A stretch of DNA of 64,000 nt, taken from the NCBI RefSeq assembly GCF_003334815.1, contig NZ_QOWO01000006.1; one strand, given 5' to 3'. Under the pieces are notes generated by a model. The model ran no database searches. It worked only from the letters and a program-made list of their open reading frames with translations, and was not told the DNA's origin. Source of the stretch: Escherichia coli (GTDB taxonomy: Bacteria > Pseudomonadota > Gammaproteobacteria > Enterobacterales > Enterobacteriaceae). The position numbers were made by a program, and so were the translations under genes. Positions 1 through 64,000 of the stretch are shown one piece after another. Positions within the stretch are counted from its first letter, which is position 1, and each line of letters starts with the position of its first letter.

Positions 1-2486
1 CTTCCGTACAGCGCGACAACCCGGAGATGGAGCGTCGCTGCCAGGAAGTGATCGACCGTTGCTGGCAGCTTGGTGATGCCAACCCAATCCTGTTTATCCA
101 CGACGTTGGCGCTGGCGGTCTTTCTAACGCCATGCCGGAACTGGTGAGCGACGGCGGGCGCGGCGGTAAATTTGAACTGCGCGAGATTCTAAGCGACGAA
201 CCGGGCATGAGCCCGCTGGAAATCTGGTGTAACGAATCCCAGGAACGCTACGTGCTGGCGGTTGCTGCCGATCAATTACCGCTGTTTGACGAACTGTGTA
301 AGCGTGAGCGCGCACCCTACGCGGTGATTGGTGAAGCGACCGAAGAACTGCATCTTTCTCTGCACGATCGTCATTTTGATAATCAGCCGATCGATCTGCC
401 GCTGGACGTCCTGCTTGGTAAAACGCCGAAGATGACCCGCGATGTACAAACGCTGAAAGCGAAAGGCGACGCGCTGGCCCGTGAAGGGATCACCATTGCA
501 GACGCGGTGAAACGTGTGCTGCATCTGCCGACTGTGGCGGAAAAAACCTTCCTGGTGACCATTGGCGACCGCAGCGTAACCGGCATGGTAGCGCGCGATC
601 AGATGGTGGGGCCGTGGCAGGTGCCGGTCGCTAACTGCGCGGTCACTACCGCCAGCCTCGACAGCTACTACGGTGAAGCGATGGCGATTGGCGAGCGTGC
701 GCCGGTTGCGCTGCTGGATTTCGCCGCCTCTGCCCGTCTGGCGGTCGGTGAAGCGTTAACCAACATCGCCGCAACACAAATTGGCGATATCAAACGCATC
801 AAACTTTCCGCCAACTGGATGGCGGCGGCAGGCCACCCTGGTGAAGATGCGGGCCTGTATGAAGCCGTTAAAGCCGTGGGCGAAGAGCTTTGTCCGGCGC
901 TGGGCCTGACGATCCCGGTGGGTAAAGACTCCATGTCGATGAAAACCCGCTGGCAGGAAGGTAACGAAGAGCGCGAAATGACGTCGCCGCTGTCGCTGGT
1001 GATTTCTGCATTTGCCCGCGTGGAAGATGTACGTCACACCATCACGCCGCAGCTTTCTACCGAAGATAACGCACTGCTGCTGATTGATTTGGGCAAAGGC
1101 AATAACGCGCTGGGCGCAACGGCGCTGGCGCAGGTTTATCGTCAGCTTGGCGACAAACCGGCAGATGTACGCGATGTCGCGCAACTGAAAGGCTTCTATG
1201 ACGCGATTCAGGCGCTGGTTGCACAGCGTAAGCTGCTGGCGTATCACGACCGCTCTGATGGCGGCCTGCTGGTAACGCTGGCGGAAATGGCCTTTGCTGG
1301 TCATTGTGGCATTGACGCGGATATCGCCACTCTGGGTGACGATCGCCTGGCGGCGTTGTTTAACGAAGAACTGGGTGCGGTGATTCAGGTTCGTGCCGCT
1401 GACCGTGAAGCGGTCGAGTCCGTACTGGCACAGCATGGGCTTGCTGATTGTGTCCATTATGTAGGGCAGGCGGTTTCCGGTGACCGTTTTGTGATTACCG
1501 CCAACGGGCAGACTGTATTCAGCGAAAGCCGCACCACGTTGCGTGTCTGGTGGGCAGAAACTACCTGGCAGATGCAGCGCCTGCGTGACAACCCGGAGTG
1601 TGCCGATCAGGAGCATCAGGCGAAATCTAACGACGCCGATCCGGGCCTGAATGTAAAACTGTCGTTCGATATCAACGAAGATGTGGCAGCACCGTATATT
1701 GCCACTGGCGCACGTCCGAAAGTTGCCGTACTGCGTGAGCAGGGCGTGAACTCGCATGTTGAAATGGCGGCAGCTTTCCACCGTGCAGGCTTTGATGCTA
1801 TCGACGTGCATATGAGTGACCTGCTGACCGGACGCACGGGCCTGGAAGATTTCCACGCCCTGGTCGCGTGCGGTGGTTTCTCCTACGGTGATGTGCTGGG
1901 TGCCGGTGAAGGTTGGGCGAAGTCAATCCTGTTCAATGACCGTGTACGCGATGAGTTTGCAACCTTCTTCCACCGTCCGCAAACGCTGGCGCTGGGGGTA
2001 TGTAACGGTTGCCAGATGATGTCTAATCTGCGTGAACTGATCCCAGGTAGTGAGTTGTGGCCACGTTTTGTGCGCAATACCTCCGATCGCTTTGAAGCGC
2101 GTTTCAGCCTGGTTGAAGTAACCCAAAGCCCGTCTCTGCTGTTGCAGGGGATGGTGGGCTCGCAAATGCCGATTGCTGTCTCTCATGGTGAAGGGCGCGT
2201 GGAAGTGCGTGATGCGGCGCATCTGGCGGCACTGGAAAGCAAAGGGCTGGTGGCACTGCGCTATGTCGATAACTTCGGCAAAGTCACTGAAACCTACCCG
2301 GCTAACCCGAACGGTTCACCGAACGGTATTACGGCAGTCACGACTGAAAGTGGTCGAGTCACCATTATGATGCCGCACCCGGAACGTGTTTTCCGTACTG
2401 TCAGCAACTCCTGGCATCCGGAAAACTGGGGCGAGGATGGCCCATGGATGCGCATTTTCCGCAATGCGCGTAAGCAGTTGGGGTAA
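1..2486 (+). CDS. purL: phosphoribosylformylglycinamidine synthase (FGAM synthase), 3' portion; gene begins upstream of window
   Basis: Reading frame open from window edge to TAA at 2484-2486 (track ORF 27..2486); translation ends with a class-I glutamine amidotransferase domain (GVCNGCQ, HGEG, MPHPER motifs) typical of large PurL. Confidence 0.95.
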
Positions 2487-2544
2487 GTCGTCAGCCCATT
2501 GGTTTTGCAGCCCGGATGCGGCATTAAGCACCAACCACTATCAT

Positions 2545-2572
2545 AAGCTCCCAACTCCGGGAGCTTTTTTGT
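2545..2572 (+). terminator. Rho-independent terminator downstream of purL
   Basis: GC stem AAGCTCCC / GGGAGCTT with 6-nt loop, followed by T-tract (2565-2570). Confidence 0.7.
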
Positions 2573-2685
2573 GTCTGTAAATCACGACAATGGGTGGTTT
2601 GCCGTGTCGCTTTCTGGCGACACTTAACTCATTGATTTTAATATTATCTAATAAGTTTATCTTAAGTTGTCTCTTTTTAGCGACA
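2572..2685. promoter_or_regulatory. Three TGTC-N10-GACA sites (2572-2589, 2605-2622, 2668-2685), consistent with GlrR-type sigma-54 activator binding sites upstream of glmY
   Basis: Three exact TGTC-(10 nt)-GACA palindromic half-site pairs seen directly; position about 90-230 bp upstream of a sigma-54 promoter with AT-rich (IHF-like) DNA in between. Confidence 0.65.
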
Positions 2686-2774
2686 CAGTGGCTGATTTAC
2701 ATTCAAACAGCGGAGGAGACATAAACCCCTCAAAGCAACGTATAATCAGTACGTTACCAAACTATTTTCTTTAT

Positions 2775-2791
2775 TGGCACAGTTACTGCAT
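2775..2791 (+). promoter_or_regulatory. sigma-54 (-24/-12) promoter of glmY
   Basis: TGGCAC-N5-CTGCAT matches the TGGCAC-N5-TTGCA consensus; overlapping CATAAT -10-like hexamer at 2789-2794. Confidence 0.75.
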
Positions 2792-2801
2792 AATAGTAAC
2801 C

Positions 2802-2985
2802 AGTGGCTCATTCACCGACTTATGTCAGCCCCTTCGGGACGTGCTACATAAAATACGAATGACGCACAACAAGGTGCCTGCCGTCCAACTTCTGATATCA
2901 GCGTAGCTATATCAACCATCGGGCGAAACGTCGAGTTAGGCACCGCCTTATTCCATAACAAAGCCGGGTAATTCCCGGCTTTGTT
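2802..2985 (+). ncRNA. glmY: GlmY small RNA (about 184 nt), controls glmS via GlmZ/RapZ
   Basis: Start about 12 nt downstream of the sigma-54 -12 element; sequence AGTGGCTCATTCACCGACTTATGTCAGCCCCTTCGGG... recognised from memory as GlmY; ends in terminator AGCCGGG-TAATT-CCCGGCT + TTGTTGT (2962-2987); no ORF. Confidence 0.8.
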
Positions 2986-3043
2986 GTATCTGAACTTCCC
3001 CTCGGTTAGCATCAGGCTATTCGCGTCTGACGAGAGTAACACC

Positions 3044-4471
3044 TTGAAACGCTGGCCCGTTTTTCCCCGCTCATTACGACAACTGGTAATGCTGGCATTT
3101 TTGCTGATTCTGCTGCCCCTGTTGGTGCTGGCATGGCAAGCCTGGCAAAGCCTGAATGCGCTTAGCGATCAGGCGGCGCTGGTTAACCGCACTACGCTTA
3201 TTGATGCCCGGCGCAGTGAAGCGATGACCAACGCGGCGCTGGAGATGGAGCGTAGTTACCGTCAGTATTGCGTGCTGGACGACCCAACCCTGGCGAAGGT
3301 TTATCAAAGCCAGCGCAAGCGTTACAGCGAAATGCTCGATGCCCACGCAGGCGTGCTGCCGGACGATAAACTCTACCAGGCATTACGTCAGGATTTGCAC
3401 AATCTGGCTCAACTTCAGTGTAACAACAGCGGTCCCGATGCTGCCGCCGCCGCACGTCTTGAAGCCTTTGCCAGTGCCAATACCGAAATGGTACAGGCCA
3501 CGCGCACAGTGGTGTTCTCTCGTGGGCAGCAGCTTCAGCGTGAAATCGCCGAACGTGGGCAATATTTTGGTTGGCAATCGCTGGTGCTATTTCTGGTGAG
3601 TCTGGTAATGGTACTGCTTTTCACGCGGATGATTATCGGGCCGGTGAAAAATATCGAGCGCATGATCAACCGTCTGGGGGAAGGGCGTTCTCTGGGCAAT
3701 AGCGTCTCGTTCAGTGGACCGAGCGAGTTACGCTCGGTTGGGCAACGTATTCTTTGGTTAAGTGAGCGCCTGTCATGGCTGGAATCCCAACGCCATCAAT
3801 TTTTAAGACATTTATCTCATGAATTAAAAACGCCACTGGCGAGTATGCGCGAGGGCACTGAATTACTGGCTGACCAGGTTGTCGGGCCGCTTACGCCAGA
3901 GCAAAAAGAGGTGGTGAGCATTCTTGATAGCAGCAGCCGCAATTTGCAAAAACTGATCGAACAACTGCTTGATTACAACCGTAAACAGGCGGACAGTGCG
4001 GTGGAACTGGAGAATGTTGAGTTAGCACCGCTGGTGGAGACAGTGGTTTCTGCTCATAGCCTGCCCGCACGGGCTAAAATGATGCATACCGACGTCGATC
4101 TCAAAGCAACAGCTTGCCTGGCGGAGCCAATGCTGCTGATGAGCGTACTGGATAATCTTTACTCCAATGCGGTGCACTACGGGGCTGAATCCGGTAACAT
4201 TTGCCTTCGCAGCAGTTTACATGGTGCGCGGGTTTATATTGATGTCATCAATACAGGCACGCCCATTCCGCAAGAGGAACGCGCCATGATCTTCGAACCC
4301 TTTTTTCAGGGAAGCCACCAGCGAAAAGGGGCGGTGAAGGGCAGCGGTCTGGGATTAAGCATTGCCAGGGATTGTATTCGCCGTATGCAAGGGGAACTGT
4401 ATCTGGTCGACGAGAGCGGGCAAGACGTTTGTTTCCGCATTGAATTACCGTCGTCGAAAAACACGAAATAA
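3044..4471 (+). CDS. glrK: sensor histidine kinase GlrK (YfhK/QseE), 475 aa, probable TTG start
   Basis: Track ORF 2981..4471; its ATG at 2981 lies inside the glmY terminator, so TTG at 3044 (protein MKRWPVFPRS...) preferred; two TM segments, HAMP, H-box (HELKTPL) and HATPase motifs. Confidence 0.9.
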   Translation: MKRWPVFPRSLRQLVMLAFLLILLPLLVLAWQAWQSLNALSDQAALVNRTTLIDARRSEAMTNAALEMERSYRQYCVLDDPTLAKVYQSQRKRYSEMLDAHAGVLPDDKLYQALRQDLHNLAQLQCNNSGPDAAAAARLEAFASANTEMVQATRTVVFSRGQQLQREIAERGQYFGWQSLVLFLVSLVMVLLFTRMIIGPVKNIERMINRLGEGRSLGNSVSFSGPSELRSVGQRILWLSERLSWLESQRHQFLRHLSHELKTPLASMREGTELLADQVVGPLTPEQKEVVSILDSSSRNLQKLIEQLLDYNRKQADSAVELENVELAPLVETVVSAHSLPARAKMMHTDVDLKATACLAEPMLLMSVLDNLYSNAVHYGAESGNICLRSSLHGARVYIDVINTGTPIPQEERAMIFEPFFQGSHQRKGAVKGSGLGLSIARDCIRRMQGELYLVDESGQDVCFRIELPSSKNTK

Positions 4472-4635
4472 TGCTAACAGCCTATCCTATCAGGCTATTT
4501 TATTTGTCAGTTCGGCCCCGGGCAGTGCTCGAAATCTTCACGTACGATATGTACGCTCCGGTTTCTCCGCGCTGTCCATGTCCAGACTGTCTGCAACAAT
4601 TACGCCCACTGGGATAGGCTTTAAGTCTGGTGAAT

Positions 4636-5349
4636 ATGCGACACATTTTTCAACGATTATTGCCCCGACGGCTGTGGCTGGCAGGGCTGCCATGTCTGGC
4701 ATTGCTGGGTTGCGTGCAGAATCACAATAAGCCAGCCATTGATACGCCAGCAGAAGAAAAAATTCCGGTTTATCAACTGGCTGACTATCTTTCTACTGAA
4801 TGTAGCGACATCTGGGCGCTGCAAGGTAAATCAACCGAAACCAATCCGCTTTACTGGCTGCGGGCGATGGATTGTGCTGATCGTTTAATGCCTGCGCAGT
4901 CGCGTCAGCAAGCTCGCCAATATGACGACGGCAGCTGGCAAAATACCTTTAAACAAGGGATTTTGCTCGCCGACGCCAAAATTACGCCGTATGAGCGCCG
5001 CCAGCTGGTCGCGCGTATTGAAGCGTTAAGTACCGAGATCCCGGCACAGGTTCGCCCACTGTATCAACTCTGGCGCGATGGTCAGGCGCTGCAACTGCAA
5101 CTGGCGGAAGAGCGCCAACGTTACAGTAAACTCCAGCAGTCCAGCGACAGCGAGCTGGATACATTGCGCCAGCAACATCACGTTCTACAGCAGCAACTGG
5201 AACTCACCACCCGCAAGCTGGAAAACCTGACCGATATTGAACGCCAGCTCTCGACCCGCAAACCGGCTGGAAATTTCTCGCCGGATACGCCGCACGAGAG
5301 TGAAAAGCCCGCGCCATCCACCCATGAGGTCACTCCTGATGAGCCATAA
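4636..5349 (+). CDS. qseG: outer-membrane lipoprotein QseG (YfhG), 237 aa
   Basis: Track ORF 4630..5349; start at third codon gives MRHIFQRLL... with lipobox LLGC; Q/L-rich coiled-coil C-terminus; sits between kinase and response regulator. Confidence 0.88.
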   Translation: MRHIFQRLLPRRLWLAGLPCLALLGCVQNHNKPAIDTPAEEKIPVYQLADYLSTECSDIWALQGKSTETNPLYWLRAMDCADRLMPAQSRQQARQYDDGSWQNTFKQGILLADAKITPYERRQLVARIEALSTEIPAQVRPLYQLWRDGQALQLQLAEERQRYSKLQQSSDSELDTLRQQHHVLQQQLELTTRKLENLTDIERQLSTRKPAGNFSPDTPHESEKPAPSTHEVTPDEP

Positions 5350-6673
5350 ACCTGCGCATTTATTATTGGTCGATGACGATCCGGGATTGCTGAAACTGCT
5401 TGGCCTGCGCCTGACCAGCGAAGGCTACAGTGTGGTCACGGCGGAAAGTGGCGCTGAAGGATTACGGGTACTGAATCGCGAAAAAGTAGATTTAGTCATC
5501 AGCGACCTGCGGATGGATGAAATGGACGGTATGCAGCTGTTTGCTGAAATCCAGAAAGTGCAGCCGGGAATGCCGGTAATTATTCTTACCGCGCATGGTT
5601 CTATTCCCGATGCCGTTGCTGCAACACAGCAGGGCGTTTTTAGTTTCCTCACCAAGCCTGTCGACAAAGACGCGCTATATCAGGCAATTGACGATGCGCT
5701 GGAGCAATCCGCGCCAGCCACCGATGAACGCTGGCGCGAGGCAATTGTCACCCGCAGCCCGCTGATGCTGCGTTTGCTGGAACAGGCGCGGCTGGTGGCG
5801 CAATCAGACGTCAGCGTTTTGATTAACGGTCAGAGCGGCACCGGGAAAGAGATTTTCGCCCAGGCTATCCACAACGCCAGCCCGCGCAACAGCAAACCAT
5901 TTATTGCTATTAACTGTGGCGCATTGCCCGAGCAATTGCTGGAGTCGGAGCTGTTTGGTCATGCGCGTGGCGCGTTTACTGGCGCTGTCAGCAATCGCGA
6001 AGGTTTATTCCAGGCGGCGGAAGGCGGAACGCTATTTCTCGATGAAATTGGCGATATGCCTGCGCCGTTACAGGTCAAACTGCTGCGCGTGTTGCAGGAG
6101 CGTAAAGTGCGCCCGCTGGGCAGTAACCGCGATATTGATATCAATGTGCGGATTATTTCTGCCACTCACCGTGATCTGCCAAAAGCGATGGCGCGCGGGG
6201 AATTCCGCGAAGATCTCTATTACCGCCTCAACGTTGTCAGCCTGAAAATTCCGGCACTGGCGGAGCGCACAGAAGACATTCCGCTACTGGCAAATCACCT
6301 GTTGCGCCAGGCGGCAGAGCGACATAAACCGTTTGTCCGCGCGTTCTCTACCGATGCGATGAAACGCCTGATGACCGCGAGCTGGCCGGGTAATGTGCGC
6401 CAGTTGGTCAACGTGATTGAACAGTGCGTGGCGCTGACCTCATCTCCGGTGATTAGTGATGCGCTGGTGGAGCAGGCGCTGGAGGGTGAAAATACGGCGC
6501 TGCCAACCTTTGTTGAGGCACGTAATCAGTTTGAACTCAACTATTTGCGTAAGCTGCTGCAAATCACCAAAGGCAACGTCACCCACGCGGCGAGAATGGC
6601 GGGGCGCAACCGGACAGAATTTTATAAACTGCTTTCCCGACACGAGCTGGATGCAAACGATTTCAAGGAATGA
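5339..6673 (+). CDS. glrR: sigma-54-dependent response regulator GlrR (YfhA/QseF), 444 aa
   Basis: Track ORF 5237..6673; start [15 protein letters not shown] overlaps qseG stop by 11 nt; receiver domain, AAA+ sigma-54 activator domain (GESGTGKE, GAFTGA motifs), C-terminal HTH. Confidence 0.93.
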
Positions 6674-6697
6674 ATTGGCGTTATGTGTTACGTTTAG

Positions 6698-7072
<375 letters not shown>

Positions 7073-7084
7073 ACCGCGTCAAGG

Positions 7085-7110
7085 GTTGCCGGATGTTTCC
7101 ATCCGGCAAC
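7085..7110. terminator. hairpin shared by convergent glnB and hmp (candidate bidirectional terminator)
   Basis: 11-bp perfect stem GTTGCCGGATG / CATCCGGCAAC, loop TTTC, located between glnB stop (7072) and hmp stop (7117); no strong T-tract. Confidence 0.5.
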
Positions 7111-7116
7111 ATCAAA

Positions 7117-8307
7117 TTACAGCACCTTATGCGGGCCAAAGCATTCGTAATGAATGTTTTCCTGCTTCACGCCCAGATCCACTAACTGTTTCGCGGTAAA
7201 CTGCATGAAGCCAACCGGGCCGCAGAGATAGAACTGCATTGTCGGATCGCTGAACGCACCTTCCAGTTTGCTCAAATCCATCAGACCTTCGCTATCAAAC
7301 TGACCTTTAGCGCGATCGGCTTCGCTCGGCTGACGATACCAGGTGTGCGCGGTAAAGCGCGGCAGTGACTGCCCCAGTTCCTTAACTTCATCGGCAAAGG
7401 CGTGAACATCGCCATTTTCTGCCGCATGGAACCAGTTCACTTGTGCTGTGTGGCCTGCTTTTGCCAGCGTGTCGAGCATTGCCAGCATTGGCGTTTGACC
7501 AACACCGGCAGAGATTAACGTCACTGGTGTGTCATCTGCGACAGCCATAAAGAAATCACCTGCCGGAGCGACCAGTTTCACGACATCGCCAACATTGGCG
7601 TGATTGTGCAACCAGTTGGATACCTGCCCACCCTCTTCGCGTTTCACCGCAATACGATAGCCTTTGCCATCCGGTTTGCGAGTCAAAGAGTACTGACGAA
7701 TTTCCTGATGTGGGAAACCTTCCGGCTTCAGCCAGACGCCGAGATATTGCCCCGGACGGTATTCTGCCACTGCGCCACCGTCGACCGGCTCCAGTTCGAA
7801 GCTGGTGATAAGCGCGCTGCGCGGTGTTTTAGCCACAATGCGGAAATCGCGAGTACCTTCCCAACCACCGGCTTTGCTGGCGTTTTCGTTATAGATTTCC
7901 GCCTCGCGATTGATAAATACATTAGCCAGTACACCATAGGCTTTACCCCACGCGTCCAGCACTTCCTGCCCCGGGCTGAACATTTCGTCCAGCGTTGCCA
8001 ACAGGTGTTCACCGACGATGTTGTACTGTTCCGGTTTGATCTGGAAGCTGGTGTGCTTCTGCGCGATTTTTTCTACCGCTGGCAGCAGCGCAGGCAGGTT
8101 TTCAATATTACTGGCGTAGGCGGCAATAGCGTTAAACAGGGCTTCACGTTGATCGCCATTACGCTGGTTACTCATGTTAAAAATTTCTTTGAGTTCTGGG
8201 TTATGAGTAAACATACGGTCGTAGAAATGGGCGGTTAACTTTGGCCCCGTTTCCACCAGTAAAGGGATGGTGGCTTTTACTGTAGCGATGGTTTGAGCGT
8301 CAAGCAT
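7117..8307 (-). CDS. hmp: flavohemoglobin / nitric oxide dioxygenase, 396 aa
   Basis: Track ORF 7117..8328; start at [17 protein letters not shown] (globin domain) followed by FAD/NAD-binding reductase domain. Confidence 0.95.
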
Positions 8308-8333
8308 ATGGTCTTCCTTTTTTTGCATCTTAA

Positions 8334-8356
8334 TTGATGTATCTCAAATGCATCTT
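8334..8356. promoter_or_regulatory. NsrR-type operator palindrome overlapping the hmp promoter
   Basis: AAGATGCATTTGAGATACATCAA (minus-strand reading) is an imperfect inverted repeat 27-49 bp upstream of the hmp start; matches the NsrR site pattern AAGATGYATTT...AAATRCATCTT. Confidence 0.7.
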
Positions 8357-8501
8357 ATAAAAAATAGCCCTGCAATGTAAATGGTTCTTTGGTGTTTTTC
8401 AGAAAGAATGTGATGAAGTGAAAAATTTGCATCACAAACCTGAAAAGAAATCCGTTTCCGGTTGCAAGCTCTTTATTCTCCAAAGCCTTGCGTAGCCTGA
8501 A

Positions 8502-8517
8502 GGTAATCGTTTGCGTA
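8502..8517. promoter_or_regulatory. PurR-box-like sequence in glyA upstream region
   Basis: Complement reads ACGCAAACGATTAC, resembling the PurR operator ACGCAAACGTTTTC; about 120 bp upstream of glyA start. Confidence 0.4.
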
Positions 8518-8634
8518 AATTCCTTTGTCAAGACCTGTTATCGCACAATGATTCGGTTATACTGTTCGCCGTTGTCCAACAGGACCGCCTATAAAGGCCA
8601 AAAATTTTATTGTTAGCTGAGTCAGGAGATGCGG

Positions 8635-9888
8635 ATGTTAAAGCGTGAAATGAACATTGCCGATTATGATGCCGAACTGTGGCAGGCTATGGAGCAGGAA
8701 AAAGTACGTCAGGAAGAGCACATCGAACTGATCGCCTCCGAAAACTACACCAGCCCGCGCGTAATGCAGGCGCAGGGTTCTCAGCTGACCAACAAATATG
8801 CTGAAGGTTATCCGGGCAAACGCTACTACGGCGGTTGCGAGTATGTTGATATCGTTGAACAACTGGCGATCGATCGTGCGAAAGAACTGTTCGGCGCTGA
8901 CTACGCTAACGTCCAGCCGCACTCCGGCTCCCAGGCTAACTTTGCGGTCTACACCGCGCTGCTGGAACCAGGTGATACCGTTCTGGGTATGAACCTGGCG
9001 CATGGCGGTCACCTGACTCACGGTTCTCCGGTTAACTTCTCCGGTAAACTGTACAACATCGTTCCTTACGGTATCGATGCTACCGGTCATATCGACTACG
9101 CCGATCTGGAAAAACAAGCCAAAGAACACAAGCCGAAAATGATTATCGGTGGTTTCTCTGCATATTCCGGCGTGGTGGACTGGGCGAAAATGCGTGAAAT
9201 CGCTGACAGCATCGGTGCTTACCTGTTCGTTGATATGGCGCACGTTGCGGGCCTGGTTGCTGCTGGCGTCTACCCGAACCCGGTTCCTCATGCTCACGTT
9301 GTTACTACCACCACTCACAAAACCCTGGCGGGTCCGCGCGGCGGCCTGATCCTGGCGAAAGGTGGTAGCGAAGAGCTGTACAAAAAACTGAACTCTGCCG
9401 TTTTCCCTGGTGGTCAGGGCGGTCCGTTGATGCACGTAATCGCCGGTAAAGCGGTTGCTCTGAAAGAAGCGATGGAGCCTGAGTTCAAAACTTACCAGCA
9501 GCAGGTCGCTAAAAACGCTAAAGCGATGGTAGAAGTGTTCCTCGAGCGCGGCTACAAAGTGGTTTCCGGCGGCACTGATAACCACCTGTTCCTGGTTGAT
9601 CTGGTTGATAAAAACCTGACCGGTAAAGAAGCAGACGCCGCTCTGGGCCGTGCTAACATCACCGTCAACAAAAACAGCGTACCGAACGATCCGAAGAGCC
9701 CGTTTGTGACCTCCGGTATTCGTGTAGGTACTCCGGCGATTACCCGTCGCGGCTTTAAAGAAGCCGAAGCGAAAGAACTGGCTGGCTGGATGTGTGACGT
9801 GCTGGACAGCATCAATGATGAAGCCGTTATCGAGCGCATCAAAGGTAAAGTTCTCGACATCTGCGCACGTTACCCGGTTTACGCATAA
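8635..9888 (+). CDS. glyA: serine hydroxymethyltransferase, 417 aa
   Basis: Track ORF 8629..9888; start [12 protein letters not shown]...; PLP-lysine motif [14 protein letters not shown]. Confidence 0.97.
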
Positions 9889-9925
9889 GCGAAACGGTGA
9901 TTTGCTGTCAATGTGCTCGTTGTTC

Positions 9926-10028
9926 ATGCCGGATGCGGCGTGAACGCCTTATCCGGCCTACAAAACTTTGCAAATTCAATATATTGCAATCTCCGTGTAG
10001 GCCTGATAAGCGTAGCGCATCAGGCAAT
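9926..10028. repeat. BIME: two inverted REP elements downstream of glyA
   Basis: GCCGGATGCGGCGTGAACGCCTTATCCGGCCTAC and inverted copy GTAGGCCTGATAAGCGTAGCGCATCAGGC. Confidence 0.85.
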
Positions 10029-10085
10029 TTTTCGTTTATGATCATCAAGGCTTCCTTCGGGAAGCCTTTCTACGTTATCGCGCCA

Positions 10086-11280
10086 TCAAATCTGTCGTAA
10101 CTGCGCCTCAACATACAAATAGCCAATTCCCAGCACCTGTTGTGCGCGGCTTAATTGCCCAAAGCCAATTTGCGTCGCTTTCACGCTCGGTCCTTCGTCG
10201 CGGTCGAACGGGTTAAATCCTGTCTGGCGAATAATAGTATTAAGCCAGTTCTCACCAAAGGCACAACTGCGACCGTACAACCAAATCTGATTAATATTGA
10301 GGATGTTGAGGAAGTTATACAGACTCAAACCAATGGCATTGGCAGAGCGATCAACCCAGCTGGTGATCCACGGTTCTCCACTTTGCCAGGCAGCGATTAA
10401 CTGCGCTGTAGTCAGTTTTTCAGGATCAAGTTGAGTACTAACCGGTTGTGATTTTAGCCATACCCGCGCCTGTTTTTTTAATGCGCTTAACGAGGCGACG
10501 GTTTCCAGGCAGCCATAACGTCCACAGTCGCAGACGACGCCATCCGGATTAACGATGGTGTGACCAATCTGTCCGCTACCATACAAACTGCCGCGATAAA
10601 TTTGCTCGTTAATCACGAACGACGAGCCAATGCCGTAATCAACGTTGATCACGCAGAAATCCCGTTCCTGCGAATTATTTTGCCATTTCTCCGCCAGCGC
10701 CAGCATCACGCAGTCATTATCGACCATCACCCGAATGCCGAGCTTCTCTTCCAGCAGATATTTCACCTCCACCGGCGTTGTCCACGGCGCTTGCGGCATG
10801 GTTTGCGACACGCCGGTCACAGGATCAACCTGACCGTGGATTGCCAACGCCAGGTTGATGGTATGGTCCGGCCACAATTTACGGTGGCGATGCCAGCATT
10901 TTTTCGATTTCGGACAGCAGCGCCTGCGGCGTCGGTGCATCAATCTGTAAATACTCAAATTCACCTTTCGGACTTAAACAAGCATTAGCAACCTGACACT
11001 CAATACTGGTGGGCGTCACGTTCAGGCACAGCGTCCAGTCACCTTCCGGCGCAATCAGCCATGTACCGCTACTATGCCCGCGCGTCTGGCTTTCATCGTC
11101 AATATTCACCACCCGTTTTTCGCTTTCCAGTTCCTGCAAAATATTACTGACTGCCGGAATCGAAATTTGCGCCAGCCGGGCCAGCGTTGATTTATTGGCG
11201 CGCTTTTGCCGGTACAGCAGTTCCAGAATCACGCATTTGTTATGGTGGCGAATCTGTTGATTATTAATGCAGGCTCTCAT
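10086..11280 (-). pseudogene. yphH: ROK-family (NagC/XylR-like) transcriptional regulator, reading frame interrupted by an apparent +1 frameshift near 10879-10890
   Basis: Two overlapping minus-strand ORFs in different frames (10879..11286 N-terminal HTH part; 10086..10964 C-terminal ROK sugar-kinase fold); the span is one nt longer than an intact 397-codon gene. Confidence 0.5.
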
Positions 11281-11397
11281 CTTCACTAAACCTTGTTTAG
11301 TTAATTGCGTGATTATTCCGCGAAAACATTGCCAGATTGTTCAATACACTGCCACAAATCTTTTAATTCAGTATGTCTTGTTAATATTGAGGGCACC

Positions 11398-14300
11398 ATG
11401 ACTCCAGTAAAAGTGTGGCAAGAGCGCGTTGAGATCCCGACCTATGAAACCGGGCCGCAGGATATACATCCCATGTTCCTGGAAAATCGCGTTTATCAGG
11501 GATCGTCCGGCGCGGTTTATCCCTACGGCGTGACCGATACGCTGAGCGAGCAGAAAACCCTGAAATCCTGGCAGGCGGTGTGGCTGGAAAACGACTACAT
11601 CAAAGTGATGATCCTGCCGGAACTGGGCGGTCGGGTGCATCGCGCGTGGGATAAAGTGAAACAGCGCGATTTTGTTTATCACAATGAAGTCATTAAACCT
11701 GCGCTGGTGGGGCTGCTGGGGCCGTGGATTTCCGGTGGGATTGAGTTTAACTGGCCGCAACATCATCGCCCGACCACCTTTATGCCCGTTGATTTCACCC
11801 TCGAAGCCCATGAAGACGGTGCACAGACGGTGTGGGTAGGCGAAACGGAGCCGATGCATGGTTTACAGGTGATGACAGGTTTCACCCTGCGCCCTGACCG
11901 GGCGGCGCTGGAAATCGCCAGCCGCGTCTATAACGGGAACGCCACGCCGCGTCATTTCTTGTGGTGGGCCAACCCGGCAGTGAAAGGGGGGGAAGGGCAT
12001 CAGAGCGTCTTCCCGCCGGATGTAACGGCGGTGTTTGATCACGGCAAACGGGCCGTCTCCGCTTTCCCCATCGCTACCGGCACTTACTACAAAGTGGACT
12101 ACTCCGCTGGAGTGGACATTTCTCGCTATAAAAATGTGCCTGTTCCAACCTCATATATGGCCGAAAAATCGCAGTACGATTTTGTCGGCGCGTGGTGTCA
12201 CGATGAAGATGGCGGTTTGCTGCACGTTGCCAACCACCATATTGCGCCAGGTAAAAAACAGTGGAGTTGGGGACACAGTGAATTTGGCCAGGCGTGGGAT
12301 AAGAGTCTGACCGACAATAACGGCCCGTATATCGAACTGATGACCGGTATTTTTGCCGATAACCAGCCCGATTTTACCTGGCTTGATGCTTACGAAGAGA
12401 AGCGTTTTGAGCAGTATTTCCTGCCTTATCATTCTTTGGGCATGGTGCAAAATGCCTCCCGCGATGCGGTGATAAAACTCCAGCGTAGTAAGCGGGGGAT
12501 TGAGTGGGGGCTGTATGCCATCTCTCCGTTGAACGGATACCGCCTGGCGATCCGCGAAATCGGTAAATGCAACGCGTTACTTGATGATGCCGTGGCACTG
12601 ATGCCTGCGACCGCCATCCAGGGCGTGTTGCACGGTATCAATCCTGAAAGGCTGACCATTGAGCTCTCCGATGCCGACGGCAATATTGTACTGAGTTATC
12701 AGGAACATCAGCCGCAAGCGTTGCCGTTACCGGACGTCGCCAAAGCGCCACTGGCAGCACAAGACATTACCAGTACAGATGAAGCCTGGTTTATCGGTCA
12801 GCATCTGGAGCAATATCATCACGCCAGCCGTTCACCGTTCGATTACTACCTGCGCGGCGTGGCGCTGGACCCGCTGGATTATCGCTGTAACCTGGCGCTG
12901 GCGATGCTGGAATATAACCGCGCAGATTTCCCGCAAGCGGTGGCGTATGCCACTCAGGCTCTGAAACGCGCACATTCGCTGAACAAAAATCCGCAGTGCG
13001 GACAGGCGAGTTTGATTCGCGCCAGTGCTTACGAACGTCAGGGACAATATCAACAAGCCGAAGAGGATTTCTGGCGTGCGGTCTGGAGCGGCAACAGCAA
13101 AGCCGGTGGCTATTATGGCCTGGCACGACTGGCGGCGCGTAATGGTAACTTCGACGCTGGTCTGGATTTTTGCCAACAAAGTCTTCGCGCCTGCCCAACC
13201 AATCAGGAAGTGCTTTGCCTGCATAATCTGCTGCTGGTGTTAAGTGGTCGTCAGGACAACGCGCGTGTGCAGCGCGAGAAACTGCTGCGCGATTATCCGC
13301 TGAACGCCACTCTGTGGTGGCTGAACTGGTTCGATGGTCGTAGCGAATCAGCTCTCGCGCAGTGGCGCGGTCTGTGTCAGGGACGCGACGTTAACGCCCT
13401 GATGACCGCCGGGCAACTGATTAACTGGGGAATGCCCACCCTGGCGGCAGAGATGCTGAACGCACTGGACTGCCAGCGCACGCTGCCGCTTTACCTGCAA
13501 GCCAGCTTGCTGCCGAAAGCCGAACGTGGCGAACTGGTCGCAAAAGCCATTGATGTCTTCCCGCAGTTTGTCCGTTTCCCGAATACGCTGGAAGAAGTGG
13601 CGGCGCTGGAGAGTATTGAAGAGTGCTGGTTTGCTCGCCATTTACTAGCTTGCTTCTACTACAACAAACGTAGCTACAACAAAGCCATTGCCTTTTGGCA
13701 ACGTTGCGTAGAGATGTCGCCGGAGTTTGCCGACGGCTGGCGCGGGTTAGCGATCCATGCGTGGAATAAGCAACACGATTATGAGCTGGCCGCGCGTTAT
13801 CTTGATAATGCTTATCAGCTTGCGCCGCAGGATGCACGTCTGCTTTTCGAACGGGATTTGCTGGATAAGTTAAGTGGAGCCACACCGGAGAAACGACTGG
13901 CGCGTCTGGAAAATAATCTGGAAATTGCGCTGAAACGCGACGACATGACCGCAGAACTGCTCAATTTGTGGCATCTCACGGGTCAGGCAGACAAAGCGGC
14001 GGACATTCTCGCCACGCGCAAATTCCACCCGTGGGAAGGCGGGGAAGGGAAGGTCACCAGTCAGTTTATCCTCAACCAGTTATTACGCGCCTGGCAGCAT
14101 CTTGATGCCAGACAGCCGCAGCAGGCCTGCGAACTGCTTCATGCCGCGCTGCATTATCCGGAGAATTTAAGCGAAGGCCGTTTACCGGGGCAAACTGATA
14201 ACGACATCTGGTTCTGGCAGGCGATATGCGCCAACGCGCAGGGCGATGAAACTGAAGCGACGCGTTGTTTACGTCTGGCGGCGACCGGCGATCGCACTAT

Positions 14301-14679
14301 TAACATTCACAGTTATTACAACGATCAGCCGGTTGATTATCTCTTCTGGCAAGGGATGGCGCTGCGACTGCTGGGCGAACAACAAACCGCACAGCAACTG
14401 TTTAGTGAAATGAAACAGTGGGCGCAAGAGATGGCGAAAACCAGTATCGAAGCGGATTTCTTTGCCGTCTCGCAACCTGACTTGTTGTCGCTGTATGGCG
14501 ATTTACAACAGCAGCATAAAGAAAAATGCCTGATGGTGGCGATGCTGGCGTCCGCGGGACTCGGGGAGGTTGCGCAATATGAGTCTGCTCGCGCTGAATT
14601 GACGGCGATTAATCCGGCTTGGCCGAAAGCGGCATTATTCACCACCGTGATGCCTTTTATTTTTAACCGCGTTCACTAA
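11398..14679 (+). CDS. yphG: large conserved protein of unknown function with C-terminal TPR-like repeats, 1093 aa
   Basis: Track ORF 11305..14679; start chosen at ATG 11398 preceded by GAGGG RBS; C-terminal half shows repeated TPR-like helical pattern. Confidence 0.85.
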   Translation: MTPVKVWQERVEIPTYETGPQDIHPMFLENRVYQGSSGAVYPYGVTDTLSEQKTLKSWQAVWLENDYIKVMILPELGGRVHRAWDKVKQRDFVYHNEVIKPALVGLLGPWISGGIEFNWPQHHRPTTFMPVDFTLEAHEDGAQTVWVGETEPMHGLQVMTGFTLRPDRAALEIASRVYNGNATPRHFLWWANPAVKGGEGHQSVFPPDVTAVFDHGKRAVSAFPIATGTYYKVDYSAGVDISRYKNVPVPTSYMAEKSQYDFVGAWCHDEDGGLLHVANHHIAPGKKQWSWGHSEFGQAWDKSLTDNNGPYIELMTGIFADNQPDFTWLDAYEEKRFEQYFLPYHSLGMVQNASRDAVIKLQRSKRGIEWGLYAISPLNGYRLAIREIGKCNALLDDAVALMPATAIQGVLHGINPERLTIELSDADGNIVLSYQEHQPQALPLPDVAKAPLAAQDITSTDEAWFIGQHLEQYHHASRSPFDYYLRGVALDPLDYRCNLALAMLEYNRADFPQAVAYATQALKRAHSLNKNPQCGQASLIRASAYERQGQYQQAEEDFWRAVWSGNSKAGGYYGLARLAARNGNFDAGLDFCQQSLRACPTNQEVLCLHNLLLVLSGRQDNARVQREKLLRDYPLNATLWWLNWFDGRSESALAQWRGLCQGRDVNALMTAGQLINWGMPTLAAEMLNALDCQRTLPLYLQASLLPKAERGELVAKAIDVFPQFVRFPNTLEEVAALESIEECWFARHLLACFYYNKRSYNKAIAFWQRCVEMSPEFADGWRGLAIHAWNKQHDYELAARYLDNAYQLAPQDARLLFERDLLDKLSGATPEKRLARLENNLEIALKRDDMTAELLNLWHLTGQADKAADILATRKFHPWEGGEGKVTSQFILNQLLRAWQHLDARQPQQACELLHAALHYPENLSEGRLPGQTDNDIWFWQAICANAQGDETEATRCLRLAATGDRTINIHSYYNDQPVDYLFWQGMALRLLGEQQTAQQLFSEMKQWAQEMAKTSIEADFFAVSQPDLLSLYGDLQQQHKEKCLMVAMLASAGLGEVAQYESARAELTAINPAWPKAALFTTVMPFIFNRVH

Positions 14680-14775
14680 ACCCTATTAACTGTAATATTT
14701 GAGCGGCACGCGCTGCCGCTCATCACAAAATAATTAGAATAAGCCGTTGTTAATAAAAACCCTACAGGAGGCTCT

Positions 14776-15759
14776 ATGCCTACAAAAATGAGAACAACCC
14801 GTAATCTATTATTAATGGCTACGCTATTAGGTAGCGCACTATTTGCCAGGGCTGCGGAAAAAGAAATGACCATTGGCGCAATATACCTTGATACTCAGGG
14901 ATACTACGCTGGAGTGCGTCAGGGCGTTCAGGATGCGGCAAAAGATTCCTCAGTACAAGTTCAGTTAATAGAAACTAACGCCCAGGGTGATATTTCGAAA
15001 GAAAGTACCTTTGTTGATACCCTCGTGGCGCGTAATGTCGATGCCATTATTTTATCGGCAGTGTCTGAAAATGGCAGTAGCCGTACCGTTCGTCGCGCCA
15101 GTGAAGCGGGCATTCCGGTGATTTGCTACAACACCTGTATTAATCAAAAGGGGGTCGATAAATATGTCTCGGCGTATCTGGTCGGCGATCCGCTGGAATT
15201 TGGTAAAAAACTGGGTAACGCTGCCGCTGATTATTTTATTGCCAATAAAATTGACCAGCCGAAAATTGCCGTCATCAATTGCGAAGCCTTTGAAGTTTGT
15301 GTGCAGCGACGTAAAGGATTTGAAGAAGTTTTAAAATCCCGCGTTCCCGGCGCGCAAATTGTCGCTAATCAGGAAGGGACTGTTTTAGATAAAGCGATTT
15401 CCGTTGGTGAAAAACTAATTATCTCCACGCCGGATCTCAACGCCATTATGGGGGAATCGGGCGGTGCGACACTCGGCGCGGTAAAAGCGGTACGTAATCA
15501 AAATCAGGCCGGAAAAATTGCTGTTTTCGGTTCGGATATGACAACCGAAATTGCTCAGGAGCTGGAAAACAATCAGGTGCTGAAAGCGGTAGTGGATATT
15601 TCCGGTAAGAAAATGGGCAATGCTGTTTTCGCGCAAACATTGAAGGTTATCAATAAACAAGCCGACGGTGAAAAAGTGATTCAGGTGCCTATCGATCTCT
15701 ATACCAAAACGGAAGACGGTAAACAGTGGCTGGCAACGCACGTTGATGGTCTGCCCTAA
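14776..15759 (+). CDS. yphF: ABC transporter periplasmic sugar-binding protein (ribose/LacI-type fold), 327 aa
   Basis: 327-aa ORF with N-terminal signal peptide (LLLMATLLGSALFARA) and periplasmic binding protein family-1 features. Confidence 0.9.
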   Translation: MPTKMRTTRNLLLMATLLGSALFARAAEKEMTIGAIYLDTQGYYAGVRQGVQDAAKDSSVQVQLIETNAQGDISKESTFVDTLVARNVDAIILSAVSENGSSRTVRRASEAGIPVICYNTCINQKGVDKYVSAYLVGDPLEFGKKLGNAAADYFIANKIDQPKIAVINCEAFEVCVQRRKGFEEVLKSRVPGAQIVANQEGTVLDKAISVGEKLIISTPDLNAIMGESGGATLGAVKAVRNQNQAGKIAVFGSDMTTEIAQELENNQVLKAVVDISGKKMGNAVFAQTLKVINKQADGEKVIQVPIDLYTKTEDGKQWLATHVDGLP

Positions 15760-15781
15760 TCGCTGATTCGCAGAGGTCCCT

Positions 15782-17293
15782 ATGTTCACGGCAACAGAGG
15801 CAGTCCCGGTAGCAAAAGTGGTGGCAGGAAATAAGCGTTATCCCGGCGTCGTTGCGCTGGATAACGTTAACTTCACGCTCAATAAAGGCGAAGTTCGTGC
15901 GCTGTTAGGTAAAAACGGCGCGGGCAAATCGACTCTCATTCGAATGCTTACCGGCAGCGAACGCCCGGATAGCGGTGATATCTGGATTGGCGAGACGCGA
16001 CTGGAAGGTGACGAAGCTACGCTGACTCGCCGTGCCGCTGAACTGGGGGTGCGCGCGGTTTATCAGGAGTTAAGTCTGGTGGAAGGGCTGACAGTGGCGG
16101 AAAACCTCTGCCTCGGTCAGTGGCCCCGCCGCAACGGCATGATTGATTACCTGCAAATGGCGCAGGATGCCCAACGTTGCTTACAGGCGCTGGGCGTTGA
16201 CGTTAGTCCTGAACAACTTGTTTCAACGCTAAGCCCGGCGCAAAAGCAGCTGGTGGAAATTGCGCGGGTGATGAAGGGCGAGCCGCGCGTGGTCATTCTT
16301 GATGAACCTACCAGTTCGCTTGCGAGTGCGGAAGTTGAACTGGTGATCAGCGCGGTGAAAAAGATGTCGGCACTGGGCGTGGCGGTGATTTATGTCAGCC
16401 ACCGGATGGAAGAAATTCGCCGCATTGCCTCCTGTGCCACCGTTATGCGCGATGGTCAGGTGGCGGGCGATGTGATGCTCGAAAACACCTCCACGCATCA
16501 TATTGTGTCGCTGATGCTCGGGCGCGATCACGTTGATATTGCGCCGGTAGCCCCTCAGGAAATTGTGGATCAGGCCGTGCTGGAAGTCCGTGCGTTACGC
16601 CATAAGCCCAAGCTGGAGGATATCAGTTTTACGCTACGTCGTGGCGAAGTGCTCGGCATTGCTGGTCTGCTGGGGGCAGGGCGCAGTGAATTGCTGAAGG
16701 CGATTGTTGGGCTGGAGGAGTATGAACAGGGCGAAATTGTTATCAACGGCGAGAAAATCACGCGCCCCGATTACGGCGACATGCTGAAACGCGGCATTGG
16801 CTATACGCCAGAAAACCGCAAAGAAGCGGGGATCATTCCCTGGTTGGGCGTTGACGAAAATACAGTGCTGACCAATCGGCAAAAAATCAGCGCCAACGGT
16901 GTGCTGCAATGGTCCACCATCCGCCGCCTGACCGAAGAGGTGATGCAGCGGATGACGGTCAAGGCCGCCAGTAGCGAAACACCCATCGGCACGCTTTCTG
17001 GTGGCAATCAGCAAAAAGTGGTGATCGGTCGTTGGGTCTATGCTGCCAGCCAGATTTTGTTGCTCGACGAGCCAACGCGCGGCGTCGATATCGAAGCCAA
17101 ACAGCAGATTTACCGTATTGTCCGTGAGCTGGCTGCCGAAGGAAAAAGCGTGGTGTTTATCTCCAGTGAAGTGGAGGAGTTGCCGCTGGTGTGTGACCGC
17201 ATCCTGTTATTACAGCACGGCACGTTCTCGCAGGAGTTTCACGCTCCGGTCAATGTGGATGAGCTGATGTCCGCCATTCTGTCTGTGCACTGA
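15782..17293 (+). CDS. yphE: ABC transporter ATP-binding protein with duplicated ATPase domains, 503 aa
   Basis: Walker A GKNGAGKST, signature LSGGNQQK and Walker B LLLDEPT motifs; two-domain sugar ABC ATPase architecture. Confidence 0.92.
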   Translation: MFTATEAVPVAKVVAGNKRYPGVVALDNVNFTLNKGEVRALLGKNGAGKSTLIRMLTGSERPDSGDIWIGETRLEGDEATLTRRAAELGVRAVYQELSLVEGLTVAENLCLGQWPRRNGMIDYLQMAQDAQRCLQALGVDVSPEQLVSTLSPAQKQLVEIARVMKGEPRVVILDEPTSSLASAEVELVISAVKKMSALGVAVIYVSHRMEEIRRIASCATVMRDGQVAGDVMLENTSTHHIVSLMLGRDHVDIAPVAPQEIVDQAVLEVRALRHKPKLEDISFTLRRGEVLGIAGLLGAGRSELLKAIVGLEEYEQGEIVINGEKITRPDYGDMLKRGIGYTPENRKEAGIIPWLGVDENTVLTNRQKISANGVLQWSTIRRLTEEVMQRMTVKAASSETPIGTLSGGNQQKVVIGRWVYAASQILLLDEPTRGVDIEAKQQIYRIVRELAAEGKSVVFISSEVEELPLVCDRILLLQHGTFSQEFHAPVNVDELMSAILSVH

Positions 17294-17317
17294 TGAATTT
17301 TACCGAGGAACCTGAAG

Positions 17318-18316
17318 ATGTCTGCTTCGTCATTACCATTGCCGCAGGGCAAGAGCGTCTCGCTCAAACAATTTGTCAGTCGCCATATTAATGAGATCGG
17401 TTTGCTGGTGGTGATTGCCATTCTTTATCTGGTCTTCTCCCTGAACGCGCCTGGCTTTATCTCATTGAATAACCAGATGAACGTGCTGCGCGATGCCGCC
17501 ACCATTGGGATTGCCGCCTGGGCGATGACGCTGATTATTATCTCCGGTGAAATTGATGTCAGCGTTGGGCCGATGGTGGCTTTTGTCTCGGTGTGCCTGG
17601 CATTTTTGCTGCAATTTGAAGTTCCGCTGGCGGTGGCGTGCCTGCTGGTGTTGCTGTTAGGCGCGCTGATGGGAACGCTGGCCGGGGTGCTGCGCGGCGT
17701 GTTTAATGTACCAAGTTTCGTTGCCACACTGGGGCTGTGGAGCGCCCTGCGCGGAATGGGGCTGTTTATGACGAACGCACTGCCAGTGCCGATTGATGAA
17801 AACGAGGTGCTGGACTGGCTGGGCGGACAATTTCTCGGTGTGCCGGTATCCGCGCTGATCATGATTGTGTTGTTTGCGCTGTTTGTGTTCATCAGCCGCA
17901 AAACCGCCTTCGGGCGCTCGGTTTTTGCCGTTGGCGGTAATGCTACGGCGGCGCAGTTGTGCGGCATCAACGTTCGTCGGGTGCGCATTCTTATCTTTAC
18001 CCTTTCGGGATTATTAGCGGCGGTGACCGGCATTTTGTTGGCGGCGCGCCTCGGTTCTGGTAACGCAGGTGCCGCAAACGGTCTGGAGTTTGACGTCATC
18101 GCCGCGGTCGTGGTCGGCGGTACGGCACTTTCCGGCGGTCGCGGTTCCCTGTTCGGTACATTGCTTGGTGTGCTGGTGATTACGCTAATCGGTAACGGTC
18201 TGGTGCTGCTCGGTATTAACTCCTTTTTCCAGCAGGTGGTACGCGGCGTCATCATCGTGGTGGCGGTGCTGGCGAATATCTTGCTGACCCAGCGAAGCAG
18301 TAAAGCGAAACGCTAA
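17318..18316 (+). CDS. yphD: ABC transporter permease (ribose/xylose-type), 332 aa
   Basis: Highly hydrophobic multi-TM ORF directly after the ATPase gene. Confidence 0.9.
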   Translation: MSASSLPLPQGKSVSLKQFVSRHINEIGLLVVIAILYLVFSLNAPGFISLNNQMNVLRDAATIGIAAWAMTLIIISGEIDVSVGPMVAFVSVCLAFLLQFEVPLAVACLLVLLLGALMGTLAGVLRGVFNVPSFVATLGLWSALRGMGLFMTNALPVPIDENEVLDWLGGQFLGVPVSALIMIVLFALFVFISRKTAFGRSVFAVGGNATAAQLCGINVRRVRILIFTLSGLLAAVTGILLAARLGSGNAGAANGLEFDVIAAVVVGGTALSGGRGSLFGTLLGVLVITLIGNGLVLLGINSFFQQVVRGVIIVVAVLANILLTQRSSKAKR

Positions 18317-18381
18317 ACCTTAACGCCCCTGGCGCGGGTGCGGCAGGGATGAAAATTAATCGTATTGTTAATGAGGGATTT

Positions 18382-19443
18382 ATGAAAACGATGCTGGCAG
18401 CTTATTTACCAGGAAATTCGACCGTCGATCTGCGGGAAGTTGCGGTGCCGACGCCGGGGATTAACCAGGTACTGATCAAAATGAAATCCTCCGGGATTTG
18501 CGGAAGCGATGTCCACTATATCTATCATCAACACCGTGCCACAGCGGCGGCACCCGATAAACCGTTATACCAGGGCTTTATCAACGGTCATGAACCGTGC
18601 GGGCAGATTGTGGCGATGGGGCAAGGCTGCCGCCATTTTAAAGAGGGCGACCGCGTGCTGGTGTATCACATTTCTGGCTGTGGTTTTTGCCCGAACTGCC
18701 GTCGCGGTTTTCCTATTTCTTGTACTGGCGAAGGAAAAGCGGCTTACGGCTGGCAGCGTGACGGCGGTCATGCCGAATACTTGCTGGCGGAAGAAAAAGA
18801 TCTGATCCTCCTGCCGGATGCGCTGAGCTACGAAGATGGTGCGTTTATCAGTTGCGGCGTTGGTACAGCGTATGAAGGAATTTTGCGCGGCGAAGTTTCC
18901 GGCAGTGATAACGTGCTGGTGGTCGGTCTGGGGCCAGTCGGCATGATGGCGATGATGCTGGCGAAAGGTCGCGGTGCAAAACGGATCATCGGCGTTGATA
19001 TGCTGCCGGAACGTCTGGCGATGGCAAAACAGTTAGGGGTGATGGATCACGGCTATTTAGCAACCACCGAAGGTCTGCCGCAGATTATCGCCGAACTCAC
19101 CCACGGTGGCGCGGATGTTGCGCTCGATTGTTCCGGTAATGCCGCAGGTCGCTTGCTGGCACTGCAATCCACCGCTGACTGGGGACGGGTGGTTTACATT
19201 GGTGAAACCGGAAAAGTGGAATTCGAGGTCAGCGCCGATCTGATGCACCATCAACGGCGGATTATCGGCTCCTGGGTGACCAGTCTGTTCCATATGGAAA
19301 AATGCGCCCATGATCTGACGGACTGGAAGCTGTGGCCGCGTAACGCCATTACCCATCGCTTCTCGCTGGAACAGGCAGGTGATGCCTATGCGCTGATGGC
19401 GAGCGGCAAATGCGGGAAAGTTGTGATTAACTTCCCGGATTAA
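18382..19443 (+). CDS. yphC: zinc-dependent alcohol/polyol dehydrogenase (MDR family), 353 aa
   Basis: Track ORF 18349..19443; start MKTMLAAY; catalytic-zinc motif GICGSDVHY and structural Cys cluster CGFCPNCRRG; Rossmann VVGLGPVG. Confidence 0.88.
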   Translation: MKTMLAAYLPGNSTVDLREVAVPTPGINQVLIKMKSSGICGSDVHYIYHQHRATAAAPDKPLYQGFINGHEPCGQIVAMGQGCRHFKEGDRVLVYHISGCGFCPNCRRGFPISCTGEGKAAYGWQRDGGHAEYLLAEEKDLILLPDALSYEDGAFISCGVGTAYEGILRGEVSGSDNVLVVGLGPVGMMAMMLAKGRGAKRIIGVDMLPERLAMAKQLGVMDHGYLATTEGLPQIIAELTHGGADVALDCSGNAAGRLLALQSTADWGRVVYIGETGKVEFEVSADLMHHQRRIIGSWVTSLFHMEKCAHDLTDWKLWPRNAITHRFSLEQAGDAYALMASGKCGKVVINFPD

Positions 19444-19454
19444 GGAGTTAGCGG

Positions 19455-20327
19455 ATGACCATCTATACCTTATCCCACGGGTCGCTAAAGCTGGACGTTT
19501 CTGACCAGGGCGGCGTAATCGAAGGCTTCTGGCGCGATACGACGCCGCTCTTACGTCCTGGTAAAAAAAGCGGTGTGGCAACCGATGCCTCATGTTTTCC
19601 GCTGGTGCCATTTGCAAACCGGGTGAGCGGCAATCGTTTTGTCTGGCAGGGGCGTGAGTATCAACTGCAACCGAATGTTGAGTGGGATGCGCACTATCTA
19701 CACGGCGATGGCTGGCTGGGCGAGTGGCAATGTGTCTCGCACAGCGATGATAGTTTGTGTCTGGTGTATGAACATCGCAGCGGTGTCTATCACTATCGGG
19801 TAAGTCAGGCGTTTCATTTAACGGCGGATACGCTGACGGTGACGCTCTCTGTCACCAATCAAGGGGCAGAGACGCTGCCATTTGGTACCGGCTGGCATCC
19901 TTATTTTCCGTTGTCGCCGCAAACGCGGATTCAGGCACAGGCGAGCGGTTACTGGCTGGAGCGGGAGCAGTGGCTGGCGGGTGAGTTTTGCGAGCAGCTA
20001 CCGCAGGAACTGGATTTTAACCAGCCCGCGCCGTTGCCGCGCCAGTGGGTGAACAATGGTTTTGCCGGATGGAATGGTCAGGCCCGCATCGAGCAGCCGC
20101 AGGAAGGTTATGCCATCATCATGGAAACGATGCCACCTGCACCGTGTTATTTCATCTTTGTTTCCGACCCTGCGTTTGATAAAGGATATGCGTTTGATTT
20201 CTTCTGTCTGGAACCGATGAGCCATGCGCCGGATGATCATCATCGCCCGGAAGGGGGTGATCTCATTGCGCTAGCACCAGGGGAATCAACAACTTCAGAG
20301 ATGTCGTTGCGGGTAGAGTGGCTGTAA
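19455..20327 (+). CDS. yphB: aldose 1-epimerase (mutarotase)-like protein, 290 aa
   Basis: 290-aa ORF with mutarotase-family character, adjacent to the sugar ABC transporter. Confidence 0.85.
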   Translation: MTIYTLSHGSLKLDVSDQGGVIEGFWRDTTPLLRPGKKSGVATDASCFPLVPFANRVSGNRFVWQGREYQLQPNVEWDAHYLHGDGWLGEWQCVSHSDDSLCLVYEHRSGVYHYRVSQAFHLTADTLTVTLSVTNQGAETLPFGTGWHPYFPLSPQTRIQAQASGYWLEREQWLAGEFCEQLPQELDFNQPAPLPRQWVNNGFAGWNGQARIEQPQEGYAIIMETMPPAPCYFIFVSDPAFDKGYAFDFFCLEPMSHAPDDHHRPEGGDLIALAPGESTTSEMSLRVEWL

Positions 20328-20336
20328 TTTATTAAA

Positions 20337-20369
20337 TGCCGGATAAGGCGTTCACGCCGCATCCGGCAT
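20337..20369. repeat. REP element
   Basis: GCCGGATAAGGCGTTCACGCCGCATCCGGCATC palindromic unit between convergent yphB and yphA. Confidence 0.85.
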
Positions 20370-20374
20370 CTTTC

Positions 20375-20797
20375 CTAACGCCGATCGAGAGAAATTGCCC
20401 CCGGCCCGGTAATTGCCAATAGCAAGAACGCGCCAGCGATACTGACATTCTTCCAGAAATTAATCATATTTGGCCCAACCGCATCGCCGGTCATATCCCA
20501 GTAATGGTGACCAATCACCGCCGTACCCAGCGTGTAGAAAATAAACAGCACCGCCAGCGGACGGGTGAAAAAGCCAAGCACGATTAATATCGCGGCGGGC
20601 ACTTCCATAACTACCGCAATAATCGCTGCCAGCATCGGCATTGGCGCGCCCAACGAGGCCATATATTGGACCGTACCGTCAAAGCCCATCATTTTGGGAA
20701 AACCAAAAATAATGAAAATTAAGACCACGGCGATACGGGCAATTAATAACAAAACGGGGCGGGCAGCTCCAAAATCAAAATAACGTAGTGTGTTCAT
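20375..20797 (-). CDS. yphA: DoxX-family inner membrane protein, 140 aa
   Basis: Track ORF 20375..20869; start MNTLRYFDF; four predicted TM helices. Confidence 0.85.
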
Positions 20798-20893
20798 AAC
20801 CAATCCCTTTGCAAGATAATGTGATTTAAACGTAATACACACTCTTGCACCTCGCCACGCCCCAGGCATTGAGATATTCGCTAATTATCCTGG

Positions 20894-22120
<1,227 letters not shown>

Positions 22121-22933
22121 TTAAAGATCCAGCCCAGCCGCTACGTGGCGAATGCCGCGAATCGCTAAACCCGCATCAGCGTTGATCATCACACCGCTTA
22201 ATGCGCGATTATTGCGCCGCGATGTCAACATCACATACGGCCCCGTAAAATCCGCCGGTTGCGGGAAAAATTGCAGCGGTAAAATGGCGGCAATTTTCTC
22301 CGGCGTCAGAGACTGCATTATCGAGGTTTCACTTTGCCCGAGCGCCTGTGGGCCGCGCAGGTCGCTGGCCATACCACACGGGCCGACGCCATTCACCCGC
22401 ACTTTCGGTGCCAGTTCATAAGCCAGTTGGCGAATAAGTCCGGTTGCGGCATGTTTACTGGCGGTGTACAGCGGGCCACCGCCGCCAGGATACCAGGCGG
22501 CATTTGACAGTGTGAAAATCATGCTGCCTTCACTGGCGATTAACGCCGGAGCGCAGGCTTTTGCGCCCAGCAGGTAACCGAGAACATTGACGTTAAACAG
22601 CTCGTGGAAGCCGGTTTCGAGCGTCTCTGCGGGAGTATTAACCAGTGAGGCATTGTGATCCCAGATGCCTGCATTGCCGATAAAACAATCCAGCTTGCCG
22701 GAACGAGTCAGGATCTGATCGACCGCGCGTTGATAATCGGCATAACAGGTCACGTTACCTTCCACCGCCAGAATATGTTCGCCAAATCGCTGACGCAGAC
22801 TGGCGACTTTTGCCGCCGACAGTTCCAGCGTGGCAACCTGCGCGCCTTCTTCGATAAATCGCTCGACCAGCGCCAGCCCTAATCCCGATCCGCCGCCGGT
22901 AATAAAAATGGACTCGTTATGCAGATCGCTCAT
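22121..22933 (-). CDS. hcaB: 2,3-dihydroxy-2,3-dihydrophenylpropionate dehydrogenase (SDR family), 270 aa
   Basis: SDR motifs TGGGSGLG and YTASK; 4-nt overlap with hcaC. Confidence 0.93.
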
Positions 22934-23249
22934 GGCTGCGCCTCCGGTAAGTCGATGAAAATGTCACCACCTTCAACGTGTACTGGATAAGTGGTGAGCG
23001 GATCGGTGGCGGGCAGGCATAACGCTTTCCCCGTTTTCAGGCAAAAACTGGCGGCGTGTAGCGGGCACTCCACCGTGGCGTCATCTTCCAGATACCCTTC
23101 TGACATTGACGCATTACCATGGCTGCAACGATCGTTAATGGCATAAAACTCGCCGCCAACGTTGAACAGGGCGATGACGGGCGAGGTATCGATCCGGAGA
23201 GCCTCACCCTCCGGCACATCCGCAACGGGACACGCATAAATTCGATTCA

Positions 23250-23250
<1 letters not shown>
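22930..23250 (-). CDS. hcaC: Rieske-type ferredoxin of 3-phenylpropionate dioxygenase, 106 aa
   Basis: Rieske motifs CSHGNASMS ... CPLHAASF. Confidence 0.93.
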
Positions 23251-25162
<1,912 letters not shown>

Positions 25163-25261
25163 CTATTTTTGTGCCATAAGGATGTTGCTGGTTGGTTGCT
25201 AATATGTGAAATAGTTAATTTCTACCAGCTGAGACGTTTTTTCGATAACAAGGGGAAGGTG

Positions 25262-26152
25262 ATGGAACTACGGCATTTACGCTATTTCGTCGCAGTGGCG
25301 CAGGCACTGAACTTTACCCGTGCGGCGGAAAAACTGCATACCTCACAGCCTTCGTTAAGCAGCCAGATCCGCGATCTTGAAAACTGTGTCGGTGTTCCGT
25401 TACTGGTGAGGGATAAGCGCAAAGTCGCGTTGACGGCGGCGGGAGAATGTTTTCTCCAGGACGCGCTGGCAATCCTCGAACAAGCGGAAAATGCCAAATT
25501 ACGGGCGCGGAAAATTGTTCAGGAAGACAGACAATTAACCATTGGCTTTGTGCCATCGGCGGAAGTGAATTTACTGCCAAAAGTATTACCGATGTTTCGT
25601 CTCAGACAGCCAGACACCTTGATTGAGCTGGTGAGTTTAATCACCACGCAACAGGAGGAAAAAATTCGCCGTGGTGAACTCGACGTCGGCTTAATGCGCC
25701 ATCCTGTTTATAGCCCGGAGATTGATTATCTGGAGCTTTTTGACGAACCATTAGTGGTTGTGTTACCGGTTGATCACCCTTTAGCACATGAAAAAGAGAT
25801 CACCGCCGCGCAACTGGATGGCGTGAATTTCGTCAGTACCGATCCGGTGTATTCCGGTTCGCTTGCGCCGATCGTTAAAGCGTGGTTTGCGCAAGAAAAC
25901 AGCCAGCCAAATATCGTCCAGGTGGCAACGAATATTCTGGTGACCATGAATCTGGTGGGCATGGGGCTGGGCGTCACTTTGATACCCGGTTATATGAATA
26001 ATTTTAATACCGGACAGGTTGTTTTTCGTCCCATTGCCGGAAATGTGCCTTCCATTGCTTTACTGATGGCGTGGAAGAAAGGGGAGATGAAGCCGGCATT
26101 ACGCGATTTCATCGCCATTGTGCAGGAACGTTTGGCAAGCGTAACGGCATAA
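25262..26152 (+). CDS. hcaR: LysR-type transcriptional activator of the hca operon, 296 aa
   Basis: Track ORF 25169..26152; start MELRHLRYFVAVAQ (LysR HTH) preceded by AAGGGGAAGG RBS; divergent from hcaE. Confidence 0.93.
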   Translation: MELRHLRYFVAVAQALNFTRAAEKLHTSQPSLSSQIRDLENCVGVPLLVRDKRKVALTAAGECFLQDALAILEQAENAKLRARKIVQEDRQLTIGFVPSAEVNLLPKVLPMFRLRQPDTLIELVSLITTQQEEKIRRGELDVGLMRHPVYSPEIDYLELFDEPLVVVLPVDHPLAHEKEITAAQLDGVNFVSTDPVYSGSLAPIVKAWFAQENSQPNIVQVATNILVTMNLVGMGLGVTLIPGYMNNFNTGQVVFRPIAGNVPSIALLMAWKKGEMKPALRDFIAIVQERLASVTA

Positions 26153-26311
26153 TTACGCATTATTTTTGCAACATGCGTCGCGGATCTCAGTTTTTTAGTG
26201 CTTGTGAACTGGCGTTACAGACATCGGGAAGCAGGCTCGAATATTCTTATTTTTCAACTTGCACCAACATTCGATTAACCCCAGACTAACGCCTCCTGAC
26301 GGGAGGGACTC

Positions 26312-27451
26312 ATGGTTTTGCAATCCACTCGCTGGTTGGCGCTCGGCTATTTCACATACTTTTTTAGTTACGGCATTTTTCTACCTTTCTGGAGCGTCTG
26401 GCTTAAAGGGATTGGTTTAACGCCAGAAACCATCGGCCTGTTATTGGGGGCAGGTCTGGTTGCCCGTTTCCTCGGGAGTTTGCTCATCGCGCCCCGCGTC
26501 AGCGATCCTTCCCGCCTGATTTCCGCCTTGCGCGTGCTGGCACTGCTGACACTTCTCTTTGCTGTCGCCTTCTGGGCGGGGGCGCACGTAGCGTGGCTGA
26601 TGCTGGTGATGATTGGCTTTAACCTCTTTTTCTCACCACTGGTACCGTTGACCGATGCACTGGCGAATACGTGGCAAAAGCAGTTCCCGCTTGATTACGG
26701 CAAAGTGCGACTGTGGGGCTCGGTGGCGTTTGTCATTGGCTCGGCGCTGACGGGCAAACTGGTCACTATGTTTGATTATCGGGTGATCCTCGCGCTGTTG
26801 ACGTTGGGCGTGGCATCCATGCTGCTCGGCTTTCTCATCCGTCCGACGATTCAGCCACAAGGGGCAAGTCGCCAGCAGGAGAGCACCGGTTGGTCTGCGT
26901 GGTTGGCGCTGGTTCGCCAGAACTGGCGCTTTCTGGCCTGCGTTTGTTTATTGCAGGGGGCACATGCGGCCTATTACGGTTTTAGCGCCATTTACTGGCA
27001 GGCAGCTGGCTACTCGGCCTCGGCGGTGGGGTATTTGTGGTCGCTGGGCGTGGTGGCGGAAGTCATTATCTTTGCGCTGAGTAATAAACTTTTCCGCCGT
27101 TGTAGTGCACGCGATATGCTGTTGATCTCGGCGATTTGCGGCGTAGTGCGCTGGGGCATTATGGGAGCAACTACGGCGTTGCCGTGGTTGATAGTGGTGC
27201 AAATTCTGCATTGCGGCACCTTCACGGTCTGCCACCTGGCCGCCATGCGTTATATTGCTGCTCGCCAGGGTAGCGAAGTCATCCGTTTACAGGCGGTTTA
27301 CTCTGCCGTCGCGATGGGCGGCAGTATCGCTATCATGACCGTTTTCGCCGGTTTCCTGTATCAATATCTGGGCCACGGCGTGTTCTGGGTAATGGCGCTG
27401 GTGGCGCTTCCGGCAATGTTTTTGCGCCCGAAAGTTGTTCCCTCATGCTGA
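26312..27451 (+). CDS. hcaT: MFS transporter (probable 3-phenylpropionate permease), 379 aa
   Basis: 12-TM hydrophobic ORF downstream of hcaR. Confidence 0.9.
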   Translation: MVLQSTRWLALGYFTYFFSYGIFLPFWSVWLKGIGLTPETIGLLLGAGLVARFLGSLLIAPRVSDPSRLISALRVLALLTLLFAVAFWAGAHVAWLMLVMIGFNLFFSPLVPLTDALANTWQKQFPLDYGKVRLWGSVAFVIGSALTGKLVTMFDYRVILALLTLGVASMLLGFLIRPTIQPQGASRQQESTGWSAWLALVRQNWRFLACVCLLQGAHAAYYGFSAIYWQAAGYSASAVGYLWSLGVVAEVIIFALSNKLFRRCSARDMLLISAICGVVRWGIMGATTALPWLIVVQILHCGTFTVCHLAAMRYIAARQGSEVIRLQAVYSAVAMGGSIAIMTVFAGFLYQYLGHGVFWVMALVALPAMFLRPKVVPSC

Positions 27452-28723
27452 TTCGAGCATTTTGCGGATCTGCTCCTGTTGATGTGTTGTCAGCGTCAGG
27501 TCCGTATAGATCAGCGGTGGTGAAAAGAGCGGTAATGGCATGGTATAAGGCGCAATAATCAGTGCCGCGCCACGCGGAGCGCCTGTCTGCAAAAATGCCT
27601 TTACCGACATATGCTTAATGTTGAGCGGCAGTAACGTTAGTTCGCGTAACTGCTGCTCAATCTGCGCTTCTCGCTCGCTATCATTCCCGGTAAGAAGAAT
27701 AATCTGTTTTTCATGCAGATCGTTTTCCTGCATTAGCCAGGCACCGAAAATCACCGCGACCAGACCACTTTCCTCATCAGAAAGATGGACGCCGTATTCA
27801 CTTTCAAATCCGGCCAGCGCCGCGCGGGTGGTGCGCACCAGGCGTGGGTACAGTCTGGCGAACTCTTCCGGCAGGGTATTATCAATACCGATGGCAAACA
27901 AACTGCGATTTAACGCCTGGGCGAGGTGGGTATAAAGCTGATCACATAACCCCTGTTCATCATAAAAACGAACATTTCCCAGCTCACGAAAATGGTTTAC
28001 CAGACGTTTGATAGACTGACGCAATTGTCTGTCCCGCTGATGCGCATCCCGCAATGGATCGGGAACCCGCAACATGGAAAAAAGTAGTGCCATAAACAGT
28101 GGCTCATCAGGTGGTACAGGCTGGAGCGCCCGACGCTGCCAGTGGCGTCCAATTTCCTGCGCTACCTGAAATTCAAGGCAGGATTCCGCCCAGCGACGTT
28201 GGAGCGGATTAAACTGAGGCGTAATTCCAGCGTGGTGCTGCAGCAAACAATATTGCAGATACAGACACAGGAAATGAATATCGCGCGATTCAAAGCGTTT
28301 TTGCAGCCGTCGGGAGCAGAGATTCACTAACGCTTGTAGATTGGTATCGTCGTAAAAGTTACGCGCAATTCCGCGCCGCTTCAGTTCACTCTTCAGGGCG
28401 GGGGTGAATTGGCTGGTAATAAATGACGGACACAGACGGAAACCACGTCGTAGCCAGTGAAATAAACACAAACGTTGGTTAAGCACTGTACCTTCAACCC
28501 GGTAGCTACCGTCATAACCAGTCGTCAGTGTGAGTTGATGATAGCGCAGGATCTCCCGTCCTGTTTCGCTGATATCAAGACTGGCAATATCATCATCCAC
28601 ACCATTAAGCTCGCTGAAGGTTGCCATGGTGGCGGTCAACCCCGGCTGAAAGAGCGTCAGCAAGATCTGGCAGCGGCGCTGGGGAGCCGAAAGGACAGAT
28701 GGTGGAGCAAGCGTAGGCATCAT
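27443..28723 (-). CDS. csiE: stationary-phase-inducible protein CsiE (PRD-domain protein), 426 aa
   Basis: Track ORF 27443..28744; start MMPTLAPPSV; 3' end overlaps hcaT stop by 9 nt (convergent). Confidence 0.88.
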   Translation of the reverse strand: MMPTLAPPSVLSAPQRRCQILLTLFQPGLTATMATFSELNGVDDDIASLDISETGREILRYHQLTLTTGYDGSYRVEGTVLNQRLCLFHWLRRGFRLCPSFITSQFTPALKSELKRRGIARNFYDDTNLQALVNLCSRRLQKRFESRDIHFLCLYLQYCLLQHHAGITPQFNPLQRRWAESCLEFQVAQEIGRHWQRRALQPVPPDEPLFMALLFSMLRVPDPLRDAHQRDRQLRQSIKRLVNHFRELGNVRFYDEQGLCDQLYTHLAQALNRSLFAIGIDNTLPEEFARLYPRLVRTTRAALAGFESEYGVHLSDEESGLVAVIFGAWLMQENDLHEKQIILLTGNDSEREAQIEQQLRELTLLPLNIKHMSVKAFLQTGAPRGAALIIAPYTMPLPLFSPPLIYTDLTLTTHQQEQIRKMLESA

Positions 28724-28913
28724 CTGTAGATCTCCCATAAGCATAATTGATAAGAATAGCTAAAGTTTGCTCAAGGAAATGGCGAAGGGAATGCTAATCA
28801 TCAGAAATGTTGGCAAGCGTCACAGAATTTTTCTCATCTTAAACTGTTCTGACCAGTGGATTAGCATGTCTTAAGGTGGTTTTGTGAATGATTATCGTGC
28901 TAGCGATCATGGG

Positions 28914-29768
28914 TTAGTTCTGCGGATTCAACGCGCTAAGGATAAAGTCCACCATCTGTTCGCGATAAACATCGCCGTGACGATCGGAAAAAGCATCAAT
29001 GTGTTCGCCATCCGGGATTAGGATCAACCGTTTTGGCTCTTTTGCCAGGCTATACAACTTTTCGCTGTGCTGCCATGGGATAACGTGATCAGCTTTACCG
29101 TGAATGAGTAAAAGCGGGATCGGGCTGACGCTGGCGATATAATTTTCGCCGCTGTAACTCTCATCAAGTAAGTAGCCACTGCCGGGGATCATCTGGTTGG
29201 CGATGGTTGCATAAGAGGCAAATGTGGAGTCGAGGATCACCGCACGTATGCCTTCACGATCACCCCGACCAATAACATCCAGAATATTCGCCCCGCCAAT
29301 ACTCTGCCCGAACAGCACCAGACGTTGTGGGTTTACATCACTGCGATGGCGCACCACATTGATGGCACTTTGCGTATCGTCCAGCAATCCGGCCTGGGAC
29401 GGCGTGCCTTTTGATTTACCAAACCCGCGATAATCAAACATAAAAACGTTGAAATTACGCTCGGGTAACCAACTGACCAGCGGCCAGTGGGCGGACATAT
29501 TTCCGGCATTGCCGTGAGCATGAATGATGGTTGCGATGGCGTTGTCAGCAGGGCCCGTCGAAGAAGGGATAAACCAGCCTTGCAGACGAGTACCGTCCTT
29601 AGCCGTAAATTCGACGGATTCCGCCGACCAGGGATCGGGACCGTAAATTTTATCGTCGGGATAATAGAAGAAGTTGATGGCAACGCGCGGCACTAAATAA
29701 ACGCAGAAGGCAACAACAAAGAGAATAAACAGAATTTTGGGAACGCGTTTGTTCACTGGCAGTGCCAT
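28914..29768 (-). CDS. yfhR: alpha/beta-hydrolase (S9 peptidase-like) with N-terminal membrane anchor, 284 aa
   Basis: Track ORF 28914..29795; start MALPVNKRVP; nucleophile elbow GQSIGG; HGxAD motif. Confidence 0.85.
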   Translation of the reverse strand: MALPVNKRVPKILFILFVVAFCVYLVPRVAINFFYYPDDKIYGPDPWSAESVEFTAKDGTRLQGWFIPSSTGPADNAIATIIHAHGNAGNMSAHWPLVSWLPERNFNVFMFDYRGFGKSKGTPSQAGLLDDTQSAINVVRHRSDVNPQRLVLFGQSIGGANILDVIGRGDREGIRAVILDSTFASYATIANQMIPGSGYLLDESYSGENYIASVSPIPLLLIHGKADHVIPWQHSEKLYSLAKEPKRLILIPDGEHIDAFSDRHGDVYREQMVDFILSALNPQN

Positions 29769-29912
29769 AACCTTTCCTTGCGACTTCTTTATCATCCATT
29801 AATCGGGGAAAGATGGTGGGAGAGTGACGAAAGAAAGTAAAGCAGTGAGGAAGTATTTCGGAATAGCGCCTGAAAGGCGAGGGCGGGTGAGTGATATCAC
29901 CCGCCTGAGTCA

Positions 29913-30716
29913 TTAACGCTTCAGAGCGTCGCTTAACTCGTCACGCATGTTCGCCAGCATGGCTTTAACAACGCGCGGGTTACCAGCAACGATGTTACCG
30001 GTCAGCATGTAGTTATGACCACCGGTGAAGTCGCTGACGATGCCGCCCGCTTCACGAACCAGCAGCTCGCCTGCGGCGAAGTCCCACGGGCGCAGACCGA
30101 TTTCAAAGAAACCGTCAACACGACCCGCAGCGACGTAAGCCAGATCCAGCGCCGCAGAACCGGTACGACGGAAGTCTGCACATTCGTTGAACAGTTTGCC
30201 GACGATGTTGATGTAGGTAGTGGCGTACTGTTTTGCTTTGAACGGGAAGCCGGTCGCCAGAATAGTACCGTCGAGATCGCGAGCGGTGCTGCCGCGCAGT
30301 CGGTAGCCGTTCAGCTGTGCGCCCTGACCGCGAGTGGCGGTGAACAGTTCGTTACGCATAGGATCGTATACCACAGCAACTTCGGTGCGGCCTTTGATAC
30401 GAACAGCGATAGATACCGCGAAGTGCGGCAGACGTTTGATAAAGTTGGTAGTGCCATCCAGTGGATCGATAACCCATTGAACATCCTGATCAGTACCTTC
30501 AAGTTCACCGCTTTCTTCGGTGATGATGGTGTGCTGTGGGTAAGATTTACGAATCGTGTCGATAATCACCGCTTCGGCAGCTTTATCTACGTTGGTCACG
30601 AAATCGTTACTGCCTTTCTGGCTCGCTTCTACAGCGTCCGGGGTTTCATAGTTTTTGGCAATTAAATTACCCGCCTTGCGCGCTGCGCGCACGGCGATGT
30701 TCAGCATCGGATGCAT
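29913..30716 (-). CDS. suhB: inositol monophosphatase, 267 aa
   Basis: IMPase motifs WVIDPLDGT and AAG; MHPMLNIAVRAARKAG N-terminus. Confidence 0.95.
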   Translation of the reverse strand: MHPMLNIAVRAARKAGNLIAKNYETPDAVEASQKGSNDFVTNVDKAAEAVIIDTIRKSYPQHTIITEESGELEGTDQDVQWVIDPLDGTTNFIKRLPHFAVSIAVRIKGRTEVAVVYDPMRNELFTATRGQGAQLNGYRLRGSTARDLDGTILATGFPFKAKQYATTYINIVGKLFNECADFRRTGSAALDLAYVAAGRVDGFFEIGLRPWDFAAGELLVREAGGIVSDFTGGHNYMLTGNIVAGNPRVVKAMLANMRDELSDALKR

Positions 30717-30834
30717 CGGTCTCTCTCACTGGATGTTAAAGAACGGGAAAACGGCGCAGAGTATAGCAGCGAGATCGGCATCTGTCTTCGTTTTATGATA
30801 AGATGCGTGAATAATCTTTAGATGAAGAAAGACA

Positions 30835-31575
30835 ATGCTGCAAAATATTCGAATTGTGCTGGTGGAGACGTCACACACCGGCAATATGGGTTCTGTTGCC
30901 CGTGCCATGAAAACAATGGGATTAACCAATCTGTGGCTGGTTAATCCACTGGTGAAACCCGACTCCCAGGCGATTGCCCTGGCAGCAGGGGCCAGCGATG
31001 TGATTGGTAATGCTCACATCGTCGATACGCTCGACGAAGCGTTAGCCGGTTGTAGCCTGGTGGTGGGCACCAGCGCACGTTCCCGCACGCTGCCATGGCC
31101 GATGCTCGACCCGCGCGAATGCGGCCTGAAAAGCGTCGCTGAAGCGGCAAATACCCCGGTGGCGCTGGTGTTTGGTCGCGAGCGCGTCGGCTTGACCAAT
31201 GAAGAGTTGCAGAAATGCCATTATCATGTCGCGATTGCGGCTAACCCGGAATACAGCTCGCTGAACCTGGCGATGGCGGTTCAGGTTATTGCCTATGAAG
31301 TGCGCATGGCCTGGCTGGCAACTCAGGAAAACGGCGAGCAGGTCGAGCATGAAGAGACGCCGTATCCGCTGGTCGATGATCTGGAGCGTTTTTATGGTCA
31401 TCTGGAACAAACGCTGCTGGCAACCGGTTTTATCCGTGAAAACCATCCGGGGCAGGTGATGAATAAATTGCGCCGTCTGTTTACCCGTGCGCGCCCGGAA
31501 AGCCAGGAGTTGAATATCCTGCGCGGGATTCTGGCTTCTATTGAGCAGCAGAATAAAGGTAACAAGGCCGAATAA
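30835..31575 (+). CDS. trmJ: tRNA (cytidine/uridine-2'-O-)-methyltransferase TrmJ (SpoU family), 246 aa
   Basis: SPOUT-class fold, [21 protein letters not shown]-terminus; divergent from suhB. Confidence 0.93.
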
Positions 31576-31760
<185 letters not shown>

Positions 31761-31800
31761 CAGGTACAAACGCCACGATAAAAAAATGGCACTGAAGGTT

Positions 31801-31853
31801 AAATACCCGACTAAATCAGTCAAGTAAATAGTTGACCAATTTACTCGGGAATG
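31801..31853. promoter_or_regulatory. candidate IscR binding sites (type 1) upstream of the isc operon promoter
   Basis: AAATACCCGACTAAATCAGTCAAGTAAAT and ATAGTTGACCAATTTACTCGGGAATG resemble the IscR type-1 motif; located 80-135 bp upstream of iscR. Confidence 0.55.
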
Positions 31854-31935
31854 TCAGACTTGACCCTGCTATGCAATACCCCCACTTTTACAATAAAAAA
31901 CCCCGGGCAGGGGCGAGTTTGAGGTGAAGTAAGAC

Positions 31936-32424
31936 ATGAGACTGACATCTAAAGGGCGCTATGCCGTGACCGCAATGCTTGACGTTGCGCTCAACTCTGA
32001 AGCGGGCCCGGTACCGTTGGCTGATATTTCCGAACGTCAGGGAATTTCCCTTTCTTATCTGGAACAACTGTTTTCCCGTCTGCGTAAAAATGGTCTGGTT
32101 TCCAGCGTACGTGGACCAGGCGGTGGTTATCTGTTAGGCAAAGATGCCAGCAGCATCGCCGTTGGCGAAGTAATTAGCGCCGTTGACGAATCTGTAGATG
32201 CCACCCGTTGTCAGGGTAAAGGCGGCTGCCAGGGCGGCGATAAATGCCTGACCCACGCGCTGTGGCGTGATTTGAGCGACCGTCTCACCGGTTTTCTCAA
32301 CAACATTACTTTAGGCGAACTGGTTAATAACCAGGAAGTGCTGGATGTGTCTGGTCGTCAGCATACTCACGACGCGCCACGCACCCGCACACAAGACGCG
32401 ATCGACGTTAAGTTACGCGCTTAA
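31936..32424 (+). CDS. iscR: Fe-S cluster regulator IscR (Rrf2 family), 162 aa
   Basis: Rrf2 HTH and the three cluster-ligand cysteines ([13 protein letters not shown]). Confidence 0.97.
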
Positions 32425-32535
32425 TAAAAAGAATTCAGAATCAGGCCGGAGTGCTAAATACTCCGTAAACACGGTCGTACATCCAGCCGGTAGCCTGATT
32501 CCTTGCATTGAGTGATGTACGGAGTTTATAGAGCA

Positions 32536-33750
32536 ATGAAATTACCGATTTATCTCGACTACTCCGCAACCACGCCGGTGGACCCGCGTGTTGCCGAGAA
32601 AATGATGCAGTTTATGACGATGGACGGAACCTTTGGTAACCCGGCCTCCCGTTCTCACCGTTTCGGCTGGCAGGCTGAAGAAGCGGTAGATATCGCCCGT
32701 AATCAGATTGCCGATCTGGTCGGCGCTGATCCGCGTGAAATCGTCTTTACCTCTGGTGCAACCGAATCTGACAACCTGGCGATCAAAGGTGCAGCCAACT
32801 TTTATCAGAAAAAAGGCAAGCACATCATCACCAGCAAAACCGAACACAAAGCGGTACTGGATACCTGCCGTCAGCTGGAGCGCGAAGGTTTTGAAGTCAC
32901 CTACCTGGCACCGCAGCGTAACGGCATTATCGACCTGAAAGAACTTGAAGCAGCGATGCGTGACGACACCATCCTCGTGTCCATCATGCACGTAAATAAC
33001 GAAATCGGCGTGGTGCAGGATATCGCGGCTATCGGCGAAATGTGCCGTGCTCGTGGCATTATCTATCACGTTGATGCAACCCAGAGCGTGGGTAAACTGC
33101 CTATCGACCTGAGCCAGTTGAAAGTTGACCTGATGTCTTTCTCCGGTCACAAAATCTATGGCCCGAAAGGTATCGGTGCGCTGTATGTACGTCGTAAACC
33201 GCGCGTACGCATCGAAGCGCAAATGCACGGCGGCGGTCACGAGCGCGGTATGCGTTCCGGCACTCTGCCTGTTCACCAGATCGTCGGAATGGGCGAGGCC
33301 TATCGCATCGCAAAAGAAGAGATGGCGACCGAGATGGAACGTCTGCGCGGCCTGCGTAACCGTCTGTGGAACGGCATCAAAGATATCGAAGAAGTTTACC
33401 TGAACGGTGACCTGGAACACGGTGCGCCGAACATTCTCAACGTCAGCTTCAACTACGTTGAAGGTGAGTCGCTGATTATGGCGCTGAAAGACCTCGCAGT
33501 TTCTTCAGGTTCCGCCTGTACGTCAGCAAGCCTCGAACCGTCCTACGTGCTGCGCGCGCTGGGGCTGAACGACGAGCTGGCACATAGCTCTATCCGTTTC
33601 TCTTTAGGTCGTTTTACTACTGAAGAAGAGATCGACTACACCATCGAGTTAGTTCGTAAATCCATCGGTCGTCTGCGTGACCTTTCTCCGCTGTGGGAAA
33701 TGTACAAGCAGGGCGTGGATCTGAACAGCATCGAATGGGCTCATCATTAA
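32536..33750 (+). CDS. iscS: cysteine desulfurase IscS, 404 aa
   Basis: Track ORF 32512..33750; start [14 protein letters not shown]; PLP-lysine [12 protein letters not shown] and active-site SSGSACTS. Confidence 0.97.
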
Positions 33751-33777
33751 TCGGTATCGGAATCAGGAGAATTTATA

Positions 33778-34164
33778 ATGGCTTACAGCGAAAAAGTTAT
33801 CGACCATTACGAGAATCCGCGTAACGTGGGTTCCTTTGACAACAACGACGAGAACGTCGGCAGCGGCATGGTGGGGGCACCGGCCTGTGGCGACGTGATG
33901 AAGTTGCAGATTAAAGTCAACGATGAAGGTATCATTGAAGACGCGCGTTTTAAAACTTACGGCTGCGGTTCCGCTATCGCTTCCAGCTCCCTGGTCACCG
34001 AATGGGTGAAAGGGAAGTCTCTCGACGAAGCGCAGGCGATCAAAAACACCGATATTGCTGAAGAACTTGAACTGCCGCCGGTGAAAATTCACTGTTCTAT
34101 TCTGGCAGAAGACGCGATCAAAGCCGCCATTGCGGACTATAAAAGCAAACGTGAAGCAAAATAA
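33778..34164 (+). CDS. iscU: Fe-S cluster scaffold IscU, 128 aa
   Basis: Conserved GAPACGDVMKL, LPPVK and cysteine ligands. Confidence 0.97.
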   Translation: MAYSEKVIDHYENPRNVGSFDNNDENVGSGMVGAPACGDVMKLQIKVNDEGIIEDARFKTYGCGSAIASSSLVTEWVKGKSLDEAQAIKNTDIAEELELPPVKIHCSILAEDAIKAAIADYKSKREAK

Positions 34165-34180
34165 GAGTTGAGGTTTGGTT

Positions 34181-34504
34181 ATGTCGATTACACTGAGCGA
34201 CAGTGCAGCAGCGCGAGTAAATACCTTTCTGGCTAACCGCGGTAAAGGGTTTGGCCTGCGTCTGGGCGTGAGAACCTCCGGGTGTTCAGGTATGGCTTAT
34301 GTACTGGAATTTGTTGACGAACCGACGCCGGAAGACATCGTGTTTGAAGACAAAGGCGTGAAAGTCGTGGTCGATGGCAAGAGCCTGCAATTTCTGGACG
34401 GTACGCAGCTGGACTTCGTAAAAGAAGGCCTGAACGAAGGGTTTAAATTCACCAACCCGAACGTCAAAGATGAGTGTGGTTGCGGCGAAAGCTTCCACGT
34501 TTGA
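34181..34504 (+). CDS. iscA: Fe-S cluster assembly A-type carrier IscA, 107 aa
   Basis: Track ORF 34175..34504; C-terminal CGCGESF motif. Confidence 0.95.
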
Positions 34505-34517
34505 TGCGCATACCGAT

Positions 34518-34555
34518 AACCCCACCGTGGTCGCCTGCGCGTGGGGTTTGTTTTA
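34518..34555 (+). terminator. intrinsic terminator/attenuator hairpin between iscA and hscB
   Basis: AACCCCAC ... GTGGGGTT stem followed by TGTTTT. Confidence 0.55.
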
Positions 34556-34599
34556 CCTGATTCGCCGTTATCGCGGCGGATCGCAGCCCTGAGAATGTT

Positions 34600-35115
34600 A
34601 TGGATTACTTCACCCTCTTTGGCTTGCCTGCCCGCTATCAACTCGATACCCAGGCGCTGAGCCTGCGTTTTCAGGATCTACAACGTCAGTATCATCCTGA
34701 TAAATTCGCCAGCGGAAGCCAGGCGGAACAACTCGCCGCCGTACAGCAATCTGCAACCATTAACCAGGCCTGGCAAACGCTGCGTCATCCGTTAATGCGC
34801 GCGGAATATTTGCTTTCTTTGCACGGCTTTGATCTCGCCAGCGAGCAGCATACTGTGCGCGACACCGCGTTCCTGATGGAACAGTTGGAGCTGCGCGAAG
34901 AGCTGGACGAGATCGAACAGGCGAAAGATGAAGCGCGGCTGGAAAGCTTTATCAAACGTGTGAAAAAGATGTTTGATACCCGCCATCAGTTGATGGTTGA
35001 ACAGTTAGACAACGAGACGTGGGACGCGGCGGCGGATACCGTGCGTAAGCTGCGTTTTCTCGATAAACTGCGAAGCAGTGCCGAACAACTCGAAGAAAAA
35101 CTGCTCGATTTTTAA
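34600..35115 (+). CDS. hscB: J-type co-chaperone HscB, 171 aa
   Basis: J-domain with HPD motif (QRQYHPDKF). Confidence 0.95.
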
Positions 35116-35131
35116 TTTCTGGAAGCTAAAC

Positions 35132-36982
35132 ATGGCCTTATTACAAATTAGTGAACCTGGTTTGAGTGCTGCGCCGCATCAGCGTCGTCTGGCGGCCGGT
35201 ATTGACCTGGGCACAACCAACTCGCTGGTGGCGACAGTGCGCAGCGGTCAGGCCGAAACGTTAGCCGATCATGAAGGCCGTCACCTGCTGCCATCTGTTG
35301 TTCACTATCAACAGCAAGGGCATTCGGTGGGTTATGACGCGCGTACTAATGCAGCGCTCGATACCGCCAACACAATTAGTTCTGTTAAACGCCTGATGGG
35401 ACGCTCGCTGGCTGATATCCAGCAACGCTATCCGCATCTGCCTTATCAATTCCAGGCCAGCGAAAACGGCCTGCCGATGATTGAAACGGCGGCGGGGCTG
35501 CTGAACCCGGTGCGCGTTTCTGCGGACATCCTCAAAGCACTGGCGGCGCGGGCAACTGAAGCCCTGGCAGGCGAGCTGGATGGTGTAGTTATCACCGTTC
35601 CGGCGTACTTTGACGATGCCCAGCGTCAGGGCACCAAAGACGCGGCGCGTCTGGCGGGCCTTCACGTCCTGCGCTTACTTAACGAACCGACCGCTGCGGC
35701 TATCGCCTACGGGCTGGATTCCGGTCAGGAAGGCGTGATCGCCGTTTATGACCTCGGTGGCGGGACGTTTGATATTTCCATTCTGCGCTTAAGTCGCGGC
35801 GTGTTTGAAGTGCTGGCAACCGGCGGTGATTCCGCGCTCGGCGGCGATGATTTCGACCATCTGCTGGCGGATTACATTCGCGAGCAGGCGGGCATTCCTG
35901 ATCGTAGCGATAACCGCGTTCAGCGTGAACTGCTGGATGCCGCCATTGCAGCCAAAATCGCGCTGAGCGATGCGGACTCCGTGACCGTTAACGTTGCGGG
36001 CTGGCAGGGCGAAATCAGCCGTGAACAATTCAATGAACTGATCGCGCCACTGGTAAAACGAACCTTACTGGCTTGTCGTCGCGCGCTGAAAGACGCGGGT
36101 GTAGAAGCTGATGAAGTGCTGGAAGTGGTGATGGTGGGCGGTTCTACTCGCGTGCCGCTGGTGCGTGAACGGGTAGGCGAATTTTTCGGTCGTCCACCGC
36201 TGACTTCCATCGACCCGGATAAAGTCGTCGCTATTGGCGCGGCGATTCAGGCGGATATTCTGGTGGGTAACAAGCCAGACAGCGAAATGCTGTTGCTTGA
36301 TGTGATCCCACTGTCGCTGGGCCTCGAAACGATGGGCGGCCTGGTGGAGAAAGTGATTCCGCGTAATACCACTATTCCGGTGGCCCGCGCTCAGGATTTC
36401 ACCACCTTTAAAGATGGTCAGACGGCGATGTCTATCCATGTAATGCAGGGTGAGCGCGAACTGGTGCAGGACTGCCGCTCACTGGCGCGTTTTGCGCTGC
36501 GTGGTATTCCGGCGCTACCGGCTGGCGGTGCGCATATTCGCGTGACGTTCCAGGTCGATGCCGACGGTCTTTTGAGCGTGACGGCGATGGAGAAATCCAC
36601 CGGCGTTGAGGCGTCTATTCAGGTCAAACCGTCTTACGGTCTGACCGATAGCGAAATCGCTTCGATGATCAAAGACTCAATGAGCTATGCCGAGCAGGAC
36701 GTAAAAGCCCGAATGCTGGCAGAACAAAAAGTAGAAGCGGCGCGTGTGCTGGAAAGTCTGCACGGCGCGCTGGCTGCTGATGCCGCGCTGTTAAGCGCCG
36801 CAGAACGTCAGGTCATTGACGATGCTGCCGCTCACCTGAGTGAAGTGGCGCAGGGCGATGATGTTGACGCCATCGAACAAGCGATTAAAAACGTAGACAA
36901 ACAAACCCAGGATTTCGCCGCTCGCCGCATGGACCAGTCGGTTCGTCGTGCGCTGAAAGGCCATTCCGTGGACGAGGTTTAA
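35132..36982 (+). CDS. hscA: Hsp70-type chaperone HscA, 616 aa
   Basis: Track ORF 35078..36982; start [10 protein letters not shown]; Hsp70 signatures GIDLGTTNS and DLGGGTFD. Confidence 0.96.
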
Positions 36983-36983
36983 T

Positions 36984-37319
36984 ATGCCAAAGATTGTTAT
37001 TTTGCCTCATCAGGATCTCTGCCCTGATGGCGCTGTTCTGGAAGCTAATAGCGGTGAAACCATTCTCGACGCAGCTCTGCGTAACGGTATCGAGATTGAA
37101 CACGCCTGTGAAAAATCCTGTGCTTGCACCACCTGCCACTGCATCGTTCGTGAAGGTTTTGACTCACTGCCGGAAAGCTCAGAGCAGGAAGACGACATGC
37201 TGGACAAAGCCTGGGGACTGGAGCCGGAAAGCCGTTTAAGCTGCCAGGCGCGCGTTACCGACGAAGATTTAGTAGTCGAAATCCCGCGTTACACTATCAA
37301 CCATGCGCGTGAGCATTAA
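36984..37319 (+). CDS. fdx: [2Fe-2S] ferredoxin of the isc operon, 111 aa
   Basis: Cys ligands in [12 protein letters not shown] ... C motif; immediately follows hscA. Confidence 0.96.
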
Positions 37320-37330
37320 CAGAGGTTAGT

Positions 37331-37531
37331 ATGGGACTTAAGTGGACCGATAGCCGCGAAATTGGCGAAGCACTGTACGATGCGTATCCCGATCTTGATC
37401 CGAAAACGGTTCGATTCACCGATATGCATCAGTGGATTTGCGATCTGGAAGATTTCGACGACGACCCGCAGGCATCCAACGAGAAAATCCTCGAAGCGAT
37501 TTTGTTAGTCTGGCTGGACGAGGCCGAATAA
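37331..37531 (+). CDS. iscX: Fe-S assembly protein IscX (YfhJ), 66 aa
   Basis: 66-aa acidic [20 protein letters not shown]... Confidence 0.93.
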
Positions 37532-37708
37532 TTTCCGCGTCATGCTTCACGCCGCAGATGCGTTGGCTGCGCTCGTTCACCCCAGTCACATAGTTATCTA
37601 TGCTCCTGGGGCTTCACTCACTTGCCGCCTTCCTGCAACGCGAATCATTTAGCGGAAAAATCCTGGGGCTGCCAACTGGCGGCCCTTTTACAAAGAAGGA
37701 TAACTAAA

Positions 37709-38992
37709 ATGACAGAAGCGATGAAGATTACCCTCTCTACCCAACCTGCCGACGCGCGCTGGGGAGAAAAAGCAACTTACAGCATTAATAATGACGGCAT
37801 TACCCTGCATTTGAACGGGGCAGACGATCTGGGGCTGATCCAGCGTGCGGCGCGCAAGATTGACGGTCTGGGCATCAAGCATGTTCAGTTAAGCGGTGAA
37901 GGCTGGGATGCGGATCGCTGCTGGGCATTCTGGCAAGGTTACAAAGCCCCGAAAGGCACGCGTAAAGTGGTGTGGCCGGATCTGGACGATGCCCAGCGCC
38001 AGGAACTGGATAACCGCCTAATGATCATCGACTGGGTGCGTGACACCATCAACGCACCGGCAGAAGAATTGGGACCATCGCAACTGGCACAGCGTGCTGT
38101 TGATCTGATCAGCAACGTCGCGGGCGATCGTGTGACTTATCGGATCACCAAAGGCGAAGATCTGCGTGAGCAAGGTTATATGGGGCTGCACACAGTCGGA
38201 CGCGGTTCAGAACGTTCTCCGGTATTGCTGGCGCTGGATTACAACCCAACTGGCGATAAAGAAGCGCCAGTGTACGCGTGCCTGGTAGGTAAAGGTATCA
38301 CTTTTGACTCCGGCGGCTACAGCATCAAACAGACTGCGTTTATGGACTCGATGAAGTCGGACATGGGCGGCGCGGCAACGGTTACCGGGGCGCTGGCATT
38401 TGCCATTACGCGCGGACTGAACAAGCGCGTGAAGCTGTTCCTCTGCTGTGCGGATAACCTGATTAGCGGCAATGCGTTCAAGCTGGGCGATATCATCACC
38501 TATCGCAACGGTAAAAAAGTTGAAGTGATGAACACTGATGCCGAAGGGCGTCTGGTGCTTGCCGATGGTCTGATTGATGCCAGTGCGCAGAAACCGGAAA
38601 TGATCATTGATGCGGCGACCCTCACCGGGGCGGCGAAAACTGCGCTGGGTAATGATTATCACGCGCTGTTCAGTTTTGACGATGCGCTGGCCGGTCGCTT
38701 GCTGGCGAGTGCCGCGCAGGAGAACGAACCGTTCTGGCGTCTGCCGCTGGCGGAGTTCCACCGCAGCCAGCTGCCGTCTAACTTTGCCGAACTGAACAAT
38801 ACCGGAAGCGCGGCGTATCCGGCAGGCGCGAGCACGGCGGCGGGCTTCCTGTCGCACTTTGTTGAGAACTATCAGCAAGGCTGGCTGCATATCGACTGCT
38901 CGGCGACTTACCGTAAAGCGCCGGTTGAACAGTGGTCTGCGGGCGCTACGGGACTTGGTGTGCGCACGATAGCTAATCTGTTAACGGCGTAA
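37709..38992 (+). CDS. pepB: peptidase B (M17 leucyl aminopeptidase family), 427 aa
   Basis: Track ORF 37622..38992; start [10 protein letters not shown]; M17 signature NTDAEGRL. Confidence 0.93.
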
Positions 38993-39000
38993 ACTAATAT

Positions 39001-39100
<100 letters not shown>

Positions 39101-39133
39101 TGCGCCCCGAACGTTGAATGAATTGTGGTTCTT

Positions 39134-39910
39134 ATGTCCGAAACAAAAAACGAACTTGAAGACCTGCTGGAAAAAGCAGCAACTGAACCGGCGCACCGCC
39201 CGGCCTTTTTCCGTACTCTACTGGAATCCACCGTCTGGGTGCCTGGTACGGCGGCGCAGGGCGAGGCTGTGGTTGAAGATAGCGCGCTTGATTTACAGCA
39301 CTGGGAAAAAGAAGACGGCACCAGCGTCATTCCTTTTTTCACCTCGTTAGAAGCACTTCAACAGGCGGTTGAAGACGAACAGGCATTTGTCGTAATGCCC
39401 GTTCGCACGCTGTTTGAGATGACACTTGGCGAAACGCTCTTCCTTAATGCCAAACTGCCAACCGGTAAAGAATTTATGCCGCGTGAAATCAGTTTGTTGA
39501 TTGGTGAAGAGGGAAATCCGCTGAGCAGCCAGGAAATCCTGGAAGGCGGTGAATCGCTGATATTATCGGAAGTCGCAGAGCCGCCAGCACAAATGATTGA
39601 TTCACTCACCACCTTATTTAAAACCATTAAGCCGGTGAAGCGTGCTTTTATTTGTTCAATTAAAGAGAACGAAGAGGCACAGCCTAATTTACTTATTGGC
39701 ATTGAAGCCGATGGTGATATCGAAGAAATTATTCAGGCGACGGGAAGTGTAGCGACCGATACATTACCTGGCGATGAACCAATCGATATTTGTCAGGTGA
39801 AAAAAGGGGAAAAAGGAATTAGCCACTTTATTACCGAACATATTGCGCCATTCTATGAACGTCGCTGGGGTGGTTTTTTGCGTGACTTTAAACAGAATCG
39901 GATAATCTAA
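39134..39910 (+). CDS. sseB: SseB (enhancer of serine sensitivity) protein, about 258 aa
   Basis: Track ORF 39125..39910; start MSETKNELEDLLEKAA (alternative start 39125). Confidence 0.88.
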   Translation: MSETKNELEDLLEKAATEPAHRPAFFRTLLESTVWVPGTAAQGEAVVEDSALDLQHWEKEDGTSVIPFFTSLEALQQAVEDEQAFVVMPVRTLFEMTLGETLFLNAKLPTGKEFMPREISLLIGEEGNPLSSQEILEGGESLILSEVAEPPAQMIDSLTTLFKTIKPVKRAFICSIKENEEAQPNLLIGIEADGDIEEIIQATGSVATDTLPGDEPIDICQVKKGEKGISHFITEHIAPFYERRWGGFLRDFKQNRII

Positions 39911-39911
39911 A

Positions 39912-40215
39912 ATATGCCGCCCAAAGGGCGGCATTCGGGCTTACTTGCTGCTCTGAAGGTTGTTAACCACCAGTAAATTGTCGCCGGAGAGACTCCGGTT
40001 ATTATTTACCTCGGTTAACAGCGCACCAGAAACAATAAGTACGATACAAAAGCACCGTATCTTCATTGTGCGGTCCATGCGAAGACCGCATCACGACAGC
40101 ACCACTGGCGATATTGCCGCGATAGCAAGCGCTGTGAAACACCTGCATTTACGGCCACGGAACATCCTTTCCTAAAGCCAGCGCCCGTTTGCGAGACGGC
40201 GGAAAGGGCCGCAGT
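39912..40215 (-). ncRNA. ryfA: candidate RyfA-like transcript (about 300 nt), possibly a small-protein mRNA
   Basis: Minus-strand TATTAT -10-like hexamer at 40218-40223; about 300 nt downstream the minus-strand terminator hairpin at 39913-39937; contains a 24-codon ORF (40091-40165) with AGGAAAGG RBS; boundaries and strand are inferred, not proven. Confidence 0.35.
39913..39937. terminator. hairpin at sseB 3' end; T-tract is on the minus-strand side (better terminator for a minus-strand transcript)
   Basis: TGCCGCCC-AAA-GGGCGGCA; flanked by AAAATA on the + side so the minus-strand reading gives hairpin + UAUUUU. Confidence 0.55.
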
Positions 40216-40388
40216 GGATAATACACTAACAGAACAATAATAACTCTCTTTTGCTTGACAAAAAGAGAGTTACTGGCGAGTATTGTCTCCGCTGAGACGC
40301 GCTTGCATTACTACGGTAATACAACCTGCTGGAAAGGCCGCGAACCGGACCAGCAACAAAAAACCGCCTGATTTTGGCGGTTTTTTGT
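40198..40388 (+). repeat. paralogous unit 1: leader + TTGACA-centred palindrome + conserved block + intrinsic terminator (candidate ~100-nt sRNA gene on + strand)
   Basis: About 80% identical to 40520-40711; TTGACA at 40255-40260 inside perfect 11-bp inverted repeat (40242-40271); terminator AAAAAACCGCC-TGATTTT-GGCGGTTTTTT at 40357-40390. Confidence 0.6.
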
Positions 40389-40519
40389 TTTTTAAAGGAA
40401 AGTGAATTTACATGTTTAAGTAATATCTTTTACCGGTTAGAATTTTTAATTTTGAGCAGGATTTGTTTATATTTGTCTGAATTCGGACTAATAAGCCAGG
40501 TTATTTTATTACCGAACAC

Positions 40520-40711
40520 GGCGGAAAGGGCCGGTGTCGATAATACGCTAAATAAACAATAATTACTCTCTTTTGCTTGACAAAAAGAGAGTTACTGGTG
40601 AGTATTGTTTTGCTGTGAAGCACCTGCGTTGCTCATGTAACACAAGTCAACCTGCTGGAAAGGCCGCGAACCAGACTAGCAATAAAAAACCGCCAAATTC
40701 GGCGGTTTTTT
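40520..40711 (+). repeat. paralogous unit 2: same architecture as unit 1; its terminator also serves convergent sseA
   Basis: TTGACA at 40577-40582 inside 10-bp inverted repeat (40565-40592); conserved CTGCTGGAAAGGCCGCGAACC block; terminator AAAAAACCGCC-AAATTC-GGCGGTTTTTT at 40683-40713, 15 bp from sseA stop. Confidence 0.6.
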
Positions 40712-40727
40712 ATTGCCTGTAAAATAC

Positions 40728-41573
40728 TTATTTCACTGGCTCAACCGGTAAATCTGCCCGCGCGCCCCATTCACTCCATGCGCCGTCGTACAGTTTCACG
40801 TTTGGCACATCCAGCGTCGCGAGTGCTAACAAAACCACGGCTGCCGTTACACCAGAGCCGCAGCTGACGATAATTGGTTTGTCGTAGCTGACGCCGCGAC
40901 CAAAAAATATCGCATCCAGTTCATCGGTCGTTTTTAGTTCGCCTTCGCGCACCAGTTCCGTCCACGGAACATTCAGTGCTCCGGGAATATGTCCGCGACG
41001 TAAACCTGGGCGAGGTTCATCAACTTCTGCGTTAAAACGTGCAGCCGGGCGGGCATCAATAATTTGCGCCGTATTTTCATGGCTTGCCAATAATACATCG
41101 GTTACTTTCACCACGGCTTCAGGATTAAACGCGGCGTTAAACTCTCCTTCCGGCAGCTCTACTGCACCTTCTTCTAACAGCAGATCATCGCGCTGCCAGC
41201 CTGCAAGTCCACCCCCCAGAATCGACACTTTCTCTACACCAAAGGTGCGCAGCATCCACCATGCTCGTGGGGCTGAGAAAAGATTACCTTCGTCATAGAC
41301 AATCAGGTGCTTATCCTGGTTAACGCCTAATTCACGCATCGCCACGGCGAACGTTTCCGGGCGCGGCAGCATGTGCGGAAGCGGGGAAGTGTGATCAGAA
41401 AGCGCTTCGATATCAAAAAACACTGCGCCGGGAATATGTCCATTCAGATACTCCTGAGCAACGTTACGATCCTCCTGTCCAGGCGACGCCATGCGGGCAT
41501 CGATAATCTGAATTTCCGGGTCATCAATATGTTCGGCGAGCCAGTCGGCTCCTACAAACCATGTCGTGGACAT
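40728..41573 (-). CDS. sseA: 3-mercaptopyruvate sulfurtransferase (tandem rhodanese domains), 281 aa
   Basis: Track ORF 40728..41732; start MSTTWFVGADWL; active-site Cys in CGSGVTA. Confidence 0.93.
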   Translation of the reverse strand: MSTTWFVGADWLAEHIDDPEIQIIDARMASPGQEDRNVAQEYLNGHIPGAVFFDIEALSDHTSPLPHMLPRPETFAVAMRELGVNQDKHLIVYDEGNLFSAPRAWWMLRTFGVEKVSILGGGLAGWQRDDLLLEEGAVELPEGEFNAAFNPEAVVKVTDVLLASHENTAQIIDARPAARFNAEVDEPRPGLRRGHIPGALNVPWTELVREGELKTTDELDAIFFGRGVSYDKPIIVSCGSGVTAAVVLLALATLDVPNVKLYDGAWSEWGARADLPVEPVK

Positions 41574-41779
41574 AGGCATCTCCATTTTTGCCGGGGTTAG
41601 GCTAAATTGTCGGATGTTTAGTGAAAAGCGACAAGCAAAAGAGGCTGATTTGGCTGTCTGAGCCACAATTCTCACTAAAATTCGGATTGTATGGGCGTGA
41701 TACTGAATTACATAACGTAAATTCTCACGCATAATAATTATTCGACGTTGCTAACGGGCCATTGTGGCAGGGATGAAAA

Positions 41780-44700
41780 ATGAAAAAGTTACGCGTAGCC
41801 GCCTGCATGCTAATGCTGGCGCTGGCAGGGTGCGACAACAACGATAACGCGCCAACAGCGGTGAAAAAAGATGCGCCTTCTGAAGTTACTAAAGCGGCCT
41901 CTTCAGAAAACGCGAGTTCAGCAAAACTCTCCGTGCCGGAGAGACAAAAACTGGCCCAACAGAGTGCCGGTAAGGTGCTGACATTGCTGGATCTCTCTGA
42001 AGTCCAACTTGATGGTGCAGCCACGCTGGTGCTGACGTTCTCCATCCCTCTCGACCCGGATCAGGATTTCTCACGCGTTATTCATGTCGTCGATAAAAAA
42101 AGCGGCAAAGTGGATGGTGCCTGGGAGCTGTCAGATAATCTTAAAGAGTTACGTTTACGCCACCTCGAACCGAAACGTGATTTGATCGTTACTATTGGCA
42201 AGGAGGTCAAAGCACTCAACAACGCAACCTTCAGTAAAGATTACGAAAAAACTATAACTACCCGCGACATCCAACCCAGCGTCGGTTTTGCCAGCCGTGG
42301 TTCGCTGCTGCCTGGCAAAGTCGTTGAAGGGCTGCCGGTAATGGCGCTCAACGTTAATAATGTCGATGTTAACTTCTTCCGCGTTAAGCCAGAATCTCTG
42401 CCAGCATTCATTAGCCAATGGGAATACCGCAATTCGCTGGCGAACTGGCAGTCAGACAAACTGCTGCAGATGGCGGATCTGGTCTACACCGGACGGTTTG
42501 ATCTCAATCCTGCGCGTAACACCCGTGAAAAATTATTGCTGCCGCTGGGCGATATCAAACCGCTTCAGCAGGCGGGCGTGTATCTGGCTGTGATGAATCA
42601 GGCTGGACGTTACGATTACAGTAATCCCGCGACGCTGTTTACGTTAAGTGATATCGGCGTTTCAGCTCACCGTTATCACAATCGTCTGGATATCTTTACC
42701 CAAAGTCTGGAAAACGGCGCGGCCCAGCAAGGAATTGAAGTCTCTTTATTAAATGAGAAAGGGCAGACTCTGACTCAGGCAACCAGTGACGCTCAGGGGC
42801 ATGTGCAGCTGGAAAATGATAAAAACGCGGCATTACTGTTGGCGCGTAAAGACGGTCAGACAACGCTACTCGATTTAAAACTTCCGGCGCTGGACTTAGC
42901 AGAATTTAACATTGCTGGCGCGCCAGGCTATAGCAAACAGTTTTTCATGTTTGGCCCACGCGATCTTTATCGCCCAGGTGAAACGGTAATCCTCAATGGT
43001 TTGCTGCGTGATGCAGACGGTAAAGCGTTGCCCAATCAACCCATCAAGTTAGACGTGATTAAACCCGATGGGCAGGTACTCAGGAGCGTCGTTAGTCAGC
43101 CGGAGAATGGCCTCTACCACTTTACCTGGCCACTCGATAGCAATGCGGCAACCGGTATGTGGCATATTCGCGCTAACACGGGCGATAATCAGTATCGGAT
43201 GTGGGATTTCCACGTCGAAGATTTTATGCCAGAGCGCATGGCGCTGAATCTGACCGGTGAGAAAACCCCGCTAACGCCGAAAGATGAAGTGAAATTCTCC
43301 GTGGTGGGGTACTACCTGTATGGTGCACCTGCTAATGGTAATACTTTGCAAGGGCAACTTTTCCTGCGCCCACTGCGTGAAGCTGTGTCAGCCTTACCTG
43401 GTTTTGAATTCGGCGATATAGCTGCCGAAAATCTTTCCCGCACGCTGGATGAAGTTCAGTTGACGCTGGATGATAAAGGGCGCGGCGAAGTTTCTACAGA
43501 AAGCCAGTGGAAGGAAACGCATTCCCCATTACAGGTTATTTTCCAGGGTAGTTTGCTGGAATCGGGCGGTCGCCCGGTGACGCGCCGCGCTGAGCAGGCT
43601 ATCTGGCCTGCCGATGCATTGCCGGGGATCCGTCCGCAGTTCGCCTCGAAATCGGTTTACGATTATCGTACTGACAGCACGGTGAAACAGCCCATTGTTG
43701 ATGAAGGCAGTAACGCCGCTTTTGACATCGTTTATAGCGATGCGCAAGGCGTGAAAAAAGCCGTGTCGGGCTTGCAGGTGCGCCTGATTCGCGAACGCCG
43801 CGATTACTACTGGAACTGGTCAGAAGATGAAGGCTGGCAGTCACAGTTTGATCAAAAAGATCTGATCGAAAATGAACAAACTCTGGATCTGAAAGCGGAC
43901 GAAACCGGCAAGGTCAGTTTTCCGGTAGAGTGGGGCGCTTATCGTCTGGAAGTCAAAGCGCCGAATGAAGCGGTCAGTAGTGTTCGTTTCTGGGCTGGCT
44001 ATAGCTGGCAGGACAACAGCGACGGTAGCGGCGCAGTGCGACCCGACCGTGTCACGCTGAAACTGGATAAAGCCAGTTATCGCCCTGGCGACACCATTAA
44101 GTTGCATATCGCCGCGCCAACGGCGGGTAAAGGTTATGCGATGGTCGAGTCCAGTGAAGGGCCGCTGTGGTGGCAAGAGATTGATGTTCGGGCTCAAGGG
44201 CTGGATCTGACGATTCCGGTCGATAAAACCTGGAATCGTCATGATCTGTATTTAAGTACGCTGGTGGTACGTCCTGGCGATAAATCTCGCTCCGCGACGC
44301 CAAAACGCGCGGTTGGTGTGTTGCATCTGCCGCTTGGCGATGAAAACCGTCGCCTCGATCTGGCGCTGGAAACACCAGCAAAAATGCGTCCCAATCAACC
44401 ATTAACCGTGAAAATTAAAGCCAGCACTAAAAATGGCGAGAAGCCTAAACAGGTGAATGTGCTGGTGTCTGCCGTTGATAGTGGTGTGCTGAATATTACT
44501 GACTACGTCACGCCAGATCCGTGGCAGGCGTTCTTTGGTCAGAAACGCTATGGCGCAGACATTTACGATATTTACGGTCAGGTTATTGAAGGTCAGGGGC
44601 GTCTGGCAGCTCTGCGTTTCGGTGGCGATGGTGATGAGCTGAAACGTGGTGGTAAACCGCCGGTCAATCACGTCAATATTGTCGTGCAGCAGGCGCTGCC

Positions 44701-46741
44701 GGTAACGCTCAACGAACAGGGCGAAGGCTCGGTTACACTGCCGATTGGCGATTTTAACGGTGAATTGCGCGTCATGGCGCAAGCCTGGACGGCAGATGAC
44801 TTCGGTAGCAACGAAAGTAAAGTGATAGTTGCCGCACCGGTGATTGCTGAACTGAACATGCCGCGCTTTATGGCGAGTGGCGATACCTCGCGTCTGACGC
44901 TGGATATCACTAATCTTACCGATAAACCGCAAAAACTGAACGTTGCCCTGACCGCCAGTGGTTTGCTTGAACTGGTCAGCGATTCACCCGCAGCCGTTGA
45001 ATTAGCGCCAGGTGTGCGTACTACGCTGTTTATCCCGGTGCGAGCATTGCCGGGTTATGGCGATGGAGAAATTCAGGCCACCATTAGCGGGTTAGCGTTA
45101 CCGGGTGAAACCGTTGCCGATCAGCATAAGCAGTGGAAAATCGGCGTCCGTCCGGCGTTCCCGGCACAAACGGTTAATTACGGTACGGCGTTACAGCCTG
45201 GTGAGACATGGGCGATTCCGGCGGATGGATTGCAAAACTTCTCGCCTGTTACGCTGGAAGGGCAATTGTTGTTGAGCGGCAAACCACCGCTGAACATCGC
45301 ACGTTATATCAAAGAGTTAAAAGCGTATCCGTACGGCTGTCTTGAGCAAACCGCCAGCGGCCTGTTTCCGTCACTTTATACCAACGCAGCCCAACTGCAG
45401 GCGTTGGGCATCAAAGGCGACAGTGATGAGAAACGCCGTGCATCGGTCGATATCGGCATTTCCCGTTTGCTGCAAATGCAACGTGATAACGGCGGCTTTG
45501 CGCTGTGGGATAAAAACGGTGACGAAGAGTACTGGCTGACGGCTTACGTGATGGATTTCCTGGTCCGCGCAGGCGAACAGGGTTACAGCGTGCCGACAGA
45601 CGCCATTAACCGGGGTAATGAGCGTCTGCTGCGCTATTTACAAGATCCGGGCATGATGTCGATCCCGTACGCGGATAATCTCAAAGCCAGTAAATTCGCC
45701 GTACAGTCTTACGCTGCGCTGGTGTTGGCCCGTCAGCAAAAGGCTCCGCTGGGTGCGCTGCGTGAAATCTGGGAGCATCGTGCAGATGCCGCTTCTGGTT
45801 TACCGCTGCTGCAACTTGGCGTTGCGCTGAAAACCATGGGTGATGCGACGCGTGGTGAAGAAGCGATTGCGCTGGCGCTGAAAACGCCGCGTAATAGTGA
45901 TGAGCGGATATGGCTGGGTGATTACGGTAGTTCACTGCGCGACAACGCGTTAATGCTCTCCTTGCTGGAAGAAAATAAACTGCTACCCGATGAGCAGTAC
46001 ACTTTGCTGAACACACTTTCGCAGCAGGCGTTTGGTGAACGCTGGCTATCGACGCAGGAAAGTAACGCGTTGTTCCTGGCTGCCCGTACGATTCAGGATT
46101 TACCCGGTAAATGGCAGGCGCAAACCTCTTTCTCAGCTGAGCAGCTGACAGGCGAGAAAGCGCAAAACAGCAATCTGAATAGCGATCAACTTGTCACCTT
46201 GCAGGTGAGCAACAGTGGCGATCAGCCGTTATGGTTGCGTATGGATGCCAGCGGTTATCCGCAATCCGCACCTTTACCGGCGAACAATGTGCTGCAAATC
46301 GAGCGTCATATTCTTGGTACTGATGGTAAGAGCAAATCGCTGGACTCGTTACGTAGCGGCGATCTGGTGCTGGTGTGGTTGCAGGTAAAAGCCAGTAACA
46401 GCGTGCCGGATGCGTTAGTCGTGGATCTGCTGCCTGCGGGTCTGGAACTGGAAAACCAGAATCTGGCGAACGGTAGCGCCAGCCTGGAGCAAAGTGGTGG
46501 CGAAGTGCAGAACTTACTGAACCAGATGCAGCAGGCGAGCATTAAGCACATTGAGTTCCGTGACGATCGCTTTGTGGCGGCGGTTGCCGTTGATGAATAC
46601 CAACCGGTAACGCTGGTGTATCTGGCGCGGGCGGTGACGCCGGGAACGTATCAGGTACCGCAACCGATGGTGGAATCAATGTATGTTCCCCAATGGCGGG
46701 CGACCGGCGCGGCTGAAGATCTGCTGATTGTCAGACCGTAA
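41780..46741 (+). CDS. yfhM: alpha-2-macroglobulin-family lipoprotein, 1653 aa
   Basis: Lipobox LALAGC; thioester motif CLEQ (GCLEQTASG) in the C-terminal region; very large periplasmic protein. Confidence 0.95.
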   Translation: MKKLRVAACMLMLALAGCDNNDNAPTAVKKDAPSEVTKAASSENASSAKLSVPERQKLAQQSAGKVLTLLDLSEVQLDGAATLVLTFSIPLDPDQDFSRVIHVVDKKSGKVDGAWELSDNLKELRLRHLEPKRDLIVTIGKEVKALNNATFSKDYEKTITTRDIQPSVGFASRGSLLPGKVVEGLPVMALNVNNVDVNFFRVKPESLPAFISQWEYRNSLANWQSDKLLQMADLVYTGRFDLNPARNTREKLLLPLGDIKPLQQAGVYLAVMNQAGRYDYSNPATLFTLSDIGVSAHRYHNRLDIFTQSLENGAAQQGIEVSLLNEKGQTLTQATSDAQGHVQLENDKNAALLLARKDGQTTLLDLKLPALDLAEFNIAGAPGYSKQFFMFGPRDLYRPGETVILNGLLRDADGKALPNQPIKLDVIKPDGQVLRSVVSQPENGLYHFTWPLDSNAATGMWHIRANTGDNQYRMWDFHVEDFMPERMALNLTGEKTPLTPKDEVKFSVVGYYLYGAPANGNTLQGQLFLRPLREAVSALPGFEFGDIAAENLSRTLDEVQLTLDDKGRGEVSTESQWKETHSPLQVIFQGSLLESGGRPVTRRAEQAIWPADALPGIRPQFASKSVYDYRTDSTVKQPIVDEGSNAAFDIVYSDAQGVKKAVSGLQVRLIRERRDYYWNWSEDEGWQSQFDQKDLIENEQTLDLKADETGKVSFPVEWGAYRLEVKAPNEAVSSVRFWAGYSWQDNSDGSGAVRPDRVTLKLDKASYRPGDTIKLHIAAPTAGKGYAMVESSEGPLWWQEIDVRAQGLDLTIPVDKTWNRHDLYLSTLVVRPGDKSRSATPKRAVGVLHLPLGDENRRLDLALETPAKMRPNQPLTVKIKASTKNGEKPKQVNVLVSAVDSGVLNITDYVTPDPWQAFFGQKRYGADIYDIYGQVIEGQGRLAALRFGGDGDELKRGGKPPVNHVNIVVQQALPVTLNEQGEGSVTLPIGDFNGELRVMAQAWTADDFGSNESKVIVAAPVIAELNMPRFMASGDTSRLTLDITNLTDKPQKLNVALTASGLLELVSDSPAAVELAPGVRTTLFIPVRALPGYGDGEIQATISGLALPGETVADQHKQWKIGVRPAFPAQTVNYGTALQPGETWAIPADGLQNFSPVTLEGQLLLSGKPPLNIARYIKELKAYPYGCLEQTASGLFPSLYTNAAQLQALGIKGDSDEKRRASVDIGISRLLQMQRDNGGFALWDKNGDEEYWLTAYVMDFLVRAGEQGYSVPTDAINRGNERLLRYLQDPGMMSIPYADNLKASKFAVQSYAALVLARQQKAPLGALREIWEHRADAASGLPLLQLGVALKTMGDATRGEEAIALALKTPRNSDERIWLGDYGSSLRDNALMLSLLEENKLLPDEQYTLLNTLSQQAFGERWLSTQESNALFLAARTIQDLPGKWQAQTSFSAEQLTGEKAQNSNLNSDQLVTLQVSNSGDQPLWLRMDASGYPQSAPLPANNVLQIERHILGTDGKSKSLDSLRSGDLVLVWLQVKASNSVPDALVVDLLPAGLELENQNLANGSASLEQSGGEVQNLLNQMQQASIKHIEFRDDRFVAAVAVDEYQPVTLVYLARAVTPGTYQVPQPMVESMYVPQWRATGAAEDLLIVRP

Positions 46742-49054
46742 ATGCCTCGCTTGTTAACCAAACGCGGCTGCTGGATAACGTTGGCAGCCGCGCCCTTTCT
46801 CCTTTTTCTTGCAGCGTGGGGAGCAGATAAACTCTGGCCTCTACCGCTGCATGAAGTCAATCCCGCACGAGTGGTCGTGGCGCAGGATGGTACGCCGCTC
46901 TGGCGCTTCGCCGATGCTGACGGCATCTGGCGTTATCCGGTAACAATCGAAGATGTTTCTCCACGTTACCTTGAAGCGCTGATCAATTATGAAGATCGCT
47001 GGTTCTGGAAGCATCCGGGGGTGAATCCATTCTCGGTGGCGCGCGCAGCATGGCAAGATCTCACTTCGGGACGGGTTATTTCCGGTGGCAGCACGCTCAC
47101 TATGCAGGTTGCTCGTCTGCTTGATCCTCACCCCAAAACATTTGGCGGCAAAATTCGCCAGCTCTGGCGCGCGTTGCAACTGGAATGGCATCTGTCTAAG
47201 CGTGAAATTCTGACCTTGTATCTTAACCGCGCTCCGTTTGGCGGTACGTTGCAGGGGATCGGTGCGGCAAGTTGGGCTTATCTCGGAAAATCGCCTGCGA
47301 ATTTAAGCTATTCCGAGGCGGCAATGCTGGCGGTTTTGCCGCAAGCGCCCAGCCGTCTTCGCCCGGATCGTTGGCCGGAGCGTGCCGAAGCCGCGCGTAA
47401 TAAAGTGCTCGAACGGATGGCCGTGCAAGGTGTGTGGTCCCGTGAGCAGGTAAAAGAGTCAAGGGAAGAACCCATCTGGCTGGCCCCCCGACAAATGCCG
47501 CAACTGGCACCGCTGTTTTCGCGCATGATGCTCGGTAAAAGCAAAAGCGACAAAATCACTACTACGTTGGATGCCGGTCTTCAACGACGTCTGGAAGAAC
47601 TGGCGCAAAACTGGAAAGGGCGGTTGCCACCGCGCAGCTCACTGGCGATGATCGTGGTTGATCATACCGATATGCGTGTTCGCGGCTGGGTGGGATCGGT
47701 TGATCTCAACGATGATTCACGCTTTGGTCATGTTGATATGGTCAATTCGATCCGATCGCCAGGATCAGTGCTCAAACCGTTTGTTTATGGTCTGGCGCTG
47801 GATGAAGGCTTGATCCACCCGGCATCACTGCTGCAAGACGTCCCCCGGCGCACCGGTGATTATCGACCAGGTAACTTTGATAGCGGTTTTCATGGCCCGA
47901 TCAGCATGAGCGAGGCGCTGGTGCGCTCGCTGAACTTACCTGCTGTGCAGGTGCTGGAAGCCTATGGACCGAAACGGTTTGCGGCAAAGTTACGCAATGT
48001 TGGATTGCCGTTATATTTGCCCAACGGTGCTGCGCCGAATCTTTCACTCATTCTCGGCGGCGCTGGTGCAAAACTGGAAGATATGGCGGCAGCGTATACC
48101 GCGTTTGCTCGCCACGGCAAGGCAGGCAAATTGCGCTTACAGCCTGACGATCCGCTGCTTGAACGGCCTTTAATGTCGTCGGGGGCGGCGTGGATCATTC
48201 GCCGGATTATGGCTGATGAAGCGCAACCCTTGCCGGATAGTGCCTTGCCGCGCGTCGCCCCACTGGCATGGAAAACGGGCACCAGCTATGGCTATCGTGA
48301 CGCCTGGGCGATTGGGGTTAACGCTCGCTATGTCATTGGGATCTGGACTGGCAGACCGGACGGCACGCCCGTTGTTGGTCAGTTTGGCTTTGCCAGTGCC
48401 GTACCATTGTTGAATCAGGTCAATAATATCTTACTGTCGCGCAGTGCGAATCTGCCGGAAGACCCGCGCCCGAACTCAGTCACTCGTGGCGTTATCTGCT
48501 GGCCGGGCGGACAGTCTTTGCCGGAAGGTGACGGTAACTGTCGCCGCCGCCTGGCAACCTGGCTGCTGGACGGGAGTCAGCCGCCAACTCTATTACTGCC
48601 GGAGCAGGAAGGCATTAATGGCATTCGTTTCCCCATCTGGCTGGATGAAAATGGCAAACGTGTTGCCGCTGATTGCCCGCAAGCGCGACAAGAAATGATA
48701 AATGTCTGGCCGCTACCGCTGGAACCCTGGCTGACCGCATCAGAACGTCGCGCTGTGCGCTTACCACCGGCCTCGACAAGTTGCCCGCCATACGGTCACG
48801 ATGCCCAGCTCCCGCTGCAGCTGACAGGCGTTCGCGATGGCGCGATTATTAAACGTTTACCGGGCGCAGCGGAAGCGACTTTGCCGTTGCAATCAAGTGG
48901 AGGGGCAGGTGAACGCTGGTGGTTTCTGAATGGCGAACCGTTAACTGAACGCGGGCGCAACGTGACCCTGCATTTGACGGATAAAGGTGATTATCAATTG
49001 CTGGTGATGGATGACGTGGGGCAAATCGCGACAGTGAAATTTGTCATGCAATAG
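46742..49054 (+). CDS. pbpC: penicillin-binding protein 1C (transglycosylase/transpeptidase), 770 aa
   Basis: ATG immediately follows yfhM TAA; glycosyltransferase family-51 motifs (EDRWFWKHPG, RLLDPHP) and transpeptidase SxxK-type motifs. Confidence 0.95.
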   Translation: MPRLLTKRGCWITLAAAPFLLFLAAWGADKLWPLPLHEVNPARVVVAQDGTPLWRFADADGIWRYPVTIEDVSPRYLEALINYEDRWFWKHPGVNPFSVARAAWQDLTSGRVISGGSTLTMQVARLLDPHPKTFGGKIRQLWRALQLEWHLSKREILTLYLNRAPFGGTLQGIGAASWAYLGKSPANLSYSEAAMLAVLPQAPSRLRPDRWPERAEAARNKVLERMAVQGVWSREQVKESREEPIWLAPRQMPQLAPLFSRMMLGKSKSDKITTTLDAGLQRRLEELAQNWKGRLPPRSSLAMIVVDHTDMRVRGWVGSVDLNDDSRFGHVDMVNSIRSPGSVLKPFVYGLALDEGLIHPASLLQDVPRRTGDYRPGNFDSGFHGPISMSEALVRSLNLPAVQVLEAYGPKRFAAKLRNVGLPLYLPNGAAPNLSLILGGAGAKLEDMAAAYTAFARHGKAGKLRLQPDDPLLERPLMSSGAAWIIRRIMADEAQPLPDSALPRVAPLAWKTGTSYGYRDAWAIGVNARYVIGIWTGRPDGTPVVGQFGFASAVPLLNQVNNILLSRSANLPEDPRPNSVTRGVICWPGGQSLPEGDGNCRRRLATWLLDGSQPPTLLLPEQEGINGIRFPIWLDENGKRVAADCPQARQEMINVWPLPLEPWLTASERRAVRLPPASTSCPPYGHDAQLPLQLTGVRDGAIIKRLPGAAEATLPLQSSGGAGERWWFLNGEPLTERGRNVTLHLTDKGDYQLLVMDDVGQIATVKFVMQ

Positions 49055-49202
49055 TCTGTTTTGTCCCTGATTGTTGCTAAAACTCATTTTATTTTAAAAA
49101 AATGTTACCTTCATCAATAGTCAACGGCCCTGTTGCTCATTATAATCCGCGCCATCTCGTACGCTGGTACAGACAACAACAGAACAATTTACAGAGGTAA
49201 AA

Positions 49203-49634
49203 ATGGCTATTGAACGTACTTTTTCCATCATCAAACCGAACGCGGTAGCAAAAAACGTCATTGGTAATATCTTTGCGCGCTTTGAAGCTGCAGGGTTCAA
49301 AATTGTTGGCACCAAAATGCTGCACCTGACCGTTGAACAGGCACGTGGCTTTTATGCTGAACACGATGGAAAACCGTTCTTTGATGGTCTGGTTGAATTC
49401 ATGACCTCTGGCCCGATCGTGGTTTCCGTGCTGGAAGGTGAAAACGCCGTTCAGCGTCACCGCGATCTGCTGGGCGCGACCAATCCGGCAAACGCACTGG
49501 CTGGTACTCTGCGCGCTGATTACGCTGACAGCCTGACCGAAAACGGTACCCACGGTTCTGATTCCGTCGAATCTGCCGCTCGCGAAATCGCTTATTTCTT
49601 TGGCGAAGGCGAAGTGTGCCCGCGCACCCGTTAA
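49203..49634 (+). CDS. ndk: nucleoside diphosphate kinase, 143 aa
   Basis: NDK signature NGTHGSDS with active-site His. Confidence 0.97.
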
Positions 49635-49694
49635 TAATTTCGTAAATGCCGCGTGCAAACGTGGCATCCGTGCGCCAGAATTTGTACAATGCAG

Positions 49695-49736
49695 CGCCCC
49701 CGGACGAGCAGCCGCTCACCGGGGCGTTTCTTTTTT
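49695..49736 (+). terminator. Rho-independent terminator downstream of ndk
   Basis: CCCCGG ... CCGGGG stem followed by CGTTTCTTTTTTC. Confidence 0.65.
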
Positions 49737-49783
49737 CAACCCTCCAGGGGCCATAACGTGTAATAACGAGGCCGGAATAGCAT

Positions 49784-50938
49784 ATGTCTGAACAATTAGT
49801 CACACCTGAAAACGTCACCACGAAAGATGGAAAAATCAACCTGCTGGATCTCAACCGTCAGCAGATGCGGGAGTTTTTTAAAGATTTAGGTGAAAAACCC
49901 TTCCGCGCCGATCAGGTGATGAAGTGGATGTATCACTATTGCTGCGACAACTTTGATGAGATGACCGACATCAACAAAGTGTTGCGCGGCAAACTGAAAG
50001 AGGTGGCGGAAATCCGCGCACCGGAAGTGGTTGAAGAACAGCGTTCATCTGACGGCACCATTAAATGGGCGATCGCCGTTGGCGATCAGCGCGTCGAAAC
50101 GGTGTATATCCCGGAAGACGACCGTGCCACGCTCTGCGTCTCTTCGCAGGTGGGGTGTGCGCTGGAGTGTAAATTCTGTTCCACCGCCCAGCAGGGCTTT
50201 AACCGCAACCTGCGGGTGTCGGAAATTATCGGCCAGGTGTGGCGTGCGGCGAAAATCGTCGGCGCAGCAAAAGTCACCGGTCAGCGTCCGATCACTAACG
50301 TAGTGATGATGGGCATGGGCGAGCCGCTGCTCAACCTGAACAACGTCGTTCCGGCGATGGAAATCATGCTTGATGATTTCGGTTTTGGCCTGTCTAAACG
50401 TCGCGTCACGCTTTCCACTTCCGGTGTAGTTCCGGCGCTGGATAAACTGGGCGATATGATCGACGTTGCACTGGCAATTTCCCTGCACGCGCCGAACGAC
50501 GAAATTCGTGACGAAATTGTGCCGATCAACAAAAAGTACAATATCGAAACGTTCCTTGCTGCGGTGCGCCGTTATCTGGAGAAATCCAACGCCAATCAGG
50601 GCCGAGTCACTATTGAATACGTGATGCTTGACCACGTTAACGACGGCACTGAACACGCGCACCAACTGGCGGAACTGCTGAAAGATACGCCGTGTAAGAT
50701 CAACCTGATCCCGTGGAACCCGTTCCCGGGTGCGCCGTATGGACGCAGCTCGAACAGCCGTATCGACCGTTTCTCAAAAGTGCTGATGAGCTACGGTTTC
50801 ACCACTATTGTGCGTAAAACTCGTGGTGATGATATCGATGCTGCCTGTGGTCAGTTGGCGGGCGATGTTATCGACCGTACGAAACGTACCCTGCGTAAAC
50901 GGATGCAGGGTGAAGCCATCGACATTAAAGCGGTCTGA
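49784..50938 (+). CDS. rlmN: radical-SAM 23S rRNA/tRNA adenine-C2 methyltransferase RlmN, 384 aa
   Basis: Radical SAM CxxxCxxC ([14 protein letters not shown]) and downstream conserved motifs. Confidence 0.95.
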
Positions 50939-50942
50939 TAGC

Positions 50943-50984
50943 CATTACGCCACGGTTACTTTATGTACCGTGGCGTAATGTTTT
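50943..50984 (+). terminator. Rho-independent terminator downstream of rlmN
   Basis: Perfect 13-bp stem CATTACGCCACGG / CCGTGGCGTAATG with 12-nt loop, followed by TTTT. Confidence 0.7.
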
Positions 50985-51222
50985 ATGAATGAAGTATTAA
51001 GTTGCAATTGTCTGGTCAATATTAACGGTGCGTTTTTGCTGACTTTAAGGCAGTATGTAACGATGCAACAGTAAGTTAGCCTTAGTGAATGTGGGCTTTG
51101 TCACGAGCACACAGACGGTCTTATACTGTATGATAACGGTTAACTTAACGGATGTTTCGCGGTGTGGGTGAGCATGATGGTTCACCGGCATCTCAATTCT
51201 CATTTAAACGTACCTGCAGCGA

Positions 51223-52236
51223 ATGAATACTGAAGCCACGCACGACCAAAATGAAGCACTTACTACCGGCGCTCGCCTGCGTAATGCTCGCGAACAACTA
51301 GGACTTAGTCAGCAGGCCGTTGCCGAGCGACTTTGCCTGAAGGTTTCCACGGTACGCGACATTGAAGAAGATAAGGCACCCGCCGATCTTGCTTCAACAT
51401 TCCTGCGCGGATATATCCGCTCTTATGCGCGTCTGGTACATATTCCAGAAGAAGAACTGCTGCCAGGGCTGGAAAAGCAGGCTCCACTTCGGGCTGCAAA
51501 AGTTGCGCCGATGCAGAGTTTTTCCCTCGGTAAACGCCGCAAAAAACGCGACGGCTGGCTGATGACCTTCACTTGGCTGGTGTTGTTTGTGGTTATCGGC
51601 CTGAGCGGTGCCTGGTGGTGGCAAGACCACAAAGCTCAGCAGGAAGAGATCACCACTATGGCCGATCAATCTTCGGCGGAACTGAGCAGTAATAGCGAGC
51701 AGGGGCAGAGTGTTCCATTAAATACGTCGACAACTACAGACCCGGCTACAACGTCCACGCCGCCAGCGTCTGTGGATACTACCGCAACCAACACGCAAAC
51801 ACCTGCCGTAACTGCGCCAGCACCAGCTGTTGATCCGCAACAGAATGCGGTTGTTTCGCCTTCGCAGGCAAATGTTGATACCGCCGCGACCCCGGCACCA
51901 ACGGCAGCAACAACGCCAGATGGTGCTGCGCCGTTGCCAACCGATCAGGCTGGCGTGACCACGCCGGTGGCTGATCCGAATGCGCTGGTGATGAACTTTA
52001 CTGCCGATTGCTGGCTGGAGGTCACTGATGCTACCGGTAAAAAATTGTTTAGCGGTATGCAGCGTAAAGACGGTAATTTGAACTTAACCGGCCAGGCACC
52101 GTACAAACTGAAAATTGGTGCGCCAGCCGCAGTACAGATCCAGTATCAAGGGAAACCTGTCGATCTGAGTCGTTTTATCAGAACTAACCAGGTTGCGCGT
52201 CTGACCCTCAATGCCGAACAATCACCGGCGCAGTAA
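51223..52236 (+). CDS. rodZ: cytoskeleton/cell-shape protein RodZ, 337 aa
   Basis: N-terminal HTH (Xre-like), single TM, Pro/Thr/Ala-rich periplasmic linker. Confidence 0.93.
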
Positions 52237-52262
52237 CAGACGGGTAACGCGGGAGATTTTTC

Positions 52263-53381
52263 ATGCATAACCAGGCTCCAATTCAACGTAGAAAATCAAC
52301 ACGTATTTACGTTGGGAATGTGCCGATTGGCGATGGTGCTCCCATCGCCGTACAGTCCATGACCAATACGCGTACGACAGACGTCGAAGCAACGGTCAAT
52401 CAAATCAAGGCGCTGGAACGCGTTGGCGCTGATATCGTCCGTGTATCCGTACCGACGATGGACGCGGCAGAAGCGTTCAAACTCATCAAACAGCAGGTTA
52501 ACGTGCCGCTGGTGGCTGACATCCACTTCGACTATCGCATTGCGCTGAAAGTAGCGGAATACGGCGTCGATTGTCTGCGTATTAACCCTGGCAATATCGG
52601 TAATGAAGAGCGTATTCGCATGGTGGTTGACTGTGCGCGCGATAAAAACATTCCGATCCGTATTGGCGTTAACGCCGGATCGCTGGAAAAAGATCTGCAA
52701 GAAAAGTATGGCGAACCGACGCCGCAGGCGTTGCTGGAATCTGCCATGCGTCATGTTGATCATCTCGATCGCCTGAACTTCGATCAGTTCAAAGTCAGCG
52801 TGAAAGCGTCTGACGTCTTCCTCGCTGTTGAGTCTTATCGTTTGCTGGCAAAACAGATCGATCAGCCGTTGCATCTGGGGATCACCGAAGCCGGTGGTGC
52901 GCGCAGCGGGGCAGTAAAATCCGCCATTGGTTTAGGTCTGCTGCTGTCTGAAGGCATCGGCGACACGCTGCGCGTATCGCTGGCGGCCGATCCGGTCGAA
53001 GAGATCAAAGTCGGTTTCGATATTTTGAAATCGCTGCGTATCCGTTCGCGAGGGATCAACTTCATCGCCTGCCCGACCTGTTCGCGTCAGGAATTTGATG
53101 TTATCGGTACGGTTAACGCGCTGGAGCAACGCCTGGAAGATATCATCACTCCGATGGACGTTTCGATTATCGGCTGCGTGGTGAATGGCCCAGGTGAGGC
53201 GCTGGTTTCTACACTCGGCGTCACCGGCGGCAACAAGAAAAGCGGCCTCTATGAAGATGGCGTGCGCAAAGACCGTCTGGACAACAACGATATGATCGAC
53301 CAGCTGGAAGCACGCATTCGTGCGAAAGCCAGTCAGCTGGACGAAGCGCGTCGAATTGACGTTCAGCAGGTTGAAAAATAA
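52263..53381 (+). CDS. ispG: 4-hydroxy-3-methylbut-2-en-1-yl diphosphate synthase (IspG/GcpE), 372 aa
   Basis: C-terminal [4Fe-4S] Cys ligands (CPTCSR...GCVVNGPGE). Confidence 0.96.
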
Positions 53382-53491
53382 TAACGTGATGGGAAGCGCC
53401 TCGCTTCCCGTGTATGATTGAACCCGCATGGCTCCCGAAACATTGAGGGAAGCGTTGAGGGTTCATTTTTATATTCAGAAAGAGAATAAAC

Positions 53492-54766
53492 GTGGCAAAA
53501 AACATTCAAGCCATTCGCGGCATGAACGATTACCTGCCTGGCGAAACGGCCATCTGGCAGCGCATTGAAGGCACACTGAAAAACGTGCTCGGCAGCTACG
53601 GTTACAGTGAAATCCGCTTGCCGATTGTAGAGCAGACCCCGCTATTCAAACGTGCGATTGGTGAAGTCACCGACGTGGTTGAAAAAGAGATGTACACCTT
53701 TGAGGATCGCAATGGCGACAGCCTGACTCTGCGCCCTGAAGGGACGGCGGGCTGTGTACGCGCCGGCATCGAGCATGGTCTTCTGTACAATCAGGAACAG
53801 CGTCTGTGGTATATCGGGCCGATGTTCCGTCACGAGCGTCCGCAGAAAGGGCGTTATCGTCAGTTCCATCAGTTGGGCTGCGAAGTTTTCGGTCTGCAAG
53901 GTCCGGATATCGACGCTGAACTGATTATGCTCACTGCCCGCTGGTGGCGCGCGCTGGGTATTTCCGAGCACGTAACTCTTGAGCTGAACTCTATCGGTTC
54001 GCTGGAAGCACGCGCCAATTACCGCGATGCGCTGGTGGCATTCCTTGAGCAGCATAAAGAAAAGCTGGACGAAGACTGCAAACGCCGCATGTACACTAAC
54101 CCGCTGCGCGTGCTGGATTCAAAAAATCCGGAAGTGCAGGCGCTTCTCAACGACGCTCCGGCATTAGGTGACTATCTGGACGAGGAATCTCGTGAGCATT
54201 TTGCCGGTCTGTGCAAACTGCTGGAGAGCGCGGGGATCGCTTACACCGTAAACCAGCGTCTGGTGCGTGGTCTGGATTACTACAACCGTACCGTTTTCGA
54301 GTGGGTGACTAACAGTCTCGGCTCCCAGGGCACCGTGTGTGCAGGCGGTCGTTATGACGGTCTTGTGGAACAACTGGGCGGTCGTGCAACACCGGCTGTC
54401 GGTTTTGCGATGGGCCTCGAACGTCTTGTATTGTTAGTACAGGCCGTTAATCCGGAATTTAAAGCCGATCCTGTTGTCGATATATACCTGGTGGCTTCAG
54501 GTGCTGATACACAATCTGCGGCTATGGCATTAGCTGAGCGTCTGCGTGATGAATTACCGGGCGTGAAATTGATGACCAACCACGGCGGCGGCAACTTTAA
54601 GAAACAGTTTGCCCGTGCTGATAAATGGGGTGCCCGCGTTGCTGTGGTGCTGGGTGAGTCTGAAGTGGCTAACGGCACAGCAGTAGTGAAGGATTTGCGC
54701 TCTGGTGAGCAAACGGCAGTTGCGCAGGATAGCGTAGCCGCGCATTTGCGCACGTTACTGGGTTAA
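53492..54766 (+). CDS. hisS: histidine--tRNA ligase, 424 aa
   Basis: Class II aaRS motifs ([17 protein letters not shown]; GGRYDGL). Confidence 0.97.
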
Positions 54767-54783
54767 GGAAGGAGAAGGACAGC

Positions 54784-55404
54784 GTGGAAATTTACGAGAA
54801 CGAAAACGACCAGGTAGAAGCGGTTAAACGCTTTTTTGCTGAAAATGGCAAAGCACTGGCTGTTGGGGTGATTTTGGGCGTTGGCGCACTGATTGGCTGG
54901 CGCTACTGGAACAGCCATCAGGTTGATTCTGCACGCTCCGCTTCTCTTGCCTATCAAAATGCGGTTACCGCAGTGAGCGAAGGCAAACCGGATAGCATCC
55001 CGGCGGCGGAAAAATTTGCTGCTGAAAATAAAAATACTTATGGTGCGCTGGCTTCTTTGGAACTTGCGCAGCAATTTGTTGACAAAAATGAACTAGAGAA
55101 AGCTGCCGCCCAGTTACAACAGGGGCTGGCAGACACGAGCGATGAAAATCTCAAAGCCGTGATAAATCTGCGTCTTGCTCGCGTTCAGGTACAGCTCAAG
55201 CAGGCTGATGCCGCGCTGAAAACCCTTGATACCATCAAAGGTGAAGGGTGGGCTGCCATTGTTGCCGACCTGCGTGGTGAAGCATTGCTGAGCAAAGGTG
55301 ATAAGCAAGGTGCGCGTAGTGCATGGGAAGCAGGCGTGAAAAGCGATGTTACTCCGGCACTGAGCGAAATGATGCAGATGAAAATTAATAATTTGTCCAT
55401 CTGA
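54784..55404 (+). CDS. yfgM: membrane-anchored TPR-like protein YfgM (ancillary SecYEG-associated), 206 aa
   Basis: N-terminal TM anchor followed by TPR-like helical domain. Confidence 0.9.
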   Translation: MEIYENENDQVEAVKRFFAENGKALAVGVILGVGALIGWRYWNSHQVDSARSASLAYQNAVTAVSEGKPDSIPAAEKFAAENKNTYGALASLELAQQFVDKNELEKAAAQLQQGLADTSDENLKAVINLRLARVQVQLKQADAALKTLDTIKGEGWAAIVADLRGEALLSKGDKQGARSAWEAGVKSDVTPALSEMMQMKINNLSI

Positions 55405-55414
55405 GAGGGACCCG

Positions 55415-56593
55415 ATGCAATTGCGTAAATTACTGCTGCCAGGACTGCTTTCCGTTACCCTTTTAAGCGGCTGTTCGCTGTTTAACAGCGAAGAAGATGT
55501 GGTAAAGATGTCCCCATTGCCAACCGTTGAAAACCAGTTTACGCCGACCACGGCGTGGAGCACTTCCGTTGGTAGCGGCATTGGCAACTTCTATTCCAAT
55601 CTTCATCCGGCACTGGCGGACAACGTTGTCTATGCAGCGGACCGCGCTGGTTTAGTAAAAGCGCTGAATGCGGATGATGGCAAAGAAATCTGGTCTGTCA
55701 GCCTGGCCGAGAAAGATGGCTGGTTCTCTAAAGAGCCTGCATTACTTTCTGGCGGTGTGACCGTGTCTGGTGGGCATGTCTACATTGGCAGCGAAAAGGC
55801 GCAGGTTTACGCGCTGAATACCAGCGATGGTACTGTGGCATGGCAAACTAAAGTCGCGGGTGAAGCACTTTCGCGCCCGGTGGTCAGCGACGGTCTGGTG
55901 TTAATCCACACCAGTAACGGTCAGTTACAAGCGCTGAACGAAGCTGACGGCGCTGTCAAATGGACAGTTAACCTCGATATGCCTTCGCTCTCTTTGCGTG
56001 GCGAGTCTGCGCCGGCAACGGCTTTTGGTGCGGCCGTCGTGGGGGGCGATAATGGTCGCGTCAGCGCAGTGCTGATGGAACAGGGCCAGATGATTTGGCA
56101 GCAGCGTATTTCCCAGGCGACCGGTTCTACCGAAATTGACCGTCTGAGCGATGTTGACACGACTCCCGTCGTTGTTAACGGCGTTGTTTTCGCGCTGGCC
56201 TATAATGGTAACCTGACGGCGCTTGATCTGCGCAGTGGTCAGATTATGTGGAAACGCGAACTGGGTTCGGTGAATGATTTCATCGTCGACGGCAATCGCA
56301 TCTATCTGGTCGATCAAAATGACCGGGTGATGGCGTTGACCATTGATGGCGGCGTTACGCTGTGGACACAAAGCGATCTGCTGCATCGCCTGCTGACTTC
56401 TCCGGTGCTGTATAATGGCAACCTGGTGGTCGGTGACAGTGAAGGTTATCTGCACTGGATTAACGTCGAAGATGGTCGTTTCGTTGCCCAGCAAAAAGTT
56501 GATAGTTCCGGTTTCCAGACTGAACCGGTTGCCGCTGACGGCAAACTGCTGATCCAGGCAAAAGACGGAACCGTGTACTCTATTACACGTTAA
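55415..56593 (+). CDS. bamB: outer membrane protein assembly factor BamB (PQQ beta-propeller lipoprotein), 392 aa
   Basis: Lipobox LLSGC; repeated beta-propeller blades. Confidence 0.95.
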   Translation: MQLRKLLLPGLLSVTLLSGCSLFNSEEDVVKMSPLPTVENQFTPTTAWSTSVGSGIGNFYSNLHPALADNVVYAADRAGLVKALNADDGKEIWSVSLAEKDGWFSKEPALLSGGVTVSGGHVYIGSEKAQVYALNTSDGTVAWQTKVAGEALSRPVVSDGLVLIHTSNGQLQALNEADGAVKWTVNLDMPSLSLRGESAPATAFGAAVVGGDNGRVSAVLMEQGQMIWQQRISQATGSTEIDRLSDVDTTPVVVNGVVFALAYNGNLTALDLRSGQIMWKRELGSVNDFIVDGNRIYLVDQNDRVMALTIDGGVTLWTQSDLLHRLLTSPVLYNGNLVVGDSEGYLHWINVEDGRFVAQQKVDSSGFQTEPVAADGKLLIQAKDGTVYSITR

Positions 56594-56616
56594 TCGTCTC
56601 TGTCGTTCACTTTGAA

Positions 56617-56650
56617 AACGGCTCCTGGACAGGGGCCGTTTTCCTGTTTT
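56617..56650 (+). terminator. Rho-independent terminator downstream of bamB
   Basis: AACGGCTCCT ... AGGGGCCGTT stem followed by TTCCTGTTTTT. Confidence 0.6.
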
Positions 56651-56710
56651 TAACAACGACGCGAATATAGCGTGCGTTGTCTGATGATTTATAAAAATGA
56701 GGCTTTAAAC

Positions 56711-58183
56711 ATGGTACCTGTGGTCGCGCTTGTCGGGCGCCCTAACGTAGGAAAATCCACGTTATTTAACCGTCTAACTCGCACCCGAGATGCGCTGGTT
56801 GCGGATTTCCCGGGTCTGACTCGTGACCGTAAGTACGGTCGTGCGGAAATTGAAGGCCGTGAGTTTATCTGTATTGATACCGGCGGGATTGATGGCACAG
56901 AAGACGGTGTAGAAACCCGCATGGCGGAACAGTCGCTGCTGGCGATTGAAGAAGCGGACGTCGTACTGTTTATGGTGGATGCGCGCGCGGGCCTGATGCC
57001 GGCAGATGAAGCGATTGCCAAACATCTGCGCTCCCGTGAAAAACCGACCTTCCTGGTGGCAAACAAAACTGACGGTCTGGATCCCGATCAGGCAGTGGTT
57101 GATTTCTACTCGCTTGGTTTAGGTGAAATCTACCCGATCGCCGCGTCTCACGGTCGTGGCGTATTAAGTCTGCTGGAGCATGTGCTGCTGCCGTGGATGG
57201 AAGATCTCGCACCGCAAGAGGAAGTCGACGAAGACGCTGAATACTGGGCGCAATTTGAAGCGGAAGAGAACGGCGAAGAAGAAGAGGAAGACGACTTCGA
57301 CCCGCAAAGTCTGCCGATCAAACTGGCGATTGTGGGTCGTCCGAACGTAGGTAAGTCTACACTCACTAACCGTATTCTTGGTGAAGAGCGCGTTGTTGTT
57401 TACGACATGCCTGGCACGACGCGTGACAGCATCTACATCCCAATGGAACGCGATGGACGTGAGTATGTGCTCATTGACACCGCTGGCGTACGTAAACGCG
57501 GCAAAATCACCGATGCTGTAGAGAAATTCTCCGTAATCAAAACGTTGCAGGCCATTGAAGACGCCAACGTGGTGATGTTAGTGATTGATGCGCGCGAAGG
57601 TATTTCCGATCAGGATCTCTCGCTGCTGGGCTTTATTCTCAATAGTGGGCGCTCACTTGTCATTGTGGTGAATAAGTGGGATGGCCTGAGTCAGGAAGTG
57701 AAAGAGCAGGTGAAAGAAACGCTGGACTTCCGTCTGGGCTTTATCGATTTTGCTCGTGTGCACTTTATCTCTGCCTTGCACGGCAGTGGTGTTGGTAACT
57801 TGTTTGAATCAGTACGTGAAGCGTATGACAGCTCCACCCGTCGTGTGGGGACCTCTATGCTGACGCGCATCATGACGATGGCTGTTGAAGATCACCAACC
57901 GCCGCTGGTACGCGGTCGTCGTGTGAAGCTGAAATATGCCCACGCCGGTGGTTATAACCCGCCGATTGTGGTGATTCACGGTAATCAGGTGAAAGACCTG
58001 CCTGATTCCTACAAGCGCTACTTGATGAACTACTTCCGCAAATCGCTGGACGTAATGGGATCGCCGATTCGTATTCAGTTCAAAGAAGGGGAAAACCCGT
58101 ATGCGAATAAGCGTAACACCCTGACGCCAACCCAGATGCGTAAACGTAAGCGTCTGATGAAGCACATCAAGAAAAATAAATAA
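56711..58183 (+). CDS. der: ribosome-associated GTPase Der (EngA), tandem GTPase domains, 490 aa
   Basis: Track ORF 56672..58183; start [17 protein letters not shown]; second G-domain P-loop GRPNVGKST at residue ~205; C-terminal KH-like domain. Confidence 0.96.
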
Positions 58184-58252
58184 TTATCCGTAAGTATTTT
58201 ATCTGCCATTCCCTCTATGAATGTAGAGGGAATGGCTACCGGAGGAATTCAT

Positions 58253-59865
<1,613 letters not shown>

Positions 59866-59947
59866 TTATTCAGTCGATAGTAACCCGCCCTTCGGGGATA
59901 GCAAGCATTTTTTGCAAAAAGGGGTAGATGCAATCGGTTACGCTCTG

Positions 59948-59953
59948 TATAAT
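59948..59953 (+). promoter_or_regulatory. TATAAT -10 hexamer of a candidate guaBA promoter, preceded by an A/T-rich UP-like tract
   Basis: Exact TATAAT 44 bp upstream of the guaB ATG; upstream GCATTTTTTGCAAAAAGG A/T tract. Confidence 0.5.
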
Positions 59954-59996
59954 GCCGCGGCAATATTTATTAACCACTCTGGTCGAGATATTGCCC

Positions 59997-61463
59997 ATGC
60001 TACGTATCGCTAAAGAAGCTCTGACGTTTGACGACGTTCTCCTCGTTCCTGCTCACTCTACCGTTCTGCCGAATACTGCTGACCTCAGCACCCAGCTGAC
60101 GAAAACTATTCGTCTGAATATCCCTATGCTTTCCGCAGCAATGGATACCGTAACGGAAGCGCGCCTGGCTATTGCTCTGGCTCAGGAAGGCGGTATCGGC
60201 TTTATCCACAAAAACATGTCCATTGAACGCCAGGCAGAAGAAGTTCGCCGTGTGAAAAAACACGAATCTGGTGTGGTGACTGATCCGCAGACTGTTCTGC
60301 CAACCACGACGCTGCGCGAAGTGAAAGAACTGACCGAGCGTAACGGTTTTGCGGGCTATCCGGTCGTTACCGAAGAAAACGAACTGGTGGGTATTATCAC
60401 CGGTCGTGACGTGCGTTTTGTTACCGACCTGAACCAGCCGGTTAGCGTTTACATGACGCCGAAAGAGCGTCTGGTCACCGTGCGTGAAGGTGAAGCCCGT
60501 GAAGTGGTGCTGGCAAAAATGCACGAAAAACGCGTTGAAAAAGCGCTGGTGGTTGATGACGAATTCCACCTGATCGGCATGATCACCGTGAAAGACTTCC
60601 AGAAAGCGGAACGTAAACCGAACGCCTGTAAAGACGAGCAAGGCCGTCTGCGTGTTGGTGCAGCGGTTGGCGCAGGTGCGGGTAACGAAGAGCGTGTTGA
60701 CGCGCTGGTTGCCGCAGGCGTTGACGTTCTGCTGATCGACTCCTCCCACGGTCACTCAGAAGGTGTACTGCAACGTATCCGTGAAACCCGTGCTAAATAT
60801 CCGGATCTGCAAATTATCGGCGGCAACGTGGCAACAGCTGCAGGTGCACGCGCTCTGGCAGAAGCTGGTTGCAGTGCGGTTAAAGTCGGCATTGGCCCTG
60901 GCTCTATCTGTACAACTCGTATCGTGACTGGCGTCGGTGTTCCGCAGATTACCGCTGTTGCTGACGCAGTAGAAGCCCTGGAAGGCACCGGTATTCCGGT
61001 TATCGCTGATGGCGGTATTCGCTTCTCCGGCGACATCGCCAAAGCTATCGCCGCTGGCGCAAGCGCGGTGATGGTAGGTTCCATGCTGGCGGGTACTGAA
61101 GAATCTCCGGGTGAAATCGAACTCTACCAGGGCCGTTCTTACAAATCTTACCGTGGTATGGGTTCCCTGGGCGCGATGTCCAAAGGTTCCTCTGACCGTT
61201 ATTTCCAGAGCGATAACGCTGCCGACAAACTGGTGCCGGAAGGTATCGAAGGTCGCGTAGCCTATAAAGGTCGCCTGAAAGAGATCATTCACCAGCAGAT
61301 GGGCGGCCTGCGCTCCTGTATGGGTCTGACCGGCTGTGGTACTATCGACGAACTGCGTACTAAAGCGGAGTTTGTACGTATCAGCGGTGCGGGCATTCAG
61401 GAAAGCCACGTTCACGACGTGACCATTACTAAAGAGTCCCCGAACTACCGTCTGGGCTCCTGA
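59997..61463 (+). CDS. guaB: IMP dehydrogenase, 488 aa
   Basis: Track ORF 59928..61463; start [18 protein letters not shown]; tandem CBS domains and catalytic Cys loop [11 protein letters not shown]. Confidence 0.97.
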
Positions 61464-61531
61464 TTCTCTTCGCCCGACTTCATGTCGGGCGATTTATATT
61501 ATCTGTTTCACTTGCCTCGGAATAAGCGTCA

Positions 61532-63109
61532 ATGACGGAAAACATTCATAAGCATCGCATCCTCATTCTGGACTTCGGTTCTCAGTACACTCAACTGGTT
61601 GCGCGCCGCGTGCGTGAGCTGGGTGTTTACTGCGAACTGTGGGCGTGGGATGTGACAGAAGCACAAATTCGTGACTTCAATCCAAGCGGCATTATTCTTT
61701 CCGGCGGCCCGGAAAGTACTACTGAAGAAAACAGTCCGCGTGCGCCGCAGTATGTCTTTGAAGCAGGCGTACCGGTATTCGGCGTTTGCTATGGCATGCA
61801 GACCATGGCAATGCAGTTGGGCGGTCACGTTGAAGCCTCTAACGAACGTGAATTTGGCTACGCGCAGGTTGAAGTCGTAAACGACAGCGCACTGGTTCGC
61901 GGTATCGAAGATGCGCTGACCGCAGACGGTAAACCGCTGCTCGATGTCTGGATGAGCCACGGCGATAAAGTTACCGCTATTCCGTCCGACTTCATCACCG
62001 TAGCCAGCACCGAAAGCTGCCCGTTTGCCATTATGGCTAACGAAGAAAAACGCTTCTATGGCGTACAGTTCCACCCGGAAGTGACTCACACCCGCCAGGG
62101 TATGCGCATGCTGGAGCGTTTTGTGCGTGATATCTGCCAGTGTGAAGCCCTGTGGACGCCAGCGAAAATTATCGACGATGCTGTAGCTCGCATCCGCGAG
62201 CAGGTAGGCGACGATAAAGTCATCCTCGGCCTCTCTGGTGGTGTGGATTCCTCCGTAACCGCAATGCTGCTGCACCGCGCTATCGGTAAAAACCTGACTT
62301 GCGTATTCGTCGACAACGGCCTGCTGCGCCTCAACGAAGCAGAGCAGGTTCTGGATATGTTTGGCGATCACTTTGGTCTTAACATTGTTCACGTACCGGC
62401 AGAAGATCGCTTCCTGTCAGCGCTGGCTGGCGAAAACGATCCGGAAGCAAAACGTAAAATCATCGGTCGCGTTTTCGTTGAAGTATTCGATGAAGAAGCG
62501 CTGAAACTGGAAGACGTGAAGTGGCTGGCGCAGGGCACCATCTACCCTGACGTTATCGAATCTGCGGCGTCTGCAACCGGTAAAGCACACGTCATCAAAT
62601 CTCACCACAACGTGGGCGGCCTGCCGAAAGAGATGAAGATGGGCCTGGTTGAACCGCTGAAAGAGCTGTTCAAAGACGAAGTGCGTAAGATTGGTCTGGA
62701 GCTGGGCCTGCCGTACGACATGCTGTACCGTCACCCGTTCCCGGGACCAGGCCTTGGCGTTCGTGTTCTGGGTGAAGTGAAGAAAGAGTACTGTGACCTG
62801 CTGCGCCGTGCTGACGCCATCTTCATTGAAGAACTGCGTAAAGCGGACCTGTACGACAAAGTCAGCCAGGCGTTCACTGTGTTCCTGCCGGTACGTTCCG
62901 TTGGCGTAATGGGCGATGGTCGTAAGTATGACTGGGTTGTCTCTCTGCGTGCTGTCGAAACCATCGACTTTATGACCGCACACTGGGCGCATCTGCCGTA
63001 CGATTTCCTCGGTCGCGTTTCCAACCGCATTATCAATGAAGTGAACGGTATTTCCCGCGTGGTGTATGACATCAGCGGCAAGCCGCCAGCTACCATTGAG
63101 TGGGAATGA
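61532..63109 (+). CDS. guaA: GMP synthase (glutamine-hydrolysing), 525 aa
   Basis: GATase domain (GVCYGMQ) and ATP-PPase P-loop SGGVDSS. Confidence 0.97.
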
Positions 63110-63134
63110 TTTGACCCTGCACTATGAATGAACA

Positions 63135-63163
63135 AAACCCTCTGTTACTACAGAGGGTTTTTT
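63135..63163 (+). terminator. Rho-independent terminator downstream of guaA
   Basis: Perfect 11-bp stem AAACCCTCTGT / ACAGAGGGTTT with 4-nt loop, followed by TTTT. Confidence 0.8.
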
Positions 63164-63201
63164 ATCTTCAAGAATTATAGGATTGAAGTTACTAACATCG
63201 A

Positions 63202-63741
63202 TTAATTAAACCAGCTGTCCGATTTGTTCTCTTCTGCTTTGCCCACGCTTTTCATCAGATCGCGACCGCCTTCAGTCATATTTCTGTTGGCGTCAGCTTC
63301 AGATTGCACCACATCGGTTTGCGCAGCTTTGTGCTTCAGTTCCTGATCGATAAATTCGTTTTCTCGCTTAACGCGGGCTTCTTCTTTCGCCAGCGCCAGT
63401 TTTTGTTTCTGAATCTCTAAGCTGCGTAGCTCATCTTCATAACTTTGATCGCGTTTTTTGTCCGCAGAGGCTTCGGCGTCCAGTTTATCCTGACGAGCTT
63501 TCTTATTTGCCGCTGCCGTTGCCGCTCTTTTGTTAGCGGCGGCCTGGGCATTTGCGCGACGTTGCTTCTCTTGCTGGATTTCCCTGTTGCGCTCCGCGAC
63601 CCATTCGTCATGCTGCCTTTGCTCTTCATTTTTACCTTGCTGTTCCGCTTCTGCGACAGCAGAGAGTTGATCCTGCAATGATGAGGCGATAGCCGGATAG
63701 CTTAAGGAGGCTAAGATGGCGCAAAGAAAAACTTTCTTCAT
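63202..63741 (-). CDS. yfgI: secreted coiled-coil protein YfgI, 179 aa
   Basis: Signal peptide MKKVFLCAILASLSYPAIA followed by charged K/E/Q/A-rich helical sequence. Confidence 0.88.
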   Translation of the reverse strand: MKKVFLCAILASLSYPAIASSLQDQLSAVAEAEQQGKNEEQRQHDEWVAERNREIQQEKQRRANAQAAANKRAATAAANKKARQDKLDAEASADKKRDQSYEDELRSLEIQKQKLALAKEEARVKRENEFIDQELKHKAAQTDVVQSEADANRNMTEGGRDLMKSVGKAEENKSDSWFN

Positions 63742-63756
63742 GACTCCTCCTGATTA

Positions 63757-64000
63757 TTAGCTCTTTTCAGGACATTTGGTATTTGGCTGAATACGCGTTT
63801 CGTTATACGTCGTGGTAATAACAACGGCTAAACCTGTCGTAAACTGGCACTCTTTACCCACCTGGGTAGAGGTATACACTTTGGTGCCTTCCTTATAGGT
63901 TAAAGAAACACCTTCCACTAAGGTTTTATCATTCACCATAGAACCCGCTGCCGCGCCTACAGCTCCGCCGCCAACTGCACCTGCCGTCGTTCCGGAATTG
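63757..64000 (-). CDS. yfgH: outer-membrane lipoprotein YfgH (glycine-zipper), 3' portion; gene starts beyond window end
   Basis: Minus-strand frame open to the window edge; Gly/Ala-rich segment then stop at 63757. Confidence 0.75.
   Translation of the reverse strand, partial: NSGTTAGAVGGGAVGAAAGSMVNDKTLVEGVSLTYKEGTKVYTSTQVGKECQFTTGLAVVITTTYNETRIQPNTKCPEKS

Follow-up and report, generated by a model that had tools for sequence, protein, structure and literature searches.

A lineage-specific inverted repeat, probably a mutational by-product, in the core of the divergent timP(ryfA)/timR promoters of Escherichia coli

The timP(ryfA)/timR locus

The window (the whole 64-kb stretch of DNA that was analyzed) contains the sseB–timP(ryfA)–timR–sseA interval in its E. 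coli K-12-type form, which is a known type I toxin–antitoxin locus. The interval (831 bp) is 100% identical to E. coli chromosomes, and related sequence was found between sseB and sseA, together with timP, in every one of the complete E. coli genomes searched (5,426/5,426). The RefSeq annotation of identical DNA names timP ("small toxic inner membrane protein"), sseB and sseA. TimP is a small membrane toxin, and TimR is a divergent, non-overlapping sRNA of approx. 100 nt, the 5′ end of which base-pairs with the 5′ UTR of timP (PMC7667032; PMC5333039).

The ryfA RNA, which serves as the mRNA of the toxin TimP, occupies positions 39909..40212 of the minus strand, as indicated by both the K-12 annotation and an Rfam match (RF00126; score 314.9 bits, threshold 80). 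The timP coding sequence (39941..40066, minus strand) specifies a small toxic inner-membrane protein of 41 aa that matches proteins named TimP; a protein search retrieved TimP from Escherichia and Shigella only, besides two short partial fragments labelled Klebsiella. The predicted target site of TimR within the timP 5′ UTR (40131..40149, minus strand) was recognized from a family of direct repeats (D3) and from duplex prediction, the predicted TimR/timP duplex having an energy of −45.3 kcal/mol for TimR-2 and −36.3 kcal/mol for TimR-1.

The locus comprises two units. The antitoxin sRNA gene annotated in K-12, timR (b4811), is that of unit 2 (40612..40711, plus strand), and its terminator (40679-40716) is common to sseA. 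Unit 1 carries a TimR-like sRNA of the RyfB type (40291..40390, plus strand), which is absent from the K-12 annotation and ends in a bidirectional terminator (40355-40389); its 5′ end is placed by homology with unit 2, so that the start of TimR-1 probably lies at approx. 40291. The IS128 RNA (40344..40552, minus strand; Rfam RF00125, 262 bits; D1 repeat) represents the remaining 5′ part of another timP copy, joined to A+T-rich DNA, and it starts from the P1-type promoter (described below) of unit 2. In the K-12 reference, ryfA is located at 2,653,855-2,654,158 and timR at 2,653,356-2,653,455 on the opposite strand; transferred to the window, these ends place the +1 of ryfA at 40212, reading leftward, and timR at 40612-40711, reading rightward.

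Promoters of timR and timP(ryfA)

In order to compare promoters, 32 orthologous promoter regions were assembled. These originated from E. coli alleles, E. albertii and a cryptic Escherichia clade, from other genera (Citrobacter, Superficieibacter, Rahnella, Yersinia and Erwinia) and from 12 metagenomic Enterobacterales contigs. A scan of a genome collection with a permissive, ryfA-derived pattern yielded at least 14 usable Enterobacterales loci among the matches listed, most of which were to unrelated G+C-rich genomes; the Salmonella- and Citrobacter-like sequences came from a metagenome scan.

The promoter of TimR-1 consists of a −35 hexamer TTGACA (40255..40260, plus strand; 6/6 match to the consensus) and a −10 hexamer GAGTAT (40278..40283, plus strand), separated by 17 bp. 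In unit 2 the corresponding hexamers of the annotated timR promoter are TTGACA at 40577-40582 and GAGTAT at 40600..40605 (plus strand). Neither the sequence nor the spacing of TTGAC(A/T)-17-xAxxAT varies: TTGAC was present in all of the orthologues, and xAxxAT (for example GAGTAT, GACTAT, CAATAT or CAAAAT) was found at exactly 17 bp from it in 32/32. This invariance and the location of the annotated timR 5′ end (40612), 7 nt downstream of the −10, together show that TTGACA is the −35 of a sigma-70 promoter for the ~100-nt antitoxin sRNA TimR. The consensus −35 that the initial annotation had noticed inside an 8-nt palindrome spacer is thus a genuine promoter hexamer.

Transcription of timP in the opposite direction can be assigned to either of two promoters, designated P1 and P2. 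The −10 hexamer of P1, TATTAT (40218..40223, minus strand), coincides with a strong −10-like hexamer present at this place in all genera, which has the form TAxxxT in nearly all of them. P1 fits the annotated 5′ end of ryfA/timP (40212), and it also fits the Salmonella ORF start at +145, the E. coli ATG lying 144 nt from the conserved GGCCC of the 5′ end.

The predicted promoter P2 is a mirror image of the TimR promoter. It is composed of a −35 hexamer TTGTCA (40256..40261, minus strand), which overlaps the −35 of TimR by 5 bp, and a −10 hexamer TATTGT (40234..40239, minus strand) at a distance of 16 bp, with a predicted start near 40227. A promoter scan detected TTGTCA-16-TATTGT in both units, and the same sequence was given as the constitutive ryfA promoter by Shimada et al. 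2014 (PMC3946193), who observed a genomic-SELEX peak of the RpoD holoenzyme in the sseA-ryfA spacer; a peak of the RpoS holoenzyme has also been reported for this spacer (PMC5493296). Nearly all Escherichia and Citrobacter-like sequences, with the exception of Superficieibacter, have a −10-like hexamer exactly 16 bp away from the reverse −35; its variants in this clade are AACTAT, AATTAT, GACTAT and TATTGT, and this mirror −10 accounts for the conserved AATAGT motif located upstream of the −35 of TimR. We considered TATTGT as the main −10 of timP and rejected it, since both the annotated 5′ end and the conservation of the −10 among genera favor TATTAT (40223-40218). The predicted start of P2 (approx. 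40227) misses the annotated ryfA 5′ end (40212), and for this reason P2 remains a prediction. The level of ryfA was lower in a crp mutant according to one preprint, and no CRP-like site was evident within the dyad on reading the sequence.

The inverted repeat and its expectation by chance

The initial annotation described a perfect 11-bp inverted repeat with TTGACA in its center at 40242-40271 (AACTCTCTTTT-GCTTGACA-AAAAGAGAGTT), at the site where promoters of the plus and minus strands would diverge. Both statements hold: the repeat does lie between the 5′ ends of TimR and ryfA/timP, and a repeat finder extended its perfect arms to 12 bp (40241-40252 / 40261-40272, separated by an 8-bp spacer). 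The left arm, TAACTCTCTTTT (40241..40252), corresponds to approx. −39 to −50 of TimR-1 and to −29 to −40 relative to the +1 of ryfA/timP, and constitutes the spacer of the mirror promoter P2. The 8-bp spacer of the repeat, GCTTGACA (40253..40260), holds the two overlapping −35 hexamers, and the right arm, AAAAGAGAGTTA (40261..40272), coincides with nucleotides 1-12 of the spacer (17 nt) between the −35 and −10 hexamers of TimR. The whole palindrome, to which, like its parts, no strand is assigned, extends from approx. −19 to −50 of TimR-1 and from −29 to −60 of ryfA. As the annotated 5′ ends of both RNAs are located outside it, the palindrome is untranscribed promoter DNA.

The recurrence of the arrangement in unit 2 (40565..40592, again with no strand) was likewise found as described, with perfect 10-bp arms (40565-40574 / 40583-40592) on either side of an identical GCTTGACA; the unit-2 30-mer differs from that of unit 1 by a single mismatch, at the outermost base. 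The function that the initial annotation derived from conservation of the element in both units is, on the other hand, weakly founded. Both copies are located within a direct repeat of 91 nt (90% identity, 322-nt spacing), which is followed by a second repeated block of 64 nt, and being parts of one repeat they are not independent. Moreover, the second unit occurs in some genomes only (5,062 places in 3,454 genomes). Since the duplication is limited to some strains, the agreement between the units reflects recent duplication and says little about function.

Eight perfect inverted repeats whose arms measure 11 bp or more, with loops of 3-20 nt, are found in the window, compared with a mean of 0.225 and a maximum of one in 40 dinucleotide-preserving shuffles. 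The other seven are G+C-rich and include the two TimR terminators, which leaves the palindrome as the only one that is A+T-rich and no terminator. Chance is thus an unlikely source of it within a 64-kb window; extrapolated to a genome of 4.6 Mb, however, the rate seen in the shuffles would yield approx. 15 repeats of this kind by chance.

Alleles of the palindrome within Escherichia

A census of the 5,426 E. coli genomes with a 42-mer gave an exact match in 3,178, one or two mismatches in 1,450, three or four in 241 and no match in 557, and the palindrome is perfect or near-perfect in approx. 85% of these genomes. The commonest variant, G40253A, affects the loop and was present in all of the sampled single-mismatch genomes (4/4). 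In a second allele (B), for which a separate search with its own 34-mer was performed, TTTC occupies the inner end of the left arm and shortens the arms to 9 bp; this allele was counted in 399 genomes, including those of CFT073 and Nissle. Strains 22a and B20105 each carry one A>G change in the right arm. Within E. coli no compensated arm changes were seen, all changes in this small sample being one-sided.

A comparison of alleles A and B revealed that the whole core promoter of TimR is identical in both, including the non-palindromic ACTGGC, whereas the left arm and both flanks differ. Conservation thus tracks the promoter and not the dyad. The initial annotation had also proposed a search for further copies of the element: the 34-mer and the 42-mer were found at this chromosomal locus only, one to three times per genome, and never on a plasmid in any of the 5,426 genomes.

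An older allele, TTACTCTGTTTATTATC-TTGACA-TAGCCAGGCATAAAAGAGAGTATT, has the same −35, spacing and −10 but lacks the palindrome. It is carried by E. albertii, by clade E1V33 and by 167 E. coli genomes. In this allele the block AAAAGAGAG adjoins the −10, as it does in several Citrobacter-like sequences (AAAAGGGAGTATT, AAAAGAGAGTATT), while in the main E. coli alleles AAAAGAGAG follows immediately after the −35. This shift of the block from the −10 side to the −35 side indicates that the palindrome is derived. A similar complement, CTCTGTTT, was already present upstream in the older allele, where it forms a quasi-palindrome of marginal significance (p approx. 0.06-0.1). Inversion, deletion combined with insertion, and template switching were each tried as an exact path from the older allele, and none of them reproduced the sequence of the palindrome.

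Conservation of the promoter and of the arms among orthologues

The region between the −10 of timP and the start of TimR was searched in the orthologues for inverted repeats, ungapped and gapped, and the best repeat was compared with those of shuffled sequences. A repeat around the −35 that outperformed the shuffles was found in the main E. coli alleles only (score 9-12, equaled by at most 2.5% of shuffles). Among the orthologues outside the E. coli A and B alleles, none had a significant inverted repeat flanking the −35 (0/24); 22 of the 24 were indistinguishable from shuffles, and the remaining two, both metagenomic loci, reached a nominal p≤0.05 with repeats placed elsewhere and of unrelated sequence. 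Such a repeat was absent from E. albertii, from cryptic Escherichia clades and from the 167 E. coli genomes with the older allele, and the Citrobacter-like, Rahnella, Yersinia and Erwinia loci likewise had no significant inverted repeat around the −35. Neither the ungapped nor the gapped search, judged against shuffles, detected different palindromes at the same place in other genera.

The distance between the 5′ end of timP and TTGAC varies among genera from 43 to 67 bp, and there is thus no fixed geometry of the kind that a shared ancestral operator would require.

In the case of contig L135, an 11-nt direct repeat flanks the −35 instead. This suggests that local duplications arise in the promoter region without a common pattern.

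Origin and possible roles of the palindrome

We consider it probable that the palindrome is a lineage-specific symmetry in the core of the divergent timP(ryfA)/timR promoters and a by-product of mutation. The complementarity of the arms would then be an accident of the sequence history of one lineage, the likely cause being a local rearrangement or template switch that may have moved the ancestral AAAAGAGAG beside the −35, opposite a pre-existing CTCT.TTT stretch. Persistence of the dyad could be due to the limited divergence among E. coli strains and to the position of the right arm inside a constrained core promoter. The sole plausible mechanistic effect would be that RNA polymerase bound at the TimR promoter excludes polymerase from the mirror promoter, as predicted from the 5-bp overlap of the −35 hexamers. 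Several observations count against a mere by-product: the palindrome is statistically unusual (0.225 perfect repeats are expected per window), it has been retained in approx. 85% of the 5,426 E. coli genomes, and the identity of the right arm and core between the diverged A and B alleles could point to selection beyond a spacer role. The marginal significance of the earlier quasi-palindrome and the failure of the mutational paths tried to reproduce the sequence also weigh against it.

The initial annotation proposed a shared operator for a dimeric regulator, or else a cruciform or stem element. An E. coli-specific operator, at which a dimeric or tetrameric protein would bind the 12-8-12 dyad, occlude the shared −35 and so control TimR and/or the mirror timP promoter, has in its favor the perfect dyad centered on overlapping −35 hexamers, its maintenance in most E. 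coli genomes and the right arm identical between diverged alleles; in addition, neither a TimP-inducing condition nor transcriptional regulation of timR has been described in the literature. We nevertheless regard such an operator as unlikely, given that other genera and the older Escherichia allele keep the promoter but not the half-sites, that the arm changes are one-sided and uncompensated, and that an element unique to this locus in 5,426 genomes defines no regulon. The 20-bp center-to-center spacing of the 12-bp arms is also unusual for a simple dimer operator, and we know of no E. coli transcription factor motif that the dyad would fit, LexA, Fur, FNR, CpxR and NarL having been considered. 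The literature on timP, timR and ryfA that we checked mentions no palindrome or inverted repeat here and describes no transcriptional regulator of this promoter region, and a search for accounts of a protein binding specifically to the dyad found none. The chances appear slimmer still for a symmetric competition switch, in which the palindrome would give TimR and P2-timP one shared −35, open to a single polymerase at any moment, so that individual cells would show an anticorrelation between transcription of the toxin and of the antitoxin. It is true that TTGACA and TTGTCA overlap by 5 bp, that nearly the whole Escherichia/Citrobacter-like clade has a mirror −10 at a distance of 16 bp, that sigma-70 holoenzyme binds the sseA-ryfA spacer without other factors (PMC3946193), and that competition has been shown at symmetric promoters when one direction was strengthened (PMC12825309). 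However, the annotated ryfA 5′ end and the ORF-inferred Salmonella start fit P1 and not P2, and the basal activity of natural bidirectional promoters is reportedly too low for competition (PMC12825309). Furthermore, overlapping hexamers suffice for this effect with no need of complementary spacers, and an identical −35 overlap exists in clades that lack the palindrome, so that competition does not explain the arms. Of a similarly low probability is a transcriptional toggle in E. coli, whether based on mutually exclusive orientations of polymerase (TimR or P2-timP) or on an E. coli-specific dimeric protein that would shut both promoters; if true, control of transcription would be added to a system hitherto investigated at the RNA level only.

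A role in RNA is very unlikely. The palindrome would in that case act as a hairpin of the minus-strand RNA, a weak terminator or insulator, with read-through from sseA or IS128 folding into the stem followed by UUAUUAUUGUU and stopping before the toxin gene. Transcription of sseA and IS128 is indeed directed towards the palindrome, a scan placed minus-strand terminator-like sites at both copies, and the predicted hairpins of the minus-strand RNA amount to −17.7 and −11.8 kcal/mol (z approx. −4.2); folding of RNA from either strand gave −16 to −18 kcal/mol for unit 1 and −12 to −14 kcal/mol for unit 2 (z approx. −3 to −4). Yet only three of the 10-14 base pairs of the stem are G-C, the U-tract is interrupted (tail ATTGTTCTGT or AATTATTGTT), strong bidirectional terminators are already present upstream (40679-40716 and 40355-40389), separating the palindrome from sseA or IS128, both annotated RNAs begin outside the palindrome, and the hairpin is missing, with no covariation, from other genera and from the older allele. 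The cruciform, which as a sensor of supercoiling would place the −35 in a single-stranded loop upon extrusion and so turn TimR off, is the least credible of these explanations and hardly to be expected. Its perfect, A+T-rich 12-bp arms and the predicted DNA hairpins (approx. −9.5 and −9.1 kcal/mol per strand) are compatible with extrusion, but arms as short as 12 bp and an unpaired spacer of 8 nt make extrusion costly, the arms of unit 2 and of the B allele are only 9-10 bp long, and the palindrome is not conserved, its arms being absent from every non-E. coli orthologue and from the older Escherichia allele.

If the palindrome is, as we favor, a by-product of mutation, the main outcome is a clarified annotation: it marks the timP/timR core promoters and is not a new regulatory element. 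The locus and one of its promoters are already in the literature. For work on timPR and RyfA it is of use that the promoter architecture differs among E. coli lineages and from that of Salmonella, that K-12 has two TimR-type genes with identical core promoters and different seed sequences, and that what has been published as a "ryfA promoter" mirrors the TimR promoter.

Comparison with known systems

The locus is the same as timP/timR (ryfA/ryfB) of Salmonella, Shigella and E. coli (Andresen 2020, PMC7667032; Fris 2017, PMC5333039). Those papers deal with post-transcriptional control, and the architecture of the intergenic promoters and the palindrome are not described there. The K-12-type arrangement differs from the published timP/timR in its extra, truncated second unit.

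Several other divergent type I toxin–antitoxin loci (tisB/istR-1, shoB/ohsC, zorO/orzO and dinQ/agrB) also encode a toxin mRNA and an antitoxin sRNA back to back, with pairing via a short direct repeat, and the TimR copies gave weak, sub-threshold Rfam hits to the ohsC, AgrB and OrzO-P models. Transcription of tisB and dinQ is controlled by LexA through defined SOS boxes; timP/timR differs from these in having no equivalent conserved operator.

The ryfA promoter of Shimada 2014 (PMC3946193) corresponds exactly to the minus-strand hexamers 40261-40256 and 40239-40234, and its −35 is the center of the palindrome in reverse. This promoter was predicted from the sequence beneath a binding peak of low resolution, and it disagrees with the 5′ end annotated for ryfA. 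The TimR promoter, which is stronger and faces the other way, was left out of account there and may be the source of the peak.

The prokaryotic bidirectional promoters of Warman and Grainger (PMC12825309) are likewise pseudo-symmetric, with polymerase binding in two orientations and possible competition between them. They share a −10, and their starts are typically 18 bp apart (10 and 23 bp being also common), whereas the timP and timR promoters share a −35 and their starts are separated by approx. 64 bp (P2) or 79 bp (P1), which places them outside that class as defined. If the symmetry did affect the choice of promoter, the locus would offer a small example of divergent promoters that share a −35.

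Allelic composition of the K-12-type locus

The K-12-type locus is a mosaic in which two timPR alleles are combined. The timP 5′ UTR holds the TimR target site (40131-40149), and the pairing segments of the two TimR copies lie at 40291-40309 (unit 1) and 40612-40630 (unit 2). Over 19 nt, the distal, unit-2 TimR and the target form 17 Watson-Crick pairs and 2 G-U pairs, and the energy of their duplex is predicted at −45.3 kcal/mol; the unit-1 sRNA, adjacent to timP, matches the target at 74%, with a duplex predicted at −36.3 kcal/mol. Cognate timP/TimR pairs were found in single-unit strains: strain 61 carries the A type and strain 1105 the B type.

Unit 1 holds a second TimR/RyfB-like sRNA gene (40291-40390, plus strand), with an intact promoter (TTGACA-17-GAGTAT) and a terminator. 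The K-12 reference has no annotation for this gene and gives timR b4811 (unit 2) alone.

A second timP copy appears to have left IS128 (an Rfam family; 40344-40552, minus strand) as its 5′ remnant. IS128 retains the −10 hexamer of ryfA (timP) together with the initial ~35 nt of this gene, and the remainder is A+T-rich DNA unrelated to ryfA, joined to the ryfA-derived start. Its end point is the bidirectional terminator of the unit-1 TimR, a perfect 14-bp structure composed of an A-tract, a stem and a T-tract (40355-40389). A perfect 16-bp terminator of the same composition (40679-40716), also bidirectional, is common to TimR-2 (plus strand) and sseA (minus strand). In E. albertii (loci L131 and L132) the TimR terminator hairpin is absent ~160-185 nt past the GGCGGAAAGGGCC anchor, the region reading …CAGCAATAAAAAACTTATTTCACTGG…; TimR of this species would lack its own terminator, and sseA the shared one.

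A REP-like element (39000-39031) aligns with positions 1-32 of the Rfam model naRNA4/CssrE; the match falls short of the gathering score and is truncated where the searched stretch ends.

Rearrangements in orthologous loci

In E. marmotae (L129, 800-870), a deletion between the directly repeated timP target site and TimR seed, which are homologous, has eliminated the two promoters together with the 5′ end of timP and leaves a promoterless timP ORF joined to the TimR body. In E. coli 06-00048 (L004, 972-1520), the IS3-family element ISEcB1 is inserted directly past timP and replaces the promoter/TimR region. E. coli FDAARGOS_1285 (L128) has two timP genes, both complete, with a partial sseB duplicate between them; this duplication is distinct from that of K-12.

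In a metagenome contig (L135), the TimR −35 hexamer is flanked by an 11-nt direct repeat, TTTTGTATAGT, whereas E. coli has an inverted repeat at the same position; because of this difference, the direct repeat looks like one more lineage-specific local duplication.

What the first reader, a model, noticed from the sequence alone, without database searches (positions are those of the whole stretch)
41780..49054. alpha-2-macroglobulin lipoprotein gene abuts the PBP1C gene with zero intergenic spacing
yfhM (1653 aa, lipobox, CLEQ thioester motif) ends with TAA at 46739-46741 and pbpC starts with ATG at 46742, implying obligatory co-transcription and probably translational coupling of a protease-trapping protein with a peptidoglycan synthase. 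This is the known periplasmic defence/repair pairing, but the thioester motif, lipobox and gene junction are all directly readable here and confirm that both partners are intact.
Basis: partly seen in the sequence, partly recalled or inferred. Interest (0 to 1): 0.3.

Follow-up and report, generated by a model that had tools for sequence, protein, structure and literature searches.

The report
Known E. coli yfhM-pbpC operon junction
This is the well-known, intact E. coli K-12 gene pair for a periplasmic protease trap (YfhM) and a cell-wall synthase (PBP1C), which touch with no spacer; the one addition is a conserved RNA hairpin just inside pbpC whose function is unknown.

Summary
yfhM runs 41780-46741 (1653 aa, lipobox LAGC, CLEQ at 1187-1190) and ends in TAA at 46739-46741. 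pbpC runs 46742-49054 (770 aa) and starts with ATG at the next base.

The stretch is 100% identical to E. coli K-12 MG1655 and is present in all 5426 complete E. coli genomes. YfhM has crystal structures, and the A2M-PBP1C pairing has been in the literature since 2004. The finding is therefore already known.

Both genes are intact. Co-transcription is the natural reading. Translational coupling is plausible: pbpC has no Shine-Dalgarno sequence, and 16 Enterobacteriaceae keep TAA plus 0 or 1 nt plus ATG.

"Obligatory" is too strong. More distant orthologues show gaps from -29 to +287 nt.

The hairpin covaries across 15 species (7 of 12 pairs compensatory). In one relative it meets a terminator consensus.

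Published Term-seq lists no 3' end there, so its function (attenuator, stabiliser or reinitiation aid) is untested.

Interest is low.

The parts
41707..41735 (+). Sigma-70 promoter-like site upstream of yfhM (ATTACA-17-CATAAT, 9 of 12). It is the only +-strand promoter-like hit between sseA and position 47624.
   Evidence: This is a consensus match only, and hit counts in the region are no higher than in shuffles.
41780..46741 (+). yfhM (ECAM), a 1653-aa bacterial alpha-2-macroglobulin lipoprotein. The stop codon TAA is at 46739-46741.
   Evidence: RefSeq annotates it as yfhM, alpha2-macroglobulin. PDB entries 4rtd, 4ziq and 5a42 are this protein. Pfam finds bMG1, bMG2, bMG3, MG2, bMG5, bMG6, BRD, A2M, TED, CUB and bMG10.
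41822..41836 (+). Lipobox L15-A16-G17-C18 followed by Asp19. Asp at +2 is the inner-membrane retention rule for lipoproteins.
   Evidence: Read from the translation. The +2 Asp rule comes from established knowledge. Inner-membrane anchoring is stated in PMC4498604.
44054..44605 (+). Bait-region domain: Pfam A2M_BRD covers residues 759-905, and the protease-sensitive disordered bait is residues 923-942.
   Evidence: Arg923-Leu942 is disordered after elastase cleavage according to PMC4498604. The sequence is identical to K-12.
45338..45349 (+). Thioester motif C1187-L-E-Q1190 in the TED domain (context YPYGCLEQT).
   Evidence: Pfam TED_complement hit.
46694..46756 (+). Predicted stem that buries the yfhM stop codon and the pbpC start codon.
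   Evidence: The 120-nt fold has MFE -50.4 kcal/mol and z = -3.3. It is 94-97% paired in 6 Escherichia but shows no compensatory changes. RNAalifold does not recover it in other genera. The evidence is weak.
46739..46744 (+). The junction TAAATG, with 0 intergenic bases. No Shine-Dalgarno lies in the 21 nt upstream.
46742..49054 (+). pbpC (PBP1C), a 770-aa class A PBP. It has an N-terminal TM anchor, a GT51 domain (EDRWFWKHPG at 84, GGSTLTMQ at 115), a transpeptidase domain (SVLK 342, SLN 396, KTG 511) and a BiPBP_C domain.
   Evidence: NCBIfam equivalog NF008414 scores 1565.7 bits against a cutoff of 1121, and TIGR02073 also matches. Pfam finds Transgly, Transpeptidase and BiPBP_C.
46763..46792 (+). 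Conserved RNA hairpin (12-bp stem, loop AUAACG, about -19.7 kcal/mol) at +21..+50 of pbpC, within the codons for the TM anchor.
   Evidence: In the 15-species gap-free alignment 93.9% of cells are paired, against 74.8 +/- 2.4 in shuffles (0 of 500). Seven of 12 pairs carry double changes, and slid controls reach at most 58%. In K-12 it ranks 4th of 576 coding windows.
46793..46811 (+). Pyrimidine/U-rich run CCCTTTCTCCTTTTTCTTG after the hairpin (11 T in 19 nt). It also encodes PFLLFL of the TM helix.
   Evidence: The T count is not unusual against synonymous recoding (p = 0.15). It does not meet the terminator scan rule in K-12, but the homologous run does in L009.
49713..49735 (+). ndk intrinsic terminator. 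It is the first experimentally mapped 3' end downstream of pbpC on this strand and the likely end of read-through transcripts.
   Evidence: The Term-seq 3' end at 2644336(-) maps to window 49731.

Best explanation
This is the E. coli K-12 yfhM-pbpC transcription unit. YfhM (ECAM) is an inner-membrane-anchored periplasmic alpha-2-macroglobulin that traps proteases through a bait region and a CLEQ thioester. PBP1C is a membrane-anchored class A peptidoglycan synthase.

Both genes are intact. The most likely scheme is as follows. They are transcribed together from upstream of yfhM. pbpC has no ribosome-binding site of its own and starts on the base after the yfhM stop codon. It is therefore translated mainly by ribosomes that have just terminated on yfhM (termination-reinitiation). 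That would give much less PBP1C than YfhM.

Shown: gene identity, intactness, the abutting junction, absence of a Shine-Dalgarno, and conservation of the tight junction in Enterobacteriaceae. Inferred: co-transcription, translational coupling and the expression ratio.
For: - Identity to K-12 MG1655 is 100% over 7.8 kb. The locus is present in 5426 of 5426 complete E. coli genomes and is annotated yfhM and pbpC.
- PDB entries 4rtd, 4ziq and 5a42 are this protein.
- The Pfam domain series of YfhM is complete, and CLEQ and the lipobox are present.
- PbpC exceeds the NCBIfam equivalog cutoff and has all GT51 and transpeptidase motifs.
- The junction is TAAATG.
- The anti-SD duplex energy is +0.4 kcal/mol for pbpC, against -6.0 (yfhM), -7.2 (ndk) and -5.9 (rlmN). 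That is weaker than 94% of all ATG triplets in the window.
- All 16 Enterobacteriaceae examined keep TAA plus 0 or 1 nt plus ATG, and none has an SD.
- No +-strand promoter-like or terminator-like consensus site lies between 41735 and the junction.
- A2M lies directly upstream of pbpC in 7 of 8 informative distant orthologue loci.
- The pairing and the operon statement are in the literature (PMC3328433, PMC4498604, PMC3735191, PMC7554673).
Against: - No transcript or translation data for this junction could be retrieved. The SMRT-Cappable-seq and Term-seq tables do not mention either gene.
- An in vitro RpoE-holoenzyme binding peak lies inside yfhM (PMC5493296), so an internal promoter is not excluded.
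- A conserved hairpin with a U-rich tail 21 nt into pbpC could stop or process part of the transcripts.
- Tight spacing is not universal. Distant orthologues show gaps of +287, +53 and +19 nt, and several have their own SD.
Confidence: 0.85

Rival explanations
1. The two genes are only partly coupled. The conserved hairpin at 46763-46792 with its U-rich tail would act as an intra-operon attenuator (weak intrinsic terminator) or as a 3' protective hairpin for a yfhM-only mRNA. Most transcripts would then end or be trimmed just after yfhM, and only a fraction would carry pbpC. The hairpin starts 21 nt past the stop codon. By inference, that is outside the footprint of a ribosome terminating on yfhM. 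It could then form whenever reinitiation fails, and a ribosome translating pbpC would melt it.
For: - The hairpin covaries in 15 species. 93.9% of cells are paired against 74.8% in shuffles, 7 of 12 pairs have double changes, and third-codon positions track non-synonymous changes in the partner arm. Two compensatory events occur within Escherichia alone.
- The hairpin-plus-U score beats synonymous recodings in 14 of 15 species (p from 0 to 0.05).
- It ranks in the top 0.7% of coding windows in K-12.
- The homologue in L009 is the only terminator-like hit in its 500-nt neighbourhood.
- In L018 the genes are 287 nt apart, and a terminator-like hairpin sits 11 nt after the A2M stop.
Against: - The K-12 copy fails the terminator consensus. 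CCC separates the stem from an interrupted U-run.
- The C. freundii-type locus keeps the hairpin but has no U-run.
- The complete Term-seq table of Adams 2021 lists no 3' end in yfhM or pbpC in three conditions. Low expression could hide one.
- The whole-90-nt MFE and the T count are not unusual against recoding in K-12.
- The hairpin-plus-U statistic was chosen after the hairpin had been seen.
- Most double changes trace to one deep split between two clades.
Confidence: 0.3
2. pbpC is expressed independently. In this view it is transcribed from a promoter inside the yfhM coding sequence, or translated by de novo initiation at its ATG. The abutting junction would then be mere genome compaction without functional coupling.
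For: - An RpoE-holoenzyme SELEX peak lies inside yfhM (PMC5493296).
- Distant orthologues tolerate spacers of 19-287 nt and have their own SD.
- One orthologue (L026) has no A2M upstream.
Against: - No SD precedes pbpC in any of 16 Enterobacteriaceae.
- In Escherichia the start codon lies in a predicted stem.
- No sigma-70-like site lies on the + strand inside yfhM.
- The SELEX peak is at least 2.5 kb upstream of the junction, of unknown orientation, and in vitro only.
Confidence: 0.12
3. The hairpin is a by-product of coding for the conserved N-terminal motif K-(R/K)-(G/S)-(C/R)-W-(I/L)-(T/W)-L-A of the PBP1C membrane anchor. Codons such as UGG, CUG and GCN form quasi-palindromes with G-U pairs. 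On this view the hairpin has no function at the RNA level.
For: - The stem falls on a conserved peptide.
- GCUGGC is self-complementary with wobble pairs.
- The whole-region MFE in K-12 is no lower than in recoded versions.
- Only 2 of 7 distant orthologues show an unusually stable hairpin.
Against: - Synonymous third positions covary with non-synonymous changes in the opposite arm. At pair 16-33 the types are U-A, C-G and G-C.
- Single-hairpin scores beat recodings in 14 of 15 species.
- Slid-partner controls collapse to 33-58% paired.
Confidence: 0.35

Closest known systems
ECAM / YfhM, type I (thioester-containing) bacterial alpha-2-macroglobulin of E. coli (PDB 4rtd, 4ziq, 5a42). The Salmonella homologue is 4u48.
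   Same: It is the identical protein. The window DNA is 100% identical to K-12. Lipobox, MG domains, bait region, CLEQ thioester, and the RDDR and ESMY motifs of the C-terminal MG domain are all present.
   Different: Nothing differs.
PBP1C (pbpC), class A penicillin-binding protein (NCBIfam NF008414 / TIGR02073)
   Same: It is the identical protein. It has a GT51 glycosyltransferase domain, a transpeptidase domain, a BiPBP_C domain and an N-terminal membrane anchor.
   Different: Nothing differs. No solved structure of PBP1C itself was found; the nearest is PBP1A, 4oon.
The A2M-PBP1C gene pairing described by Budd et al. 2004, as cited in PMC3328433, PMC4498604 and PMC7554673
   Same: The gene order and adjacency are the same, as is the proposed division of labour between protease trapping and cell-wall repair.
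   Different: The papers read here speak of genes that are 'juxtaposed', 'adjacent' or 'in an operon'. None of the passages retrieved discusses the zero-base junction, the missing Shine-Dalgarno or the hairpin inside pbpC.
Translationally coupled abutting or overlapping gene pairs (termination-reinitiation, as in trpE-trpD or trpB-trpA; from general knowledge)
   Same: The stop and start codons are adjacent, the downstream gene has no ribosome-binding site of its own, and the start lies in predicted structure.
   Different: Coupling has not been measured here. The classic cases often overlap (ATGA or TGATG) and usually keep an SD inside the upstream gene.
Intra-operon attenuating terminators and 3' stabilising hairpins (for example the REP hairpins after malE in malEFG; from general knowledge)
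   Same: A GC-rich hairpin sits directly after the more abundant upstream gene of an operon.
   Different: Here the hairpin lies inside the coding sequence of the downstream gene. The K-12 U-tract is poor, and no 3' end has been mapped there.

Membership tests
Type I bacterial alpha-2-macroglobulin (ECAM/YfhM class) | N-terminal lipoprotein signal peptide with a lipobox cysteine | tested here: met
   MKKLRVAACMLMLALAG-C18-D19, with lipobox LAGC.
Type I bacterial alpha-2-macroglobulin (ECAM/YfhM class) | CxEQ thioester motif in a TED domain | tested here: met
   CLEQ at 1187-1190. Pfam TED_complement hit.
Type I bacterial alpha-2-macroglobulin (ECAM/YfhM class) | Series of macroglobulin (MG) domains, a bait-region domain, CUB and a C-terminal MG domain | tested here: met
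   Pfam finds bMG1, bMG2, bMG3, MG2, bMG5, bMG6, A2M_BRD, A2M, CUB_A2MG and bMG10. The RDDR and ESMY motifs are readable.
Type I bacterial alpha-2-macroglobulin (ECAM/YfhM class) | Sequence identity to the structurally and biochemically characterised protein | tested here: met
   PDB 4rtd, 4ziq and 5a42, labelled 'lipoprotein YfhM', match at 3655-3686 bits. The DNA is 100% identical to K-12.
Type I bacterial alpha-2-macroglobulin (ECAM/YfhM class) | Protease trapping through bait cleavage and thioester activation | not testable with these tools
   The activity is reported for this protein in the literature (PMC3328433 and PMC4498604).
PBP1C (class A PBP, NF008414 / TIGR02073) | Score above the curated equivalog cutoff over the full length | tested here: met
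   NF008414 scores 1565.7 bits (cutoff 1121) over residues 1-770. TIGR02073 scores 918 bits (cutoff 494).
PBP1C (class A PBP, NF008414 / TIGR02073) | GT51 motifs, the transpeptidase motifs SxxK, SxN and KTG, and the BiPBP_C domain | tested here: met
   EDRWFWKHPG at 84, GGSTLTMQ at 115, SVLK at 342, SLN at 396 and KTG at 511. Pfam finds Transgly, Transpeptidase and BiPBP_C.
Translationally coupled gene pair (termination-reinitiation) | Stop of the upstream gene within a few bases of, or overlapping, the start of the downstream gene | tested here: met
   TAAATG in K-12. The spacing is 0-1 nt in 16 Enterobacteriaceae.
Translationally coupled gene pair (termination-reinitiation) | The downstream start is poorly accessible to free ribosomes (weak or absent SD, or occluding structure) | tested here: met
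   The anti-SD duplex is +0.4 kcal/mol. The start lies in a predicted stem with z = -3.3. That stem is not conserved beyond Escherichia.
Translationally coupled gene pair (termination-reinitiation) | Downstream translation depends on upstream translation | not testable with these tools
   This needs premature-stop or reporter-fusion experiments.
Intrinsic (Rho-independent) terminator / intra-operon attenuator | GC-rich stem-loop | tested here: met
   A 12-bp stem of -19.7 kcal/mol at 46763-46792. It is conserved with covariation.
Intrinsic (Rho-independent) terminator / intra-operon attenuator | U-tract immediately 3' of the stem | tested here: not met
   In K-12 the tail is CCCUUUCUCCUUUUUCUU, which the scan does not flag. 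The feature is met in L009 and absent in L028.
Intrinsic (Rho-independent) terminator / intra-operon attenuator | RNA 3' ends at the site in vivo | tested here: not met
   The Adams 2021 Term-seq table (complete file) lists no 3' end in yfhM or pbpC. Low expression may limit sensitivity.

The most novel reading that the evidence does not exclude
The conserved hairpin at +21..+50 of pbpC would be a functional RNA element that sets the YfhM:PBP1C ratio. By inference, it sits just beyond the footprint of a ribosome terminating on yfhM. It would form whenever reinitiation on pbpC fails. It would then end or stabilise a yfhM-only transcript, or hold the post-termination ribosome at the adjacent AUG. 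The terminator or attenuator of an upstream gene would in that case be embedded in the membrane-anchor codons of the downstream gene.
Probability: 0.25. Interest if true: 0.4.

Novelty: already known. Interest (0 to 1): 0.15.

Why it matters
The finding as given adds nothing to current knowledge. The genes, their motifs, their adjacency and the defence/repair hypothesis are all published, and the sequence is that of the reference strain.

What remains open in the field is what PBP1C actually does and how it is expressed relative to YfhM (PMC7554673). The missing ribosome-binding site and the strictly kept 0-1 nt junction give a concrete hypothesis for how the cell makes little PBP1C per YfhM. 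The covarying hairpin just inside pbpC adds to that hypothesis.

The hypothesis can be tested cheaply with stop-codon and synonymous stem mutants. It would be a modest addition to operon biology rather than a discovery.

Tried and rejected
- **Whole-region MFE test.** The first 90 nt of pbpC were compared with 1000 synonymous recodings. The result was not unusual (-28.7 against -31.4 +/- 4.1). The claim therefore rests on the single-hairpin score and on covariation, not on global stability.
- **T count after the hairpin.** It is not significant against recoding (p = 0.15).
- **Junction-occluding stem.** It is not supported outside Escherichia and shows no compensatory changes within it. I kept it only as weak evidence.
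- **Same-frame arrangement.** A single TAA separates the two ORFs in K-12. Nine other genera have a 1-nt spacer, so the frame relation is not conserved. A programmed read-through fusion is rejected.
- **Experimental 3' or 5' ends.** The Term-seq supplements of Adams 2021 do not list either gene, and neither do the SMRT-Cappable-seq supplements. No supplements are held for Dar and Sorek 2018 or Grunberger 2022.
- **Protein abundance.** The Mori 2021 supplement was cut and uninformative. Egan and Vollmer 2015 does not list PBP1C.
- **Papers not held.** Li 2014, Thomason 2015, Schmidt 2016, Budd 2004 and Doan and Gettins 2008 could not be read under the ids I tried.
- **Word-indexed protein search.** The listed hits (the best 120) were almost all Citrobacter at 85-86% identity, so it was useless for diversity. 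P0002 (903 aa) is a chimeric or garbled call, not a fusion.
- **Genome-contig scan.** It returned only 16 loci, and two of them are sub-500-nt contaminant contigs.
- **NCBIfam.** It has no model that hits YfhM.
- **Rfam.** Nothing was found in yfhM-pbpC at E <= 0.1.
- **Strict sigma-E consensus pattern.** It found no site in 41001-46800 on the + strand, which covers all of yfhM.

Full report
**Observation.** The ORF list gives 41780..46741 (+, ATG, 1653 aa) and 46742..49054 (+, ATG, 770 aa). The sequence reads ...GTCAGACCG TAA ATG CCTCGC..., with TAA at 46739-46741 and ATG at 46742-46744. The first protein begins MKKLRVAACMLMLALAGCD. That gives lipobox L15-A16-G17-C18 followed by Asp19, the inner-membrane retention residue by the +2 rule (established knowledge). 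It carries YPYGCLEQT, with CLEQ at 1187-1190. The two ORFs are in the same frame (4962 = 3 x 1654).

**Identity.** Window 41500-49300 is 100% identical to E. coli K-12 MG1655. It matches all 5426 complete E. coli genomes, and 5424 of them cover at least 80% of the query. RefSeq annotates sseA (-), yfhM, pbpC, ndk and rlmN with the same boundaries. PDB entries 4rtd, 4ziq and 5a42 are this YfhM protein, and 4u48 is the Salmonella homologue.
- Pfam finds the complete domain series in YfhM: bMG1, bMG2, bMG3, MG2, bMG5, bMG6, bait-region domain, A2M, TED, CUB and bMG10.
- PbpC scores 1565.7 bits on the NCBIfam equivalog NF008414, whose cutoff is 1121.
- PbpC has the Transgly, Transpeptidase and BiPBP_C domains.
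- PbpC has the motifs EDRWFWKHPG, GGSTLTMQ, SVLK, SLN and KTG.

Both partners are intact.

**What is known.** The papers read state that the thioester-type bacterial A2M gene is often juxtaposed to, or in an operon with, the PBP1C gene. They also state that a protease-trap plus wall-repair partnership was proposed by Budd et al. 2004 (PMC3328433, PMC4498604, PMC3735191). A 2020 review still calls the role of PBP1C speculative (PMC7554673). The finding as written is therefore already known.

**Translational coupling.** The 21 nt before the pbpC ATG give a best anti-Shine-Dalgarno duplex of +0.4 kcal/mol. The values for yfhM, ndk and rlmN are -6.0, -7.2 and -5.9. The pbpC value is weaker than at 94% of all ATG triplets on the + strand of the window.

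A 120-nt segment around the junction folds with z = -3.3, and a stem at 46694-46756 buries the stop and start codons. That stem is kept within six Escherichia without compensatory changes and is not recovered in other genera. I count it as weak evidence.

In 14 other Enterobacteriaceae loci from the genome scan, plus one Citrobacter freundii-type locus, the junction is always TAA plus 0 or 1 nt plus ATG. The anti-SD energies there are +0.4 to +0.6.

In seven more distant orthologue loci that keep A2M upstream, the called gaps are +287, +53, -17, +1, -29, -4 and +19 nt, and several have an SD. One orthologue has no A2M upstream.

Gene order is therefore ancient. The SD-less 0-1 nt junction is a feature of Enterobacteriaceae. 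It fits termination-reinitiation, which remains an inference.

**Co-transcription.** The consensus scan finds one promoter-like site upstream of yfhM (41707-41735). It finds no +-strand promoter-like or terminator-like site from there to the junction, although hit counts in the region are no higher than in shuffles. "Obligatory" is too strong. Zero spacing does not exclude promoters inside yfhM, and an in vitro RpoE-holoenzyme SELEX peak is reported inside yfhM (PMC5493296). That peak maps to window 44201 or 42224, depending on the genome version.

**An overlooked element.** The fold also shows a perfect 12-bp hairpin at 46763-46792 (GCGGCUGCUGG-AUAACG-UUGGCAGCCGC, about -19.7 kcal/mol). It is followed by CCCUUUCUCCUUUUUCUU (46793-46811). 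It lies 21-50 nt into pbpC, in the codons of the membrane anchor.

The other Enterobacteriaceae have a hairpin in the same register but with a different sequence, for example AAAAAAUCCCGCUGGCUUUGGCUGGCGGGUUUUUUCC. The evidence for conservation comes from a gap-free alignment of 15 species anchored on the ATG, which gives a 12-bp consensus stem:
- 93.9% of cells are paired, against 74.8 +/- 2.4 in shuffles (0 of 500 reach the observed value).
- The covariation score is 0.538, against 0.199 in shuffles (0 of 500).
- Seven of 12 pairs carry changes on both sides.
- Slid-partner controls fall to 33-58% paired.

Within Escherichia alone, two pairs change on both sides: C-G to U-A, and U-A to G-C in E. 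albertii. Several 3'-arm partners are synonymous third positions that follow non-synonymous changes in the 5' arm, which argues for selection on the RNA.

In K-12 the hairpin-plus-U score ranks 4th of 576 coding windows (0.7%). It beats synonymous recodings at p = 0.05, and at p <= 0.025 in 13 of the 14 other species.

The homologous hairpin in L009 is the only terminator-like hit in its 500-nt neighbourhood. In L018 the genes are 287 nt apart, and a terminator-like hairpin lies 11 nt after the A2M stop. Two of seven distant orthologues, both with overlapping junctions, also have unusually stable hairpins early in pbpC.

**Against a terminator function.**
- The K-12 copy does not meet the scan's U-tract rule.
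- The C. freundii-type locus keeps the stem without a U-run.
- The whole-90-nt MFE and the T count are ordinary against recoding.
- The U-richness is expected for Phe/Leu codons of a membrane helix.
- The complete Term-seq table of Adams et al. 2021 lists no 3' end in yfhM or pbpC in three conditions. It does list the ndk terminator and others nearby.
- The hairpin-plus-U statistic was chosen after the hairpin had been seen, and much of the covariation traces to one deep split between two clades.

I conclude that the hairpin is probably a selected RNA structure. Its function is untested. It could be an attenuator, a 3' stabiliser of a yfhM-only mRNA, or a barrier that holds the post-termination ribosome at the AUG.

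**Verdict.** Novelty is "already known", and interest is low. The only new lead is the conserved hairpin, and the SD-less junction gives a testable hypothesis for a low PBP1C:YfhM ratio.

Noticed in passing
window 46763-46811 (+): A conserved 12-bp hairpin with a U-rich tail lies 21 nt inside pbpC. It covaries across 15 Enterobacteriaceae. It is terminator-like in some relatives but not by consensus in K-12, and Term-seq shows no 3' end there.
   Followed up: yes
window 46739-46744: yfhM and pbpC share one reading frame and are separated by a single TAA, so read-through would give a 2424-aa fusion. Nine other genera have TAA-N-ATG, so the frame relation is not conserved.
   Followed up: yes
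window 39909-40725, both strands: This is the ryfA / IS128 (timP) small-RNA locus upstream of sseA. Rfam finds ryfA at 39909-40212 (-), IS128 at 40344-40552 (-), and a weak IS128-like match on the opposite strand at 40500-40725. Two near-identical terminators (AAAAAACCGCC...GGCGGTTTTTT) have Term-seq 3' ends at window 40388 and 40713 on the yfhM strand, antisense to IS128 and to the sseA 3' end.
   Followed up: partly
window 49055-49202 and 49713-49735: No terminator-like site lies between the pbpC stop and ndk. A good promoter-like site (TAGTCA-17-TATAAT, 10 of 12) sits at 49118-49146. The first mapped 3' end downstream is the ndk terminator, so yfhM-pbpC transcripts may read into ndk.
   Followed up: partly
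window 42224 or 44201 (inside yfhM): An in vitro RpoE-holoenzyme genomic-SELEX peak inside yfhM is reported in PMC5493296. Its orientation and in vivo relevance are unknown. A strict sigma-E consensus pattern found no site on the + strand.
   Followed up: partly
hits H2 and H3 (duck E. coli strains HL15 and SF10): An IS5-family transposase is annotated inside the sseA-yfhM-pbpC-ndk stretch in these two genomes, and the match is split into two pieces. The exact insertion point was not determined.
   Followed up: no
L010, L015, L017: These look like mislabelled or contaminated assemblies. A record named Chryseobacterium sp. 18061 carries an Enterobacteriaceae yfhM-pbpC locus. Contigs of 403 nt and 266 nt in Xanthobacter and Nocardioides assemblies are 99-100% identical to E. 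coli yfhM.
   Followed up: no
L018 5714-6000: In a 61%-identical orthologue locus with the same ndk-rlmN synteny, yfhM and pbpC are separated by 287 nt. The spacer has a terminator-like hairpin 11 nt after the A2M stop and further palindromic, REP-like sequence. The called pbpC start there is TTG.
   Followed up: partly
L026 1917-4262: A 43%-identical pbpC orthologue has acyltransferase genes upstream instead of an A2M gene, so the pairing is not universal.
   Followed up: no
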